DNA of 64,000 bases from Corallococcus sp. Z5C101001 (GTDB lineage Bacteria; Myxococcota; Myxococcia; Myxococcales; Myxococcaceae): positions 635,940-699,939 of the forward strand of contig NZ_VKLU01000005.1 of NCBI RefSeq assembly GCF_007352635.1, in the 5' to 3' direction. The notes beneath the pieces were generated by a model. That model was not told where the DNA came from. It saw nothing but the letters and a program-made list of their open reading frames with translations, and did no database searches. Of the stretch, positions 1 to 64,000 are shown in pieces. Made by a program: the position numbers and the translations under genes. Numbering within the stretch: the first letter of the stretch is position 1; the number at the start of each line of letters is the position of its first letter.

Positions 1-414
1 CGTCGCCGGCCGGCCCAGCAGCAGGTTGCCCGCGTTCATCGGGTGGAAGCCGTCCGCGTCCTTCTCCGGCCTCACCGCGGCGATGATGGCGTCCGCGTCC
101 AGGTGCTTGGGAAGCGGCAACTGCACCAGGATGCCGTGGACCGCCGGGTCCTCGTTCAGTTGGTACACCAGCGCCAGGAGCTCCTCCTGGGTGATGTTCT
201 CGTCCGGGTGGTGCTCCCAGGAGTTGAAGCCCACCTCCCCGGCGGCCTTCTTCTTCCCCGTCACGTAGATTTTCGACGCCGGGTCCTCACCCACGCGCAC
301 CACGGCGAGTCCAGGGGTGATGCCGCGCTCCGCCTTCAGGCGCGTCACCTCCTCCTTGATTTCCGCCCGAACGCGCGCCGCCACTTCCCTGCCGTCAATC
401 AACTGGGCCGTCAT
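1..414 (-). CDS. folD: Bifunctional methylenetetrahydrofolate dehydrogenase/cyclohydrolase FolD. Only the N-terminal ~138 aa are here; the gene continues beyond the window start.
   Basis: Reverse-strand translation gives [138 protein letters not shown]. This is the canonical FolD N-terminus (PGLAVVxVGxDPAS, GILVQLPLP). The ORF is absent from the track because it has no stop codon inside the window. Confidence 0.7.
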
Positions 415-464
415 GCGGCGCACCTTATGCAAAACTGGGCCGGAACAAGGGAGCGAAGCGACGG

Positions 465-1299
465 TATGGGCGCGGGAAAAGTTCTCGGGGCGATGTTGGG
501 ACTCATGGCCGGCCTCCTCATCGGTGGGCCCTGGGCCATCGTGCTCGCCCTCATCGCGGGCGTGGCCGTGGGGCATTATTTCGACGAACAGCACGCCGCG
601 CCCCCGGACTTCCCGGAGTTGTTCAGCGACTTCCCCGCCCCCTTCGAGCCGCCCCCGCCGGTCCCCCTCACCCAGGGCCCAGGCGAGTTCCCCATCGTCC
701 AGACCCCCGAGGACGAACCGCTCGACCGCGACGTCGTCGCCCTCTTCGTGGACGTGGCCCGCGCCGACGGCGACATGCGCCGCGAGGAGGTCCGCGAGGT
801 CCGCCGCTACTTCGAGGAGGTCCTCCACGCCGACGCCCACACCGTCCAGGCCGTCCGCCGCCACCTCAAGGACTTCCTCAGCCGCCCCGCCTCCCTGGAC
901 GCGCCCGCCGCCCTCGCCTCCTGCCTGGACACCCTGCCTTCTGGCGAACGGCTCCGCCTGCTGGACGCGCTCTACGAGATGGCGCTCGCGGACGGCCCCC
1001 TCCAGCGCTCCGAACGCGAGGCCCTGAAGCGCATGGCCGACGGCCTGGACCTCCCGGACGCCAAGGTCCAGGCCCTCGCCCAACAACACCTGGGCGACGC
1101 GACCTCCCACTACGAGGCCCTGGGCCTCACCCCTGAAGCCACCGACGCGGAGGTGAAGACCGCCTACCGCAAGCTCGCCGCCGCCCACCACCCGGACAAG
1201 GCCAGCCACCTGGGCCCCAAGGCCGCCGAGCAGGCCGCCCGCCGGTTCCAGGCCGTTCGCGACGCGTACGAGGAAATCCGCCGCCAGCGCGGCCTGTAG
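465..1299 (+). CDS. djlA: DjlA-like membrane co-chaperone: N-terminal transmembrane helix, central TerB-like domain, C-terminal J domain.
   Basis: A hydrophobic N-terminus ([35 protein letters not shown]) is followed by a TerB-like region. The C-terminal J domain ([30 protein letters not shown]) carries the HPD motif. I chose the internal ATG at 465 over the long GC-artefact extension from 43. Confidence 0.7.
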
Positions 1300-1324
1300 C
1301 CCGGGTTAGAAGACAGGTACCCCC

Positions 1325-2026
1325 ATGAGCCAGCGTCCCCCGAAGAAGAAGGAAGCGGAGTTCCAGAACAACCCGTTCAAGTCCGCCATCAAGACGCTCC
1401 AGGACCACCAGAAGCAGGAGCAGCAGGCCGCCGCCGCCGCGGAGGCCGCGAAGAAGAAGGCCGTCTCCAAGCCGGTGAAGGCCCCCAAGGCCCGCCCCGA
1501 CGACGACGACGTGGGCCTCTTCTTCTCCGCCATGGACGGCGTGCAGCAGATCACCAACCGAGGGGAAGCCCCCAAGACGAACCCGCGCCTGCCCGAGCTC
1601 ATCGACGACAACGCGGAGGCGCTGGCGCAGCTGTCCGACCTGGTCGCGGGCGACGGGCCCCTCTCCATGACGGGCTCGGATGAGTCCTTCGAGGGCGCCT
1701 CCCCGGGCGTGGACCCGAACCTGCTGCGCTCGCTGCGCCGGGGCGACTTCTCCGTCCAGGACCGGTTGGACCTGCACGGCAAGACGCAGCGGGAGGCCCA
1801 GGCCCACGTCGAGCGCTTCCTGTCCGACAGCCGCCGCGCCAAGAAGCGCTGCGTGCTCATCGTCCACGGGCGCGGCCTGAATTCCAAGGATCAGGTCCCG
1901 GTGCTCAAGGACGCGGTCCGCGGGTGGCTGTCCCAGAAGCGCCTGGAGCGGATGGTGCTGGCGTTCGCCACCGCACGTCCGCAGGACGGCGGGGCCGGCG
2001 CCGTCTACGTGCTGCTGCGTCGATAG
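1325..2026 (+). CDS. Smr-domain protein (SmrB/MutS2 C-terminal-like nuclease domain) with a Lys/Ala-rich N-terminal region.
   Basis: The C-terminal region LDLHGKTQREAQAHVERFLSDSRRAKKRCVLIVHGRGLNSKDQVPVLKDAVRGWL matches the Smr domain consensus (DLHG...e.....G.G). Confidence 0.65.
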   Translation: MSQRPPKKKEAEFQNNPFKSAIKTLQDHQKQEQQAAAAAEAAKKKAVSKPVKAPKARPDDDDVGLFFSAMDGVQQITNRGEAPKTNPRLPELIDDNAEALAQLSDLVAGDGPLSMTGSDESFEGASPGVDPNLLRSLRRGDFSVQDRLDLHGKTQREAQAHVERFLSDSRRAKKRCVLIVHGRGLNSKDQVPVLKDAVRGWLSQKRLERMVLAFATARPQDGGAGAVYVLLRR

Positions 2027-2062
2027 CTTTACGCGTGCCCGGGGCTGTGCATACATGCCGCC

Positions 2063-3055
2063 ATGGTTCGCGACCTCATTGACCTCCACATCCACGTGGG
2101 TGGCGCGGTGGCCCCGCACATCCTGTGGTCCATTGCCCACCAGCAGGGCTTCAAGCTCCCCGTCAAGAACTACTTCGACTTCGTGGAGCTCATCACCTCC
2201 CGTCCGGGCAAGGTGGGCAGCCTCGACGACTACCTGAAGATCCTCCACACCTGGACGGAGAAGATCCAATCCTCTCCCAGCGCCATCGAGCGCTCCGTCT
2301 ACGAGGTGATTGGCAAGGAGTACCGGGGCAGCCGCGTCACGCAGATCGAGCTGCGCTTCAACCCGATGAAGCGCAACCTCTCCAGCGAGCTGGACCTGGA
2401 CCACATCATCCACGCCGCGCTCCGGGGCATGGACCGCGCGGTGCTGGAGTACGGCGTGAAGGTGGGCCTCATCTTCTGCCTGGCCCGCGAGTTCGACCAC
2501 AAGCTCAACAGCATCATCGTGGAGAAGGCCATCAAGTACCGCACGCGCGGCGTGTACGGCATCGACCTGGCCGGCACGGAGCGCGACGCGATGGAGCACA
2601 AGCCCGCGCTCGCGCAGTACGAGGACCTCTACGCCCGCGCGCGCAAGGGCGGCCTCAAGTGCACGGTGCACACCGGCGAGACGGCCGGCACGGGCGCCGA
2701 GGGCCTGATGGCGGTGGTGGAGAAGCTCAAGCCGAACCGCATCGGCCATGGCATCCGCGCCGCCTACGACGAGTCCGCGATGAAGGTCCTGCGTGAGAAC
2801 AACATCACGCTGGAGCTGTGCCCCACGTCCAACATCCACACCAAGGCCGTGGCGGACCTGGACGAGCTCAAGCACATCATGCGGACGTTCTGGGACCGCA
2901 AGGTGAAGTTCACCATCAACACGGACGGCCCCTACCTGCTGGAGACGGACATGCGGCGGGAGATTGAGATCGTCGAGTCCAACGGCCTGCTCACCACCGA
3001 ACAGGTGGATCAGGCGCTCGCGTGGGCGCGCGAAGCGTCCTTCATCCCCGCCTGA
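2063..3055 (+). CDS. Adenosine/AMP deaminase family metal-dependent hydrolase.
   Basis: The N-terminus LIDLHIHVGGAV aligns with the Add motif DIHRHLDG. C-terminal CPTSNIHTKAV and KFTINTDGPYL correspond to the conserved SLNTDDP metal-binding motif of the family. Confidence 0.7.
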   Translation: MVRDLIDLHIHVGGAVAPHILWSIAHQQGFKLPVKNYFDFVELITSRPGKVGSLDDYLKILHTWTEKIQSSPSAIERSVYEVIGKEYRGSRVTQIELRFNPMKRNLSSELDLDHIIHAALRGMDRAVLEYGVKVGLIFCLAREFDHKLNSIIVEKAIKYRTRGVYGIDLAGTERDAMEHKPALAQYEDLYARARKGGLKCTVHTGETAGTGAEGLMAVVEKLKPNRIGHGIRAAYDESAMKVLRENNITLELCPTSNIHTKAVADLDELKHIMRTFWDRKVKFTINTDGPYLLETDMRREIEIVESNGLLTTEQVDQALAWAREASFIPA

Positions 3056-3060
3056 CCAAC

Positions 3061-4158
3061 ATGTACGGCCTGACCCGCGCACTGTTGTTCACGCTTCCCC
3101 CGGAGCCCGCGCACCGGCTGGGCATGTCCGGCCTCGCGGCCCTGGGGAAGTGGCCCTCCCGCTGCCGGGCCATGCGCGAGCGCACGCTGCGCCAGGCGCC
3201 CATGGATTTGTCCGTGGACCTGGCGGGGCTGAAGTTCGCCCACCCGGTGGCGCTCGCCGCCGGGCTGGACAAGGACGCGGAGGCCGTGGACGGCCTGTTC
3301 GCGTGCGGATTCTCCGCGGTGGAGATTGGCACCGTCACGCCCCTGGCCCAGCCGGGCAACCCGAAGCCGCGCCTGTTCCGGCTGCCTGAACACCGCGCGG
3401 TCATCAACCGCATGGGCTTCAACAACCACGGCGCGTCCACCGCGGCGGAGCGCCTGAAGGCCCGCGCGTGGAAGCCCGGGCCGCTGGGCGTGAACATCGG
3501 CAAGAACAAGGACACGCCGCTGGAGCGCGCGGTGGACGACTACGTGGCGTGCGTGGATTCGCTCGCGCCGCTGGGAGACTACGTCGTCGTCAACGCGTCC
3601 TCGCCCAACACGCCGGGCCTGCGCAAGCTGCAGGAGCCGGAGCAGCTCTCCGCGCTGCTGCTCGCGGTGCGGGAGCGGATGGAGCGGGTGGCCCCGGGCA
3701 CGCCGCTGTTCCTGAAGATCGCCCCGGACCTGACGCCAGAGGCCGTGGACGAGGTCGTGGACGTGGCCCTGGCGCGCGGGCTGTCCGGCCTCATCGCCAC
3801 CAACACCACCCTCACCCGCCCCCTGGAGCACGTGCACGCGAAGGAGGCCGGCGGCCTTTCCGGCGCCCCCGTGCGCGAGCTGTCCAACGCCGTCATCCGC
3901 CGTGCGTACCAGCGCAGCCGGGGCGCCCTGCCCCTCATCGGCGTGGGCGGCGTGTTCACCGCCCAGGACGTCTACGAGAAGCTGCGGGCAGGTGCCACCG
4001 TGGTGCAGGTGTACACGGGTTTCATCTATGAGGGTCCGGGGATGGTGGGGCGCATCCTCCAGGACCTGGGGGCCCTGCTGGCCCGCGACGGCTTCGCCTC
4101 CGTTCGCGACGTGATTGGCGTGGACGCGCGCGAGGGTGGGCCCGCGTCTCCAGCGTAG
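3061..4158 (+). CDS. pyrD: Dihydroorotate dehydrogenase (quinone), class 2.
   Basis: The product MYGLTRALLFTLPPEPAHRLGM...LKFAHPVALAAGLDKDAEAVDGLFACGFSAVEIGTVTPLAQPGNPKPRLFRLPEHRAVINRMGFNNHGA...VVNASSPNTPGLR has the typical class-2 PyrD N-terminal membrane-association helix and catalytic motifs. The start lies 6 nt after the upstream stop. Confidence 0.85.
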   Translation: MYGLTRALLFTLPPEPAHRLGMSGLAALGKWPSRCRAMRERTLRQAPMDLSVDLAGLKFAHPVALAAGLDKDAEAVDGLFACGFSAVEIGTVTPLAQPGNPKPRLFRLPEHRAVINRMGFNNHGASTAAERLKARAWKPGPLGVNIGKNKDTPLERAVDDYVACVDSLAPLGDYVVVNASSPNTPGLRKLQEPEQLSALLLAVRERMERVAPGTPLFLKIAPDLTPEAVDEVVDVALARGLSGLIATNTTLTRPLEHVHAKEAGGLSGAPVRELSNAVIRRAYQRSRGALPLIGVGGVFTAQDVYEKLRAGATVVQVYTGFIYEGPGMVGRILQDLGALLARDGFASVRDVIGVDAREGGPASPA

Positions 4159-4598
4159 CGGCGCGCACGCCGCTTCGCTCGGGTCCAGGCGGTCCCCCTG
4201 CCCTCCAGGGCAGGACGCGGCGACGGTGCCCTCTGGCACCGGCTCCGTGTCTGTCTTGGAACACTGGAGACTCGGGATGGGCTCCGGGCGATGATGGCCA
4301 GTGCGGCTCACCGCCCGCGACGCATCCCCACCGCCGGAGCGCTTCCGCGCCCCGGTGCGGCCCCCAACCGTGGAGGCGCCCCGGCCCGCGCTGTCATCCT
4401 GGCGCAAGTGGGTGGTCCTCTCCGTGGCGGGGAGCCTGCTCGCCGCGACGGCCTGGTGGTGGCGTTGAAGCGACCGCGCCGCTGGGCCTGCCCATGCCGT
4501 CAGCCCCGCGAGCGCTCGATCCCTGCCCTGGCGTCATCCGTCGAGACCCGCGGGCCTGCTCATATTCACCCGCGTCCTTCACACACGCGGGAGACGCG

Positions 4599-5615
4599 AT
4601 GGCCAGGAAGATGAAAGCAGTGCAGGTGCGGCAGGCCGGAGGCCCGCTCGAACTCATCGAGCGCGATATCCCCGAGCCCGGTCCAGGGCAGGTACGCCTC
4701 GCGGTGGAGGCGTGTGGCGTCTGCCATAGCGACTCCCTCACCAAGGAAGGCGGGATGCCCATCCAATACCCGCGCGTGCCGGGCCATGAGGTGGTGGGTC
4801 GCATCGACCGGGTGGGCGCTGGAGTGACCGCCTGGAAGGAAGGGCAGCACGTAGGGGTGGGCTGGCACGGCGGACACTGCGGCCAGTGTGCCGCCTGCCG
4901 GGTGGGCGACTTCATCACCTGCGAGTTCGAGCAAGTGTGTGGCATCAGCTACGACGGTGGCTACGCCGAATACATGATCGCCCCCCAGGATGCGCTCGCC
5001 CGAGTCCCTGACGGAATGAACTCGCAGGACGTCGCGCCCCTGCTCTGCGCGGGAGTGACGACGTTCAACTCCTTGCGGAACATGGACGTCCGACCTGGGG
5101 ATCTGGTGGCGGTGCAAGGGATTGGCGGACTGGGCCATCTGGCGATCCAGTTCTCCCGAAAGCTTGGCTACCGCACCGTCGCCATCTCGCGTGGGGCGGA
5201 CAAGCGACCTCTCGCGCTCGAACTCGGCGCGCACGAGTACGTCGACACGGAGCAGGGCCCCGTGGCCAAGGCGTTGCAGAAACTGGGTGGGGCGCGCGTC
5301 ATCATGATGACCGCCTCGAGCAGCCGCCTCGCGGGAGAGCTGATTGGCGGCCTGGGACGCAACGGCACCCTCTTGCTGTTGGGAGCGGGCGCGGAGCCCA
5401 TTCCCATCCAGAGCCCTCGGCTGATCATGAAGCGCCAGCGCGTCCAGGGCTGGCCCAGCGGCAACCCCCAGGACTCGCAGGACACCCTGGCGTTCAGCGC
5501 GCTCTCCGGGGTGCGCTCACGCAACGAGGTGTTTCCGCTCGACCGAGCGGCGGATGCCTATGAGCGGATGATGAGCAACCACGCTCGCTTCCGGGTGGTG
5601 CTCAAGATGCGCTGA
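4599..5615 (+). CDS. Zinc-dependent alcohol dehydrogenase (MDR superfamily).
   Basis: The catalytic Zn motif GVCHSD, the structural Zn Cys cluster CGQCAACRVGDFITC and the Rossmann motif VQGIGGLGH are all present. I chose the internal ATG (MARKMKAVQV) as the start. Confidence 0.8.
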   Translation: MARKMKAVQVRQAGGPLELIERDIPEPGPGQVRLAVEACGVCHSDSLTKEGGMPIQYPRVPGHEVVGRIDRVGAGVTAWKEGQHVGVGWHGGHCGQCAACRVGDFITCEFEQVCGISYDGGYAEYMIAPQDALARVPDGMNSQDVAPLLCAGVTTFNSLRNMDVRPGDLVAVQGIGGLGHLAIQFSRKLGYRTVAISRGADKRPLALELGAHEYVDTEQGPVAKALQKLGGARVIMMTASSSRLAGELIGGLGRNGTLLLLGAGAEPIPIQSPRLIMKRQRVQGWPSGNPQDSQDTLAFSALSGVRSRNEVFPLDRAADAYERMMSNHARFRVVLKMR

Positions 5616-5630
5616 ACACAGCCCCCCTGC

Positions 5631-5658
5631 GCGCGGAGGGCCGCGCCGCCCTCCGCGC
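5631..5658 (+). terminator. GC-rich hairpin just downstream of the ADH stop: 11-bp perfect stem (GCGCGGAGGGC/GCCCTCCGCGC) with a 6-nt loop and no U-tract.
   Basis: The inverted repeat is read directly from the sequence. The missing T-tract makes intrinsic-terminator function uncertain. Confidence 0.3.
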
Positions 5659-5942
5659 CTCGGCAATGGCACCGGGAGGTCTTCATCCACCCCAGCCTCC
5701 CCCACCCTGGTCATTCCGAACTTGCGCACCTGCAAACCTGCTCAGTGGCGCACAGCCTCCGGATGCCTTTCGAGCGTCCCCGCCCTCCCCCCCGGGCGGA
5801 AATCCTCGGGCCTGTGATCGCGCGGGAAGACAATCGCAGACACCGGCGCGCCGGGCCGGGCCCTGCGGCGCGGGCCTACACGGACCTGGGACCGTCGATT
5901 CGGTGCGTGCGCGGGCCCAGGCGCTTGGGTATAGCGGCGCCC

Positions 5943-6905
5943 ATGCCCACCCTCCTCCTCAGCGCCAAGGACTTGCGCGGCCTCTACACCGTCGAACTCG
6001 GACTGGAAGCGGTTGAACGCGCCTTCCGGGCCCACGGTCGCGGCGACGCGCTGATGCCCCCCAAGGTGTACCTGTCCCTGCCCAAATATGACGGCGACTT
6101 CCGCGCCATGCCCGCGTTCCTCGACGGGGCGGCGGGCGTGAAGTGGGTCAACGCCCATCCGAACAACCCGCGCAAGCACGGCCTGCCCACGGTGCGCGCC
6201 GTCTACGTCCTCAGCGATCCGGACACCGCGTCCCCGCTGGCCATCCTGGACGGCACGCTGCTCACCGCGTGGCGCACCGGCGCCGCGGGCGGCATCGCGT
6301 CCAAGTACCTGGCCCGGAAGCAGCCCCGCACGCTGGGGCTGGTGGGCTGCGGCGTGCAGGCCCGTGTCCTCATCGACGCGCACCGCGCCCTCTTCGGCGA
6401 CCTGGAGCTGCTGCTGGCGGACGTGTCCTCCCAGGCCGCGGAGGCCCTTCAGAAGGAGAAGGGCGGCCGCGTCGTCAGCCTCCAGGAGGCCTCCGGCGCC
6501 GACATCGTCTGCTCCGCCACGCCCGCACGCGCTCCGGTGGTCCGCCGCGAGTGGGTCCAGCCCGGCGCCCACCTCAACGCCATGGGCGCGGACGCCCCCG
6601 GCAAGCAGGAGCTGGATCCGCGCCTGCTCGTCGAAGGGCGCGTCTTCATCGACGACGCGGACCAGGCGCTGCACTCCGGAGAGGTCAACGTGCCGCTGCA
6701 CGACGGCCTGCTCCAGGCCGGGCAGCTCGCCGGCACCCTGGGCGAGGTCGTCGCGGGCCGCAAGCCGGGCCGCACCGGCGACGAAATCACCGTCTTCGAC
6801 TCCACCGGCCTCGCCGTGCAGGACGTGGCGCTGGCCCGCGCGCTCTACGACGTGGCCCTCGCGAAGGGAGTCGGCCAGAAGTTCGACCTCGTCGAGGACG
6901 CCTGA
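5943..6905 (+). CDS. Ornithine cyclodeaminase / mu-crystallin family protein (archaeal-type alanine dehydrogenase-like).
   Basis: The product MPTLLLSAKDLRGLYTVELGLEAVERAF...KWVNAHPNNPRKHGLPTVRAVYVLSD...LGLVGCGVQAR shows the OCD/mu-crystallin Rossmann and substrate motifs. I chose the internal ATG start. Confidence 0.7.
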   Translation: MPTLLLSAKDLRGLYTVELGLEAVERAFRAHGRGDALMPPKVYLSLPKYDGDFRAMPAFLDGAAGVKWVNAHPNNPRKHGLPTVRAVYVLSDPDTASPLAILDGTLLTAWRTGAAGGIASKYLARKQPRTLGLVGCGVQARVLIDAHRALFGDLELLLADVSSQAAEALQKEKGGRVVSLQEASGADIVCSATPARAPVVRREWVQPGAHLNAMGADAPGKQELDPRLLVEGRVFIDDADQALHSGEVNVPLHDGLLQAGQLAGTLGEVVAGRKPGRTGDEITVFDSTGLAVQDVALARALYDVALAKGVGQKFDLVEDA

Positions 6906-7490
6906 GGCCCGCGGGAGCCCCCCAGGGGAGCCCCCTGGGGCTCCCACCTCGGACGTCCCCCGCCTGGGAGGGACCCGTCAGGACGCCCGGCTGTGTTTCA
7001 GTGAGATGAAAAAATAGAGCGCTCGCCGGCACCTTGGAGTTTTACCGGCGAGCGCCCCGGGCCGCGTGCCGACTGGCAGGGCCTCGTAAAGTCGCGGCGG
7101 ATGCGAAGCGGCCTCTGGCCCACCTCGCGCCACCTTCATGTGTCCACCGTACGCCCCGCGTCCCGTGTTTCCGGGCCCCGCGCTCAGCGTCCGTTTCCTT
7201 CAAAACCCTTGCTCATCCGCGGTGATTCCTTCCCCGCCTGATCAGGGCCCCTCAGGGTGCGCACGCCCGCCGTCACCGGCAACACCCGAGGCGCCATTAC
7301 CACACCCTTCCCATCAATCTCCACGAAAATCGAGCTATTCCCATCTATAACCTGCACACACGGGGTGCCACAGGGCGGAATGCCTCCCCTTTCCTACGAA
7401 CGCGCCCGCCCCCAATTGCTTGAGGACGGGCGTGGATTTTCCACATCGGTCTGACATTTCCCCGGCCCCCGGGGGCGGGTTTCAGCGGAA

Positions 7491-8615
7491 TTACAGTTCT
7501 GCCACCTGACGGTACAGCGCGTCATGCTGGCGCACCATCTTCTCCAGGGTCAGCTCCCGGGCGACGAAGGCGCGGGCGGCCTTGCCCATCTTCCGTGCCT
7601 CCTGGGGTTGGGCGAGCAGCCGGCGGAAGGCCTGGGCCAGCTGCGCGGGCCGCTCGGGCTCCACCAGGAGCCCTCGCTCGCCGTGCACGATGAGGTCCGG
7701 ATTGCCGCCCACCCGCGTCACGACCATGGGCAGCCCCGCCGCCATGCCCTCCATCACCGCGTTGGACATGCCCTCTGCGGTGGAGCACAGGACGCCGAAG
7801 GTGGCCCGCCCGTAGAGGGCTGGCACGTCCGTGCGGTGCTTGAGGAAGTGCACGCCATCCGACACTCCCAGGTCGTGCGCCATCTTCTCCAGCCCCGGTC
7901 GGCGCGGGCCGTCGCCCACGAACCACGCGTTCAGCCGCGCGCCCTCATGACGCAGCATGGCAAGCGCGAGGAGCAGGTCCTCCTGCCGTTTCACGGGGTG
8001 GCTCATGTTGGCCACGTGGACCACGGTGGGCAGGCCGCCGGTGTCTGGAAGCGGATCCTTGAGGCCTTCGGCGACGCGCGCGTCGAAGCGCTGCAGGTCC
8101 AGGCCGTTGTGGATGACGGAGATGCGCGAGGAGGGCAGCCCCTCCTCGTTCATGAGCAGCGTGCGGATGGCCTCCGCGTTGGCGATGACGTGGTCCGCCA
8201 TGCGCGTCACCTGCGTATGCAGCAGGCGGCGGGCCTTGCCCTGCCAGTGGGACAGGTCCAGGCGCCCGACGATGACCTTCGAGCCCGCGAGCTTCGCGGC
8301 CGGGACGGCGATGATGCTGGAGTAGAAGTCGTGCACGTGCACCAGTTGCACGCGGTTCTTCTTGAGCCAGCGAGACAGGCGGACGACCTGCAGCGCCGTG
8401 TTGGGCTGGACGAGCGTTCCCTTGAGGGAGAACACCTCCGGCGCGTGGCCCAGCTTCCAGACCGCGCCCATCAGCGGCCCGGCGTCCTCCAGCACCGACA
8501 CCTGCAAACGGTAGCTGGGGGGCAGGCCCCGCAGCAGCTCCAGCACCTGGACCTCGGTGCCGCCAATGTGGAACGACCGTGTGAATTGCACCAGTCGGAG
8601 GGGCTCCCGCCCCAT
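7491..8615 (-). CDS. Glycosyltransferase family 4 (GT-B fold).
   Basis: The C-terminal half (...TAEGMSNAVMEGMAAGLPMVVTRVGGNPDLIVHGERGLLVEPE) is the GT4 EX7E region. I prefer the ATG at 8615 (MGREPL...) because a GAGGAA Shine-Dalgarno sits 6 nt upstream. The longer ORF from 8636 would overlap the upstream ligase by 11 nt. Confidence 0.8.
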   Translation of the reverse strand: MGREPLRLVQFTRSFHIGGTEVQVLELLRGLPPSYRLQVSVLEDAGPLMGAVWKLGHAPEVFSLKGTLVQPNTALQVVRLSRWLKKNRVQLVHVHDFYSSIIAVPAAKLAGSKVIVGRLDLSHWQGKARRLLHTQVTRMADHVIANAEAIRTLLMNEEGLPSSRISVIHNGLDLQRFDARVAEGLKDPLPDTGGLPTVVHVANMSHPVKRQEDLLLALAMLRHEGARLNAWFVGDGPRRPGLEKMAHDLGVSDGVHFLKHRTDVPALYGRATFGVLCSTAEGMSNAVMEGMAAGLPMVVTRVGGNPDLIVHGERGLLVEPERPAQLAQAFRRLLAQPQEARKMGKAARAFVARELTLEKMVRQHDALYRQVAEL

Positions 8616-8625
8616 CCGTGCTTCC

Positions 8626-9909
8626 TCACGCCGCATGCCCAGTCCCCTCCCACGTGGCGACCGGCGTCTGCTTCAAGACCGGCTGCCTCCCCACCGCCAG
8701 GGCCCGCTCCCGTGCCTGCGCGATGCGGTGCGCGCTCGCGGCCAGGCCGAAGAGCACGTAGCAATGCGCGGACAGGATGTAGCCCGAGAACAAGTCACAG
8801 ATGAGGTAGCCGGCCACGGACGCCGATAGCGCGCGCGCCAGCCACCCCATTTCCGAGTCCGCCGACGCGGCCACCGCGCCGCCCACGGCCCCGCCCGAGA
8901 ACACCAGGAAGCACAGGAGGCCCACCCACCCCAGCTCCCCGATGACGTCGAGGAAGATGTTGTGCGCCACGTAGGCCCGGTGCGCCTCCGGCGGCGCGTA
9001 CTCGAACCACGCATAGCGGAAGCCGCCCGCGCCCACGCCCAGGAGCGGCTTGTCCAGGCTGATGCGGCTGGCCACCTGCCACGCATACACGCGGCCCATG
9101 GCGGACGCGTCCTCGTGGAAGTCCGCCACCGTCTCGTTGCGCTCCCAGAAGCTCTTGGGCGCGAACACCGCCAGGCCCAGCACGAACACGCTGCCCAGCA
9201 CGATGGCCTGCAGGCGGCGCTTCTCGCGGATGGCCCACAGCGCCATCGCCACCGACAGGCCAATGAAGCCGCCTCGCGAGTGCGACAGCACGATGGCCAC
9301 CACCGCCAGCACCGCGGACCCCGCGCACAGCACGCGGAACACCCAAGGGGTGCTCTTGCGCGCCAGGAACGCCACCGCCAGCGGCACCACCAGCACCATG
9401 TTCATCGCCATGTGGTTGGGGTCCGCGTACACGCCCACCCAGCGCGACCGGAAGCCCTCCACCATGTTCTCGCCGACGAGGTACCAATTGATGACGCCAA
9501 TGGACGTCACGATGGCGCCCAGCACCATCGCGCCGCACACCACCGCCAGCCGCTTGCCCGTGGTGATGACGTTGACGAGCGTCAGATAGATGGCCGTGAG
9601 CTTCAGCAGCTCCACGCCCTGTCCGCGCGTCACCTCCGGGTTCACGCTCCACGCCATCGAGCAGAACGCCAATGAGGAGAACGCCAGCAGCGCGATGCCG
9701 CGCGCGCCGTCGAAATAGATCGGCTCCGCCTTGCCCAGCCGCCGCATCACCATCAGCCCGGCCGCAAGGCCCGACGTCAGCAGCGCGAGCCGCAGCGGCT
9801 CCAACGCCGGGAGCCACTCACCCGGCACCGCGTACATCACCGCCGCGAACCCCGCGAGCATGAAGAAAGCCAGCACGTCGCGACGCTGCCCCTGCGCGCC
9901 CGGTCCCAT
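8626..9909 (-). CDS. O-antigen ligase (Wzy_C) family polytopic membrane protein, a candidate WaaL.
   Basis: About 10-12 predicted TM helices and the Wzy_C hallmark (AIVLSHSRGGFIGLSVAMAL) are present. The start is set at the internal ATG (MGPGAQ...). The gene is immediately upstream of, and coupled to, the GT4 gene. Confidence 0.7.
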   Translation of the reverse strand: MGPGAQGQRRDVLAFFMLAGFAAVMYAVPGEWLPALEPLRLALLTSGLAAGLMVMRRLGKAEPIYFDGARGIALLAFSSLAFCSMAWSVNPEVTRGQGVELLKLTAIYLTLVNVITTGKRLAVVCGAMVLGAIVTSIGVINWYLVGENMVEGFRSRWVGVYADPNHMAMNMVLVVPLAVAFLARKSTPWVFRVLCAGSAVLAVVAIVLSHSRGGFIGLSVAMALWAIREKRRLQAIVLGSVFVLGLAVFAPKSFWERNETVADFHEDASAMGRVYAWQVASRISLDKPLLGVGAGGFRYAWFEYAPPEAHRAYVAHNIFLDVIGELGWVGLLCFLVFSGGAVGGAVAASADSEMGWLARALSASVAGYLICDLFSGYILSAHCYVLFGLAASAHRIAQARERALAVGRQPVLKQTPVATWEGTGHAA

Positions 9910-10134
9910 GTACCCCACCCCTTCGCTGTCGGTCGCTCGTCCCGTCACACGCGTGCCCCTGGCCCTCGTGGATGTCCGGCTGTCGGCTGTTCGCGAACAG
10001 CTGGCGAACAGCAGACGGCTGGCGGGCAAGGGGCAAAGCAGCGGACGTGCCAGAGGCCGGGGGCGCTGGATGCCTGGATCTTCAGGGGGTTGCGTGAGGC
10101 TCCCGGACCGACGGGCCGGGCAAGGCTGAAAAAG

Positions 10135-11796
10135 CTACGGGACTGGCGCGCTCTCCATCGGAAGCACCGCGGAGGCGATCAAGTCCAGGCGCCCCTCGCG
10201 AAGCCACGGCGACCCCAGCTCCGACAGCAGCCGCGCCAGCGTGACGTTCACCACCCGACGCAGCTCCTCTCTCGCGCCTTCCGGCACCGCGGGCGACAGC
10301 GTCGCCACCGCGCGCTCCGCCGCGCTCGGGCGCAGGCGAGGCGAATCCGGGGTGCCTTCGAAGAGGCGCTGGCCCAGCTCCACCGTGCGCCCCAGGGGCA
10401 CGGGCCGCACGTCCACGCGCTCCTCCAGCACGGCCATGGCGACGCCCGCCGCCCACAGCCGCTCCACGCCCAGCACATCCAGCGAGACGCCGAAGCGGGC
10501 CAGCACCGTGCGCGCCGCGCCGTCGGAGCCGCCCAGCAGCGCGCCCAGCGCCGCCACCTGGCCCTCGGCGCGCGCGAGCAGCACCTCCGAACCGGCCACC
10601 TCCCGGAGCGAGCGGAACGGCACCGCTTCCGCGCCGGGCACGCGCAGCGCGCGGCGGGGCCGCTTGCGCCGCAGGGCCTCCAGCGCGGCGGCCTCCTCGG
10701 GGAGCACCAGCGGCACGTCGTCCAGCTTCACGAAGGGCGCCTTGAAGAGGCGGTCCGCGCGGTACTTGAGCTGGAGCGTCAGCGTGAAGCCCACCTGGAA
10801 GACGCGGCGCAGGGGCGTGTCGCGCAGCGCCTCCGGCGCCTTGGACGGGTCGCCGCCCGTCAGGTGCTCCAGGCCCAGCGACAGGTAGTCGCGCACCCAT
10901 TCGCCCACGCGGCGCACGGCGTCCAGGTCGCCCGGGTCGCCCAGCTCCGCGACGAGCACCGCGTTGGCCACTTCGCGCAGCTCATCCTCCGCGTTCATCC
11001 GCTCCACGTCGGACAGGTCGCGGAAGGCGGCCTCCAGGTAGTCCAGGTGGCCGCCCGTGGCGGTGAGCGCGGGGGCGGCGTTGCTCGAGGGACGCGGCGG
11101 CACGTCCACGCGGCTGAAGAGCGCCAGGGCGTCCTCCAGCGACGGGAAGCCCAGGTCGGACAGGCGCGCGCGGCGGAACTGGAACGCGGTCTCCTCCAGC
11201 TCGGAGGGAATCTCCCAGCGCACGGCCTCGAAGAGGCGCACCGCTTCGAAGGGGTTCTCCGCGATGAGGTCGTTGAGGAGCGCGCGCATGGCGGACATCT
11301 CCACGCCGTCCACCTTCAGCTCCACCAGGTAGCGCCCCTCCGGGGTCTCCATCGTCACGCCCTGCGGGTTGACGTCCGGGTTCTCCTCCAGGTCGTGGAC
11401 GACGGTGAACTCCTTGAGGAGCGTCTCCACCACCTCCAGGTCCACCGCGTGCACCTTGCGCAGGAAGTCCTCGGGTTCATCCCCGCGCGCGGCGCGCAGC
11501 CAGGTGAGCACCGCGTGCGGCTCCAGCTTGTCCTTCGACCAGCCGCCCAGGTCCACGAAGGTGCGGAACTGCGCGGGCGACGCCAGCTGCACGAGGTCCG
11601 TCGTGTCCGCCAGCCCCACCTCCTGGATGGTGACGTACAGGTCCTCCGCTGGCAGCGAGCGCACCAGCGCGGGCGTATCCTCCGCGTCGTAGAGCGCCGC
11701 CACCCGCTGGCGCGGGGACAGGCGCATCAACCGCTGACGCTCCTCGCGGGGAGCGAGGGGCGAAACACCACCGTTCGTCTTGCCGTTCTGGGACAC
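10135..11796 (-). CDS. Conserved hypothetical protein (about 550 aa, acidic, no TM) of the kind restricted to Myxococcales. Function unknown.
   Basis: A long ORF with strong GC3 bias on this strand and no recognisable catalytic motif. The start is ambiguous: a GTG at 11796 or an ATG about 69 nt downstream with a GAGGAG upstream. Confidence 0.5.
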   Translation of the reverse strand: MSQNGKTNGGVSPLAPREERQRLMRLSPRQRVAALYDAEDTPALVRSLPAEDLYVTIQEVGLADTTDLVQLASPAQFRTFVDLGGWSKDKLEPHAVLTWLRAARGDEPEDFLRKVHAVDLEVVETLLKEFTVVHDLEENPDVNPQGVTMETPEGRYLVELKVDGVEMSAMRALLNDLIAENPFEAVRLFEAVRWEIPSELEETAFQFRRARLSDLGFPSLEDALALFSRVDVPPRPSSNAAPALTATGGHLDYLEAAFRDLSDVERMNAEDELREVANAVLVAELGDPGDLDAVRRVGEWVRDYLSLGLEHLTGGDPSKAPEALRDTPLRRVFQVGFTLTLQLKYRADRLFKAPFVKLDDVPLVLPEEAAALEALRRKRPRRALRVPGAEAVPFRSLREVAGSEVLLARAEGQVAALGALLGGSDGAARTVLARFGVSLDVLGVERLWAAGVAMAVLEERVDVRPVPLGRTVELGQRLFEGTPDSPRLRPSAAERAVATLSPAVPEGAREELRRVVNVTLARLLSELGSPWLREGRLDLIASAVLPMESAPVP

Positions 11797-11835
11797 GCCG
11801 GGGGTGCTACCACAGCGTGCCCGGCCCCGGGAGAC

Positions 11836-12456
11836 TCAGACGCGGGTGGCCTTGCCGAAGGTGTCCAGCAGCGTGCCCCACACCTCCTCCACGCCCAGCT
11901 TTTCGGTGGAGGAGAACGGGATCACCGCCTCGCGGGGCAGCTCCAGCTGCGCGGCCACCGCGTGCAGCCGGGGCTTGCGCTGCGCCTTCGTCAGCCGGTC
12001 CACCTTGGTGGCCACGACGAGGATGCGGCGGTTGTGCTCCTGCAGATAGTCCAGCGTCTGGAGGTCTTCCGGAGTGGGGCCCACCTCCGCGTCGATGATG
12101 CTCACCACCACCTCCAGCCGGTGCCGGTTCTTCAGGTAGGAGGTGATCATCGCCTGCCACTGGGCCTTGTCCGCCTTGCTCGCCTTGGCGAAGCCGTAGC
12201 CGGGCAGGTCCGCCAGGCGCACCGTGTGGCGCTGCCCGTCGCGGTCCAGGTCCACGTCGAAGAAGTTGAGGGTGCGGGTGCGCCCGGGCGTGTTGGACAC
12301 GCGCACCAGCTTCCGCCGGTTCGTCAGGGCGTTGATCATGGACGACTTGCCCACGTTGGAGCGGCCGACGAAGGCCACCTCCGCGGCGTGGTCCGTGGGC
12401 AGGCCCTTGAGCTCCACGGCGGTGGTGACGAAGCGGGAGTCGAGGATCTTTATCAA
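11836..12456 (-). CDS. engB: Ribosome biogenesis GTP-binding protein YihA/EngB.
   Basis: The G1 motif GRSNVGKSS, the G3 DLPGYG and the G4 TKVD are present in typical EngB order. The start appears to be TTG, 11 nt after the upstream cytochrome stop. Confidence 0.85.
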   Translation of the reverse strand: MIKILDSRFVTTAVELKGLPTDHAAEVAFVGRSNVGKSSMINALTNRRKLVRVSNTPGRTRTLNFFDVDLDRDGQRHTVRLADLPGYGFAKASKADKAQWQAMITSYLKNRHRLEVVVSIIDAEVGPTPEDLQTLDYLQEHNRRILVVATKVDRLTKAQRKPRLHAVAAQLELPREAVIPFSSTEKLGVEEVWGTLLDTFGKATRV

Positions 12457-12467
12457 GCGGGGGTCAC

Positions 12468-12977
12468 TTACTTCTTCGCCGTGGCAGGAGCCGGCGTGGA
12501 GGGGGCCGCGTCCGCGCGGGTCTGCTTGCGAGCGCGTTCGGCGGACCAGTGGTCGATGGCCTTCAGCGCTTCCTTGAAGTCGAACGGGCGCAGCGAGGGA
12601 GACGAGGCGTCATGGCAGGTGCGGCACTGCTTCTCCGACGGGTCCACCAACCCCACCAGCCGCGCCAGCTCCGGGTCCTTCATCACGTAGGACGGCGAGT
12701 AGTACTGCCCGCCCCCGTGGCACGTCTCGCAGGTGACGGCCGTGAGCGACTGCTCGGACTGGTCCGGCGCGTGGCAGGACAGGCAGCGCGCGTCCTTCTT
12801 CTGCCCCTCCGCCAGCGTCTCCGTGGCCCGGGCGTGCTTGGACTTCATCCACGCGTCGTACGCTTCCGGGTGGCATCCCTTGCAACTGTCGGGGCCGGTG
12901 AAGTCCGCGGCACCGGCAAGACCGCCACAAACGGCGAGCAGGAGGGCGGAAAAGACCCGGAAGGCACGAGAACGCAT
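12468..12977 (-). CDS. Small secreted tetra-heme c-type cytochrome.
   Basis: A signal peptide (MRSRAFRVFSALLLAVCGGLAGA) is followed by four CxxCH heme-binding motifs (CKGCH, CLSCH, CETCH, CRTCH) in 169 aa. Confidence 0.7.
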   Translation of the reverse strand: MRSRAFRVFSALLLAVCGGLAGAADFTGPDSCKGCHPEAYDAWMKSKHARATETLAEGQKKDARCLSCHAPDQSEQSLTAVTCETCHGGGQYYSPSYVMKDPELARLVGLVDPSEKQCRTCHDASSPSLRPFDFKEALKAIDHWSAERARKQTRADAAPSTPAPATAKK

Positions 12978-13112
12978 GCCTTGAGCACGTAGCAGAGGCC
13001 CCAGGAGGGGGCAAGGCGTCTCGTTCGTGATTGAATACCGGGTGGACAGGCGCGTGGCTTGAGGTAACGGACCTTGAGGCGTGCCTGCCTGATCCGCTAG
13101 GGAGGAGTCGAG

Positions 13113-13595
13113 ATGCGGACCCCCGTGATTGCCGTCCTGTTCGCCGTTGCCGCCGTCGCTGTCTCCCTTCCTGCTTCCGCCAAGCCGTGGCAGGGCATTG
13201 AACCCGGGACCTCCAAGAAGGAGGACGTGGTGAAGAAGTTCGGGGAGCCGTCCCGGACCATGACCCAGGACGGCAAGGAGATCCTGGCCTACTTCTCCAA
13301 GGAGGCCATCAAGGGCACCACCCAGACGCAGTTCAAGGTGGACCCGGCCACCCAGCTGGTGGAGCGCATCGACGTGTTCCCCGCGCCCGTCATCGAGAAG
13401 GACACCATCGAGAACAGCTACGGCGCCGCGTGCCCGGCCGGCGCCATGCCGGCCACCCCCTGCTACCTGCGCAAGCTCACCGACGACTTCCGCACCTACT
13501 TCCTCTACGTGAAGCTGGGCGTGGCCATCTTCTTCAACGAGGACGGAAAGACGGTGCAGTCCTTCGTCTTCACCACGCCCAAGGCCGCGAAGTAG
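13113..13595 (+). CDS. Secreted hypothetical protein with a signal peptide.
   Basis: The N-terminal signal MRTPVIAVLFAVAAVAVSLPASA is clear. No recognisable domain follows. Confidence 0.5.
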   Translation: MRTPVIAVLFAVAAVAVSLPASAKPWQGIEPGTSKKEDVVKKFGEPSRTMTQDGKEILAYFSKEAIKGTTQTQFKVDPATQLVERIDVFPAPVIEKDTIENSYGAACPAGAMPATPCYLRKLTDDFRTYFLYVKLGVAIFFNEDGKTVQSFVFTTPKAAK

Positions 13596-13597
13596 CC

Positions 13598-14194
13598 GTG
13601 CACGTCTTCGGCCTGACGGGCGGCATCGCCTCCGGCAAGAGCACGGTGAGCCGGATGCTGCGAGAGCTGGGCGCGCGCGTGCTGGACGCGGACGTGCTCG
13701 CCCGTGAGGTGGTGGAGCCCGGCACGCCCGGGCTCCAGCGCATCCGCGAACGCTTCCCCGGGGTGGTGGGTCCCGACGGCCGGCTGGACCGGGTCCGGCT
13801 GGGCGCCCACATCTTCGCGGACCCCGCCGAGCGCGCCGCCCTCAACGCCATCGTGCACCCGGAGGTGCGCGCCCTGTTCCTCCAGAAGCTCCAGGCGCTG
13901 GAGGCGGAGGGCATCACCCACGCCATCTATGACGTGCCGCTGCTCATCGAGACGGGGCTCCACACGGCGATGGAGGGCGTGGCCGTGGTGTGGGTGCCGC
14001 GCGACGTGCAGAAGGCGCGGCTGATGGCGCGCGACGGGCTGGACGCGGAACAAGCGGAGGCGCGACTCCAGGCGCAGCTGTCGCTGGACGACAAGCGCGC
14101 GCACGCGACGTGGGTCATCGACAACAGCGGCGCGCCGGAGGCCACCCGTCCACAGGTGGAAGCCGTGTGGCGGGCGATGCTCGCGCGCGGCTGA
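13598..14194 (+). CDS. coaE: Dephospho-CoA kinase.
   Basis: VHVFGLTGGIASGKSTVSRMLRELGARVLDADVLARE is the CoaE P-loop N-terminus. The GTG start lies 2 nt after the upstream stop. The longer ATG ORF from 13430 overlaps the upstream gene out of frame. Confidence 0.8.
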   Translation: MHVFGLTGGIASGKSTVSRMLRELGARVLDADVLAREVVEPGTPGLQRIRERFPGVVGPDGRLDRVRLGAHIFADPAERAALNAIVHPEVRALFLQKLQALEAEGITHAIYDVPLLIETGLHTAMEGVAVVWVPRDVQKARLMARDGLDAEQAEARLQAQLSLDDKRAHATWVIDNSGAPEATRPQVEAVWRAMLARG

Positions 14195-14217
14195 CAGGCG
14201 GTTATGCTGCGCCGCGC

Positions 14218-15381
14218 ATGAGTGAGACGTCGACGACGCACAGGCCAGGCACCTACTTCATCACCGGCTATCCGGGGTTCATCGGCAAGCGGCTGGTGGA
14301 GCACATCGCGCGGGAGGACCCGGAAGGGCACATCTACGCGCTGGTGCAGCCCAAGGCCTTCAAGGAAGCGCAGGCGCTCGCGGCGAAGGTGAACGGCGCG
14401 CGCGTGGAGCTGCTCACCGGGGACGCGGTGGACATGCACCTGGGCCTGTCCGGCGAGGAGTACCAGCGCCTGTGCGAGCGGGTGACGGACATCTTCCACC
14501 TGGCGGCGGTGTCGCAGCTGGGGGTGCCCAAGGAGACCGCGTGGCGGGTGAACGTGGACGGCACGCGCAACCTGCTGGAGCTGGCGCGCGACTGCGAGAA
14601 CCTGTCGCGCTTCAACCACTTCTCCACCTGCTACGTGTCCGGCGACCGGGTGGGCGTCATCGCCGAGGACGAACTGGACCGGGCCCAGTCCTTCCGCAAC
14701 GCGTACGAGGAGACGAAGTTCCAGGCGGAGCGGCTGGTGCAGCGGGCCGCGGCCACGCTCCCCGTCACCGTGTTCCGGCCGTCCAGCGTGGTGGGCGACT
14801 CGCGCACGGGGGAGATCGACCGGTTCGAGGGCCCCTACTACCTGGGCATCCTGCTCGTCACGTCTCCGCTGGTGGTGCCGCTGCCCCTGCCGGGCAACGG
14901 CGTCGCGCCGCTCAACGTCGTCCCGGTGGACTTCGTGGTGGAGGCCGTGTGGCGGCTGTCGCGCGATGCGCGGGCGAAGGGGCGCACCTTCCACCTGGTG
15001 GACCCCAACCCCATGAGCGCGCGGCGCGTGTACGAGCTCATCGCGGAGAAGGCGCACAAGCGGCTGCCGCGCTTCAACCTGTCCGCGCGCGCCGCGGACG
15101 TGATGCTGCGGCTGCCGGTGCTGGAGAAGCTGGCGCGGCCCCAGCGCGCGGCCATCAGCTACGTGAACCACCTGGCCATCTACAACTGCCACAACACGCT
15201 GGAGCTGCTCGACGGCACGGGCGTGCGCTGCCCGCCGCTGTCGTCGTACCTGGATCAGCTCGTCGCCTACGTGCGCGAACAGTACAAGCAGCGCCGGGAG
15301 GGCGCGGAGGTGGAGGATCCGCTCGACCACGGGCCCCTGCCCTCCGGTGATGAGGCCTCCGCGCGGCGCTCGCGCCGCTGA
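14218..15381 (+). CDS. NAD(P)-dependent SDR-family epimerase/dehydratase or thioester-reductase-like protein.
   Basis: The Rossmann motif TGYPGFIGKRLVEHI is at the N-terminus and the YxxxK catalytic dyad (YEETK) follows. The overall architecture resembles terminal reductase or fatty acyl-CoA reductase domains. Confidence 0.65.
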   Translation: MSETSTTHRPGTYFITGYPGFIGKRLVEHIAREDPEGHIYALVQPKAFKEAQALAAKVNGARVELLTGDAVDMHLGLSGEEYQRLCERVTDIFHLAAVSQLGVPKETAWRVNVDGTRNLLELARDCENLSRFNHFSTCYVSGDRVGVIAEDELDRAQSFRNAYEETKFQAERLVQRAAATLPVTVFRPSSVVGDSRTGEIDRFEGPYYLGILLVTSPLVVPLPLPGNGVAPLNVVPVDFVVEAVWRLSRDARAKGRTFHLVDPNPMSARRVYELIAEKAHKRLPRFNLSARAADVMLRLPVLEKLARPQRAAISYVNHLAIYNCHNTLELLDGTGVRCPPLSSYLDQLVAYVREQYKQRREGAEVEDPLDHGPLPSGDEASARRSRR

Positions 15382-15941
15382 GCAGGGATGCCGCCCGGAC
15401 GCAAGGTGCGGCGCGGTATCCACCGCGCGTGACCGGCCGCCTGCCTGCCCCGGTTTATTCAGGCTCACGGCCCAGCTTATTCCAGACTGCCAATTGTTAC
15501 TGGATTGCTAACGCAAAGTTGCTGCCCCCCCCTCTTTTCAACGAAACAGTGTCCTGGTTAGCATGCGCTCGCACTGAATCCGGCGCGGTGAACACGACCG
15601 TGACCTGAACGTTGTTTGGAGAGCAGCGCTTGCCGGAGACGATTGACAGGCGATTCGAGTTGGCGCCCCGGGGTTCGGGGGTGGCGCCTCGCCTGTCCGG
15701 TCTGTCTCAGCATCCCGCGCGAGGTCCGCGCGCCCCTGCCCTCTCGCCTTTTCACGCTGCCCCCTGCCGCGTCGTCAATGCGACCTCTGGCGTTGGGATG
15801 CGTCTCCTATCGGGCTGTTGTCCACCTGCGGTCCACGGTCCGTAAGGGGAGGTCCGCCACCCCCGGCGTGCCTCTCCGTGCAGTCGTCGTCACAAGCAGT
15901 CCCCTCGTCCGGCAGTTCATCACCCCCAAGAAGGAAGGCGC

Positions 15942-18900
15942 ATGCGTCTCAGGGAAAAACTGTTGACCAGCCTGCTGCTGGTGCCCGTCGCGGGTACCAG
16001 CGCGTGGGCCAAGGAGCGGTCGAATTTCGACGCGTTCCTGGAGCAGCGGGATTCTCGCTCGCTGGCCGTGGATACCAACACGGCCGTGTCCCGTGGGCTT
16101 CGCATCGAGCACACCGAGCAGCGGCTCGGCGTGCCCACGTTCGCGTGGGCGACCCAGGACGGAGCGCTGTCCAAGTCCGTCATCCGCGCTGGCATGACGG
16201 CGGAGAACGCGGCGCGCGCGCACCTGCAGACCGTGGCGGACAGCTACCGGCTGTCGCGTGACGACGTCTCGGGCGCTTCGCTGCGCGCGATGCACAACAC
16301 CGGCAAGGGCGCCATCGTCGCGACCTTCAACCAGACGGTGAACGGCATCCCGGTCTTCCGCAACGAGCTGAAGGTCATCATGGGCCAGGACCTGCGCCTG
16401 GTGGCCGTCAGCGGCTACCTGGCCCCGTCCGAGCTCACGCTCACCGCCCGCACGAAGTCGCGCGGCGCGTTCCAGCTGAGCGCGGCGGACGCGGTCTCCG
16501 GTGCGTTCAAGGACCTGACGGGCTCCGGCACGCAGGCCACCTCGTTCATCAACGCGGGCACGCAGGGCGACTACACCTACTTCGAGCTGTCCCCCGGCGC
16601 GAAGTCCACGCTGGCGCAGGACCTGGCCGTCCCGGCCCGTGCCCGGCAGGTGTTCTTCACGATGTCCGGCGCGCTCGAGCCCGCCTGGTACGTGGAGGTC
16701 AACGCCGGCCCGAAGGCGGCGCGCTCCAGCCAGTACTTCTCCTACGTGGTGTCGGCGGCCACCGGCGCGGTGCTCTTCCGCAACGACCTGACCGTGGACG
16801 CGGCGGGCACGCCCTTCACGTACAAGGTCTGGGCGGACACGACGTCTCCGTTCATCCCGGAGGACGGTCCCCAGGGCAACGACGCGACCCCGCACCCCAC
16901 GGGCACGCGCGACGGCTTCCAGATCCCGCTGAACCGCCCGGCGCACGACATCACCCTGGCGAACAGCCCCTACAGCCAGAATGACCCCTGGCTGCCGGCC
17001 AACGCCACGCAGACCACGGGCAACAACGTGGACGCGTACGCGGACCTGTCCGCGCCGGACGGCTTCCAACCGAACAGCGCCGACATCCGCGCGGAGACGA
17101 CCAGCGCCAACACGTTCGCGTACGTCTACGACACCACCAAGGCGCCGGGGTCCAGCCCCCAGCAGATCAAGGCCTCGGTGGTGAACCTGTTCTATGTGAA
17201 CAACTTCCTGCACGACTGGTTCTACGACTCCGGCTTCGACGAGGCCTCGGGCAACGCCCAGTCGTACAACTTCGGCCGCGGTGGCGCGGAGAGCGACCCC
17301 ATCCAGGCCCAGGCCCAGGACTACGGCGGCCGCAACAACGCGAACATGAGCACGCCGGCGGACGGTGCGTCGCCGCGCATGCAGATGTACGTGTTCGACG
17401 GTACGCCCGAGCTGTCCGTGACGGCGCCCGCCACCCTGGCCGGCGTCTACGAGGCCGCCTCCGCGAGCTACGGCAAGCAGGCGTACGACATGACGGGGGA
17501 CCTCAAGGCTGCTCCGACCACCAACCCGCTGGGCTGCGCCGCGTTCGACGCCGGCTACTTCACCGGGAAGGTTGCCCTCATCGACCGCGGTACTTGCAAC
17601 TTCGTGGTCAAGTCGCTCTTCGCCCAGCAGGCGGGCGCGCTCGCCACGGTCATCGTCAACAACGCGCCAGGCAGCCCCGGCGCCATGGCTGGCAACGGCA
17701 CGGATGACGCCAAGGTCACCACTCCCTCGCTGATGATCACCCAGGCGGCGGGCGCCGCGTGGAAGGCCGGGCTGGCCACTGGCCCGGTGAGTGTGAAGTT
17801 CCTGCGCGAGCCGAACCAGGACCGCGACGGCACACTCGACAACGGCATCATCGCCCACGAGTGGGGGCACTACATCAGCAACCGCCTCATCGGTAACGCC
17901 GCGGGCCTCAGCAACAACCAGGGCCGCTCGATGGGCGAGGGCTGGGGTGACTTCCACGCGATGCTGATGCAGGTGCGCGCGTCGGACGTGACCAAGCCCG
18001 GCAACAACAATTGGCAGGGCGTCTACAGTACCGCGGGATACGTCTCCAGCGGCGGCAAGAACCAGGGCTACTACTACGGCATCCGTCGCCTGCCCTACTC
18101 GACGGACATGAGCAAGAACGGTTACACGTTCAAGCACATCTCCAACTACACCGCCCTGCCCGCCGACTCGAACTCCACGCGAGTGGACATCAACAGCGAG
18201 GTCCACAACAGCGGTGAAGTGTGGGCCACGATGCTTTGGGAGTGCTACGCGAGCCTGCTGAACGCGCACCCGTTCCCGGAGGCGCAGGACCGCATGAAGC
18301 GCTATCTCGTCGCCGCCTACAAGGCGACGCCGAACGCGCCCACCTACACGGAAGCGCGCGACGCGGTGCTGGCGGTGGCGCAGGCCAACGACCCGGCCGA
18401 CTACAGCCGCTTCGTGGCGGCGTTCGCCAAGCGCGGCATGGGCTTTGGCGCCAAGTCGCCGGACCGCAGCGTCTTCGACCACCTGGGCGTAGTGGAGAGC
18501 TTCTCCTCCGGCGGCAACCTGGAAGTCGTCAGCGTCCAGTTGGATGACAGCGTGAGCGGCTGCGACCAGGATGGAATCCTGGACGTGGGCGAGCAGGGCC
18601 GGCTCAAGCTCGTCGTGCGCAACACGGGCGGTGGCGGACTGAGCGCCTTCACCGGCACGGTCAGCACCTCCAGCTCCACTGCCACCCTGGCGTTCCCGGC
18701 GGGCAACACGGTGTCCGTCCCCGCCCTGTCGCGCGGTGCGCAGACCACCCTCTCCATCCCGGTGAGCCTCACCGCGGTGTCGGGTGCGAACGCTCGCGCA
18801 GGGCTGAAGGTCGTCTTCGACTCGACGGAGATTCCGACGGCGGCGAAGACGGTGACGTACGACCCCCGCGTCAACTACGACAACGTGCCGGCCGTCAGCA

Positions 18901-21113
18901 ACACGGAGAGCTTCGAGTCCGGCCTGTCTGCCTGGACGGTGTCGCAGAACCTCTCGTCCTCCGGTGACTTCTCGCTGTCTGGCACGCCGGCCAACCAGTA
19001 CGCGCACGGCCAGTCTCCATCCTCCGCGGCGGAGATCACCCTCACCAGCCCCTGGATGACGGTGGACGAAGCGCAGGACTTCACCATCAGCTACAAGTAC
19101 CGTCACTCCTTCGAGTACGACTTCAGCTACAACTACGCCTACGACGGCGCGGTGCTGGAGTTCACGGTCGACGGCATCGACTGGATCGACCCCTGGGATC
19201 TGTACCCGGTGGTGGACGCGGATCCGGGCTATGTGGCCGCCATCCAGCTGGGCGGCCAGAACCCCATCGAGGGCCGCGCCGCGATGGCGCGGGTGAGCGC
19301 GGGCTTCCCGGCCTTCACGGCGGCGAGCATCGACTTCGGTGACTTCTTCCCCAGCCTGGGCCTGAAGAACGTGCGCTTCCGCTTCCGCGTCGCCTCCGAC
19401 GTGGCCGTGGGTGGCTACGGTCTGGACGTGGATGACGTGAAGTTCACCGGCGCCACGGCCGTGTTCCCGTCGCAGGCCGACCAGGGCGCCACGCCCGGCG
19501 CTTGCAACGTGCGCCCGGTGGCCAACCCGGGCCCGGCGCAGGCCGTGGCCGAGGGTCGCATCGTCGGCGGCGTGTTCACGCGAACGACGGTCACCCTGAA
19601 CGGCTCCGGCAGCTTCGATCCGGACGCCGCCCCGGGCTCCGTGCTCACCTACAACTGGACGCAGGTGGGCGGCTACACGCCGGTGACGCTGACCGGCGCG
19701 AACACCGCGACGCCGAGCTTCGTGGCGAACGTGGACTATGACGACGTGCTCACCTTCCAGCTCGTCGTCACCGACGCGGCTGGCAAGACGAGCTTCCCGA
19801 AGACGGTGGACGTCAAGATCACCAACGTGAACCAGGTGCCGGTCGCCGTTGCCTCCGCGCAGGCCTCGGTGGACGAGCGTGACCCCACGCCGGTCGTCCT
19901 GGATGCCTCGGGCTCGTCGGATCCGGACCCGCTCGACAACGGCACCCTGACGTACTCCTGGGCGCAGACGGGCGGCACGCCCACCGTGACGCTGACCAAC
20001 GCCACCAAGGCGAAGGCCTCGTTCCTGGCGCCGGAAGTGACGGCGGACACGCAGCTGACCTTCACGGTCACCGTGACGGACAGCAGCGCCGCGAAGGCGA
20101 CGAAGTCCGTCGCCGTGACGGTGAAGAACGTGGACCGCGCTCCGGTGGCCAACGCCGGCGCGGACATCGCCGCGGACGCTCGCTCCACGGTGACGCTGTC
20201 GGGCTCCGGCTCGGATCCGGATGGCACGGCGGTCACGTACTTCTGGGAGCAGAAGGTCGGCCCCTCGGTGACCCTGACGGGTGCGGACACGGCGACGGCG
20301 AGCTTCACGGCGCCGGACGTCAGCGCCCCCACCGAGCTGACCTTCCAGCTCACCGTGTCCTCCGGTGGCCTGTCCACCACGGACCTGGTCAACGTCACGG
20401 TCCGCAAGGCGAACCGCCACCCGGTGGGCCAGGCTCCGGCCGCCATCGACGCGGACGAGGGCAGCAACGTGGAGCTGGACGCGTCCGGCATCACGGATCC
20501 GGATGGTGACGCCCTCACCTACGCCTGGATCCAGGTCGGTGGCCCCGCTGTGACGGCCACGGGCACGGATTCGGCCACGCTGAAGTTCACCGCGCCGGAG
20601 GTCCAGGTCGACACGGCCGTGGCCTTCAGCCTGACGGTGAAGGACTCGGACGGCGCCGTCGCCGGCCCGTTCGTCTACACGGTGAACGTGAAGCAGGTGA
20701 ACCAGGCGCCGGTCGCCAAGGCCCGCATCATCTCGGCCGTGCGTCCCGGTGAGCTGGTGAAGCTCGACGCCTCCACGTCCACGGATCCGGACCACGAGGC
20801 GCTGACCTACGCCTGGGCCCAGACGGGTGGCCCGTCCGTGACGCTCTCTGGCGCCGACACCGCCGAGGCCAGCTTCACGGCGAAGAAGTCCACGAACGCG
20901 GAGAACTACACCTTCACCGTGACGGTGAAGGACGCGGCCGGGGCCTCCAGCACCGCCGAGGTGAAGGTCGCCGTGGCGAAGTACGAGGAGCCGGTGACGG
21001 AGCAGCCGAAGGATGATGGCGGCTGCTCCTCCACGGGCGGCTCCGTGGGCGGCATGGCGCCGCTGATGGCGCTGTTCGCGGCCATGGCGCTCTCGCGCCG
21101 TCGCAAGGCGTAG
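15942..21113 (+). CDS. Secreted multidomain M36 (fungalysin-like) zinc metalloprotease: signal peptide, FTP/propeptide, PA domain, M36 catalytic domain (HEWGH), five tandem PKD/Ig-like domains and a C-terminal MYXO-CTERM sorting signal.
   Basis: A signal peptide (MRLREKLLTSLLLVPVAGTSAWA) is followed by a PA domain (FTGKVALIDRGTCNFVVKSLFAQQAGALATVIVNN). The zinc site is HEWGHYISNRL...EGWGDFHA. Five ~95-aa repeats of the pattern (NxAPVAxA...LDASGSSDPD...LTYxWxQxGGPxVTLxGAxTAxASFTAP) come next. The tail ...GGCSSTGGSVGGMAPLMALFAAMALSRRRKA matches the MYXO-CTERM pattern of Cys, a Gly-rich stretch, a TM helix and basic residues. Confidence 0.8.
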   Translation: MRLREKLLTSLLLVPVAGTSAWAKERSNFDAFLEQRDSRSLAVDTNTAVSRGLRIEHTEQRLGVPTFAWATQDGALSKSVIRAGMTAENAARAHLQTVADSYRLSRDDVSGASLRAMHNTGKGAIVATFNQTVNGIPVFRNELKVIMGQDLRLVAVSGYLAPSELTLTARTKSRGAFQLSAADAVSGAFKDLTGSGTQATSFINAGTQGDYTYFELSPGAKSTLAQDLAVPARARQVFFTMSGALEPAWYVEVNAGPKAARSSQYFSYVVSAATGAVLFRNDLTVDAAGTPFTYKVWADTTSPFIPEDGPQGNDATPHPTGTRDGFQIPLNRPAHDITLANSPYSQNDPWLPANATQTTGNNVDAYADLSAPDGFQPNSADIRAETTSANTFAYVYDTTKAPGSSPQQIKASVVNLFYVNNFLHDWFYDSGFDEASGNAQSYNFGRGGAESDPIQAQAQDYGGRNNANMSTPADGASPRMQMYVFDGTPELSVTAPATLAGVYEAASASYGKQAYDMTGDLKAAPTTNPLGCAAFDAGYFTGKVALIDRGTCNFVVKSLFAQQAGALATVIVNNAPGSPGAMAGNGTDDAKVTTPSLMITQAAGAAWKAGLATGPVSVKFLREPNQDRDGTLDNGIIAHEWGHYISNRLIGNAAGLSNNQGRSMGEGWGDFHAMLMQVRASDVTKPGNNNWQGVYSTAGYVSSGGKNQGYYYGIRRLPYSTDMSKNGYTFKHISNYTALPADSNSTRVDINSEVHNSGEVWATMLWECYASLLNAHPFPEAQDRMKRYLVAAYKATPNAPTYTEARDAVLAVAQANDPADYSRFVAAFAKRGMGFGAKSPDRSVFDHLGVVESFSSGGNLEVVSVQLDDSVSGCDQDGILDVGEQGRLKLVVRNTGGGGLSAFTGTVSTSSSTATLAFPAGNTVSVPALSRGAQTTLSIPVSLTAVSGANARAGLKVVFDSTEIPTAAKTVTYDPRVNYDNVPAVSNTESFESGLSAWTVSQNLSSSGDFSLSGTPANQYAHGQSPSSAAEITLTSPWMTVDEAQDFTISYKYRHSFEYDFSYNYAYDGAVLEFTVDGIDWIDPWDLYPVVDADPGYVAAIQLGGQNPIEGRAAMARVSAGFPAFTAASIDFGDFFPSLGLKNVRFRFRVASDVAVGGYGLDVDDVKFTGATAVFPSQADQGATPGACNVRPVANPGPAQAVAEGRIVGGVFTRTTVTLNGSGSFDPDAAPGSVLTYNWTQVGGYTPVTLTGANTATPSFVANVDYDDVLTFQLVVTDAAGKTSFPKTVDVKITNVNQVPVAVASAQASVDERDPTPVVLDASGSSDPDPLDNGTLTYSWAQTGGTPTVTLTNATKAKASFLAPEVTADTQLTFTVTVTDSSAAKATKSVAVTVKNVDRAPVANAGADIAADARSTVTLSGSGSDPDGTAVTYFWEQKVGPSVTLTGADTATASFTAPDVSAPTELTFQLTVSSGGLSTTDLVNVTVRKANRHPVGQAPAAIDADEGSNVELDASGITDPDGDALTYAWIQVGGPAVTATGTDSATLKFTAPEVQVDTAVAFSLTVKDSDGAVAGPFVYTVNVKQVNQAPVAKARIISAVRPGELVKLDASTSTDPDHEALTYAWAQTGGPSVTLSGADTAEASFTAKKSTNAENYTFTVTVKDAAGASSTAEVKVAVAKYEEPVTEQPKDDGGCSSTGGSVGGMAPLMALFAAMALSRRRKA
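19520..20990. repeat. Five tandem in-frame PKD/Ig-like domain repeats (about 290 nt each) inside the M36 protease gene.
   Basis: Repeated protein blocks end in ...VTVKNV / VNVKQV / VDVKITNV and each carries SGSxDPD and LTYxW motifs. The similarity extends to the nucleotide level. Confidence 0.6.
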
Positions 21114-21145
21114 AGCGTCGTCCAGTCCTGAAGCCCTGAAGTAAC

Positions 21146-21187
21146 GGGGGGCGGTCCTCACGATGAGGGCCGCCCCCTTCTTCGTTT
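21146..21187 (+). terminator. Rho-independent terminator downstream of the M36 protease gene.
   Basis: A 13-bp stem (GGGGGCGGTCCTC / GAGGGCCGCCCCC, one mismatch) with a 5-nt loop (ACGAT) is followed by TTCTTCGTTT. Confidence 0.6.
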
Positions 21188-21232
21188 CCACCGGGCATCC
21201 CCGGTGGCGGACGCGGTAGGCTCCCGCGCCTC

Positions 21233-21628
21233 ATGGCACGCACGTTCCAGGTGGGAGACACCTTCACCCACGTCCGCCAGTGCGACCGGCTGAGGCCGGT
21301 GTATTACGCGGGCGCTTCCGGGGACTACAACCCCATCCACATCGACCCGGAGGTGGGCCGACTCGCCGGCTTCAACGGCGTCATCCTCCAGGGACTCTGC
21401 ACCCTGGGCTGGGCCGTGGAGGCCGTGGCCGTCTTCGTGGGCGACCCAGGCCTCGTGCGCCGCGTGAAGGTGCGCTTCTCCCGGCCCGTGCTGCCCGAGG
21501 ACACCGTCACCTTCCAAGGCCGCGTCACCGCCGTCGCGGACGGACGGATGAGCACCGAAGTCACCGCCACCAACCAGCGCGGCGAGCCCGTCCTCCGGGG
21601 CGCCGTCGTGGAAACCTCGCTCGGATAG
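21233..21628 (+). CDS. MaoC-like (R)-specific enoyl-CoA hydratase/dehydratase, the catalytic hotdog subunit.
   Basis: The hydratase-2 motif GASGDYNPIHIDPEVGRLAGF is present in a single hotdog fold of 131 aa. Confidence 0.8.
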   Translation: MARTFQVGDTFTHVRQCDRLRPVYYAGASGDYNPIHIDPEVGRLAGFNGVILQGLCTLGWAVEAVAVFVGDPGLVRRVKVRFSRPVLPEDTVTFQGRVTAVADGRMSTEVTATNQRGEPVLRGAVVETSLG

Positions 21629-21630
21629 CC

Positions 21631-22113
21631 ATGGCCCTGGACCCGAAATTCGTCGGCCGCGCCTACGGCCCCTTCACCTACGAGATTGGCCGGGAGAAGC
21701 TGCGCGAGTTCTCCCTCCTCCTCGGAGGCTCCGTGCCCTCCGCGGGCACCTTCGGCGAGCCCCCCGCCCATGTCAGCCCCCTGCTCTATTCGCGGGAAGC
21801 CGCGCAGGCGGGCCCCTACGGCGACATCATCGCCTTCCCCAGCTTCGCGGTGGTCTTCGCCATCCGCCCCTTCAGCGCCGCCATCGCGGACCCGGAGCTG
21901 GGCGTGGACCGCGTGCGGCTGGTGCACGGCGAACAGGAGCTGGAGTTCCTGGGCGTGATGCGCCCGGGCGACGTGCTCACCACCACGGGCCACATCACCG
22001 AGCTGTATCGCAAGGCCGGGATGGACTTCCTCGTCGTCACCACGGAGACCCGCAACGCCAGCGGCGAGCCCGTGGTGCGCGGCGTGTGGACCGCTGTCAT
22101 CCGCTCCGCGTGA
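21631..22113 (+). CDS. MaoC-associated hotdog-fold protein (HadA/HadC-like non-catalytic partner, N-terminal hotdog type).
   Basis: The gene starts 2 nt after the MaoC stop. Hotdog-like sequence (VRLVHGEQELEFLGVMRPGDVLTTTGHITEL) lacks the DxNPxH motif. This resembles the paired-subunit dehydratase arrangement. Confidence 0.6.
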   Translation: MALDPKFVGRAYGPFTYEIGREKLREFSLLLGGSVPSAGTFGEPPAHVSPLLYSREAAQAGPYGDIIAFPSFAVVFAIRPFSAAIADPELGVDRVRLVHGEQELEFLGVMRPGDVLTTTGHITELYRKAGMDFLVVTTETRNASGEPVVRGVWTAVIRSA

Positions 22114-22126
22114 CGGCAGGCGCGGC

Positions 22127-22918
22127 CTACTCGCCGGGGGCGATGATGCCCTCGTCGAGCAGCTGCGCGAGGATGCGCGCGGTGTCCAGGCGCGACATGC
22201 CCGACAGCGCGAAGAGGTCGTCGAAGCTCACCGCGCCGTCGATTTGAGCGAGCACGAAGCCCGCGCGGTGGTCCAGGTTGAGCCAGATGATGTCGTCCGG
22301 CTGCAACCGCACGCGCGGCATGCGGTTCAGGTCGCCCAGGCGGGCCTCCAGCATGGACACCAGGATGCGCTCGCTGCGGTCGCGCAGCGCCTCCACGCGG
22401 GGATTCTCCGGCGCCAGGGACTGCGCCCGGCGCAGCAGCTCCACCGCGCCGGAGTGGTCGTCCAGCGACAGCAGGTCCTCCGCTCCCCGGAGCAGGCTCT
22501 CCACCTCCGAGCCCTCGGGCAGGACGCCCACGGGCACGAAGGTCTCCGGGAGGCCGAACTCCTGCGTGCGGTGGGCCTCCGCGATGAGGTCCAACGCGTC
22601 GCCTCGCGTCCCCGTCCCCTCCGGCAGGCTCACCGAGTCGCGCAGCGGCTCCACGGGGCTGGGCGACGACGGGCCCACCCATGCCCCCCAGTCCGCTTCC
22701 TGGTCGGGGGCCGCGAGGTTCCACCCGGACTCCCCGGGCCCCGGGTTCGCGCCCGCGGTCTCCGGAGCGCCGTCCCGCCCGAGGAGCCGGCGCGCGCGCG
22801 CGTTGTCCGGGTCCAGCTCCAGGGCCCGGACGAACAGCTTCTCCGCGCCGGCCATGTCGCCACTCAGTCGCAACAGCAACCCGGCTTCGACCAGCGCCTT
22901 GGCCCGGAGGGCGTTCAT
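22127..22918 (-). CDS. TPR-repeat protein, third gene of the Hsp70 operon.
   Basis: An N-terminal TPR-like helix pair (AKALVEAGLLLRLSGDMAGAEKLFVRALELDPDNARARRLL) is followed by an acidic linker and a C-terminal conserved region. Confidence 0.5.
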   Translation of the reverse strand: MNALRAKALVEAGLLLRLSGDMAGAEKLFVRALELDPDNARARRLLGRDGAPETAGANPGPGESGWNLAAPDQEADWGAWVGPSSPSPVEPLRDSVSLPEGTGTRGDALDLIAEAHRTQEFGLPETFVPVGVLPEGSEVESLLRGAEDLLSLDDHSGAVELLRRAQSLAPENPRVEALRDRSERILVSMLEARLGDLNRMPRVRLQPDDIIWLNLDHRAGFVLAQIDGAVSFDDLFALSGMSRLDTARILAQLLDEGIIAPGE

Positions 22919-22921
22919 GGG

Positions 22922-24769
22922 CTACCTCCCCGGTGTTCCGCGCGGTCCGGCCGAGCGCAGCAGCGGCAGGCTCTGGGCGAGCGCCTCGCAGGCCCGGGTG
23001 AGCGCCCCCACGTCCTCGGCGGCGCGCGCCTGGCGCGCGTGGGCCAGGGCGGCCTCCGCTTGGGCGACGACGTCGGGGGACAGCCCTCCGGCCCCGGGCA
23101 GGAGCCGGACTCGGGAGAGCGCGTCCACCAGGTCACGGGCCAGGATGTCCAGCTCCACGCGCTTCGACTTCAGCTCTTCCGTGTTGCGCGCCGCCACCAG
23201 CCAGTCGCGCTGCTCGTCCATGATGCGGCGCAGCTCGTCCTCGGTGAGGCCGCTGGAGGCGGTGACGGTGATGGACTGGCGCAGGCCCGTGTCGCGGTCC
23301 CGCGCGGAGACGGAGACGATGCCCTCCGCGTTGATGTCGAACGTCACCTCGATCTCCACCTGTCCGCGCGGCGCCTCGCGCAGGCCGGTGAGGAGGAACT
23401 CCCCCAGGAGCTCGTTGTGGTGCGCCAGCTCGTGCTCGCCCTGGAGCACCATGATCTTCACCGTGCGCTGGAAGTCCTTGGAGGTGGCGAACACCTCCGT
23501 GGCGGACGTGGGCACGGTGGTGTTGCGCGGAATCAGGCGGCGCACGTAGCCGCCCGCGATCGCCACGCCCATGCTCTGGGGGGTGACGTCCAGCAGCAGC
23601 AGCTCTCCCTCCTGGGCCACCAGGGCGTGCGCCTGAATGGCGGCGCCCAGGGCCACCACCTCCTCGGCGTGCACGCCCTTGCAGGGCTCGCGGCGGAAGT
23701 ACTGGCGCACCTGATCCACGATGCGAGGCATGCGCGACATGCCCCCCACGAGGATGACCTCCTTCAGCTCCGAGGGGCGCACCTTCGCCTCGCCCAGCAC
23801 CTCCGACGTGATGCCTACCAGGCGCTCGCCCAGGTCCGCCGTCAGGTCCTCCAGCTTCTCTCGGGTGAGCGTGCTCTGCAGGTGCAGCGCGGCGCCTCCG
23901 CCCGGCGGGGTGCAGATGAAGGGCAGGTGCAGCTGCGTCTCCTTCACCGACGACAGCTCCACCTTCGCCTTCTCCGCGGCGTCCTTCAGCCGCTGGAGCG
24001 CCATCCGGTCCTTGCGCAGGTCGATGCCGTGTTCCTTGGCGAAGCCGAAGACCATCCACTCGATGATGCGGTGGTCCCAGTCCTCGCCGCCCAGGAAGGT
24101 GTCCCCGCCGGTGGCCACCACGTCGAAGATGCCGTTGTTGATCTCCAGCACCGACACGTCGAAGGTGCCGCCGCCCAGGTCCAACACGGCGATCTTCCCG
24201 TTCACCGTGCGCCCGAAGCCGTACGCCAGCGCCGCCGCGGTGGGCTCGTTGATGATGCGCAGGACCTCCAGCCCCGCGATGCGGCCCGCGTCCTTGGTGG
24301 CCTGCCGCTGCCCGTCGTTGAAGTAGGCGGGCACGGTGATGACGGCCTGGGTGACGGGCCGGCCGAAGTGCGCCTCCGCGTCCGCCTTCAGCTCCGCGAG
24401 GATCATCGCGCTGACCTCCGGGACGGCCAGGTCGCGGCCCGCCAGCCGGATGCGCACGTCGTCGTGCTGGCCGCACACCACCTGGTACGTCAGCGCGCGC
24501 AGCGCGTCCTGCACCGGGTGCGAGGAGAACTTGCGGCCGATGAGCCGCTTCGCCGCGGACACCGTGTCCTGCGGGTTGGTGATGGCCTGGCGCTTGGCGA
24601 TGCCGCCCACCAGGCGCTTGCCGTTCTTCGACACCGCCACCACGGACGGAGTGAGGGGGGCGCCGGTGCGGTTCTTGATGATGAGGGGCTGACCGTCCTG
24701 CACGGTGGCGACGAGGCTGTTCGTCGTCCCCAGGTCGATGCCAATCAGCGGTTCGGGCTCAGCAGCCAT
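22922..24769 (-). CDS. Hsp70-family chaperone, HscC-like atypical DnaK paralogue.
   Basis: The product [15 protein letters not shown]...LTPSVVAV...[14 protein letters not shown]... carries Hsp70 ATPase-domain phosphate and connect motifs. The substrate-binding region is shortened, as in HscC. Confidence 0.85.
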
Positions 24770-24784
24770 GGGGACGCATGCACC

Positions 24785-26116
24785 TCACGAGAACGTCCAA
24801 CGCAGCTTCTTGAGGGCCGCGCGGGCCTCGGCGTTGTCCGGATCCAGGCGCACGGCCTCCTCGAAGTGGTGCTTGGCCTGCTTCTTCTGCCCCGCGACCA
24901 GGAGCACCTGCGCGAGCAACAGCTGGTAGTCCGCCCGGCCGGGCTTCAGCTCCACCGCGCGCTGCGCGAGCGCCCGCACCTCCTGCGGATCCTGCGCCAG
25001 CTCCCGCCCCACGCGCGCGGCCTGATAGGAGGCCTCCGGGTGGTCCCCGTTGAGCGACACGGCCAGCTTGTAGGCCGCCTGCGCGCCGCTGAAGTCCCCT
25101 CGCATCTCCAGCTCCTGCCCCCGCTCCACCTCGGTCTGGGCGCGGTGCAGGTCGTGCTTGCGGCGCGCGTCCACCAGGAGCGAGGCGACCTCGCGGTTCT
25201 TCGGATCCAGGCCCAGGACGTGGTTGAAGTCCTGGTAGGCCCGCTCGAAGTCCCCGCGCGCGGTGGCCGCCTTGCCCCGGGCGATGAGCTCCGTGAGCTT
25301 GTGGCTGCGCGCCATGTACGGGTGGCGCGCGAAGCGGGCCTGCCGCTCGGCTCGGCGGGCCTCGGACTCCGGGTCCTCCGGGGCGGGCGGAGGGGGCTCG
25401 GCGGGAGGCGGCGGGGTGACGGCCGCGAAGGACTCCGCCGTGGGACGCCGGCCTGGAACCGGGGGCGCGGGAGGGGCCGGGCGCGCGGCCTGCGGCGGAG
25501 GGGCGGCCTGCGGCGGGGCCGCGGCGGGCGGGCGCGGCGGCTCCTGGCGACTGAGGGCGTTGTGGGCGTCCGTGAGGCGCTTGAAGATGCGCTCCAGCCG
25601 CGCGCGGAAGCTGCCCAGGTTCTTGCCGAAGTAACGGTCCGGGTGGAAGCGGCGGGACGCGTTGTAATAGGCCTGCTTCACCTCCTGCGCGGTGGCGCCC
25701 CGGGGCACGCCCAGCACGGCGTGGTGGTCCATCCCGTCCAGCGAGCGCTCCAGGTCGATGATCTCGCGCTTCTGCTCGGGCTCCAGGTCCACTTCCTCGG
25801 CCATCGCGGCATCCAGCGAGGGCGCGGCGGGCGTGGCGCGTTGCACCACGCGGGCCGGGACGATGGCGCCCTTGGCGCGCAGGGAGAGCAGCACGGCGAT
25901 GGTGCGGGCCTCGCCCAACGACGAGCGGGACAGCACCGCGTCGATGCGTTCGACGCGGCCCACCAGCGCCAGCACCGAGCCCTCCTCCGGACTGAGGTGG
26001 AGGCGGGCCGGATCCAGGTGGGGCACGGTCGCGATGTGGTCGGTCCTGCCCCCCAGGCCGACGATGGGGTTGGGCGCGCTCAAGGTCACACGTTCCGGAG
26101 GCTGGCGAATCCCCAA
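24785..26116 (-). CDS. J-domain protein with C-terminal TPR repeats, the co-chaperone partner of the adjacent Hsp70.
   Basis: The J domain DHHAVLGVPRGATAQEVKQAYYNASRRFHPDRY has the HPD motif. A Pro-rich linker is followed by at least four TPR repeats ending in ...AEARAALKKLRWTFS. Confidence 0.75.
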   Translation of the reverse strand: MGIRQPPERVTLSAPNPIVGLGGRTDHIATVPHLDPARLHLSPEEGSVLALVGRVERIDAVLSRSSLGEARTIAVLLSLRAKGAIVPARVVQRATPAAPSLDAAMAEEVDLEPEQKREIIDLERSLDGMDHHAVLGVPRGATAQEVKQAYYNASRRFHPDRYFGKNLGSFRARLERIFKRLTDAHNALSRQEPPRPPAAAPPQAAPPPQAARPAPPAPPVPGRRPTAESFAAVTPPPPAEPPPPAPEDPESEARRAERQARFARHPYMARSHKLTELIARGKAATARGDFERAYQDFNHVLGLDPKNREVASLLVDARRKHDLHRAQTEVERGQELEMRGDFSGAQAAYKLAVSLNGDHPEASYQAARVGRELAQDPQEVRALAQRAVELKPGRADYQLLLAQVLLVAGQKKQAKHHFEEAVRLDPDNAEARAALKKLRWTFS

Positions 26117-26176
26117 GTGTAGGTGTCCGGGAAGCAGGGCGTCAATCTTCCCGGGTCCATCATGCCCCTCCCCCTT

Positions 26177-27460
26177 CTACAGAGAGGCCAATACACGCTG
26201 GAGGATGCCCAGCGCTTCGTCCAGTTCGTTCTGGGAGATGATGAGCGCCGGGGCGAAGCGCAGCGTGACTTCGCCCGCCGAGTTCACCAGCAGTCCGGCA
26301 TCGCGCAGCTTCGCGATGACGGGGGCCACCTCCCGGTCCAGCTCGATGCCCAGGAGCAGGCCGCGGCCTCGCACGGCCTGGATGCGGCCCTGCGGCAGGG
26401 CGGCCTGGAGCGCCCGGGCGCCGGCGAGGAAGTGCTCTCCCTTGGCCTGCACCTCCGCCAGCAGGCCGGGCTGCCGCAGCAGCCGCAGCACCACGTTGGC
26501 GGCGGCGGCGGAGACCAGGTTGCCGCCGAAGGTGGTGCCGTGGGTGCCGGGCGTCAGGCTCCTGGCCAGCTCCTCGCGGCACAGCATGGCGCCCATGGGC
26601 AGGCCGTTGCCCAGGGCCTTGGCGACGCTGATGGCGTCCGGCTGGATGCCGTCGTGCATGAAGCCGAAGGGCAGGCCGGTGCGCCCCATGCCCGTCTGCA
26701 CCTCGTCCACGAGCAGCAGCAGGCCCTGCTCGTCGCACAGCGCGCGCAGGCCCTGGAGGAAGCCGGGGGGCGCCATGCGCACGCCGCCTTCGCCCTGGAT
26801 GGGCTCCACCAGGATGGCGGCGGTGGCGGGGCCCACGGCGCGGCGCACCGCCTCCAGGTCGCCGTAGGGCACGTGCTTGAAGCCCTGGGGCAGCGGCTCG
26901 AAGCCGGCGTGGTACTTCGGCTGGCCGGTGGCGGTGACGGTGGCCAGCGTGCGGCCGTGGAAGCTCTTCTCGAAGGAGAGGACCTCGTAGCGCTCCGGCG
27001 TACCCCGGTCCTTCATCACCTTGCGCGCGAGCTTGAGGAGCGCCTCGTTGGCCTCCGCGCCGGAGTTGCAGAAGAACGCGCGCGGCAGGCCCACCCAGTC
27101 GGTGAGCTGCGCGGCCAGGTCGATCTGCGGCTGCGAGTAGAAGACGTTGGACACGTGCCAGAGCGTGTCCAGCTGCGCCTTCGCCGCCGCGACCACCTCC
27201 GGGTGGCAGTGGCCCAGGGCGCACACCGCGATGCCGCCGATGCAGTCCAGGTACGCCTTGCCATCCGCGTCCCACACCCGGGTGCCCTGCCCACGCACCA
27301 GGGCGATGGGCTGCTGCTTGTAGTTCTGCAGCAGGTGCTGCTTGGCCTTCTGGATGAGGGTGTCGTTGCCAGGAGGGGTGGACGCGGGAGACGGCGACGG
27401 TTGCGGCAAGGTGGTGTACCTCACGATTCTTGGGTGACGCGGTGGGACAACGCGGCGCAC
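26177..27460 (-). CDS. argD: Acetylornithine aminotransferase (class-III PLP aminotransferase).
   Basis: GGIAVCALGHCHP, LLLVDEVQTGMGRTG and AKALGNGLPMGA (the PLP lysine region) are present. The GTG start at 27460 gives a ~35-aa N-terminal extension relative to typical ArgD, so the true start may be an internal TTG or GTG. Confidence 0.8.
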   Translation of the reverse strand: MRRVVPPRHPRIVRYTTLPQPSPSPASTPPGNDTLIQKAKQHLLQNYKQQPIALVRGQGTRVWDADGKAYLDCIGGIAVCALGHCHPEVVAAAKAQLDTLWHVSNVFYSQPQIDLAAQLTDWVGLPRAFFCNSGAEANEALLKLARKVMKDRGTPERYEVLSFEKSFHGRTLATVTATGQPKYHAGFEPLPQGFKHVPYGDLEAVRRAVGPATAAILVEPIQGEGGVRMAPPGFLQGLRALCDEQGLLLLVDEVQTGMGRTGLPFGFMHDGIQPDAISVAKALGNGLPMGAMLCREELARSLTPGTHGTTFGGNLVSAAAANVVLRLLRQPGLLAEVQAKGEHFLAGARALQAALPQGRIQAVRGRGLLLGIELDREVAPVIAKLRDAGLLVNSAGEVTLRFAPALIISQNELDEALGILQRVLASL

Positions 27461-27469
27461 GCTAGCGCG

Positions 27470-28867
27470 CTAGAGGATGTAGCGCGACAAGTCCTCGTCC
27501 TGGACGATGGCGGCCAGGCGGTCGCGCACATAGGCGCCGTCCACCTGGAAGTCGCGCGGGCCCAGTTCGCTGGCGGTGAAGGACACCTCGTCCAGGAGCC
27601 GCTCCAGCACGGTGTGCAGCCGGCGAGCGCCAATGTTCTGCGTGCGCTCGTTGGCCTGCTGGGCGATGCGGGCGATCTCCGCCACGGCGTCTTCCGTGAA
27701 GGACAGGCGCACCCCTTCCGTGGCGAGCAGCGCGGTGTACTGGCGCATGAGCGAGTTCTTCGGCTCGCGCAGGATGCGCACCAGGTCCTCACCGGAGAGC
27801 GCCTCCAGCTCCACGCGGATGGGGAAGCGGCCTTGGAGCTCCGGGATGAGGTCCGCCGGCTTGGAGACGTGGAAGGCGCCCGCGGCGATGAAGAGCATGT
27901 GGTCCGTCTTCACCTGGCCGTACTTGGTGTTGACGGCGGAGCCCTCCACGATGGGCAGGATGTCGCGCTGCACGCCCTCGCGCGAGACGTCCGGCCCCCC
28001 GCCGCCCTTGCCACCCTCGCGGCTGGCGATCTTGTCGATTTCGTCGATGAAGACGATGCCGCTGGACTCGGCGCGCAGCACGGCCTCGCGCTGGACGCGG
28101 TCCGGATCCACCAGCTTCTGGGCCTCCTCCGCGCGCAGCACCTGAAGCGCCTCGGGCACGCGCAGGCGGCGCTTCCGGGTGTTCTTCATGCCCGGCATGT
28201 TCTTGAACAGGTCCTGGAGGTTGACGCCGATCTCCTCCATGCCCTGGCCACTGAAGTTGCGCATGAACGTGGGCGAGCTCTCGCTCGTCTCCACCTCCAC
28301 GGTCTGATCATCCAGCGTGCCGGCGCGCAGCTGGGCGCGCAGCTTCTCCCGCTCGCTGTCTCCCAGCGGCGAGGGCGTAGGCGCCGGCGGCGGGGAGAAG
28401 CCAAAGGGCGGCGACGAGGGGGTGCGCGACTGGCCGCCGTTCTTGAGCAGGTCCATCAGCCGGTCCTCGGCCAGCTCCTCCGCGCGCGGTTTGACCTTCT
28501 CCGTCTCCTCTTCGCGCACGAGCGCGATGGCGGCCTCCACGAGGTCGCGGATCATCGACTCGACGTCGCGGCCCACGTAGCCCACTTCGGTGAACTTGCT
28601 GGCCTCCACCTTGACGAAAGGGGCCTGGGACAGCTTCGCCAGGCGGCGGGCGATCTCCGTCTTCCCCACGCCAGTGGGGCCGATCATGATGATGTTCTTC
28701 GGATAGATTTCATCGCGAAGGTCATCGGACACCTGCTGGCGGCGCCACCGGTTGCGCAGGGCGATGGCCACTGCGCGCTTGGCGTCGTTCTGGCCGACGA
28801 TGTAACGGTCCAGCTCGCTGACGACCTCGCGAGGCGTGAAGGCGGACAACTTGCGCGATTCGGCCAC
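27470..28867 (-). CDS. hslU: ATP-dependent protease ATPase subunit HslU.
   Basis: The N-terminus [34 protein letters not shown] and the Walker [16 protein letters not shown] are present. An I-domain Pro-rich insertion ([20 protein letters not shown]) is also visible. Confidence 0.9.
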
Positions 28868-28879
28868 GGGGCGGTCCTC

Positions 28880-29407
28880 TCAGAGCTCTTCGTAGGTGAC
28901 GTTGGAATTGGTGTAGACGCAGATGTCCGCGGCGATGGCCATGGACTGCGAACAGATGTCGCGGGCCGACATCTGGGTGTTCGCCAGCAGGGCGCGCGCG
29001 GCGGACAGGGCATAGTGGCCCCCGCTGCCCACGGCGGCGATGCCGTGGTCGGGTTCGATGACGTCGCCCGCGCCGGAGAGGATGAACGTCTTCTCCCGGT
29101 CCGCGACGATGAGCAGCGCTTCCAGGCGGCGGAGGAAGCGGTCGGTGCGCCAGTCCTTGCCAAGCTCCACGCAGGCGCGCGCCAGGTTCTTCTGGTGCTC
29201 CTTGAGCTTGGCTTCGAAGCGCTCGAAGAGCGTGAAGGCGTCCGCGGTGCTGCCAGCGAAGCCGGCGAGCACCTGCCCCTCGCCGATGCGGCGCACCTTG
29301 CGCGCCGTGTTCTTCATGATGGTCTTGTCGAGACTGACCTGACCGTCGCCCGCGATGACGACCTTCCCTTCGCGGCGGACGCAGAGGATCGTGGTGCCAT
29401 GGAACAT
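28880..29407 (-). CDS. hslV: ATP-dependent protease subunit HslV.
   Basis: [25 protein letters not shown]... has Thr2 as the catalytic nucleophile after Met removal. The GSGG motif is present. Confidence 0.9.
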
Positions 29408-29488
29408 GACCGGGGGTTTAACAAGACCGACCGGCCCCCACCCGTAAAAACGGCCTGGCTGTCCGCTCCCTCACCCTGGGACGGGAGT

Positions 29489-29878
29489 TCAGGTCGCGGT
29501 CGCCTTCATCCATCGTCCCACCAGCTTCACGAGGGCGGCCTTCTTCGCCTTCGCGGTCTTCGCGTCAGGCAGCGTGACGACGCCCCGGTCCGGAGCCAGC
29601 CACTCCACGAGGGCCGAGTCGTCCTCGAAGGCGAAGCCCTTCGAGTCCTTCACCTTCGCGCCCCGGTGCAGGATGACCTGGAAGATGCCCTTGGGGGCCA
29701 ACCGGAACGTCACCCGGTCGTCACCTGAGTGGACGAAGCTGGGGGCCTTCCACTTGATGCGCTCGGTGATGGCCGCGTCGGAGGCCAGGATGGCGGCGCG
29801 CACGGCTTCGATCTCCGCCTTCAGCGGGTGTTCGAGTGCCGCCATGTACTCGTCGACATCGTTGCTCGTGGTCGCCAT
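29489..29878 (-). CDS. DUF1801 (YdhG-like) small cytosolic protein.
   Basis: A 129-aa ORF with clear codon bias. The pattern (…RIKWKAPSFVHSGDDRVTFRLAPKG…) is typical of the DUF1801/YdhG family. Confidence 0.55.
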   Translation of the reverse strand: MATTSNDVDEYMAALEHPLKAEIEAVRAAILASDAAITERIKWKAPSFVHSGDDRVTFRLAPKGIFQVILHRGAKVKDSKGFAFEDDSALVEWLAPDRGVVTLPDAKTAKAKKAALVKLVGRWMKATAT

Positions 29879-30123
29879 CCCCGGTCCTTTACGATTGGGC
29901 CTCCGCGGAGCTTACCAGTCCGACTTTCGCCCCCTATGCCGATCTTCCAGGGACGAGAACATCACTCACGGACAGGCAAGTCGCGTGCGCGGACTCTTTA
30001 CAGGACCTCCTCAGGAAGACAGTGCAGGACTACGGTGGCGCGCTTCATCACAGGTCAGACGTTGCGCAGTCCCCGTGTCGCAAGCAGACCTCGACCCTCG
30101 GTGCGCAGGTCAGCCTCTCCTGC

Positions 30124-30387
30124 TCAAGTGGTTCGATGCCGTCGCCATGGGCCACCTGCTGAATCACGTTCGGCATCCCAGTCCGATGGGAGATCGCGGA
30201 CCTCATTCAGCGTCGGATCATTCTCGAAGAGGTGATTGATCCCAACGACCCGGGGGTGCTCATCCTCAGCGTGGCTACCTCCACAGAGGAACTGCCAGTC
30301 ACCATCGCCCCGAGACACCAGCAGCACATGGTGAGTCTTTTGAAACACATGCGAACAGACGTAGGCCGGAGTCTCGGACTCGCTCAT
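30124..30387 (-). CDS. Small DUF2185-like protein, a family found in polymorphic-toxin immunity loci.
   Basis: The pattern YVCSHVF...HHVLLVSRGDGDWQFLCGGSHAEDEHPRVVGINHLFENDPTLNEV resembles the DUF2185 core (hydrophobic-R-acidic-(S/D)GW-F-xG-E-acidic...DP). I chose the start at MSESE, directly after the upstream gene stop. Confidence 0.4.
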   Translation of the reverse strand: MSESETPAYVCSHVFQKTHHVLLVSRGDGDWQFLCGGSHAEDEHPRVVGINHLFENDPTLNEVRDLPSDWDAERDSAGGPWRRHRTT

Positions 30388-30860
30388 GACTTCCCCTCCC
30401 CAGGCGACCTGGCCCATTCCTGCCTCAAGATCGGCTCTTCACAGTCAACCAACCCGGCAGTCATGGCTCCGGCAACGTACCGCCGCACCTCCCCAAGAGA
30501 GACACCCCCTGGGACATTCACCGCCACCACCCTATGTGCAGCGTCAAACTCAGTCGAGCAACCCAACCGCTTCAACTCCCCCACAACCCCCACAAGACTC
30601 ATGCGATCATAAACAATCAGCCGCAGCAATGAGTTCCCAGACTCACGCCTCGTCGCCCGATACCACAAGCGCCCGTCCTCCTCCTCTACCTCGATCGAAT
30701 CCCCGAGCGTCGCACCTCTAAAAAAGAATGGGATATTATCGAGCACGAACAGCCCGCCCCCAACAGGAGTGCACCACAGACTCTCCGTTCCAACAGGAGG
30801 ATATCCGTCCTCATCCTGTTCAAGATGGAAAAACACCTTTCGACGTCCACTCATGACCAT
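30384..30860 (-). CDS. DUF4265-like protein, a putative immunity-type protein.
   Basis: FHLEQDEDGYPPVGTESLWCTPVGGGLFVLDNIPFFFRGATLGDSIEV...RESGNSLLRL matches my recollection of the DUF4265 signature (EDGYPP...E.lW...ldNiPFf..g.s.gD.v). The region is low-GC. Confidence 0.4.
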   Translation of the reverse strand: MVMSGRRKVFFHLEQDEDGYPPVGTESLWCTPVGGGLFVLDNIPFFFRGATLGDSIEVEEEDGRLWYRATRRESGNSLLRLIVYDRMSLVGVVGELKRLGCSTEFDAAHRVVAVNVPGGVSLGEVRRYVAGAMTAGLVDCEEPILRQEWARSPGEGKS

Positions 30861-30990
30861 TGATAATTGTCATCCCCTACCTGATTACAATCCCCTCACA
30901 AGCCTTGCCGTGGAAACTCCACTGCGATTCTTCGCGAGCTGGAGAGGCGCAAGCCACCCACGGGCCTCAAACACATCACCAAGCGAAGAA

Positions 30991-31566
30991 TCATGACTCG
31001 AATCGATGAAGCACAAATGCCACTTCGTTCCCGGCTTCTCTGACGATATGGGTCAGTATTCGCGAGGTTCCCGGGGGAATCCGAAGCTCCAGTCCCGGCG
31101 CAATTTCTGCACGCAGAGCACTGTCCACGATGACATATGACTCATCACGGATCGTCATCACCAGCCGCTCCACGACGAAATGAGCATTTGCCTCAAAGGA
31201 AAGTGCAGCATCGACCAAACACTCTTCAGCAGGCGAACAGGTCCACCTGACGATTGCCGGACCGTCAATCCGCTCAACAACAGTTGTCCGCAGCGGCTCA
31301 TCACCCAAGACCAAAACCTCACCCCAGTCTCGTTTGAGCACGCCCGCGTAACCGTCGATGGCGCATGCATCGCGGTAATCATCACAAGCCGTCCCAGTCC
31401 AACGTGACCTCATCGAACCGGGCAGCATCACAAGCGGTCCCCCCATCGATTCGACCCAGCTACGCGGCTGCGACTTCATGTCCTGTCCTACCCAGCTTCC
31501 CAGCGAATGGTTGGCGACAAAGAGCGGCCGGGAAATCCAACGCAACTCCACGGACTGCTCTTGCAA
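30991..31566 (-). CDS. Imm21-like protein, resembling polymorphic-toxin immunity protein family 21.
   Basis: WVESMGGPLVMLPGS..RWTGTACDDYRDACAID.YAGVL..DWGEVLVLGDEPLRTTVVE....IVRW....LHRFES fits the Imm21 pattern as I recall it (GGPL, DY..AC, LVLgDEP, RW). The region is low-GC. Confidence 0.4.
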   Translation of the reverse strand: MQEQSVELRWISRPLFVANHSLGSWVGQDMKSQPRSWVESMGGPLVMLPGSMRSRWTGTACDDYRDACAIDGYAGVLKRDWGEVLVLGDEPLRTTVVERIDGPAIVRWTCSPAEECLVDAALSFEANAHFVVERLVMTIRDESYVIVDSALRAEIAPGLELRIPPGTSRILTHIVREAGNEVAFVLHRFES

Positions 31567-31621
31567 CTCAAATCCGGGACAGAGATCCGAGCATCGGAAA
31601 GACTCTCAAGCCCACACAACC

Positions 31622-32524
31622 TCACGCGCGCGGGTGCGCCGCGTCGTAGACCTCTTGCAACTGCTCGAAGGTCACGTGGGTGTACTTCTGCGTGGTGGAC
31701 AGGCTCGCGTGGCCCAGCAACTCCTGGATGCTGCGGATGTCCGCGCCGCCGCCCAGCAGGTGCGTGGCGAACGAGTGGCGCATCGCGTGCGGGCTCACCT
31801 TGCGCGCCAACGCCAGCCGCAGCACATACGCATCCAGGTGCCTCGCGATGCTCCGGGGCGTCAACCGGCCGCCTCGGAAGTTGAGGAACAGCGCGTCCGG
31901 GTCCTGCCCCGCATGCACCGTGGCCAACAGCTCGCCGCGCCTCGCGAGGTACGCCTCCAGTGACTGGATGGACTTCGCGTTGAGCGGCACCAGCCGCTCC
32001 TTGCTGCCCTTGCCCATCACCCGGACGATGCGACTGCTCCGGTCCACGCCCAACGTCGACAGACCGCACAGCTCGCTGATGCGCAGGCCGCCGCCGTACA
32101 GCATCTCCAGGATGGCCTTGTCACGCAGCCCCAACACCGTGTCCAGGTCCGGCATGTCGAGGATGGCGAACACCTCCTCCACCGGCAGCACCTTGGGCAG
32201 TGACTTCGGCAGCTTCGGACTCTTCACCAGCTTGGCGGGACTGGCCGGCAGCAGCTTCTGCCGCACGAGGTACTTGTAGAACGACTTGATACTCGCCAGC
32301 CGCCGCGCGCGGCTCGTGGGCGCATGGTCCACGCTCAGCGTGCCCAGGTAGCCACGGATGGCCGCGTGCGTGCCCGCGAGCAGCGACAACTTCATCCGAT
32401 CCACCAGGTAGCGCTCATAATCCACCAGGTCGATGAGGTAGTTGCGCACCGTGTGAGGGGACGCGCCCTTCTCGCCTTCCAGGTGGATCTTGAACTGCTC
32501 CAGCAGCGGGGACAGAGGGGACAT
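31622..32524 (-). CDS. xerC: Tyrosine site-specific recombinase XerC (housekeeping chromosome-dimer resolvase).
   Basis: An N-terminal SAM-like domain is followed by the catalytic R...HxxR...Y region (ARKVSPHAMRHSFATHLLGGGADIRSIQELLGHASLSTTQKYTHV). It is linked to hslVU, as codV is to clpQY in Bacillus. Confidence 0.85.
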   Translation of the reverse strand: MSPLSPLLEQFKIHLEGEKGASPHTVRNYLIDLVDYERYLVDRMKLSLLAGTHAAIRGYLGTLSVDHAPTSRARRLASIKSFYKYLVRQKLLPASPAKLVKSPKLPKSLPKVLPVEEVFAILDMPDLDTVLGLRDKAILEMLYGGGLRISELCGLSTLGVDRSSRIVRVMGKGSKERLVPLNAKSIQSLEAYLARRGELLATVHAGQDPDALFLNFRGGRLTPRSIARHLDAYVLRLALARKVSPHAMRHSFATHLLGGGADIRSIQELLGHASLSTTQKYTHVTFEQLQEVYDAAHPRA

Positions 32525-32587
32525 GGTCGGGGAAGCCTAGGGGCCTCCCCGAGCCTCGCAAGATTCGCGTCGCTCCGCGAGCAGGTC

Positions 32588-34900
32588 CTACTTCGCGGGC
32601 GCCGGAGCAGGCACGGCCGCCGGAGCCGCCCCCGAGGGCGCGGGCGCACCCGGCAGCGCGGATGGCACCAGCTTCGGCAACAGCACCCGGCAGGCGTCCT
32701 CGGACAGCCAGTGGTACGTGCACAGCCACTCCGTCACGGGCACCCGCACCTGCCAGCCCAGGATGAAGAGGATGGCCAACGTGAGGCCGAGGCGTGCCCC
32801 CATCGACATGCCCTCGCTCTCATCGTCGTCCTGCGTATGGCGCAGCGCACCTCGCACCAGGTCCGCGCGATCCACTCGCGCCCCCTTGGGCAGCTTCGGA
32901 CGACGGGTGATGAGCGTCGCCACGCCGCGCGTGAGCATCAGCCGATCATTCAGCGCCCAGCCCGACCCCTCCAGGAGCAACGCCAGGTTGCGCCGCCGCA
33001 GCTTCAGCCACCCGAGCAGCCCCGCGGGCGCCATCACCACGATGGCCAGGATGGTCGCCGCGGTGATGACGTCCACCAGCGTCAGCGACTTCACCTGCGT
33101 GAGGATGAACGCCAGCGACGACCCCAGCGCCGCGAACGCGATGCCGCCCGCCGCGAGCACCCCCGCCAGACCTCCTCCCGCGGGAGCCGCCGCGGGTGCC
33201 GCCGCCGCGGGCGCCGCCACGGGTGGGGGCGCGGTCACCGTCTGCTTGTAGCCAGCCTCCAGCGATGAATCGAACTCCTTCTCCCCAGACGCGGCCAGCC
33301 CCTCCACCTTGCTGGTGATGAACGCGCCGATGCGCATGAACGGCATCGTCATCGACTCCCAGAGCGACACGGGCTGGCGGATGATCTGCGTGACGATGGC
33401 GTCGCTCTCCTTCCCGTCCACGTCGTAGAACACGCCGCGCTTGCCCACGACGAGCTCCGTGCTGCGGCCGGCGGTGACCGGGACCGCCACCTCGTAGCCG
33501 TCCGCGCCGTCCCTCGGCATCACCTTCACGTAGAGGATGCAGGTGGTGCCCTGCCCCGTCAGCGCCGAGTGCGCCGCGCGATCCGTCACCAGCACCGACA
33601 GCGTGTACTTACGGCCGCCGAGGATGAGCGTGCCCCGCTCCATCAGCGCCCGCCGCTTCGGCAGGTACAGGCTGGGCATGCTGATGAAGTTGTTGGCGAA
33701 CAGCAGCAACCAGCGCTGGTACAGCACCAACCGCTCCAGCTCCGCGATGACGTCCAGCGTGGGCTTGAGCGACAGGTCCTCCCCGCTCGCCGCCTCCAGC
33801 GCGTCCAGATCCTCGTCCGACACCGCGCCCAGCGTGTCCGCCACCGTGTGCAGCGGGCTCGCGTCCCGCTTCGCCTGCCAGCCGAGGATGGCCTCCGACT
33901 TCGACGACAGCTCCCGCCATGCGGTGTCCGTCAGCTTCACGCCATCTCCCAGGAGCGGCGTCGCCACTTCCTGGTGGAAGGCCTCCAGCTTCTCGTAGCC
34001 AGCGCCCCGGAACAGCCGCGCCCACACCAACACGCCGGACGCATCCGGCGGCGCGATGGGCAGCTCGCCCGCCGCCTTCCCCAGGGCCCCCAGGTCGCCC
34101 AGCGCACCCTCCACCCGGTCCGCGCGCAGGCGCAGGTTGGCGGCGGCCTCTGGCTGCGCGGCCACCAGCCTGCACTGCATGAAGTAGCCATCCAGCAGCG
34201 GCGCCACGTCGTGGACCCGCTTCGCCTGCTCCAGGCTCGCCGTGCCCCAGGTGAACACCGCGTCCTTGCCGGACAGATGCGTCAGCAGCGCGGCGCGCTC
34301 CTCGCGGAAGCGCTTCACCAACCCGACGTCCACTCCCGCGAGGCCCGCGCGGTTCGTCACCTGCGGGAACGCCGCGATGATGGACTGCGCCAGGGGCCGC
34401 AGCCGCTCCGGCAGCGACACCGGCGCGACCAGGCCGTCGCCGTTCTTGCCCGCGTCACGCAGCGCCTTGTCGCTGGTGCGCAGCTGCTCCAACGACAGCC
34501 GCGTGGCGTCAGGCGCCTGCAACGTGCGCAGCACCAGCTCCGCCGCGCCCCGCAGGTTGTCCGCGGCGTCGGAGAGCGCCGCGAGCTCCAACACGTCGCT
34601 GCCCGCGTCCGCCCCCTTGCGGTCCTTCAGCCGCGCCGCCGTCCAGTCCACGGCGCCTCGCAGCTCCTCCACCCGGATGCGGCGGTTGCCATCCGCGTCC
34701 ATCAGCGCGAGGAAGCGCGGATCACACGCGATGCCCTCCATGGGGCACGCGAGCGCCATCCACTGTGTCGCGGGGATGCGCACCGCTTCGGTGAGGGTGT
34801 TGAAGTCAGGGATGTCGACCTGGAGCGAGCCGCCATAGCGGCGATAGACGAGGGGTGCCATTCGGCACGCGAAGACAGCACACCCCGCCCACCGGTGCAC
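32588..34900 (-). CDS. Large hypothetical protein (about 770 aa) with an EF-hand-like Ca-binding loop near the N-terminus and 3-4 C-terminal TM helices.
   Basis: DADGNRRIRVEELRGAV fits the EF-hand 12-residue loop (DxDxNGxIxxxE). The C-terminal TM segments are GLAGVLAAGGIAFAALGSSLAFIL, VITAATILAIVVMAPAGLLGWL and LGLTLAILFILGW. The start is uncertain. Confidence 0.5.
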   Translation of the reverse strand: MHRWAGCAVFACRMAPLVYRRYGGSLQVDIPDFNTLTEAVRIPATQWMALACPMEGIACDPRFLALMDADGNRRIRVEELRGAVDWTAARLKDRKGADAGSDVLELAALSDAADNLRGAAELVLRTLQAPDATRLSLEQLRTSDKALRDAGKNGDGLVAPVSLPERLRPLAQSIIAAFPQVTNRAGLAGVDVGLVKRFREERAALLTHLSGKDAVFTWGTASLEQAKRVHDVAPLLDGYFMQCRLVAAQPEAAANLRLRADRVEGALGDLGALGKAAGELPIAPPDASGVLVWARLFRGAGYEKLEAFHQEVATPLLGDGVKLTDTAWRELSSKSEAILGWQAKRDASPLHTVADTLGAVSDEDLDALEAASGEDLSLKPTLDVIAELERLVLYQRWLLLFANNFISMPSLYLPKRRALMERGTLILGGRKYTLSVLVTDRAAHSALTGQGTTCILYVKVMPRDGADGYEVAVPVTAGRSTELVVGKRGVFYDVDGKESDAIVTQIIRQPVSLWESMTMPFMRIGAFITSKVEGLAASGEKEFDSSLEAGYKQTVTAPPPVAAPAAAAPAAAPAGGGLAGVLAAGGIAFAALGSSLAFILTQVKSLTLVDVITAATILAIVVMAPAGLLGWLKLRRRNLALLLEGSGWALNDRLMLTRGVATLITRRPKLPKGARVDRADLVRGALRHTQDDDESEGMSMGARLGLTLAILFILGWQVRVPVTEWLCTYHWLSEDACRVLLPKLVPSALPGAPAPSGAAPAAVPAPAPAK

Positions 34901-34963
34901 GCATCAACCACCGGCCCAGCGCGAAGGACGGAAGACCCGGCGGGCCCTCCGTCCCCGGGGCCC

Positions 34964-36583
34964 CTACTGCGCCGTCGCGATGGCGCTGTACACGCCGGGG
35001 CTCTGCCCCTGGCCGATGATGTAGACAGCCCTCGCGTCGTCCTTGCCGGCGAAGTACGCGGGAACCTGCACGCCCTGGTCGAGCGTCTTCCGCGCCCCCG
35101 ACTTCACGTCATAGATGGCCACGTCGTACGTGTCCGAGTCCATGCGCGCATACGTCGCGAGCACGCGCGAACCGTCGTCGGAGACCTTGTAGCTGAAGAT
35201 GCCCTGCAGCCACGTCTTCGCCTCCGCCTGCTTCTCCCCCAGGTCCAGCGCCTTGAAGTCGCACGCGCGGCCGTTGCGGATGCAGTTGGTGCGGAACACC
35301 ACCGCGCCGTTGTTCGGCGTGAAGCCGTAGCCGAACACGCCCGGCTGCACCTTCTCCGCCTTCTCCTGGCCGAGCGCGTACAGCATCAGGTCCACGGAGA
35401 ACACCGGCTTGAGGAAGCGCGACAGGAACGCGACGTAGCGGCTGTCCGAACCCCACACGAAGTTGGGCACCCGGTCCCCCACGCGCTTCGGCGCGCCATC
35501 CGGCAGCGACGCGACGCCCAGCGAGCCCGCGCGCGACGGCTGATCATACCGCTCCAGGAAGCCCACCGCCTTCGAGTCCGGCGCGAAGGCCATCTCCTCC
35601 ACCGCCTCGCCCACCTTGCGCCCCGCACCGCCGGACGATGGGCCCACGTACAGGTCGCCCAGTTGCTCCGGCTTGCCGTTCTCCGTGCGCGCCAGCCACT
35701 GCCCATCCGGAGAGAAGCCGAACACCTTCGTGCCCACCGCGAGCTTCTGCCCCTTCAGCGCGGGCACCTCCGCGAGGTACAGATCATACATCCCCCGCAC
35801 GGCCTCGCTGCGCACCTGGTACGCCACGCGCTTGCCGTCCGACGACACCTGATAGTCACCCACCTGATCCGCCAGCTTGCGCGGGGGCTCGCTCGCGCCC
35901 ACCGTCACCGCCGCCAGACCGCCCGCGGCAGACAGTCTCCGCTTGAAGAGCAGCGTCTTGCCGTCCGGGGTGAACTGCGCGGTGCTCACCTCTCCCGCCA
36001 CTGTCTGGAAGGGGCCGTTCGGCAGGGGGCCCAGCTTGAGCGCGCCCGCGTCGACGAACGCCACGTTCACGCCATCCGGAGACGGCAGCAGGTACGTCAC
36101 CGCGGAGCCCAACGTCACCGGCTCCGCCGCCGCGTCCGCCATGGCCAGCACGTGCAGCTCACCGGACTGCGAGGCCGGGTTGTACCCCGTCACGTAGAGC
36201 AGGTGCTTCGAGTCCTGGGAGAACAACAGGCTGCCCGGCACGTTCGTCACGCCATCGCCCAGCTCCCTCGGCTTCCCGCCCGCCACCGGCACCACGTACA
36301 GCGTGCCCACCAGCATCTGCGGCGGGATGCCGTCCAGCCGGGGCTTCTGCCCGTTGAGCAGGTACGTGGCGAACTGCCCGTCCGGTGAGAGCCGCAGGTC
36401 CGCCGCGCGACCCGCCGCGAGCAACTGCCCCTGCCCCCCCACCACCGCGGTGCCCTTCGCCGCGCTGCGGACCGTGTCGCCCTTCGCGGCGCTGCGCTGG
36501 GACGGCGCGCTTCCATCCTCGCCCTTCTTGCACCCCGTCACCGCCAGCAGGGCCGCCAGGCCCACCATGCCGATCCGCTTCAT
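34964..36583 (-). CDS. Lipoprotein with TolB-like/WD40-like beta-propeller repeats.
   Basis: A lipobox ([18 protein letters not shown]) is followed by repeated SPDG/FSPDG/FTPDGK beta-propeller blades ([57 protein letters not shown]). Its ATG overlaps the trmFO stop (ATGA). Confidence 0.6.
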
Positions 36584-37944
36584 GCGCTCGTCTGTCCTTC
36601 CGTCTGGGCCGAAACGCCCGCGTGTGGCAGCCAGGCCACCAGGTCCTGCTTCGCCCGCGCCGAATAGGCCGCGCGCTTGTCCGCCTTCTTCATCCGCCCC
36701 GTCAGCGGCGGGAACAGCCCGTAGATGACGTTGGTGGGCTGGTGCGGATGGTCCGGCGGGTGCGCCTCTCCCGTCAGGTGCCGGTACAGCGAGCCCAGCG
36801 CCGTCGTCGCCGGAGGCGGCACGAACGCGCCTCCCGTCAGTCGCGCGTGGATCGCCAGCGCCACCAGGTAGCCGCATGCAGCGCTCTCCACGTAGCCCTC
36901 CACCCCCGTCACCTGCCCCGCGAAGAACACCCGCCGCTCCGTCTTCAACGACAGGTCCTCCGCCAGCAGGCGGGGCGAGTCGATGAACGTGTTGCGGTGG
37001 ATCTGCCCCATCCGCAGGAACTCCGCATTCTGGAGCCCTGGGATGCACGTGCTGAAGATGCGCTTCTGTTCACCCCACGTCAGACGCGTCTGGAAACCCA
37101 CCATGTTCCACGCCGTCCCCGCCCGGTCCTCCATGCGCAGCTGCACCACCGCGTAGGGATCCATCCCCGTGCGCGGGTCCTTCAGGCCCACGGGCTTCAT
37201 CGGCCCGAAGGCCAGCGTCTCGTCGCCGCGCTCCGCCATCACTTCGATGGGCAGACATCCTTCGAAGTATTTCGGTTCCTCGAAGCTGTGCGGCACGACC
37301 TTCTGGCCCGCCTTCACCTCCTGGACGAAGCGGTGGTACTCCTCCTTCGTCATGGGCAGGTTGAGGTAGTCATCCCCGCCGCCCTTGCCGTAGCGGCTCT
37401 GGCGGAACGCCACCCCCATGTCGATGGAGTCTCCGGACAGGATGGGCGCGATGGAGTCGTAGAAGTAGAGCTTCGTGCCGACGTGACGCTCCAGGTCCTG
37501 GGTGAGCGCCTCCGACGTCAGCGGCCCCGTCGCCACCACCACCACGCCGTCCTCCGGCAGCCGCTCCACCTCCCCCGCCACCATCTCCACCCCCACGCCG
37601 GACTGGAGCCGGGTGGTGATCTCCCGCGAGAAGCCCTCGCGCTCCACCGCCAGCGCGTCACCCGCGGGCACGCGGTGGAGATCCGCGCTGCTGAGCACCA
37701 ACGAGCCCAGCGCACGCAGCTCCGCGTGCAGCAGGCCAATGGCGCTCTCCGGGTTGTCCGACCGCAACGAGTTGCTGCACACCAGCTCCGCGAGCGTGTC
37801 CGACTTATGCGCGGGAGAACGCTTGTGCGGCTTCATCTCCCGCAGCACCACCGGCACGCCGCGCCGCGCGAGCTGGTACGCGCACTCGGTGCCCGCCAGG
37901 CCCCCGCCAATCACCGTCACCCGCTGCTGCTTCACGTCCGACAT
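36580..37944 (-). CDS. trmFO: Methylenetetrahydrofolate--tRNA-(uracil54-C5)-methyltransferase TrmFO (Gid).
   Basis: The FAD-binding N-terminus [21 protein letters not shown] and the conserved segments [11 protein letters not shown] and [20 protein letters not shown] are present. The length (454 aa) is typical. Confidence 0.9.
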
Positions 37945-38178
37945 GCATGCCTCCGGGCCCCGCGGTCCCCGGGTGCCCCAAGAAGGTCCTGTTAGCAGGA
38001 AGGCCGCGCCCTTTCACGCCCGCCCGCCTGCCCTGCGTCCCACCATGCGTGCGGACTGGGAGGTGAGGTTTCCCCACCTGTGTTCGAACCCTAGGTTTCT
38101 CGCGGTCTTCGCTCGGGACGGCACCGCGTCCGGGCAAGCACCCTTCAACCGCGAACCTGGGATGGGAGTCACGCAGCC

Positions 38179-38571
38179 ATGAGCCGAACCGACGACTTGT
38201 TGAAGATCCGGGGCCTGCTTCAGGAACGCCGCCGTTCGACCGAGGCCGCCCAGGCAGGGGCTCGCCGGGAGCTGGCGGCCCTGAAGGACCAGGAGCGCGA
38301 TCCCGAGTACGAGGAGCAGGCGCAAGCGGAGCTGGCGGACTACACGCTCTCCACGCTCATCGAGGCGCAGCGCCGGGAGATCATGCTCATCGACGCGGCG
38401 CTCAGCCGCATGGACAACGACGTGTTCGGCGAGTGCGTGGACTGCGGCAATGAAATCTCGCTGGACCGCCTGGAGGCCATGCCCTTCGCGATCCGCTGCG
38501 AGCAGGACGCCGCCGAGCATGAGCAGGAGACGCGAGAGGCCGCGCGGCACGTCGGCAGCCTGTCCCTCTAG
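38179..38571 (+). CDS. DksA/TraR-family C4 zinc-finger transcription factor.
   Basis: A coiled-coil N-terminus is followed by the C-terminal CVDCGNEISLDRLEAMPFAIRCEQDA four-Cys finger characteristic of the DksA/TraR family. Confidence 0.7.
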   Translation: MSRTDDLLKIRGLLQERRRSTEAAQAGARRELAALKDQERDPEYEEQAQAELADYTLSTLIEAQRREIMLIDAALSRMDNDVFGECVDCGNEISLDRLEAMPFAIRCEQDAAEHEQETREAARHVGSLSL

Positions 38572-38587
38572 CGAAGCCGTCCAGCGC

Positions 38588-38620
38588 TCCCCCGTGCCTC
38601 CATCCCGCGCGGGGGAGCGG
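38588..38620. terminator. Putative bidirectional hairpin between the convergent dksA-like and exbD genes: 9-bp stem GCTCCCCCG/CGGGGGAGC with a 15-nt loop.
   Basis: The inverted repeat is read from the sequence. There is no clear U-tract. Confidence 0.25.
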
Positions 38621-38655
38621 TGTGTCTGGCGCCCGGAAGGGCGCACGCAAGGGGC

Positions 38656-39231
38656 CTACTCCGCGTCGCGCTGGAGCACGATGAAGCGGTAGTTCCGCAG
38701 CTCGTTCTCGCCCGCCGTGTAGAGCACCGTCAGCAGCAGATCATACGGGACCATCTTGTCCGCGATGACCGACAGCTCATGGCTGAACGGGGCGGCCGGG
38801 TTGCGCTCCGCAATGAACTTGAGCTTCTGCACTTCCTTCTTCAGCTGCGCGTCCAGGCCCAGCACCAGGCGCCCCTGGAGCTGGGCCTCCGGGATGCGGC
38901 CATCCTTCAGCCGGACCACCTCGCGCTCCCCCACCAGGATGTTCTTGGGGGTGATGGTGATGGCCACCGTGTCCTTCGGCGTGGCGCGCGTGGAGGACAC
39001 CGGCGGCCGGACGTCCTCGGACGCGGTGATGGCCGCGGAGGACGACGCGAAGGACTTCAGCAGGAACACCAGGATGATGGTCATCATGTCCATCATCGCG
39101 GTGATGTTGAGCTCCTTCACCTCGCTGGCGGCCTCGCGCTCCTTGCGCTTCTTGCGCGTGAGGGCCCGGCGGTAGCGCATGCGCGCGAGCTGCTCGGCTT
39201 CTTCGGCGGTCAGGGGCGCGGGTTCGGACAT
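38656..39231 (-). CDS. ExbD/TolR-family biopolymer transport protein (second of two).
   Basis: The single TM segment LNITAMMDMMTIILVFLL is typical of ExbD/TolR N-termini. Confidence 0.75.
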   Translation of the reverse strand: MSEPAPLTAEEAEQLARMRYRRALTRKKRKEREAASEVKELNITAMMDMMTIILVFLLKSFASSSAAITASEDVRPPVSSTRATPKDTVAITITPKNILVGEREVVRLKDGRIPEAQLQGRLVLGLDAQLKKEVQKLKFIAERNPAAPFSHELSVIADKMVPYDLLLTVLYTAGENELRNYRFIVLQRDAE

Positions 39232-39233
39232 GG

Positions 39234-39758
39234 CTACAGGGCGCTCAGCGTGACGTCGGGGAAGAGCAGCTTGCGCTCGCTGGCGGAGCCCGCCGTCTCA
39301 CGCAGGGCGTCCATCGTCTGGATGAGCGAGTCGTAGGGGATGTCCGGATCCGCCGCGACGATGACCTTCGTCTCCTGCGGGAAGGCGGCCTTGAGCTTCA
39401 CCATCCGCGCGTTGAGCGCGGCGAAGTCCTGCGTGCCGTCCGCCTTCAGCGGCACCGTGGGCGCGCCTCCCTCCGCGGGCGCGGCCTCCGGGCTGTTGCC
39501 CCGGACATAGAGCCCCTTGTGGGAGATGAGCACCGTCAGCATCAGCTTGGGCGCGTCCGCGTCCCCCTGCCCCAGGCCCGCGGCGCCATAGGTGGGCGCG
39601 GACACGTTGAGCGCGCCGAAGGCGGTGAGCCCGGTGATGGACAGCAGCATGAAGATGATGAGGTTCATGAGGATGTCGAGGTACGGGACGATGTTCAGCT
39701 CGCCCCCCTCTTCCTCTTCCATCGGCTTCAGCTTGCGGCGCGAGTGGTGGAACGCCAT
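39234..39758 (-). CDS. ExbD/TolR-family biopolymer transport protein (first of two).
   Basis: The TM segment LNIVPYLDILMNLIIFMLL matches the ExbD/TolR signature. The gene starts 2 nt after the exbD-2 stop region. Confidence 0.75.
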   Translation of the reverse strand: MAFHHSRRKLKPMEEEEGGELNIVPYLDILMNLIIFMLLSITGLTAFGALNVSAPTYGAAGLGQGDADAPKLMLTVLISHKGLYVRGNSPEAAPAEGGAPTVPLKADGTQDFAALNARMVKLKAAFPQETKVIVAADPDIPYDSLIQTMDALRETAGSASERKLLFPDVTLSAL

Positions 39759-39785
39759 GGCGAGCCTCCGCAGTCCGGCCCGGGA

Positions 39786-40541
39786 CTACGACGCCGCGCG
39801 GACGTCGCTGTCCGAGGGGACGACTTCCAGCGAGCCCCGGCGCGACAGCAGGTTCTCCAGCTTCAGGGCCTGGAGCTCCACCTGCTCCACCATGTTCTTC
39901 GCGTAGTTGCTGAAGAACAGGTGCGCCACGATGCAGAGCACCGCGATGGAGAGGCCGAAGCCCGTGTTGTACATGGCCTCCGAGATGCCGTTGGAGAGCA
40001 GCGCCTGCTTCTGCTCCGCCGGCACGTTGCCCAGCGCGCGGAAGGTGCCGATGAGGCCCACGATGGTGCCCACCAGGCCCACCAGCGTCGCGATGTTCGC
40101 GAGCGACCACAGCCACTGCACGCGGCGCGAGACGTGCGGCGTGTGCTCGGCCAGCGCCTCCTCCACCGCCCGGGCCACCTCCAGCTCCCCGCGGTTCGCG
40201 TTGATGAGCCCCGCGCGGATGACGCGCGCCAGCGGCGAGCGCGGCGCCATGCCACAGAACTTCACCGCGCGGTCCAGGTTGCCGCTGCGCACCATCTTGT
40301 GGACCTGTTCGATGAACGCGCTCGCGTTGAGGCGGTAGCGGTAGAGCAGCGTCACCGCGCGCTCCCCCACGACGGCCAGCGAGGCGGCCAGCCAGAACAG
40401 GTTCACGAACATGAACGGGCCGCCGGCCTTGAACGCGCCGACGATGAAGTCCCCCAGGCCTCCAGAAGAGGCATGGCCCGCCGCGGCGGGTGCGGCCTCG
40501 GCCAGCACCACGCGCAGCAACTCGTTCACCGAGGGAATCAT
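39786..40541 (-). CDS. MotA/TolQ/ExbB-family proton-channel protein.
   Basis: Three TM helices are present, with the conserved C-terminal motif region (ATLVGLVGTIVGLIGTF...GISEAMYNTGFGLSIAVLCIV). Confidence 0.8.
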   Translation of the reverse strand: MIPSVNELLRVVLAEAAPAAAGHASSGGLGDFIVGAFKAGGPFMFVNLFWLAASLAVVGERAVTLLYRYRLNASAFIEQVHKMVRSGNLDRAVKFCGMAPRSPLARVIRAGLINANRGELEVARAVEEALAEHTPHVSRRVQWLWSLANIATLVGLVGTIVGLIGTFRALGNVPAEQKQALLSNGISEAMYNTGFGLSIAVLCIVAHLFFSNYAKNMVEQVELQALKLENLLSRRGSLEVVPSDSDVRAAS

Positions 40542-40700
40542 CGCGGACCGCTTCCTTTCGCCGCCCCCGCGCGCACCCCTGCCGGAAACAGGCAGGAGGC
40601 GATCACGGGCCGGGAGTAATCCGGACTTCTAGGACTTCGCCCGCGAGGGTGTCAAGCCAGGGGGAAACAGCCAGCCCCCTGGAATGACTGGGGTTTCCGC

Positions 40701-43289
40701 TCAGGCCACGGCAGGGGGCGGAGAAGCGGGCGCGGCCTCGGCGGCCCCCCCGGGAACGCCCTGCTCCACCACCTCGCGGCGGTAGTCGCATTCCTTGTTC
40801 GGGCACGCGATGTAGGCGCCGTCCCGCTTGGAGAACTTCTGCAAGAGGTAGGGCGACGCGCACTGCGGGCACTGCTCCGCGAGCGGCCGGTCCCACGCGG
40901 CGAACTTGCACTCGGGGTACCGGTTGCAGCCGAAGAAGATCTTCCCGCGTCCGCTGCGGCGCTCGGTGAGGTAGCCCACCTTGCACTCCGGGCAGTTCAC
41001 GCCGATGGAGATGGGCTTGGACGTCTTGCAGTCCGGGTAGCCCGAGCACGCCATGAAGCGCCCGAAGCGGCCGCGCTTGATGACCATGGGCTTGGTGCAC
41101 TTCTCGCACTTCTCGTCCGTGGTCTCCTCCTCCACGATGACGATCTTGCCCTCGGCGTCCCGCTTGAAGTCCTTGGTGTTCTTGCAGTCGGGGTAGTTCG
41201 AGCAGGCGAGGAAGTGACCCATCTTCCCGAACTTGATGACGAACGGGTTGCCGCACTTCTCGCAGGCGATGTCGGTCTTGATCTCCTCGCGCTTGACGTC
41301 GCGCATCTCCGCTTCGGCCTTCTCGAGCGTCTCCTTGAAGGGCCCGTAGAAGTCGTGCAGCACCGTCTTCCAGGACGCGCCGCCGTCCGAAATCTGGTCC
41401 AGCTTCTCCTCCATGCTGGCCGTGAACGTCACGTCCATCTCATGGGGGAAGTGCTTGACCAGCATCTCGTTGGTCATCTGGCCCAGGTCGGTGGGGCGGA
41501 AGCGGCTCTCCAGCTTCTCCACGTACTTCTTGTCCTGGATGTTGGAGAGGATGGCCGCGTACGTGGACGGACGTCCGATGCCGCGCTCCTCCAGCTCCTT
41601 CACCAGCGTGGCCTCGCTGAAGCGCGGGGGCGGCTGGGTGAAGTGCTGCTCGTTGAGGAGCCTGTCCAGCGAGAGGACCTCGCCCTCGTTGAGCGGCGGC
41701 AGCTCACCCACGGCGTCCTCGGCGCCCTCTTCTCCAGCGGCCTTGGCCTTCTCCGCCGCGGCCTCTTCCTCCGGGGTGAGGCCCGCGCCGTAGACCCCCA
41801 GGTAGCCGGGGAACTTCAGCGTGCTGCCGGACGCGCGGAAGGTGGCGCGGCCCGCGGTGATGTCGGCGCTCGTCTGATCATAGACGGCGGCCTTCATCTG
41901 GCAGGCGACGAAGCGGTTCCAGATGAGCTCGTAGAGCCGGAACATGTCCAGCTCGTCCATGGCGTCGAAGAAGGGACGCACGCGCTCGGGCGGATACTCC
42001 AGGGACGTGGGCCGGATGGCCTCGTGCGCGTCCTGGGCGCCCTTGCGGCTCTTGTAGACCATGGGCTCCGCGGGCAGGTAGTCCGCGCCGAACTTCTTCC
42101 CGATGAAGTCGCGCACCTGCGTCACGGCGTCGTCGGACAGACGCGTGGAGTCCGTACGCATGTACGTGATGAGCGCCGTCTGGCCCTCCTCCCCCAGCGG
42201 CACGCCTTCGTACAGCTTCTGCGCCAGCGTCATCGTCTTCTTGGCGGTGAAGTGCAGCCGGTTCGCCGCCTCCTGCTGGAGCTTGGAGGTGATGAAGGGC
42301 GCGGGCGCGTTGCGGCGGCGCTCCTTGCGGTCCACCTTCGCCACGGTGAAGGGCGCGTCCTTCAGCTCCGCGACGAGCCCGTCCGTGGTGGCGCGGTCCT
42401 TCAGCTCCACCCGCTTGCCGTCCACGCGGGACAGCTTGGCCTTGAAGGGCGGCGGCCCCTGCGGGCCCTGCACCAGCGCGTCCAGCGTCCAGTACTCCTC
42501 CGGCTGGAAGGCCTTGATCTCCGCCTCGCGCTCCACGATGAGGCGCACCGCGACGGACTGCACGCGGCCCGCGGACAGGCCCCGGCGGATCTTCTTCCAG
42601 AGCAGCGGCGAGATTTGATAGCCGACGAGCCGGTCCAGGATGCGCCGGGTCTGCTGCGAGTCGTAGTTGTCCTGGTTGAGCTGGCGCGGCTGCGCGATGG
42701 CGTCCTGCACCGCGCGCTTGGTGATCTCGTTGAAGGTCACCCGCAGGGAGTCCGGGTGGCCCAGCTCCTCCTTGATGTGCCAGGCGATGGCCTCGCCCTC
42801 GCGGTCGGGGTCCGTGGCCAGGAACACCCGGTCCACGGTCTTGGCCATCTTCTTCAGCTCGTTGAGCACCTTCTCCTTGCCCTTGATGACCGTGTACTCG
42901 GGCTGGAAGTCGTGCTCCACGTCGACGCCAATCTTGCTCTTGGGCAGGTCCTTCACGTGGCCCACGGAGGCCTTCACCGTGTAGCCGGTGCCCAGGTACT
43001 TCTTGATGGTCTTGGCCTTGGCGGGCGACTCCACCACGACCAGGTAGTGCGGCCCCTTGCCACGGCGCTCGGGCACTTCCTCCTCGGCGTCGGCGTCCAC
43101 GGTGGGCAGCTCATCGCCATCCGCGCCCCGGCGACGGGCGGCCGTCTTCTTCTTGGCCGACACCTTCTTCGCCGCCGTCTTCTTCTTGGCCGCCTTCTTG
43201 GCCGCCGGCTTCTTCGAGGCCGCCTTCTTGGGCGTCTCCTCCGCCGCCGCCTCCGTCTGCGCCGCCTGTGTCTTCTTCCGCGTGGCCAT
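40701..43289 (-). CDS. topA: DNA topoisomerase I with a Lys/Ala-rich N-terminal extension and C-terminal Cys4 zinc ribbons.
   Basis: The Toprim region is YLVVVESPAKAKTIKKYLG. The active-site region sits around ...LYEGV..ITYMRTDS and multiple CxxC...CxxC ribbons (CEKCGNPF, CSNYPDC, CEKCTKPM, CSGYPDC, CPECKVG, CNRYPEC, CPQCASP) follow. Confidence 0.9.
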   Translation of the reverse strand: MATRKKTQAAQTEAAAEETPKKAASKKPAAKKAAKKKTAAKKVSAKKKTAARRRGADGDELPTVDADAEEEVPERRGKGPHYLVVVESPAKAKTIKKYLGTGYTVKASVGHVKDLPKSKIGVDVEHDFQPEYTVIKGKEKVLNELKKMAKTVDRVFLATDPDREGEAIAWHIKEELGHPDSLRVTFNEITKRAVQDAIAQPRQLNQDNYDSQQTRRILDRLVGYQISPLLWKKIRRGLSAGRVQSVAVRLIVEREAEIKAFQPEEYWTLDALVQGPQGPPPFKAKLSRVDGKRVELKDRATTDGLVAELKDAPFTVAKVDRKERRRNAPAPFITSKLQQEAANRLHFTAKKTMTLAQKLYEGVPLGEEGQTALITYMRTDSTRLSDDAVTQVRDFIGKKFGADYLPAEPMVYKSRKGAQDAHEAIRPTSLEYPPERVRPFFDAMDELDMFRLYELIWNRFVACQMKAAVYDQTSADITAGRATFRASGSTLKFPGYLGVYGAGLTPEEEAAAEKAKAAGEEGAEDAVGELPPLNEGEVLSLDRLLNEQHFTQPPPRFSEATLVKELEERGIGRPSTYAAILSNIQDKKYVEKLESRFRPTDLGQMTNEMLVKHFPHEMDVTFTASMEEKLDQISDGGASWKTVLHDFYGPFKETLEKAEAEMRDVKREEIKTDIACEKCGNPFVIKFGKMGHFLACSNYPDCKNTKDFKRDAEGKIVIVEEETTDEKCEKCTKPMVIKRGRFGRFMACSGYPDCKTSKPISIGVNCPECKVGYLTERRSGRGKIFFGCNRYPECKFAAWDRPLAEQCPQCASPYLLQKFSKRDGAYIACPNKECDYRREVVEQGVPGGAAEAAPASPPPAVA

Positions 43290-43312
43290 GGCTCTCCTAC
43301 CTCGGACTGCCT

Positions 43313-44443
43313 CTAAACCTTCTCGTACCGTTTACCCGGGTGCTGGACCACCAGCCCCGACAATTCCAACTCCACCAGTGCGCTCGTGAGCGCCGCGGGG
43401 GACAGCGGACTGCCGGCGAGCACCTCGTCGAATGAACGAGGAACCCTGTCCAACAGCCCATACGCCCCGCGCGCTTCCGCCGACAGGGCCTGCCACCACC
43501 CACCATCCCGTCCCGCGGGCACCGCCCGGACCGGATGAACGCCCACCGCCGCGCAAACCGCTTCCGCCGACGTGCACGCCTGGGCCCGCCCGTCCGCCAG
43601 CAGGGCGTTACAGCCCGCCGCCGCCGGCTGCCAGAGCTCCCCCGGCAGGGCGAAGACCGGGCGCCCCTGCGTCCGGGCCGCCTCCGCGGTGTAGAGGCTC
43701 CCGGAGTCGTGCGCGGCCCGCATCACCAGCACCGCATCCGACGCGCCAGCGATGAGCCGGTTGCGCCGGGGGAACGTCGTCGTGCTCGCCCGCACGCCGG
43801 GGGGCAGCTCGCTGAAGAACACCCCTCCCCGCTCCAGGAAGTGGGGGAGCAGGCGGGCTTGAGCCGGGTCCAGGGCGTCCAGCGCCGACCCCAGGAAGGC
43901 CCACGTCTCCCCCCCCACATCCAGCGCGCCCCAGTGGCACGCCCGGTCCACGCCCTCGGCCGCGCCCGACACCACGCCCACGCCAGCCTCCGCCACCTTC
44001 CGGGCGAACGTGCGAGCGAACGGCAGGAAGCCCTGGTCCGGATGGCGGCTGCCCACCATGCCCAGACGCCGCCGGGGCGGCCCTGGCTGGCCCCGGTGGA
44101 ACAGCAGCGGCGGCGCGTCCTCCAGGCCCACGAGCCGGGCCGGATGGGCAGGCGTCCCCGCGAAGGCCACCTGGATGTCCGCGCGGGCGCAGGCCGCTTC
44201 CACCCGCGAGGCCACCTCGTCCAGGGATGCGACGGTGGCGAGCCGCTGGCGGACGGGGGCGGGCACCGGCACGTCGGACACCCAGTCCCGCACGGGCGCG
44301 GACGCGAGCCGGGACAGCGCCCCACCGGCGAACGCACGCACCCCGTCCAGCGTCCGGGGCCCCAGGCCAGGAATGGCCCAGAGCGCCAGGCAGGCACGCT
44401 GTTCGACTGTGGGTGTGTACGTGTCCGTGTGCGCCATGCCCAT
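43313..44443 (-). CDS. dprA: DNA processing protein DprA (Smf).
   Basis: The Rossmann-like DprA core GMVGSRHPDQGFLPFARTFARKVAEAGVGVVSGAAEGVDRACHWGAL...PRRNRLIAGASDAVLVMRAAHDSGSLYTAEAARTQGRPVFALPG is present. I chose the ATG at about 44443 (MGMAHTD, with AGGCGGGG upstream) over the GTG at 44494. The gene lies 23 nt upstream of topA. Confidence 0.8.
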   Translation of the reverse strand: MGMAHTDTYTPTVEQRACLALWAIPGLGPRTLDGVRAFAGGALSRLASAPVRDWVSDVPVPAPVRQRLATVASLDEVASRVEAACARADIQVAFAGTPAHPARLVGLEDAPPLLFHRGQPGPPRRRLGMVGSRHPDQGFLPFARTFARKVAEAGVGVVSGAAEGVDRACHWGALDVGGETWAFLGSALDALDPAQARLLPHFLERGGVFFSELPPGVRASTTTFPRRNRLIAGASDAVLVMRAAHDSGSLYTAEAARTQGRPVFALPGELWQPAAAGCNALLADGRAQACTSAEAVCAAVGVHPVRAVPAGRDGGWWQALSAEARGAYGLLDRVPRSFDEVLAGSPLSPAALTSALVELELSGLVVQHPGKRYEKV

Positions 44444-44582
44444 CCCCGCCTGTTTCCCACCTATATAGAGGTGGTCCCGGGAGGGGCGTGACACATAACA
44501 CCGGAACTTCGGGGGTCAAGCGACCCGCCCTTCCCGGGCGGGTCGAATGCATCATTCCTGCCGGTCGCGGCCGTCCTTCCGG

Positions 44583-45815
44583 CTAGCGGCTGGCGGTGGG
44601 GGTCCCATCCTTGCGCATGACGGCGCGGTCTCCCGCGGAGACCTCCACCAGGGAGCGGGTCAGCAGGCAGTTGGAGGTGCGCTCACGCACCTCGGTGACC
44701 ATGCACTGGGCCACGGCCTCCCACGGGTAGGCCTTCTGCTCCTTGCCCGCGTCGCCCATCTTGTAGTCGGTGCGGCCGAGCACGTCGCGGCTGGGGTCGC
44801 CCCGGCGCTCGATGGTGAAGGTGTTGCCCACCTGCACGCCGTCCGCGGTGCCACGGTCCACGACGACGAAGTGGTGCTCGCCCAGCAGCGTCTGGCCCGG
44901 CGTCATCGGCGTCAGCACGTAGCCGGGGATCTCCTTGCTGTTGGGCTTGGGGGCGATCCGCTCCGACAGCCGCTCGCTGGACGGGCCCACCAGGTCGCCA
45001 CGGGCGATGGGGTCCCAGGTCTCCATGATGCGCGCGGTCACCACGTCGTTGTTGACGGCGACGACCTGCACCGTGCCCAGCAGCTCCGTGAGGAACCCCG
45101 TGCGGGCGTTCGTCACCGGGTGCTTCACCTCTTCCACGGTGTGGAAGATGACGTAGCGGTCGCCGACCTTGGCGGCGCCGCGCTTCTTGAAGCGCAGGTA
45201 GACCTTGTCCGGGGCGGACAGCATCAGCGCCTCGGAGGCCGAGCCGTCGATGCGGCCCGCCTCGTCCAGCTCCCGCGCCGTCACGAAGCCCTTGGTCGTC
45301 ACCGGGCGCGTGCTGGATGGGTCGTAGCCGATCTTCCCCACCACCGACACGAGGCTGCCGCCGCTCACGTCCTGGGGCGCCGTCATGTCGTCCGCGGGCA
45401 GCTCACCGGCCTCCACGCGCGAGGGCACTTCCTCGCCGCCGGGGAAGAACTTCACGTTGTTGCCCGGGTAGATCCAGTGCGGGTTGGCGATCTGCGGGTT
45501 GTAGGACCAGACCTTGGGCCAGTACCAGGGGCTGCCCAGGTAGCGCTGGGACAGGTCCCACAGCGTGTCGCCGGACTCCACGGTGTGCACCTGACCGGGC
45601 GCGCTCTCACGGCCCTGACGGGCGCCGGGCGGGAGCGTGACGGAGGTGGGCCGCTGCTCCACGTCGTCGGAGATGTCCTGGCCCTCCGTCTCACTGGCCG
45701 GCTGCGGTTCCTCCTCTTGCGCGTCCTGGGCATGGGCCGTCCACGCCGGCGCGACGGCGAGGGGCACGAGCAGGGAGGCAAGGATCCGGGTGCGCATCGG
45801 ACGACGTCCTTTCAC
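44583..45815 (-). CDS. Secreted LysM-domain peptidoglycan-binding protein.
   Basis: A signal peptide (MRTRILASLLVPLAVAPAWTAHA) is followed by the LysM domain HTVESGDTLWDLSQRYLGSPWYWPKVWSYNPQIANPHWIYPGNNVKF. Confidence 0.65.
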   Translation of the reverse strand: MKGRRPMRTRILASLLVPLAVAPAWTAHAQDAQEEEPQPASETEGQDISDDVEQRPTSVTLPPGARQGRESAPGQVHTVESGDTLWDLSQRYLGSPWYWPKVWSYNPQIANPHWIYPGNNVKFFPGGEEVPSRVEAGELPADDMTAPQDVSGGSLVSVVGKIGYDPSSTRPVTTKGFVTARELDEAGRIDGSASEALMLSAPDKVYLRFKKRGAAKVGDRYVIFHTVEEVKHPVTNARTGFLTELLGTVQVVAVNNDVVTARIMETWDPIARGDLVGPSSERLSERIAPKPNSKEIPGYVLTPMTPGQTLLGEHHFVVVDRGTADGVQVGNTFTIERRGDPSRDVLGRTDYKMGDAGKEQKAYPWEAVAQCMVTEVRERTSNCLLTRSLVEVSAGDRAVMRKDGTPTASR

Positions 45816-45824
45816 GAAAGGGGC

Positions 45825-46721
45825 TTACGGCGAGAGCGCGGCGAGCCGCTGCTCCGCCTGCGTGGCGGCGGCCGTCCCCGGGAACTGGGTAACGACGCGA
45901 GTATAGAGGGCCCGGGCATCCACGGCTTGATTCAGCCGCACCCGGCACTCCGCGAGCCGGAGCATGCCGTCCTGGACGGCATCCCCAGCGGGATAGGTCT
46001 TGATGAGCCGTTCGAACGTCTTCGCCGCGCCGGCCGGATCCTTGAGGCCCATCTGGCCCAGCCCGCTGAAGTACAGGGCATTGTCGGCGCGAGGGTGGCG
46101 GGGGTTCTCGTCCGCGAAGCGCGTGAGCTTCTCCACGCCCCCCTCCACGTTGCCGGTGCGCAGCATCGCCACGGCGTGCTCGTACTCGGCGTCGAGGATG
46201 GCCGGATCCTTCTCCGGCACCTCCACCCGGCCCGGGGACGCGAAGCCCGTCCCCGACGAGCCCTCCACCGGGCTGATGAACATCTCCATCTGATCCGTGT
46301 CCGGCTCCACCACGGGCACCACGGTGTTGATGCGCGGCGCCGGTTCCTTCTTCGGCTTGAGCCGCACCACCGCGAGCTGCGCCGGGGGCAGCCCCAGCGC
46401 CTCGCCGGTGCCGCCGACCTCGGAGGAGGAGGCCTCGGTCCGGGGGCTCGCCGCGCCCGCGGGGGACGCGGACGGCGTGGCGGCGGGCGAAGCGCTCCGG
46501 GCAGCGCGGGCGACGGCGTCGCGGTTCTCCAGCCGCTCCAGGCGCTCCACCAGCGTCGCCTGGGTGGCGCGCAGCGTGCGCACCTCCGCCTCCAGCCGGC
46601 CCACTTCCGCCTGGGAGGCGGCGGTGGTGGCGCATGCGGTCGGCGCGCTCAGCGCCACGGCGGCAAACAGGCGGAAGAGAAAGGGACGCACCGACACGAG
46701 CCTGGACGGAGGGGATTCCAC
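45825..46721 (-). CDS. YbgF/CpoB-like periplasmic protein: N-terminal coiled coil plus C-terminal TPR repeats.
   Basis: A signal peptide is followed by a coiled coil (EVGRLEAEVRTLRATQATLVERLERLENRD). The C-terminal TPR-like region (LYFSGLGQMGLKDPAGAAKTFERLIKTYPAGDAVQDGMLRLAECR) matches the Tol-Pal-associated YbgF architecture. Confidence 0.55.
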   Translation of the reverse strand: MESPPSRLVSVRPFLFRLFAAVALSAPTACATTAASQAEVGRLEAEVRTLRATQATLVERLERLENRDAVARAARSASPAATPSASPAGAASPRTEASSSEVGGTGEALGLPPAQLAVVRLKPKKEPAPRINTVVPVVEPDTDQMEMFISPVEGSSGTGFASPGRVEVPEKDPAILDAEYEHAVAMLRTGNVEGGVEKLTRFADENPRHPRADNALYFSGLGQMGLKDPAGAAKTFERLIKTYPAGDAVQDGMLRLAECRVRLNQAVDARALYTRVVTQFPGTAAATQAEQRLAALSP

Positions 46722-46780
46722 GTCGAGGATAGGAAGGCCGGTGAGAGACCGTCAAGAAAACGGCCGTATGGGCCCAGCCG

Positions 46781-47539
46781 CTAGAAGCGGTGGAGCACGA
46801 AGTTGAGGTGCCGGCCGGTGCGCCCCGCGTCCCGCCGGTGCGAGAAGAACCGCTCGCGATCACACGCCGTACAGGCCTGTAGCACGTCCACGTGCTCCGG
46901 CTTCAGGCCCGCCTTCAGGAGCGACGCCTTCACCGCGTGGGGCAGGTCCAGGTGGGGCTTTTCACCCGCTCGCACGACGTCCGGACCGAAGCGCGCGCGG
47001 AAGCGGTCTCCCAGCTCCGCGGAGACCTCGTAGCAGCACGCCTGGATGCAGGGCCCCACCGCCGCCAGCAGGTGCTCCGGCTGGCTTCCCCGCGCCCCCA
47101 GCGCCTCCACCGCGCGAGCGCTGATCTCCAGGTCCGTGCCCCGCCACCCTGAATGCACCGCCGCCACGCGCCGGCCCCGAGGATCCACCAGCAGCACCGG
47201 CACGCAGTCCGCGGTGCCCACCGCCACCCAGCTCCCCTCCCCTTCCGTCCACAGCGCGTCCGCTTCGCCCAGCGTCGGGCGCAGCGAGTCGTCGTCCGCG
47301 CCGTGCGCCGGCAGCACCGTATCGCCATGCACCTGCGACACCCGGCAGAGCGCCCCCACCTTCGCGCCCACCGCCTGGGCCAGCCGCCGGTGGTTCTCCT
47401 CCACGCGCGAGCGCTCGTCTCCCACGGAGAAGCCCAGGTTCAGCGACGCGTAGGGCCCCTCCGACACCCCACCCGCCCGCGTGGCGAAACCGTGCGGCAC
47501 GGGCAGCAACGAGGACGTGAGGAACGTGGGTAGGGCCAT
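46781..47539 (-). CDS. pgeF: Peptidoglycan editing factor PgeF (YfiH / polyphenol-oxidase-like, DUF152).
   Basis: SLNLGFSVGDE, the TADCVPVLLVD and VAAVHSGWRG His/Cys motifs, and the C-terminal CTAC....FFSHRRD are characteristic of YfiH. I chose the ATG at about 47539 (MALPTF...). Confidence 0.75.
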   Translation of the reverse strand: MALPTFLTSSLLPVPHGFATRAGGVSEGPYASLNLGFSVGDERSRVEENHRRLAQAVGAKVGALCRVSQVHGDTVLPAHGADDDSLRPTLGEADALWTEGEGSWVAVGTADCVPVLLVDPRGRRVAAVHSGWRGTDLEISARAVEALGARGSQPEHLLAAVGPCIQACCYEVSAELGDRFRARFGPDVVRAGEKPHLDLPHAVKASLLKAGLKPEHVDVLQACTACDRERFFSHRRDAGRTGRHLNFVLHRF

Positions 47540-47757
47540 GGGGCGTCTCCGATGCTTCGGGCGCGAACTTGGGACAGGCCTTCCCACCGTGCCACGGACG
47601 CAGCCCCTGAAAACAGGAACATGCGGAGAACAACAACCCAGGTTCAATATTTCCACACGAGTACGTTTGACAGGTCGTGTCACCCCCCTGACAATTTCTG
47701 GACACTCCGGCTCACGCGGACAGGTCGCGCGGGCGCGGAGCACACTGCGCCCCGCAC

Positions 47758-49683
47758 ATGGCCCTCGGTTCCGAGACGATTGGCAGGAAGCTCTTGTGGA
47801 GCATCGCCCTGCCTGGATTGGTGGTGGCGCTCCTGGGCGTGGGGCACTTCTCGCGCGAGGCGCGGCAGGCGGTGCGCGAGGGCACGCACCTGGAAGCCCT
47901 GGCGCTGGCGGAGTTCGTCGCGTCCACCTTCACCCTGCCGCAGGCGCCGGGCGCGGCGCCGCATGCCGCGGTGACGGAGGCGCTGGCGTCGGACACGCGG
48001 CTGTTCCGCTCGGTGGAGGACCTGCGGGTGCTGATGCTGAACGGGCGGATCCGCTGGAGCCGGAAGCCCGCCGAGCAGGGGCATCCGCATCCGGAGGCCG
48101 CGCGGCTGAAGGACTCGAGCCAGGAGACGGCGCGCTCCAGCGAACACGGCACGGAGGTGGTGCGTCCCCTGGGCGGTCCGGAGTGCTCCGGCTGTCACGC
48201 CGGGGCCGCCGCGCAGCGCATGGGGGTCCTCCAGGTGCGCCTGGGCGAGCCCGCGCTGCACCGCCAGTTGCAGACGGTGTTCCAGGACGCGCTGGGCGCG
48301 ATGGTGCTCTTCGTGGGCATCCTGGCGCTCGTCACCTGGCTGTCGCTGCGCTTCGTGCTCACCGGTCCGCTCAAGCGGCTGAGCGAGGCCATGGGGCGCG
48401 CGGCGGACGGCGACCTGCTGGTGCGCGCGGACGCCCGGGGCACGGACGAGATCTCGCGGCTGGGCGCGGCCTTCAACCAGATGCTGGCGCGGCTCACCTC
48501 CATGAAGGTGGAGGAGATCGACACGCACCGCGACCTGCAGCTGGTGAAGGAGAAGCTGGCGCTGAAGGACGAGCTGGAGGAGCGCCTGCGGGAGCTGTCG
48601 CTGCTGTTCGACGTGGCGCGCTCGCTCAACACCACGCTGGAGCTGGATGAGCTGTTGTCGCGCATCACCCGGATGGTGGTGGAGCGGCTGCACATCCCCG
48701 ACTTCTCCATCATGCTCCTCAACGAGGAGGGCCTGCTGGAGGTGAAGCACGCGTGGCCGCAGGGCCGGGGCCTCGAGGGCCACACCTTCGCCATGGGCGA
48801 GGGCGCGTGTGGCCGGGCCGCCCAGACGCGCAAGGCGGTGTACCTGCCGGACCTCACCGACGGGACCAGCATCTTCGCGCGGCGCGGGCTGCGCGGCGGC
48901 TCGGAGCAGGGCTCGCTCCTGGCGGTGCCCATGGTGCACGCGGAGATCCTGCTGGGCGTCATCAACTTCCAGCGTCCGGACACGGCGAGCTTCTCCGCGG
49001 AGGAGATCGAGCTCTTCACGGCGGTGGCGGATCAGGCCGCCACGGCGGTGACGAACGCGCGCCTGCACGCGGAGACGGTGAAGCTGACGCTCACGGACGC
49101 GCTCACGGGCGTGCCCAACCGCCGCCACCTCTTCCAGCGCCTGGACCTGGAGCTGGCGCGGGCCCAGCGCTTCGGCGTGCCGCTGGCGCTGCTGATGGTG
49201 GACGTGGACCACTTCAAGCGGCTGAACGATCTGGCCGGACACCGGGCCGGAGACGAGACGCTGCGTCGGGTCTCCGACGTGCTGAGGACCCGCGCGCGCA
49301 AGGTGGACACGCTGGGGCGCTACGGCGGCGAGGAGTTCGTGCTGCTCCTGCCCCAGGTCTCCAAGACGACGGCGGTGGAGGTCGCGGAGACGCTGCGCCG
49401 CGCGGTGGCGGAGTCCGTGACGCTGAGCCGGACGGGGCTGCCCGGCGGGCACGTCACGGTGTCCATCGGCGTCGCGCACTTCCCCACGGACGCGAACACC
49501 CAGGAGACGCTCGTCGACTGCGCGGATTCGGCGCTCTATTGCAGCAAGCGCACGGGCCGCAACCGCGTGACGCCGTTCGAGCCCGGCATGGAGGTGCACC
49601 CCGGCCGCGAGCGCAGCATCAACGCGCCGCCCGCGGACGCGCCGACCACGCCGCCCGCGCCTCCGGGCCTCGCCAAGGCGTGA
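47758..49683 (+). CDS. Membrane-anchored sensor diguanylate cyclase: TM segments, periplasmic/sensor region with CxxCH-like motif, HAMP, GAF and GGDEF domains.
   Basis: The TM segments are LLWSIALPGLVVALLGV and AMVLFVGILALVTWLSL. A HAMP-like linker (LKRLSEAMGRAADGDLLVRADARGTDEISRLGAAFNQMLARL) and a GAF region lead into the GGDEF domain with RYGGEEF (GGEEF active motif) and an RxxD I-site-like region. Confidence 0.8.
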   Translation: MALGSETIGRKLLWSIALPGLVVALLGVGHFSREARQAVREGTHLEALALAEFVASTFTLPQAPGAAPHAAVTEALASDTRLFRSVEDLRVLMLNGRIRWSRKPAEQGHPHPEAARLKDSSQETARSSEHGTEVVRPLGGPECSGCHAGAAAQRMGVLQVRLGEPALHRQLQTVFQDALGAMVLFVGILALVTWLSLRFVLTGPLKRLSEAMGRAADGDLLVRADARGTDEISRLGAAFNQMLARLTSMKVEEIDTHRDLQLVKEKLALKDELEERLRELSLLFDVARSLNTTLELDELLSRITRMVVERLHIPDFSIMLLNEEGLLEVKHAWPQGRGLEGHTFAMGEGACGRAAQTRKAVYLPDLTDGTSIFARRGLRGGSEQGSLLAVPMVHAEILLGVINFQRPDTASFSAEEIELFTAVADQAATAVTNARLHAETVKLTLTDALTGVPNRRHLFQRLDLELARAQRFGVPLALLMVDVDHFKRLNDLAGHRAGDETLRRVSDVLRTRARKVDTLGRYGGEEFVLLLPQVSKTTAVEVAETLRRAVAESVTLSRTGLPGGHVTVSIGVAHFPTDANTQETLVDCADSALYCSKRTGRNRVTPFEPGMEVHPGRERSINAPPADAPTTPPAPPGLAKA

Positions 49684-49776
49684 GGCTCGAGGCTCGAGGA
49701 CTCGCGCCCACGTGCGCGCGGTCCTGAAGCCCCCGCTCCTCGCGGGTGAACAGCGTCGCGGTGAAGCGCCCTGCCC

Positions 49777-50370
49777 CTACCGCTGCACGAGCGTGCGCAC
49801 CACGGGGAGCATCAGGTCCGCCCACTCGTCGTAGCCCGCCGCGGAGGGGTGGAATCCATCCGAGCAGAAGAAGTCCGGACGCCGGGGGATCATCTCCCGG
49901 CTGGCGGTGAAGAGGTCCACGAGGTGCAGTCCGTGCGTGCGGGCCACCGTGGCGATGGACTCGTTGAACGGCCCGATGCGGCCCTCGTACAACGTGCTGG
50001 GCACCATCCTGGCCACCGGCGCGAGCGCCATGTCGGCGATGTTCACCACCACCATCGACGCGCCCGTCTGCTTCAGTCGCCGGGCGATGCGGTCCAGGTC
50101 GTCCTGGAACTCCGCCACCTCGGTGCCGCGCCAGATGTCGTTGGTGCCCACGCCCAAGGTGATGAGCGTGGGCTGCAACGCGACGACGCGCTTGAGGGCG
50201 TTGTTGACGACGTCGCGCACCCGCGCCCCGCTCTGCCCCAGGTTGGTGTGGCCTACGGGAAGGCCCCCCTGCCGGAGGCGGGAGGCAAGGCGGTCGGGGT
50301 AGCCCCCGCCCTGCGCTGCCCCCACCCCCACCGCCGTGCTGTCACCCAACGAGACGTAGTTGACGCTCAT
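49777..50370 (-). CDS. SGNH/GDSL-family hydrolase (lipase/esterase).
   Basis: Block I YVSLGDSTAVG (GDS with the catalytic Ser), block III GVGTNDIWRG and block V DGFHPS (catalytic His) are all present. Confidence 0.65.
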   Translation of the reverse strand: MSVNYVSLGDSTAVGVGAAQGGGYPDRLASRLRQGGLPVGHTNLGQSGARVRDVVNNALKRVVALQPTLITLGVGTNDIWRGTEVAEFQDDLDRIARRLKQTGASMVVVNIADMALAPVARMVPSTLYEGRIGPFNESIATVARTHGLHLVDLFTASREMIPRRPDFFCSDGFHPSAAGYDEWADLMLPVVRTLVQR

Positions 50371-50419
50371 CGACGTTCGTCCACCCCCGTGCCCTTCGGG
50401 TTGACTCAGCGCTTCGACG

Positions 50420-51946
50420 TCACGGCATCTTCAGCGCGCGCAGCAGGCGTCCGCCGCCTGGCCCCGCCACGCGCAGCAGCAGCGTGCTGCCCCCAGGCGC
50501 GGCGCGGATGACCGCGGCCAGCTCCTTCGCGCTGGCGATGGGCTTGCGGTTCGCCTCCACCACCAGCATGCCTGGGATCAGCTGCGCGCGGTCCGCGGGC
50601 GAGCCCGGGACGATGTCGGTGATGAGCGCGCCAGAGCGCTCGGTGAAGCCCGCCTGGGAAGCGGTCCGCGCATCCAGGTCCTGGAGGGACACCCCCACGC
50701 GCCGCGAGCTGTCCTGCTCGTCCGTGACCTCCGGCTTCTTCTTGGACAGGCCCTCCAGGTCCGGCCGGGTGCCCATCGTCACCTTGACGTCCTGCTTCTT
50801 GCCATCGCGGTAGACCGTCAGCGTCGCGACGCTGTTCGGCTTCTTGAGCGCCACCGTGCGCGTGAGCTCGCTGTCGGAGCGCACCGTCTGCCCGTCGACC
50901 GCGACCACCACGTCGTCCGCCTTGAGGCCCGCCTTCGACGCTGGGGAGTCGGGGTTGATCTGCGTGAGGATGGCGCCCTCGTTCACCGGCAGCTTCAGCG
51001 CCTGCGCCAGGTCGCGGGTCAGGGGCTGGATGCCCACGCCCAGCCAGCCGCGCGTGACGGATCCGCTCTTCTCCAGCTGCGGAAGGAGCGCCTTGATGAG
51101 GTTGCTGGGCACGGAGAATCCAATGCCCGTGCCCCCGCCGACGATGGCGGTGTTGATGCCCACCACCTCGCCCTTCATGTTGAAGAGCGGGCCGCCCGAG
51201 TTGCCGGGGTTGATGGCCGCGTCCGTCTGGAGGAAATCGTCGTACGCGCTGGCGCCGATTTCACGGGCGCGCGCGGACAGGATGCCCACGCTCACGCTGG
51301 AGGCCAGACCGAAGGGGTTGCCAATCGCCAGCACCCAGTCGCCCACGCGCACCGCGTCCGAGTCGCCCAGCTTCACGGCGGGCAGCTGATCCACCTTCTC
51401 CTTGATCTTCACCACGGCCACGTCGGTGAGCGGGTCGCGCCCCACCACCTCGCCGGTGAACGAGCGACCGTCGTCCAGGCGGATGGTGATGGTGACCGCG
51501 TCCTCGATGACGTGGTTGTTCGTGAGCACCAGCCCCTTGGGGTCGATGATGAAGCCCGATCCGGCTCCCTGGCGGATCTGCTCCCGCTCGCTGCGGCCCC
51601 GGCTTCCTCCGCCCCGACCTCGGCTTCCGTTGCCCCCAAAGAAGCGGTCGAAGAGCGGGTTGTCCTCCATGCCCTCCGGCACTTCAGGACGGGCTTGCAC
51701 GTCCACGTTCACCACGGCGGACTTCACCGACTCCACCAGCGGCGCCAACGACGCCAGCGACTGGGCCTCGCGCGTGGCGGGTTGCAGGTTGCCAGCCGCC
51801 CCAGAGGCCGCCTGCTGCGTCTGCGGGGCGGAGGGCTTGGAAGCGGGCGCCTGCGCGAGGGCGAGCGTGGGTGACGCCAGCACCAGCACGGCGGCCACGA
51901 GCGTGCGACGGAACGGAGGGAGCGTGAGGGTCATGGGTTCTTTCAA
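50420..51946 (-). CDS. Periplasmic serine endoprotease DegP/HtrA (Do family) with two PDZ domains.
   Basis: A signal peptide is followed by the catalytic triad regions TNNHVIEDA (His), DVAVVKI (Asp) and GNSGGPLFN (Ser). Two PDZ-like segments follow. Confidence 0.85.
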   Translation of the reverse strand: MKEPMTLTLPPFRRTLVAAVLVLASPTLALAQAPASKPSAPQTQQAASGAAGNLQPATREAQSLASLAPLVESVKSAVVNVDVQARPEVPEGMEDNPLFDRFFGGNGSRGRGGGSRGRSEREQIRQGAGSGFIIDPKGLVLTNNHVIEDAVTITIRLDDGRSFTGEVVGRDPLTDVAVVKIKEKVDQLPAVKLGDSDAVRVGDWVLAIGNPFGLASSVSVGILSARAREIGASAYDDFLQTDAAINPGNSGGPLFNMKGEVVGINTAIVGGGTGIGFSVPSNLIKALLPQLEKSGSVTRGWLGVGIQPLTRDLAQALKLPVNEGAILTQINPDSPASKAGLKADDVVVAVDGQTVRSDSELTRTVALKKPNSVATLTVYRDGKKQDVKVTMGTRPDLEGLSKKKPEVTDEQDSSRRVGVSLQDLDARTASQAGFTERSGALITDIVPGSPADRAQLIPGMLVVEANRKPIASAKELAAVIRAAPGGSTLLLRVAGPGGGRLLRALKMP

Positions 51947-52036
51947 GCTAAAGCGGAAACGAGGCCCCGCAACCGGAACGACGTCGCCCGGTCACGGGAT
52001 GTGAACTCCCGACCAGCCTGCCTGTTCCCGAAGCAC

Positions 52037-53665
52037 TCAACCGGGCTGGTACACCCGGTAGTCCAGCTCGGGGAACAGGTTGTCCCGCCCCTCCACGTGG
52101 GAGAGCCAGGACGCGTCGACCGTGCCCGCGCGCACCTGGTCGTGCAGTCGGAGGAAGCGTTGCAAATGCTCCTTCGTGCGACGCACGGCGTAGTCCACCA
52201 TGGTGCCGGTCTTCATGATGAAGGCCCAGTCGGAGGACTGCGCGAGGAGCAGCTCGCGCGCGGCCTGATTCAGCGCCCGGCGCGTCAGCGGCGGCGCGTC
52301 GGGAAAGTCCCGGGCCAGCTCCACCATCTGTCGCGCGCAGTGGTTCAGGTGGCGGTAGATCCAGTCGTTGGTCCCGTCCAGCCACATGTTCGCATAGCCG
52401 CCCGCGCCCCAGGACGACAGGGGCGGCGTGGCCACCTGGTTCTCCGGGTGCTCGCGCAGGTCATCCAGAGGGCTGATCAACTGGAGGCGGCTGGGGTTGC
52501 GCGCGGCCTGACGGATGAGGGCGTCGATGAAGTGCGGGCCTTCGAACCACCAGTGGCCGAAGAGCTCGGCGTCGTAGGGCGCGACGACCACCGGCTTGCG
52601 GCCGTTCATGCGGGACGCGAGGTGTTCGAACTGGCGCTCGCGATTGAACAGGAAGTTGCTCGCGTGCACCCAGGCGCGCTCGCGGGCCGCGGCCGGGTTG
52701 TAGGGCTGCTTGTCGTTCGTCTTGCCGGTGATGCGGAAGTACTTGAAGCCGGTGTTCTTGCGGTCGCCGGTGGGCTGGACGAAGGGCCGGATGTAGTCCT
52801 GGTCCAGGTCCCAGCCGATGTCCCGATAGAACTCGCGGTAGACGGGGTCGCCGGGGTAGCCGTGCTCGGTGCTCCACACCTGCTGGCTGCTCTCCGGATC
52901 GCGGGCGAAGGCGGCGACGCCCGGCTCGGTGAAGATGGGCGCGTAGGGGCCATGGAGCGGACGGGGCGAGGCGTCCGTGAGCGCGTGCGTGTCGACGAAG
53001 AAGTAGCGGATGCGCTCGGCGGCGAGGATGCGCTCCAGGCCCGGGTAGTAGCCGCACTCCGCCAGCCAGATGCCCGAGGGATCGCGGCCGAAGTTCTGGC
53101 GGTAGTGGTTCGCCGCCACCGTCACCTGGGCGCGCACGGCCTCGGGCGTCTGCTGCATCAGCGGCAGGAAGCCATGGGTCGCGTTGCAGGTGAGGATGTC
53201 CAGGTGGCCGGAGTCCTGGAGCCTGCGGAACGCGGCCACCAGGTCGCGCCGGTACTGGTTGTGGTACGCGAGGCGCAGCGATTCGAAGTGGTCGCGGTGG
53301 AAGACGGCCAGCGGATGGAAGGTGGCGTCATCCCGGGTGCGGTGCACCTCGCGGGCGCCGAGTTCGCAAAGCAGCTCCAACCGCCGGGCGTAGCGCTCCC
53401 GCAGCAGCTCGTCGTTGAGCATGGAGACGAGCGTGGGCGACAGCGTCATCGTCACGCGGAACGGGACGCGGTCCTCGACCAGCGCGTCGAACACGCGCAG
53501 CAGCGGCAGGTACGTCTCGGAGATGGCTTCGTAGAGCCAGTCCTCCTCGAGGAAGTCCTCGTACTCGGGGTGGCGGACGAACGGGAGGTGCGCGTGAAGG
53601 ACCAGCGCGAGGGAGCCCAGGCTCATAGGTCGGTCGAGTGGCCGTGCGGGTTCACTTACGTCCAC
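52037..53665 (-). CDS. Glycoside hydrolase family 57 1,4-alpha-glucan branching enzyme (GH57 plus C-terminal DUF1957).
   Basis: The N-terminus LALVLHAHLPFVRHPEYEDFLEEDWLYEAISETYLPLL is the GH57 signature. The catalytic region ...WLAECGY... and the C-terminal helical DUF1957 region are present. The start is either 53665 or an internal ATG (MSLGS). Confidence 0.8.
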   Translation of the reverse strand: MDVSEPARPLDRPMSLGSLALVLHAHLPFVRHPEYEDFLEEDWLYEAISETYLPLLRVFDALVEDRVPFRVTMTLSPTLVSMLNDELLRERYARRLELLCELGAREVHRTRDDATFHPLAVFHRDHFESLRLAYHNQYRRDLVAAFRRLQDSGHLDILTCNATHGFLPLMQQTPEAVRAQVTVAANHYRQNFGRDPSGIWLAECGYYPGLERILAAERIRYFFVDTHALTDASPRPLHGPYAPIFTEPGVAAFARDPESSQQVWSTEHGYPGDPVYREFYRDIGWDLDQDYIRPFVQPTGDRKNTGFKYFRITGKTNDKQPYNPAAARERAWVHASNFLFNRERQFEHLASRMNGRKPVVVAPYDAELFGHWWFEGPHFIDALIRQAARNPSRLQLISPLDDLREHPENQVATPPLSSWGAGGYANMWLDGTNDWIYRHLNHCARQMVELARDFPDAPPLTRRALNQAARELLLAQSSDWAFIMKTGTMVDYAVRRTKEHLQRFLRLHDQVRAGTVDASWLSHVEGRDNLFPELDYRVYQPG

Positions 53666-55991
53666 GGCGCGAAGACCGGGACCGGGAGGAGGACTTGGAG
53701 CCCGGGGACGCAGGCTCCGGCGGATTCTTCGGCGGCTCGGGAGGCGCGGACGACTTCGCGGTCGTGGGAGCCGCCTCCTTCACAGGCGCGGCACTCGGAG
53801 CCACGGGCGCTTCGCTTCGCGCGGGCGCGGCGCTCGAACTCCCTGGCGCCGGAGGAGCCCTTCGCGCCGCCTCGGCGGCCTCGCGTGCCTTGTCCAGGGC
53901 GCGCTGCTCGGACGCGGTGGGGCCTCGCGTGATGCTCAAGGCCCACGGGTCCCGAGGCGCCTCCGGCTCCGGGGCTGACACGGGCCCCGGCGAGCGTGCC
54001 TCGGCCCCGCTGACGGGGACAGGGCGCGCCAGCGGGAGGTCCCTCGCCTCGAGTGCCTCGCCCTGTGAAGGGGATGCGGACTCGGGTGCGCGTGGCGCGC
54101 TCGGAGTCCCGCTTGCCCCCGTCGCCCGCTCCACGGACAGGGACTGCTGATCCGAAGCGCCCGTCACCAGGGGCACGGCCTGGTATTGCTGATCCGACGC
54201 CCCCACCGCTCGATCCACGGACAGGTAGCGCTGCTCCGACGCCCCCACCGCGCGGGGAACGGTCAGATACCTTTGGTCCGAAGCCCCCGGTGCGCGCGGC
54301 ACCTCCAGATACTGCCGGTCCGAAGCCCCGGGCACGGCAGACACCGTGAGATAGCGCTGGTCCGAAGCACCCGGCGCCCGCGGGACATCGAGATACGCCT
54401 GGGCTCCCCGCCCCTCCACGTACCGCTGCTCGGAAGCCCCCGCGGCGCGAGGCACCTCCAGATAGCGGTACGCCGACACGCCTCCAGGAAGCAGCGTCTG
54501 CCCGTACCGCTGTTCCGAGGCACCGGCCGCACGAGCCACCTCCAGATACGGGTGGCGGGCCGGTGCTCCAGCGAGCTGGTCCGAAGCACCCGGCACTCGC
54601 TCCACGGACAGGTAGCGCTGATCCGACGCCCCTGGCGCACGCGACGGCGCCAGCACCTCTCCCCCGCCGAGCTTCGTCTCCCCCATCCGCGCCACGGCCT
54701 CGTACCGTTGGTCCGAAGCCCCCGGTGCACGCGGCACGTCGAGATGATCCGCTTCCGCGTAGCGCTGATCCGACGCGCCCGGGACTCGCGGCGCATCGAC
54801 ATAAGCTTCCGTGCGCTCGCGGTGGACCTCCGGCACGTCCATCACGCCCCCGCTCCCCGGCAGCGACACCCGGCGCCAGGTCACGTATTCGCGCTCCTGG
54901 ACACCTGGTACTCGCGTGGACGCCGCCTCCGGACCCGCCTCCGCGTGCTGTCGCTCCTCGACTGGCGGAGGCATGCGCAGGAACCGGATGGACGTATCCT
55001 CTGACGGCCCCGCGGGCGGCAGCGTGGCCCGGTTCGAGGACTGCCCGATGCGGCGCGACCGGCCATCGGCGCCGACGAAGTGCGCCTCCACCCGGTACGT
55101 GCGCCCGGGCGACAGGCCCTGAAGGTAGAAGCTGCGCGACTCCAGCGCGAAGTCCACCTCGCGCGACACGCCTTCACCGTCGAACACCTTCAATACGGCG
55201 CGAGGCGACGGCAAGCCGTCGAGCGCCCGACCCCGGGTCGCGTCGCTGAAGTCCCAGAAGGCGAACAGCGTGTGAGGATCCCGCGCGAGCAGCACCATCG
55301 CGTCGTCCTGGTAGTCCAGGGGCAACACGCCCAGGTGCTCTTCCCGCTCGGGCGACGCGTCAGCCGGCGGCAAGCGCGGCGACTGCTCCTCCAAGAGGTG
55401 GTGGCGGCGCGCCTCATCTGGCCCCGCCATCCTCGTCACGAAGAAGCCCTCCACCAGCGGCTCGGCCGCATGGGGCGGCTCGCTCGCGGGCGAAGCGGGC
55501 GCATCCGGAGCGGCGCCATCGCGAGCGCTCGACGGGCGCGGAGTCGCGACCTCGGGGCCGAGCGACAGCGTGTCCTCGTCATCCGGGTCCCGGCGAGCCT
55601 TCTCCCGGGCCGGGAACGTCACCACCCGCGCGGGCTGCGTCCTGGGCCCGCCACTGGGCTGCGTGATGGGCTCCTCGGAAAGTTCTCGTGCATGTGATCC
55701 CGCTGCCTCGGCCGGAGGCAGCGGCACGGACTCGGCAGGCGCGGCGTGCACGGGGCCGGAATCCTCCCGTCTGGAATCCAGCGTCCTCGCTTCACCCTTC
55801 ACGTCCCCCGAGCCACGCTGGGACGTGCCCAGCCCCGCCATGCGCGCGAGCCGCCCCAGGGCGGGAATGCGCTCGGCCAGCGAGGCGACGAACTCCCGCC
55901 CCCGGGACGTGCCGGACCCTTGCCGGAGGTATTTCCGGGCCAGTTCCCGCAGGTAGCTCACGGTGACGCCCTTCCGCTCATCCATGGACAC
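53652..55991 (-). CDS. DUF4912-domain protein with a long Pro/Ala/Ser-rich disordered region, about 14 degenerate PRAPGASDQRY-type repeats and a basic C-terminus.
   Basis: The DUF4912-like core is LPLDYQDDAMVLLARDPHTLFAFWDFSDATRGRALDG...AVLKVFDGEGVSREVDFALESRSFYLQGLSPGRTYRVEAHFVGADGRSRRIG. The gene's 3' end overlaps the GH57 start by about 14 nt, consistent with translational coupling. Confidence 0.6.
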   Translation of the reverse strand: MSMDERKGVTVSYLRELARKYLRQGSGTSRGREFVASLAERIPALGRLARMAGLGTSQRGSGDVKGEARTLDSRREDSGPVHAAPAESVPLPPAEAAGSHARELSEEPITQPSGGPRTQPARVVTFPAREKARRDPDDEDTLSLGPEVATPRPSSARDGAAPDAPASPASEPPHAAEPLVEGFFVTRMAGPDEARRHHLLEEQSPRLPPADASPEREEHLGVLPLDYQDDAMVLLARDPHTLFAFWDFSDATRGRALDGLPSPRAVLKVFDGEGVSREVDFALESRSFYLQGLSPGRTYRVEAHFVGADGRSRRIGQSSNRATLPPAGPSEDTSIRFLRMPPPVEERQHAEAGPEAASTRVPGVQEREYVTWRRVSLPGSGGVMDVPEVHRERTEAYVDAPRVPGASDQRYAEADHLDVPRAPGASDQRYEAVARMGETKLGGGEVLAPSRAPGASDQRYLSVERVPGASDQLAGAPARHPYLEVARAAGASEQRYGQTLLPGGVSAYRYLEVPRAAGASEQRYVEGRGAQAYLDVPRAPGASDQRYLTVSAVPGASDRQYLEVPRAPGASDQRYLTVPRAVGASEQRYLSVDRAVGASDQQYQAVPLVTGASDQQSLSVERATGASGTPSAPRAPESASPSQGEALEARDLPLARPVPVSGAEARSPGPVSAPEPEAPRDPWALSITRGPTASEQRALDKAREAAEAARRAPPAPGSSSAAPARSEAPVAPSAAPVKEAAPTTAKSSAPPEPPKNPPEPASPGSKSSSRSRSSRRGRK
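54110..54803. repeat. In-frame array of about 14 degenerate 13-14-aa repeats (consensus VPRAPGASDQRYLxV) within the DUF4912 protein gene.
   Basis: The units YVDAPRVPGASDQRY, LDVPRAPGASDQRY, LEVARAAGASEQRY, LEVPRAAGASEQRY, LDVPRAPGASDQRY, LEVPRAPGASDQRY, LTVPRAVGASEQRY, LSVDRAVGASDQQY and others are visible in the translation. Confidence 0.5.
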
Positions 55992-56119
55992 CTCGCCTCG
56001 TTATGTCGCGGCATACAGGGGGTCAACGCATCCGTCACGGGATGTGTTGGTCTGCCGACCCCGTTCTTCTCCGTCACGCCCGATGACACCTCCGCCTTGT
56101 CCAAGTATCCTGCGACCGC

Positions 56120-59100
56120 TTGAGTGACCTGCCCAGACTTCTCCTGTGCAGCTTTGACGTCATCCCCGGCCCGTCTGGCTCCTCACGCCGACTGACCGAG
56201 TATCTGAAGGCGTTGCCTGATCGCTTCTCCGTGGTGGTGCTGTCGGCGAAGACGCCCGACCACTCCCATATCGAGAAGTACCAGGGCGCCCGGCTGCTCC
56301 GGGTCCCGGTAGGCTCCGGGGACCTGGCCTCGCGCATCCAGTCCTTCGAACGGGCCGTGCGTCGGCAGCTGGAGAGCGAGGACTACGCCCTCGCCCACTT
56401 CACGGACCCCTTTGGCGGCTACGCGCTCTGCGAGCTGAAGGCGGACTACGGCTACCGCCTCATCTATGAGGCCCAGACGTTCCCGTCCCAGGAGCTGCGC
56501 TACACCCATCCGCAGACGGACGGGGACCGCCGCTTCCTGTCGAAGATCCGCCGGCAGGAGCTCTTCTGCCTGATGAACGCGGACCTCGTGGTCACCGGCT
56601 CGCAGACGACGCGCGCGTACATCCAGGGGCTGGGAGCGGCGGAGGACCAGCTGCGCATGCTGCGCGCGCCGGTGGACCTGCAACCGTACGACCCCGAGGT
56701 GCTCGGCGTCCCGGATGGGTCGCCCCTCCGGATGATGTACCTGGGCAGCCACGTGGGCTGGCAGGGCCTGCCCACCCTGCTGCGGGCCACCGCGCTCGCG
56801 GCCCAGCAGGTGGACGTGCGGTTGACGCTGGTGGGCGCGCACCATCCGGACTGGAAGCCCCACCTGGACGACCTGGTCAACGACCTGGGACTCAAGGAGA
56901 AGGTCGACTTCCAGCCGCCGGTCACGCACGACGACCTGGTGAAGGTGCTGGCGCTCGCGGACGTGGGCGTGCTGCCGCTGGACGACTCGGAGCGCAACCG
57001 GCTCCAGGGTGGACCGCTGGCCAAGGTCTCCGAGTATCTGGCCGCCGGACGGCCCGTCATCGCCGCGGACCTGCCCGTCACCCGTGAGCTGATTCCCAAG
57101 GACGCCGCGGTCTTCTTCCCACCCGGCGACAGCCGCGCCCTCTCCGAGCGCATCCTCGATCTGGCGCGCGACGTGCCTCGCCGCGTGGCGCTCGGACGGG
57201 CTGGGCGCGCGTTCGCGGAGAAGGTGCTGGACGCGCGCCTCATCCGGGGCCAGTTGCTGGACCTCTACGACTCGCTGCTGGAGAAGCGAGGGCACGTGCC
57301 GGTGGAGGCCTCCAGCGAACCGCCCGACGTCACGATGACGGGCACGCCCACGAACCGGCTCGCGAGCCTGGGCATGCCGGAGGCGTCGAAGCCCGCGCCG
57401 ATGCCCAAGGCCCCCGCGAAGCCCGCCGTTGAGGAAGCGGCGGCGCCCCCCGCGAAGGAAGGCGCGGAGGACCTGCCCCTGGTGATGGGGATGGCGCTGG
57501 ACGATGGGATGGACACGCGGCTCGTGAAGACCGAGCCGGACATGCGGCCCGACGAGGTCCCCATGGTGATGGGGCTGCCGCTCCGCGAGTCCGCCGCGAG
57601 CCCACCCGCCGCGGCGCCCGAACCCGCGTCCACGCCGACGTCCAAGACGACCGACGGGGCCGCGAGGAGCGCACTCCCGGTCCCTCCCGAGAAGGAGGAG
57701 CCCGAGCCCCTGGGCGGACGGATCGGCGACGCCCCCCAACCCACCGAGATGCTGACGCGTCCCGCCGCGAAGCCGCTCGCGGCGGGGGACGACGCACAGT
57801 CCTCCGACACGGGTGACGACAGCGCGGATGCGGCATCGTCCGGGGTGACGGTCGTGCGCCGGCCTTTCGGGGACGGCGAAGGCGACGCGCCCGCCTCTAC
57901 GGCCACCGTGCGCAAAGCGCCCGGAGACGCCGAGGAGTCGGCCCCGGCCGCCACACCCATCGTGCATCGACCGGCCGGAGATGATGTGGACGCCGCACCG
58001 GCGCCCACGCCCATCGTTCGCAGGCCCACGTCCCTGGACGACGACGAGAGCGCCGCACCAGCGCCCACGCCCATCGTCCGCAGGCCCACGTCCCTGGACG
58101 ACGACGAGAGCGCCGCACCGGCCCCGACGCCCGTCGTCCGCAGGCCCACCGCCCCGGATGACGACGAGCGCGTCTCGCCAGCGCCCACGCCTATCGTCCG
58201 CAGGCCTACGTCCCTGGACGACGACGAGAGCGCCTCACCAGCTCCGACGCCCGTCGTCCGCAGGCCTCCATCCCCGGACGACGAGCGCGCCTCACCAGCG
58301 CCCACGCCTATCGTCCGCAGGCCCGCCGACCCGGACGACGACGAGCGCGCCTCACCTGCGCCCACGCCCATCGTCCGCAGGCCCGCCGACCCGGACGACA
58401 ACGAGCGCGCCTCACCTGCGCCCACGCCCATCGTCCGCAGGCCCGCCGACCCGGACGACGACGAGCACGCCTCACCAGCGCCCACGCCCATCGTCCGCAG
58501 GCCCGCTCCTCCAGAGGAAGAGGACTCCGCGCCCGTCGTCCGCAAGTCCTCCTCCACGGAGGACGAGCCTTCCGCGTCCAGCGCACGCCGCCCCTCATCA
58601 CTCTCGGAGGACGAGGAGCGAGCCCCCACGCCCATCGTGCGCCGCGCCAGCGTCACCCGCGATGACGAGTCGCCCGCTCCGACGCCCATCGTGCGCCGGT
58701 CCTCCGTGCTGGCGGAGGACTCCCCGGAGCCACCGGCGCCCACGCCCATCGTCCCCATGCGGTCCGTGTTGAGCGGAGCCCGTAGCACCGGGGCCGGGCG
58801 GTCGACGCGGCCGAGCGCCACGCCGGATCAGGCCCCCTTCGAACCGCCTCGCCTCTCTCCCTCTCCCCTTCCCATGGCCGACGCGGACAAACCGCTCATC
58901 CGTGGCGGCCTCGTCGCGGATGCTGGCCGGCCCTCCTCCTCCCGTCCTCCGGTGCTCACGGAGTCCGACAAGCCGCCCCTCCGAGGGGGTCTCGCGCCGG
59001 ACGCGGACCGCCCACCGCAGCTGCCGCCCCGCGCCACCGCCCCGCCTCCCGTCCCCCGTCAGGGGCCGCCGCCACGGCTGCTGCCCACGCCGGATCCGCA

Positions 59101-59518
59101 GGCGAAGACACCACCCGTGCTGAGGCCCTCCACGCCCGCGCACGCCGACGACGAGCCGGAGGAGATCGCCGCCGACGAGGCCCAGTCCCTGGACGACGAC
59201 GTGAGCCACACGCCGTCGAACGCCAGCGCGGCGCTGGACGAGCCGGAGGAGATCGACAGCGACGAGGTCCACGACGCGGACTCGCTCGACATGGAGGACG
59301 CGGAGGCCGAAGACGCAGGGCCCGCGCCCGCGCCCCCTGGCTCCACGCTCAACCCGTGGTTCGCGCAGCTCGCGCACGGGTACTGCCCGCCCGAGGGCGC
59401 GCGCTTCGCCCGGCACACCCCGCCCACGAACTTCCCCGGGCGGGATCCGGATGAGGCCGCGTCCCCAGGGGCGACTCCCCCTGTCGGCCAGGGAGCGGTT
59501 CGCGGCAAGAACTCGTGA
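56120..59518 (+). CDS. Glycosyltransferase family 4 catalytic domain (about 390 aa) fused to a roughly 740-aa Pro/Asp/Ala-rich intrinsically disordered tail containing about 15 tandem 20-aa repeats.
   Basis: The N-terminal GT-B/GT4 features include MYLGSHVGWQGLPTLL..., the EX7E-like region (VLPLDDSERNRLQGGPLAKVSEYLAAGRPVIAAD) and the closing GRAFAEKVLDARLIRGQLLDLYDSLL. The tail repeats read PAPTPIVRRPTSLDDDESAA. The gene is divergent from the DUF4912/GH57 operon. Confidence 0.7.
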   Translation: MSDLPRLLLCSFDVIPGPSGSSRRLTEYLKALPDRFSVVVLSAKTPDHSHIEKYQGARLLRVPVGSGDLASRIQSFERAVRRQLESEDYALAHFTDPFGGYALCELKADYGYRLIYEAQTFPSQELRYTHPQTDGDRRFLSKIRRQELFCLMNADLVVTGSQTTRAYIQGLGAAEDQLRMLRAPVDLQPYDPEVLGVPDGSPLRMMYLGSHVGWQGLPTLLRATALAAQQVDVRLTLVGAHHPDWKPHLDDLVNDLGLKEKVDFQPPVTHDDLVKVLALADVGVLPLDDSERNRLQGGPLAKVSEYLAAGRPVIAADLPVTRELIPKDAAVFFPPGDSRALSERILDLARDVPRRVALGRAGRAFAEKVLDARLIRGQLLDLYDSLLEKRGHVPVEASSEPPDVTMTGTPTNRLASLGMPEASKPAPMPKAPAKPAVEEAAAPPAKEGAEDLPLVMGMALDDGMDTRLVKTEPDMRPDEVPMVMGLPLRESAASPPAAAPEPASTPTSKTTDGAARSALPVPPEKEEPEPLGGRIGDAPQPTEMLTRPAAKPLAAGDDAQSSDTGDDSADAASSGVTVVRRPFGDGEGDAPASTATVRKAPGDAEESAPAATPIVHRPAGDDVDAAPAPTPIVRRPTSLDDDESAAPAPTPIVRRPTSLDDDESAAPAPTPVVRRPTAPDDDERVSPAPTPIVRRPTSLDDDESASPAPTPVVRRPPSPDDERASPAPTPIVRRPADPDDDERASPAPTPIVRRPADPDDNERASPAPTPIVRRPADPDDDEHASPAPTPIVRRPAPPEEEDSAPVVRKSSSTEDEPSASSARRPSSLSEDEERAPTPIVRRASVTRDDESPAPTPIVRRSSVLAEDSPEPPAPTPIVPMRSVLSGARSTGAGRSTRPSATPDQAPFEPPRLSPSPLPMADADKPLIRGGLVADAGRPSSSRPPVLTESDKPPLRGGLAPDADRPPQLPPRATAPPPVPRQGPPPRLLPTPDPQAKTPPVLRPSTPAHADDEPEEIAADEAQSLDDDVSHTPSNASAALDEPEEIDSDEVHDADSLDMEDAEAEDAGPAPAPPGSTLNPWFAQLAHGYCPPEGARFARHTPPTNFPGRDPDEAASPGATPPVGQGAVRGKNS
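57900..58760. repeat. Tandem in-frame 60-nt repeats (about 15 copies, central ones near-identical) encoding P-A-P-T-P-I-V-R-R-P-[T/A]-[S/D]-[L/P]-D-D-D-E-[S/R]-A-[A/S].
   Basis: The unit ccagcgcccacgcccatcgtccgcaggcccacgtccctggacgacgacgagagcgccgca recurs with small substitutions (TSLDDDESA, TAPDDDERV, PSPDDERAS, ADPDDDERAS, ADPDDNERAS, ADPDDDEHAS). Confidence 0.6.
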
Positions 59519-59617
59519 GGCAGCCGACCGAGCACCGCCCGGAAACTTCCCAAGCCTTATACCCGCCCGCTAGGATGTCGCGGTTTTCACTGCACTTTTT
59601 GCTGGGTGAAGGGCTTC

Positions 59618-62600
59618 ATGGAGCGTCGCGTCCTCATCGTCGAAAGCCAGAACGACTTCGCACTCAGCATGGCCTCCGTGCTCAAGAGCGCGGGCTACAA
59701 CACGGCCATGGCCACCACTGCGTCAGACGCGCAGCGGGAGCTGGAGAAACGCCGACCCGATCTGGTCGTCGTGCGCGCGGAGCTGCCGGACCAGTCCGGC
59801 TTCGCCCTCTGTGGTCAGATCAAGAAGGGCAAGTGGGGACAGAACCTCAAGGTCCTCCTCCTCTCCTCCGACTCTGGCGTGGAGGGGCTGAACAAGCACC
59901 GTGAGACGCCCGCCGCCGCAGATGGCTATCTCGTCATCCCGTTCGAGATGGGAGAGCTCGCGTCGATGAGCGCGGGCATCGTGCCGCCCGGCTCCGATGA
60001 GACGGACGCGGACCTGGACGCCGCGCTCTCGGGCGCCCCGCGGGAAGCCCCGCCCCCCATGCCCGGCGTGCGCACCGGCGCCCCGCCCAAGCTGCCCAAG
60101 CGCGAGCGCCGCAGCGCGATGACGGACGAGGACAAGTCCTTCATGGACCGGGCCTTCTCGTCCATCGCGGACCGCAAGGCGGAGCTCTTGGCGGAGTCCC
60201 GCCAGTTGAAGCGCCCGCCCCCGCGCCGCGAGCTGATGGGCACGCCCGAGGGGAAGATCCAGATCCTCCGGGACGAGCTGAAGACGCGTGAAGCGCAGCT
60301 CGCGCGCCTGTCGGAGATCTGGAGCGTCCGCGAGCGGGAGCTGCTGTCCGTCGAGGACCGCCTCCACGAGAAGGACGTGGAGCTGCAGGGCCTGAAGATG
60401 CAGGTGGATGACCTGCTGCGGCGCTTCAACGACGCCCAGCAGTCCATCGTCCAGAAGGAGCGCGAGCACGGCGCCACCGTGGACGACCTGCTCCTGCAGA
60501 AGTTCTCCTCGGAGAAGGACCTCATCGAGGTCGTCGCCTCCAAGGAGAAGGACATCAACGTCCTGCGCAAGGAGGTCAACCTCCGCGACGAGGAGCTGGC
60601 CCGGCGCGGCGCGGACCTGGAGAGCTGGCGCAACGAGTTCGACAAGCTGGAGAAGCACCTCGGCGTCGTCACGCTGGAGTTCGAGGTCAAGGAGCAGAAG
60701 CTCCAGGACACCGTCCGCGCCAACGAGGCGGACATCCTCCAGCTGCGCGAGCGCGGCGACCAGTTCGAGTCGGAGCTGGGCCGCACCGTCAGCGAGCGCG
60801 ACCAGCGCTACGCCGAGCTGGACGGCGAGCTCCAGGCCCTCCAGGAGCGCCTGAGCCAGACGGAGCAGGAGCGCGACGCCACCGTGCGCGGCCTGGAGAC
60901 CCGGGCCACCACGGCGGAGGAGCACGCCAGCCGCTCCGACGCGGAGATCGAGCGCCTCAACGCCGAGCGCGCCCAACTGGAGCAGCGCCTCACGCAGCAG
61001 GTGGCGGACCTGGAGTCGGACATCGCGCGCGTCACTGGCGAGCGCGACCAGCTGCGGCTGGACAAGGACGCCCTGGAGGCGGACCTCACCCAGCGCGTGG
61101 AGGAGCGGGACGCGAAGCTCTCCGCGCTCGACCGCGAGCTGCAGGAGGCCATCGCCCGCAACGAGAACAGCGAGGCGGAGCTCAACGCCACCATCCAGCA
61201 GCACCGCGAGCGCATCGGTGAGCTGGAGGGCGAGGTCGAAGCCGTCAAGACGCACCTGGAGGACCGCGAGTCGGAGCTCAACGCGGAGCTCCAGGCGCTC
61301 CAGCAGGCCAAGGACGCGCTGGAGCAGGACCTCACCAGCCAACTGGAGGACCTGCGCGCCGCGAAGGACGCCCTGGAGGCGGACCTCAACGGTCAGATTC
61401 AAGCGCTCAGCGAGCAGCTGGACGCCGCCCAGCGCCAGGGCGAGCAGCTCTCCGCGCGCGTCGCCTCCCTCGAGGACACCGTCGCCCAGCGCGACGGCAC
61501 CATCGAGGGCCTGCAGTCCGACGTCGCCGAGCGCGACTCGCGCATCTCCGAGCTGACCGGCAACCTGGAGGCCACCAGCCAGCAGCTCTCCGAGACGCAG
61601 GGCACGCTCTCCAGCACCGAAGCCACCCTCGCGGAGACGCGCGGCGAGCTCGAGGCCACCAGCCAGACCCTCGCGGACACCCAGGCGACGCTGGCCCGCA
61701 CCGAGGGCACGCTGTCGGAGACGCGCGGCGAGCTGGAGGCCACCAGCCAGACCCTCTCCGAGACGCAGGCGAACCTCGCGCGGACGGAGGAGACGCTCTC
61801 CACCACCCGCGGCGAGCTGGAGGCCACCAGCCAGACGCTGGCCACCACCGAGGCCACCCTCGCCCAGACGCAGGACACGCTGGCGCGCACGGAAGGCACC
61901 CTCGCGGAGACGCAGGGCACCCTCGCCAGCACCGAAGGCACGCTCGCGGAGACGCGCGGCGAGCTCGAGGCCACCAGCCAGACGCTCGCGGACACCCAGT
62001 CCCGGCTCGCGCAGACGGAGGAGACACTCTCCACCACGCGCGGTGAGCTGGAGGCCACCAGCCAGACCCTCTCCGACACGCAGGGCACGCTCGCCAACAC
62101 CGAGGGCACGCTCGCGGAGACGCGCGGCGAACTCGAGGCCACCAGTCAGTCGTTGACGGACACGCAGTCGCGGCTGGCGCAAACGGAGGCCACGCTCGCG
62201 TCCACCCAGGGCGAGCTGGAGGCCACCAGCCAGACGCTGGCCACCACCGAGGCCACCCTCGCCCAGACCCAGGACACGCTGGCGCGCACGGAAGGAGCCC
62301 TCGCGGAGACGCAGGGCACCCTCGCCAGCACCGAGGGCACGCTCGCGGAGACGCGCGGCGAACTCGAGGCCACCAGTCAGACGCTGACGCAGACCCAGGA
62401 CACCCTGGAGGCGACGCGCGGCGACCTGGCGAAGGTGACCACGCACCGCGATGAGCTGGACGCGGAGCTGAACGAGACGCGCGACATCCTCCAGGAGACC
62501 AACGGCCTCCTGGCGCGAACCACCGAGGAGCGCGACGCTCGCATCGCGGAGCTGAAGGCGCTCCACGAGGCGAAGGATTCGCTGGAGCAGGACCTCACGG

Positions 62601-64000
62601 GCCAGATTGGCCAGCTGCGCGCGGACCTGTCGGAGACGCAGGGCCTCTACGACGCCGAACGCGGCGCGCACGCGAAGCTCGCCGAAGAGACCACCGCGCA
62701 CATCAACGCCCTCACCGGCGAGCGCGACGGGCTGACCTCAGACCTCTCCGCCACGTCGCAGCAGTTGGCGGACACGCAGGGCCAGCTCGCCGGGACCCAG
62801 GACGCGCTGGCCCGCGAGGAGCAGGCCCACGCCCAGGCCCGCCAGGCCGCCGCCAACACCCAGGCGGAGCTGGAGCGCCAGCTCTCCGACTCCCAGGCCA
62901 ACGGCGAGGACCTGGCCGAACAGCTCATCGTCACCAAGCACGAGCTGGGCACTCGCGTGGCGGAAGTCACGCAGCTGTCCTCCACGCTCGCGCAGACGGA
63001 GGACGCGCGCCACCACCTGGAGGACCGCCTCCAGACGCTCACCCACGAGTCGCAGCGCCGTGAGGAGCTCCTCCAGAACGAGGTCGACACCAAGGGCAAG
63101 GAGCTGTCGGACACGCTGCGCAAGCTCACCCACGTGACGCAGGAGAAGATGCGTCAGGCGGAGGTGCTCAACCGCGAGGTCGCCACCCGCACCGAACAGG
63201 TGAAGCAGCTGGAAGGCCAGCTGGAGGCCCAGGCCGCCGAGTCCAAGAAGCAGGCAGACGCGCTGAACCAGCAGCTCTCGTCGGTGTCCGGCGAGCTGGA
63301 CGGGACGCGCAAGGCCGTCGCCGACCGCGACGCGCAGCTCCAGCACGCCGCGCAGCACCAGAAGAAGCTCACCAGCGAGCGCGACGGGCTGGCCGGACAG
63401 CTCCAGCAGGCCCAGGCCCAGGCCCAACAGCAGGCCCAGCAGGCCGCCGCCGCCGCCGCCGAGGCGAAGAAGCAGGCGGACGACCTGGCCGCGAAGCTGG
63501 CCAAGTCCGAGCAGCGCATCGCGCAGCTGGCGCAGGAGGCCCAGAAGTTCGCCGCCGACACCGACGCGAAGCTCAAGGACGCCCAGGCCCAGCTGCAGGC
63601 CCGCACCAAGAAGGCCCAGGACCTGGAGCTGGCGCTGGAGAACGCCCAGAGCACCCGGGCCCGCGCGGAGAAGGACCTCAACGCCCGCGTCGCCGCCGCG
63701 GAGACCAAGGCCAACGAGGCCGCCGCCCGGCTCGCCACCGCGCAGAAGGAGCGCAAGGACCTGGAGGCCCGTCAGGTCAAGGAGCTGGAGGACCTCAACG
63801 CCAAGCAGAAGGCCGAGCTGGAGCGCCGCGAGGCCATCAAGGCCCAGGAGGTCGCCCGCCTCCAGACCTCCGTCCAGGAGAAGAGCAAGGCGCTCAAGGT
63901 CGCGGAGCTGGAGCTGGCCCGCTTCAAGAGCAAGGCCCCCGCCCCGGCCGCCGCCCCCGCCGCGAAGGCCGCCGCCAAGCCCACCGAGGACGAGCACCTC
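59618..64000 (+). CDS. aglZ: AglZ-like gliding-motility scaffold: N-terminal FrzS/AglZ-type pseudo-receiver domain followed by a coiled-coil of more than 1300 residues. It is partial: no stop codon before the window end.
   Basis: MERRVLIVESQNDFALSMASVLKSAGYNTAMATTASDAQRELEKRRPDLVVVRAELPDQSGFALCGQIKK has a receiver fold lacking the canonical phospho-accepting Asp context. Continuous heptad-rich, myosin-tail-like sequence runs to the last codon of the window. The ORF is missing from the track because it has no stop. Confidence 0.6.
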   Translation, partial: MERRVLIVESQNDFALSMASVLKSAGYNTAMATTASDAQRELEKRRPDLVVVRAELPDQSGFALCGQIKKGKWGQNLKVLLLSSDSGVEGLNKHRETPAAADGYLVIPFEMGELASMSAGIVPPGSDETDADLDAALSGAPREAPPPMPGVRTGAPPKLPKRERRSAMTDEDKSFMDRAFSSIADRKAELLAESRQLKRPPPRRELMGTPEGKIQILRDELKTREAQLARLSEIWSVRERELLSVEDRLHEKDVELQGLKMQVDDLLRRFNDAQQSIVQKEREHGATVDDLLLQKFSSEKDLIEVVASKEKDINVLRKEVNLRDEELARRGADLESWRNEFDKLEKHLGVVTLEFEVKEQKLQDTVRANEADILQLRERGDQFESELGRTVSERDQRYAELDGELQALQERLSQTEQERDATVRGLETRATTAEEHASRSDAEIERLNAERAQLEQRLTQQVADLESDIARVTGERDQLRLDKDALEADLTQRVEERDAKLSALDRELQEAIARNENSEAELNATIQQHRERIGELEGEVEAVKTHLEDRESELNAELQALQQAKDALEQDLTSQLEDLRAAKDALEADLNGQIQALSEQLDAAQRQGEQLSARVASLEDTVAQRDGTIEGLQSDVAERDSRISELTGNLEATSQQLSETQGTLSSTEATLAETRGELEATSQTLADTQATLARTEGTLSETRGELEATSQTLSETQANLARTEETLSTTRGELEATSQTLATTEATLAQTQDTLARTEGTLAETQGTLASTEGTLAETRGELEATSQTLADTQSRLAQTEETLSTTRGELEATSQTLSDTQGTLANTEGTLAETRGELEATSQSLTDTQSRLAQTEATLASTQGELEATSQTLATTEATLAQTQDTLARTEGALAETQGTLASTEGTLAETRGELEATSQTLTQTQDTLEATRGDLAKVTTHRDELDAELNETRDILQETNGLLARTTEERDARIAELKALHEAKDSLEQDLTGQIGQLRADLSETQGLYDAERGAHAKLAEETTAHINALTGERDGLTSDLSATSQQLADTQGQLAGTQDALAREEQAHAQARQAAANTQAELERQLSDSQANGEDLAEQLIVTKHELGTRVAEVTQLSSTLAQTEDARHHLEDRLQTLTHESQRREELLQNEVDTKGKELSDTLRKLTHVTQEKMRQAEVLNREVATRTEQVKQLEGQLEAQAAESKKQADALNQQLSSVSGELDGTRKAVADRDAQLQHAAQHQKKLTSERDGLAGQLQQAQAQAQQQAQQAAAAAAEAKKQADDLAAKLAKSEQRIAQLAQEAQKFAADTDAKLKDAQAQLQARTKKAQDLELALENAQSTRARAEKDLNARVAAAETKANEAAARLATAQKERKDLEARQVKELEDLNAKQKAELERREAIKAQEVARLQTSVQEKSKALKVAELELARFKSKAPAPAAAPAAKAAAKPTEDEHL
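61560..62430. repeat. 21-nt periodic in-frame repeat array (about 40 heptads of type x-T-x-x-T-L-A/S, e.g. ETRGELE ATSQTLA DTQATLA RTEGTLS) inside the AglZ-like coiled coil.
   Basis: Nucleotide units such as gcggagacgcgcggcgagctcgaggccaccagccagacgctc recur many times. Thr/Leu positions are strictly phased. Confidence 0.6.

What the first reader, a model, noticed from the sequence alone, without database searches (positions are those of the whole stretch)
59618..64000. AglZ-like pseudo-receiver plus giant coiled coil containing a phased 21-nt heptad repeat array
The N-terminal 120 aa form a FrzS/AglZ-type receiver-like domain. The remainder is an uninterrupted myosin-tail-like coiled coil that runs off the window with at least 1460 aa, longer than M. 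xanthus AglZ. Between about 61.56 and 62.43 kb the coiled coil becomes a strict heptad array (ETRGELE/ATSQTLA/DTQATLA/RTEGTLS ...) with Thr and Leu fixed in register. It is encoded by highly similar 21/42/84-nt units. This looks like a lineage-specific expansion that would lengthen the rod by a defined increment per copy. AglZ length is relevant because AglZ is thought to link MglA and focal-adhesion gliding complexes to the cytoskeleton.
Basis: partly seen in the sequence, partly recalled or inferred. Interest (0 to 1): 0.6.

Follow-up and report, generated by a model that had tools for sequence, protein, structure and literature searches.

The report
Corallococcus AglZ with expanded Thr/Leu heptads
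This is the Corallococcus version of AglZ, a known gliding-motility scaffold protein; its rod contains 41 perfect seven-residue Thr/Leu repeats, against 24 in a Myxococcus xanthus strain, which makes it a longer variant of a known protein and not a new system.

Summary
An ORF starting at 59618 (+) runs off the window after 1460 codons. It encodes a receiver-fold domain without a phospho-acceptor (CheY D57 is Arg52 here, K109 is Ile, D13 is Ser). A proline-rich linker follows, then a proline-free helical rod of about 1,230 aa. Residues 652-938 (nt 61571-62431) are 41 uninterrupted heptads x-T-x-x-x-L-x, with Thr and Leu present in 41 of 41.

The gene is the positional ortholog of M. xanthus aglZ. 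It is 82% identical to the M. xanthus locus in the receiver domain and 80% in the proline-rich sequence. The GH57-DUF4912-GT4-aglZ gene order is conserved, and identity to FrzS is only 28%. Full-length Corallococcus orthologs are 1526-1532 aa, so the window lacks about 69 C-terminal residues.

The array is not peculiar to this lineage. AglZ orthologs carry 7 to 41 heptads (M. xanthus AM003 24, other Myxococcus 19-36, Archangium 14-36). All 13 Corallococcus sequences have exactly 41. That number arose from an old duplication of a 19-heptad (399-nt) block.

The array is in phase with the flanking coiled coil (Leu at a, Thr at d). It is under purifying selection (dN/dS 0.23). Similar Thr/Leu heptad arrays occur in unrelated proteins.

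Verdict: an ordinary ortholog with a modestly interesting, apparently undescribed, length-variable module.

The parts
59618..64000 (+). aglZ ortholog, 5' 96% of the CDS (1460 of about 1528 codons); it runs off the window
   Evidence: Open frame. GC3 is 96%. It is collinear with 1526-1532-aa ORFs in 12 Corallococcus loci.
59618..59983 (+). Pseudo-receiver domain, aa 1-122 (E9, S10, R52, S, I107 at CheY D12, D13, D57, T87, K109)
   Evidence: Pfam PF00072 at E 4e-12. Best PDB match is the FrzS receiver domain 2gkg at E 2e-13. Alignment A1. dN = 0 among 13 Corallococcus with dS 0.19.
59984..60256 (+). Proline-rich sequence, aa 123-213; equivalent to the GltJ-GYF-binding proline-rich sequence (PRS) of M. 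xanthus AglZ
   Evidence: Prolines at aa 123-160 and 200-210. 80% identity to the same stretch of the M. xanthus locus L019. PRS defined as residues 123-213 in PMC11135422. dN/dS 0.067.
60257..61570 (+). Coiled-coil rod, first part, aa 214-651, with heptad phase shifts of +4
   Evidence: No proline; heptad phase tracking. Only generic coiled-coil family hits, all below cut-off.
61571..62431 (+). Thr/Leu heptad array: 41 x (x-T-x-x-x-L-x), aa 652-938; Leu at a and Thr at d, in phase with the flanks
   Evidence: Helical in both AlphaFold2 models. dN/dS 0.225.
61634..62032 (+). Block A of the 19-heptad duplication (heptads 4-22, aa 673-805)
   Evidence: TRF period 399 nt. A versus B is 83% identical at DNA level in the window. 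A-A between species averages 0.905.
62033..62431 (+). Block B of the 19-heptad duplication (heptads 23-41, aa 806-938)
   Evidence: B-B between species averages 0.887, above A-B within species (0.77-0.85).
62432..63937 (+). Coiled-coil rod, second part, aa 939-1440
   Evidence: No proline; heptad phase tracking.
63938..64000 (+). Start of the Pro/Ala/Lys-rich C-terminal tail. The conserved end motif (...DWTALVDELDK) lies beyond the window.
   Evidence: C-termini of the orthologs.

Best explanation
The gene is the Corallococcus ortholog of aglZ (MXAN_2991). AglZ is the cytoplasmic scaffold of the myxobacterial gliding (A-motility) focal-adhesion machinery.

The protein has four parts: a non-phosphorylatable receiver-fold head, a proline-rich linker, a helical rod about 180 nm long, and a short conserved C-terminal tail that lies outside the window. 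In M. xanthus the linker docks onto the GYF domain of GltJ.

Inside the rod sits a module shared by AglZ orthologs, a run of perfect heptads with Leu at core position a and Thr at core position d. This module has grown and shrunk in each lineage by in-frame duplication or loss of blocks of whole heptads. In the ancestor of Corallococcus a 19-heptad (399-nt) block was duplicated, giving 41 heptads (3 + 19 + 19). That count has since been kept unchanged under purifying selection.

Shown here: orthology, the pseudo-receiver status, the anatomy and phase of the array, the duplication, and the copy numbers across taxa.

Inferred: the array forms a continuous coiled coil, so each heptad adds about 1.04 nm. 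On that reading 41 heptads make 42.6 nm, about 18 nm more than in M. xanthus AM003, and the module acts as a length-setting spacer or self-association segment of the scaffold.
For: Architecture:
- Receiver domain found by Pfam.
- CheY D13, D57 and K109 are replaced by S, R and I, and these replacements are shared by all orthologs aligned.
- FrzS receiver domain is the top hit among solved structures.
- The proline-rich stretch at aa 123-213 corresponds to the published AglZ PRS.
- 1,230 aa are free of proline.

Orthology:
- 80 loci from Myxococcaceae and Archangiaceae carry a collinear gene, including M. xanthus AM003, with 82% receiver and 80% PRS identity.
- The upstream GH57-DUF4912-GT4 gene order is conserved.
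- Published work describes AglZ as receiver + PRS + coiled coil of 153 kDa, paralogous to FrzS, with no member phosphorylatable.

Array:
- 41 of 41 heptads have Thr and Leu.
- All 13 Corallococcus sequences, including two complete genomes, have 41 heptads at identical coordinates. Other genera have 7-36.
- Self-identity at a shift of 19 heptads is 80% against a baseline of about 53%. Blocks A-A and B-B between species are more alike than A-B within a species.
- Other lineages show different best shifts (5, 10, 14, 15, 17 heptads), which indicates independent block duplications.
- The array is in phase with the preceding canonical heptads, with Leu at a and Thr at d.
- dN/dS is 0.225.
- The array is predicted helical.
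Against: - No tool gave access to the MXAN_2991 record itself. Identity of the M. xanthus locus with aglZ rests on architecture, size and the exclusion of FrzS.
- The oligomeric state and geometry of the array are unknown. A core of Thr at every d position with frequent Gly at f is atypical for a stable parallel dimer.
- The single-sequence AlphaFold2 models fold the rod back on itself at low confidence. They neither confirm nor exclude a straight rod.
- No functional data exist for Corallococcus.
- Draft short-read assemblies could in principle collapse repeats. Against that, the two complete genomes agree.
Confidence: 0.8

Rival explanations
1. The duplicated array does not extend the rod. 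Blocks A and B, or arrays of neighbouring molecules, pack side by side as an antiparallel hairpin or four-helix bundle. The array would then be the filament-forming or self-association node of AglZ and not a spacer.
For: - Both AlphaFold2 models place a helix break at aa ~783-838 and ~800-806, close to the A/B junction at 805/806.
- From established knowledge of GCN4 core variants, Leu at a with a beta-branched residue at d (the pLI variant) favours tetramers over dimers.
- The title of Yang et al. 2004 (cited) calls AglZ filament-forming.
Against: - The breaks have pLDDT below 50. They fall near the points where a monomer model would fold a long helix into equal halves or thirds, so the control was inconclusive.
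- Orthologs with 7-19 heptads and no internal duplication carry the same motif.
- The array is in continuous phase with the flanking heptads.
Confidence: 0.12
2. The invariant Thr residues form a binding or modification platform, for example targets of the many myxobacterial Ser/Thr kinases or a docking surface for partners such as MreB or FrzCD. Copy number would then tune valency and not length.
For: - Thr at position 2 appears in essentially all of the 1193 array heptads pooled from the AglZ orthologs, although the array boundaries were defined by that Thr/Leu pattern.
- A second Thr occupies position 5 in 58% of those heptads.
- AglZ is reported to interact with MglA and possibly MreB.
Against: - Thr sits at the position that falls in the coiled-coil core (d) when the phase is read from the flanks, so it would be buried.
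- Similar Thr/Leu heptads occur in unrelated proteins fused to dynamin-like GTPases, methyltransferases and membrane anchors. That argues for a generic structural role.
- No phosphoproteomic or binding data were found.
Confidence: 0.06
3. The array is a hypermutable contingency repeat, or an assembly artefact, whose copy number has no meaning.
For: - Some public partial proteins stop right at the start of the array: C. exiguus 695 aa on a 2240-nt contig, and M. virescens 672 aa.
- Two C. fuscus strains differ by about 105 nt in the array region.
Against: - All 13 Corallococcus sequences, from different species and different sequencing technologies, have exactly 41 heptads.
- Neighbouring units are only 52% identical at DNA level, which makes them poor substrates for slippage.
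- Purifying selection is evident, with dN/dS 0.225 and dS 0.27.
- The C. fuscus NCWS locus also carries frameshifts, which suggests sequencing error.
Confidence: 0.02

Closest known systems
Myxococcus xanthus AglZ (MXAN_2991)
   Same: Same architecture: pseudo-receiver, proline-rich sequence at aa 123-213, giant coiled coil, and a Pro/Ala-rich tail with a conserved acidic end. Receiver identity is 82% and PRS identity 80% to the M. xanthus AM003 locus. The upstream gene order matches that of complete Myxococcus genomes. The same Thr/Leu heptad array sits at the same place in the rod.
   Different: 41 heptads against 24 in M. xanthus AM003. Full length in the genus is about 1528 aa (167.7 kDa for the C. 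coralloides ortholog) against the published 153 kDa. The extra length comes mainly from one 19-heptad block duplication.
FrzS (M. xanthus S-motility protein; receiver structure 2gkg/2i6f)
   Same: Paralogous family. It has a receiver fold without a phospho-acceptor, followed by a coiled coil. It is the best solved-structure match for the N-terminal domain.
   Different: Only 28% identical in the receiver domain. FrzS has Ala where this protein has Arg at the D57 position. Its coiled coil is 235 aa, against about 1,230 aa here.
Thr/Leu (S/T-x-x-x-L) heptad arrays in unrelated proteins
   Same: The array alone finds 1231 cluster representatives at E <= 1e-3. Many have near-perfect x-T-x-x-x-L-x heptads, for example STQGDLS STRDELS, QTQSQLH QTQAELG and ATQSELT ATKDTLS.
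   Different: These arrays are attached to other modules: N-terminal membrane anchors, dynamin-family GTPases, methyltransferases and DUF6273. The similarity is a recurrent repeat type and does not indicate common descent with AglZ.
Length-setting coiled-coil and ruler proteins (e.g. Lpp, YscP; from general knowledge, not tested here)
   Same: The idea that adding or removing whole heptads changes a defined physical distance.
   Different: No evidence here that AglZ length sets any cellular dimension. This is an analogy only.

Membership tests
AglZ (MXAN_2991 orthologs) | N-terminal receiver-fold domain lacking the phospho-acceptor Asp | tested here: met
   Pfam PF00072 at E 4e-12. D57 is R52, D13 is S10 and K109 is I107 in alignment A1. 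Published statement that no AglZ or FrzS member has a functional phosphorylation site (PMC4546325).
AglZ (MXAN_2991 orthologs) | Proline-rich sequence after the receiver domain (residues 123-213 in M. xanthus; binds the GltJ GYF domain) | tested here: met
   Sequence present and 80% identical to the M. xanthus AM003 stretch. PRS definition from PMC11135422. Binding itself cannot be tested with these tools.
AglZ (MXAN_2991 orthologs) | Very long C-terminal coiled coil (1076 aa in M. xanthus) | tested here: met
   aa 211-1440 are proline-free with heptad periodicity. Helical in the AlphaFold2 models. Only generic coiled-coil hits.
AglZ (MXAN_2991 orthologs) | Orthology with the M. xanthus gene (collinearity and gene neighbourhood) | tested here: met
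   The M. xanthus AM003 locus L019 is collinear with the window gene, and 80 loci carry a collinear gene. The GH57-DUF4912-GT4 neighbourhood is conserved upstream in complete Myxococcus genomes and in other genera; the L019 contig itself is too short to show it. Caveat: the MXAN_2991 record itself could not be fetched.
AglZ (MXAN_2991 orthologs) | Required for A-motility; localises to focal adhesions; binds MglA-GTP | not testable with these tools
   Needs genetics and microscopy in Corallococcus.
FrzS | Close similarity to the FrzS receiver domain; short coiled coil (235 aa) | tested here: not met
   28% receiver identity. Rod about 1,230 aa. FrzS coiled-coil length from PMC4546325.
Conventional two-component response regulator | Intact D12/D13/D57/T87/K109 active site | tested here: not met
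   E, S, R, S and I at these five positions. All NCBIfam response-regulator models score far below their cut-offs.
SMC/Rad50-type coiled-coil ATPases | ABC ATPase head halves and hinge; family score above the curated cut-off | tested here: not met
   TIGR02168 scores 116.8 bits against a cut-off of 567. The matches cover only coiled-coil stretches.

The most novel reading that the evidence does not exclude
The Leu(a)/Thr(d) heptad array is a distinct functional module of AglZ. It would be a tunable spacer or a self-association segment whose heptad number sets the geometry or valency of the cytoplasmic platform of bacterial focal adhesions. The 19-heptad duplication fixed in Corallococcus would then be an adaptive change in gliding-machinery architecture.
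Probability: 0.2. Interest if true: 0.5.

Novelty: new member of a known kind. Interest (0 to 1): 0.25.

Why it matters
AglZ is the standard marker and scaffold of bacterial focal adhesions, but the role of its very long rod is unknown. The comparison made here shows three things.
- The rod contains a conserved, perfectly phased Leu/Thr heptad module.
- The copy number of that module varies from 7 to 41 between genera, by whole-heptad block duplications.
- The count is frozen at 41 within Corallococcus.

This offers a natural allelic series for testing whether rod length or array valency matters for assembly of the gliding machinery. It is also a practical warning that the array truncates some short-read assemblies and annotations. 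Otherwise the gene is an expected ortholog.

Tried and rejected
- The look-up of encoding contigs with the upstream 1132-aa ORF, to recover downstream DNA: no record.
- The search for homologous proteins with aa 1-420: returned only proteins of at most 729 aa, many marked partial and none full-length or named AglZ. Full lengths were taken from genome loci instead.
- The listing of cluster members for three full or partial orthologs: none in the collection.
- Yang et al. 2004 (PMC515175): not held. Searches for 'AglZ + heptad' and 'AglZ + Corallococcus' found no description of the array. It may still be described in papers outside the library.
- The supplement of PMC4546325 held no usable sequences.
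- The second AlphaFold2 run was meant as a control for the fold-back position. It again placed a break near aa 800-806, but that is also close to the equal-thirds point of the segment, so the result is inconclusive.
- FrzS ortholog, conventional response regulator and SMC-like protein were considered and rejected.
- A beta-solenoid or antifreeze-like Thr repeat was considered and rejected. The array is predicted helical, it is in phase with the flanking heptads, and the rod has no proline.


Full report
**What is in the sequence**

From ATG 59618 the + strand is open to the last base of the window, 1460 full codons. GC at third codon positions is 96%, against 70% for the window as a whole. This is therefore the coding frame, and the long antisense ORFs listed are the usual shadows of a high-GC gene.

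Pfam finds one domain above its threshold, Response_reg at aa 5-116 (E 4e-12). All other hits (HMMR_N, crescentin rod, SMC, Rad50, HmpF, Mce) are generic coiled-coil matches. Where a family-specific NCBIfam cut-off applies, the scores are far below it, for example SMC at 116.8 bits against 567.

**The N-terminal domain is a pseudo-receiver**

The best match among solved structures is the receiver domain of M. xanthus FrzS (2gkg, E 2e-13). Canonical receivers follow at E 1e-10 to 1e-4.

In an alignment with E. coli CheY, the positions D12, D13, D57, T87 and K109 read E9, S10, R52, S and I107. Y106 is kept. R52 and I107 are shared by the orthologs from M. xanthus, Archangium and two deeper metagenome-assembled genomes (MAGs) in that alignment.

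Among 13 Corallococcus sequences this domain shows no amino-acid change at all, although dS is 0.19.

**Linker and rod**

Residues 123-213 are proline-rich, and this stretch is 80% identical to the same stretch of the M. xanthus locus. In M. xanthus AglZ, residues 123-213 are the proline-rich sequence (PRS) that binds the GYF domain of GltJ (PMC11135422).

From aa 211 to 1440 there is no proline. A simple tracking of a/d core occupancy shows clear heptad periodicity with a +4 phase shift (stutter) every 40-70 residues. The exception is aa ~582-952, which keep a single phase.

**The array**

Residues 652-938 (nt 61571-62431) are 41 uninterrupted heptads x-T-x-x-x-L-x.
- Thr occupies position 2 in 41 of 41.
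- Leu occupies position 6 in 41 of 41.
- Thr occupies position 5 in 26.
- Gly occupies position 4 in 19.
- Ala occupies position 7 in 23.

The phase is continuous with the preceding canonical heptads. This puts Leu at core position a and Thr at d. The chance probability of such a run is about 1e-89.

At the DNA level, neighbouring 21-nt units are only 52% identical. A four-heptad (84-nt) periodicity gives 67%, and a shift of 19 heptads gives 80%. Tandem Repeats Finder reports period 399 nt, 1.9 copies, 88% matches. Heptads 4-22 and 23-41 align unit for unit, so the array is 3 + 19 + 19 heptads.

Two single-sequence AlphaFold2 models predict the whole region as helix, with mean pLDDT 69-73. Both fold the long helix back on itself at low-confidence breaks. 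The breaks lie close to the junction of the two blocks. They also lie close to the points of equal partition of the input, so they say nothing reliable about a hairpin.

**What the gene is**

A scan of one genome per species found 133 relatives, of which the best 80 loci were kept. All are from Myxococcaceae, Archangiaceae or related MAGs. The window is 90-93% identical at DNA level to 12 Corallococcus loci and identical to none of them.

Complete orthologs have these lengths:
- Corallococcus: 1526-1532 aa, of which the C. coralloides protein weighs 167.7 kDa.
- Myxococcus, Pyxidicoccus and Citreicoccus: 1394-1460 aa, with locus L025 (labelled Comamonas sp. KCTC 72670, 78% identical) at 1500 aa.
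- Archangium and Cystobacter: 1225-1389 aa.

The window therefore lacks about 69 residues. These are a Pro/Ala/Lys-rich tail and a conserved end motif...DWTALVDELDK.

The upstream gene order GH57 - DUF4912 - GT4 is conserved in about 40 of the loci.

The M. xanthus AM003 locus is collinear with the window gene, with 82% receiver identity. It is only 30% identical to FrzS in that domain.

Published work describes AglZ (MXAN_2991) as a 153-kDa protein with a receiver domain, a PRS and a coiled coil of 1076 residues. It is paralogous to FrzS (coiled coil of 235 residues), and no member of the family has a functional phosphorylation site (PMC11135422, PMC4546325, PMC9811614).

By architecture, collinearity with the M. 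xanthus locus, conserved neighbourhood and the exclusion of FrzS, the gene is the Corallococcus aglZ ortholog. The MXAN_2991 sequence itself could not be fetched, so this step rests on the M. xanthus AM003 genome locus.

**The array across taxa**

The same motif, at the same place in the rod, is found in all close orthologs. Heptad counts are:
- Corallococcus: 41 in 13 of 13 sequences, including the complete genomes of C. coralloides KYC2213 and C. exercitus SDU142.
- M. xanthus AM003: 24.
- Other Myxococcus: 19, 25, 28, 29, 32 and 36.
- Pyxidicoccus and Citreicoccus: 19.
- Strain GXIMD 01537: 34.
- Archangium: 14 to 36.
- Vitiosangium: 34.
- Cystobacter fuscus: 28.
- Hyalangium: 7.
- Deeper MAGs: 1 to 6.

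So the array is an ancestral feature of AglZ, and only its length is lineage-specific.

Within Corallococcus, block A of one species is closer to block A of another species (mean 0.905) than to block B of its own gene (0.77-0.85). The same holds for block B (mean 0.887). The duplication therefore predates the radiation of the genus.

In a few genomes (the window, L004, L005, L046), five to seven consecutive heptads show little or no difference between the two blocks. This hints at occasional gene conversion.

Other lineages show different best self-similarity shifts: 5/10 heptads in C. fuscus, 10 in Myxococcus Y35, 14 in M. xanthus, 15 in Vitiosangium, 17 in GXIMD 01537. Expansions were therefore independent block duplications. 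In every close ortholog with seven or more heptads the array stays in one heptad register, so the length changes involved whole heptads.

The array evolves under purifying selection, with dN/dS 0.225. This is similar to the rod segment before it (0.18), while dS is 0.27, so synonymous sites are free to change. My value for the rod after the array (0.35) came from an ungapped comparison and may be inflated by indels.

**Is the repeat type unique?**

It is not. A phmmer search with the 287-aa array against 1.84 billion cluster representatives gave 1231 proteins at E <= 1e-3 and 141 at E <= 1e-10. Inspection of the best hits shows near-perfect S/T-x-x-x-L heptads in unrelated contexts:
- behind N-terminal membrane anchors (P0095, P0110, P0112);
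- in front of dynamin-family GTPase domains (P0099, P0123);
- behind methyltransferase domains (P0104);
- fused to DUF6273 (P0127).

The Leu/Thr heptad is therefore a recurrent way of building a long helical stalk.

**How it most likely works**

From the M. xanthus literature, AglZ is part of the cytoplasmic platform that also contains MglA-GTP and MreB. It docks through its PRS onto GltJ and so helps to assemble and activate the Agl-Glt gliding machinery at the leading pole and in focal adhesions. The Corallococcus protein has every sequence feature needed for the same role. That it plays this role is inferred and was not shown here.

For the array, the most likely reading is a continuous, stutter-free coiled-coil segment. 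Each heptad would add about 1.04 nm, so 41 heptads make 42.6 nm, about 18 nm more than in M. xanthus AM003. The whole rod would be about 182 nm.

The polar Thr core and the frequent Gly at position f suggest a less stable or higher-order packing than a classic dimer. From general knowledge of GCN4 core variants, Leu at a with a beta-branched residue at d favours tetramers. A self-association or fold-back role therefore remains a live rival. A modification or docking platform is less likely, because the invariant Thr would be buried in the core. A contingency repeat or an assembly artefact is excluded by the constant count of 41 in the genus, by the divergence of neighbouring units, and by the purifying selection.

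**Verdict**

The gene is an expected ortholog of a well-studied protein, so novelty is low: a new member of a known kind. The one feature that I could not find described in the literature I could search is the strictly phased Leu/Thr module, together with its variation from 7 to 41 copies and the 19-heptad duplication fixed in Corallococcus. This is a useful handle for structure-function work on the AglZ rod, but it is not a surprise to a specialist.

Noticed in passing
window 56120-59518 (+), repeat at 57991-58506: The upstream ORF has a GT4 glycosyltransferase domain (aa 19-366) and a tail of about 700 aa rich in Pro, Ala and Asp. The tail contains a 60-nt (20-aa, 'APAPTPIVRRPxxxDDDExxS') tandem repeat of 8.6 copies at 87% identity. 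Alignments to other Corallococcus genomes break at about 57591-58453. Several draft contigs end 200-800 nt upstream of aglZ.
   Followed up: partly
window 52037-59518 and loci L003-L076: The gene order GH57 branching-enzyme-like, DUF4912, GT4, aglZ is conserved in about 40 Myxococcaceae and Archangiaceae genomes. A possible link between glycogen-type metabolism genes and aglZ was not explored.
   Followed up: partly
L004:14380-14590 and the equivalent ends of L008, L020, L021, L035 (beyond the window end): All full-length orthologs end with a Pro/Ala/Lys-rich tail and a conserved acidic motif...DRT..Q.PT....DW(T/L)(A/S)(L/M)VDELDK. This is a candidate short linear binding motif, and I found no mention of it in the papers read.
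   Followed up: no
window 60257-63937 (aa 214-1440): Outside the array, the heptad phase of the rod shifts by +4 every 40-70 residues (regular stutters). aa ~582-952 form one stutter-free stretch of about 53 heptads.
   Followed up: partly
L042 and L044 (Cystobacter fuscus Cbf 10 and NCWS), positions about 11760-12240: The two strains differ by about 105 nt (5 heptads) in the array region. The NCWS copy also carries frameshifts that truncate the ORF at 706 aa. This is either real within-species copy-number variation or long-read assembly error.
   Followed up: partly
P0001 (C. exiguus, 695 aa, 2240-nt contig) and P0002 (M. virescens, 672 aa): Public 'response regulator, partial' proteins end right at the start of the heptad array. 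The array evidently breaks some short-read assemblies, so AglZ is often annotated as a truncated response regulator.
   Followed up: no
window 61823-61969 versus 62222-62368 (heptads 13-19 versus 32-38): In the window and in L004, L005 and L046, five to seven consecutive heptads show 0-2 nucleotide differences per heptad between blocks A and B (none at all across seven heptads in L046). Other species show 2-6 differences per heptad there. This suggests occasional gene conversion between the duplicated blocks.
   Followed up: partly
L018 (labelled Corallococcus terminator BB12-2): This locus is only 87% identical in the first 420 aa and has 19 heptads in a 1411-aa protein, like Myxococcus and Pyxidicoccus. 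The C. terminator type-strain locus L001 has 41. The record may carry the wrong taxonomic label.
   Followed up: no
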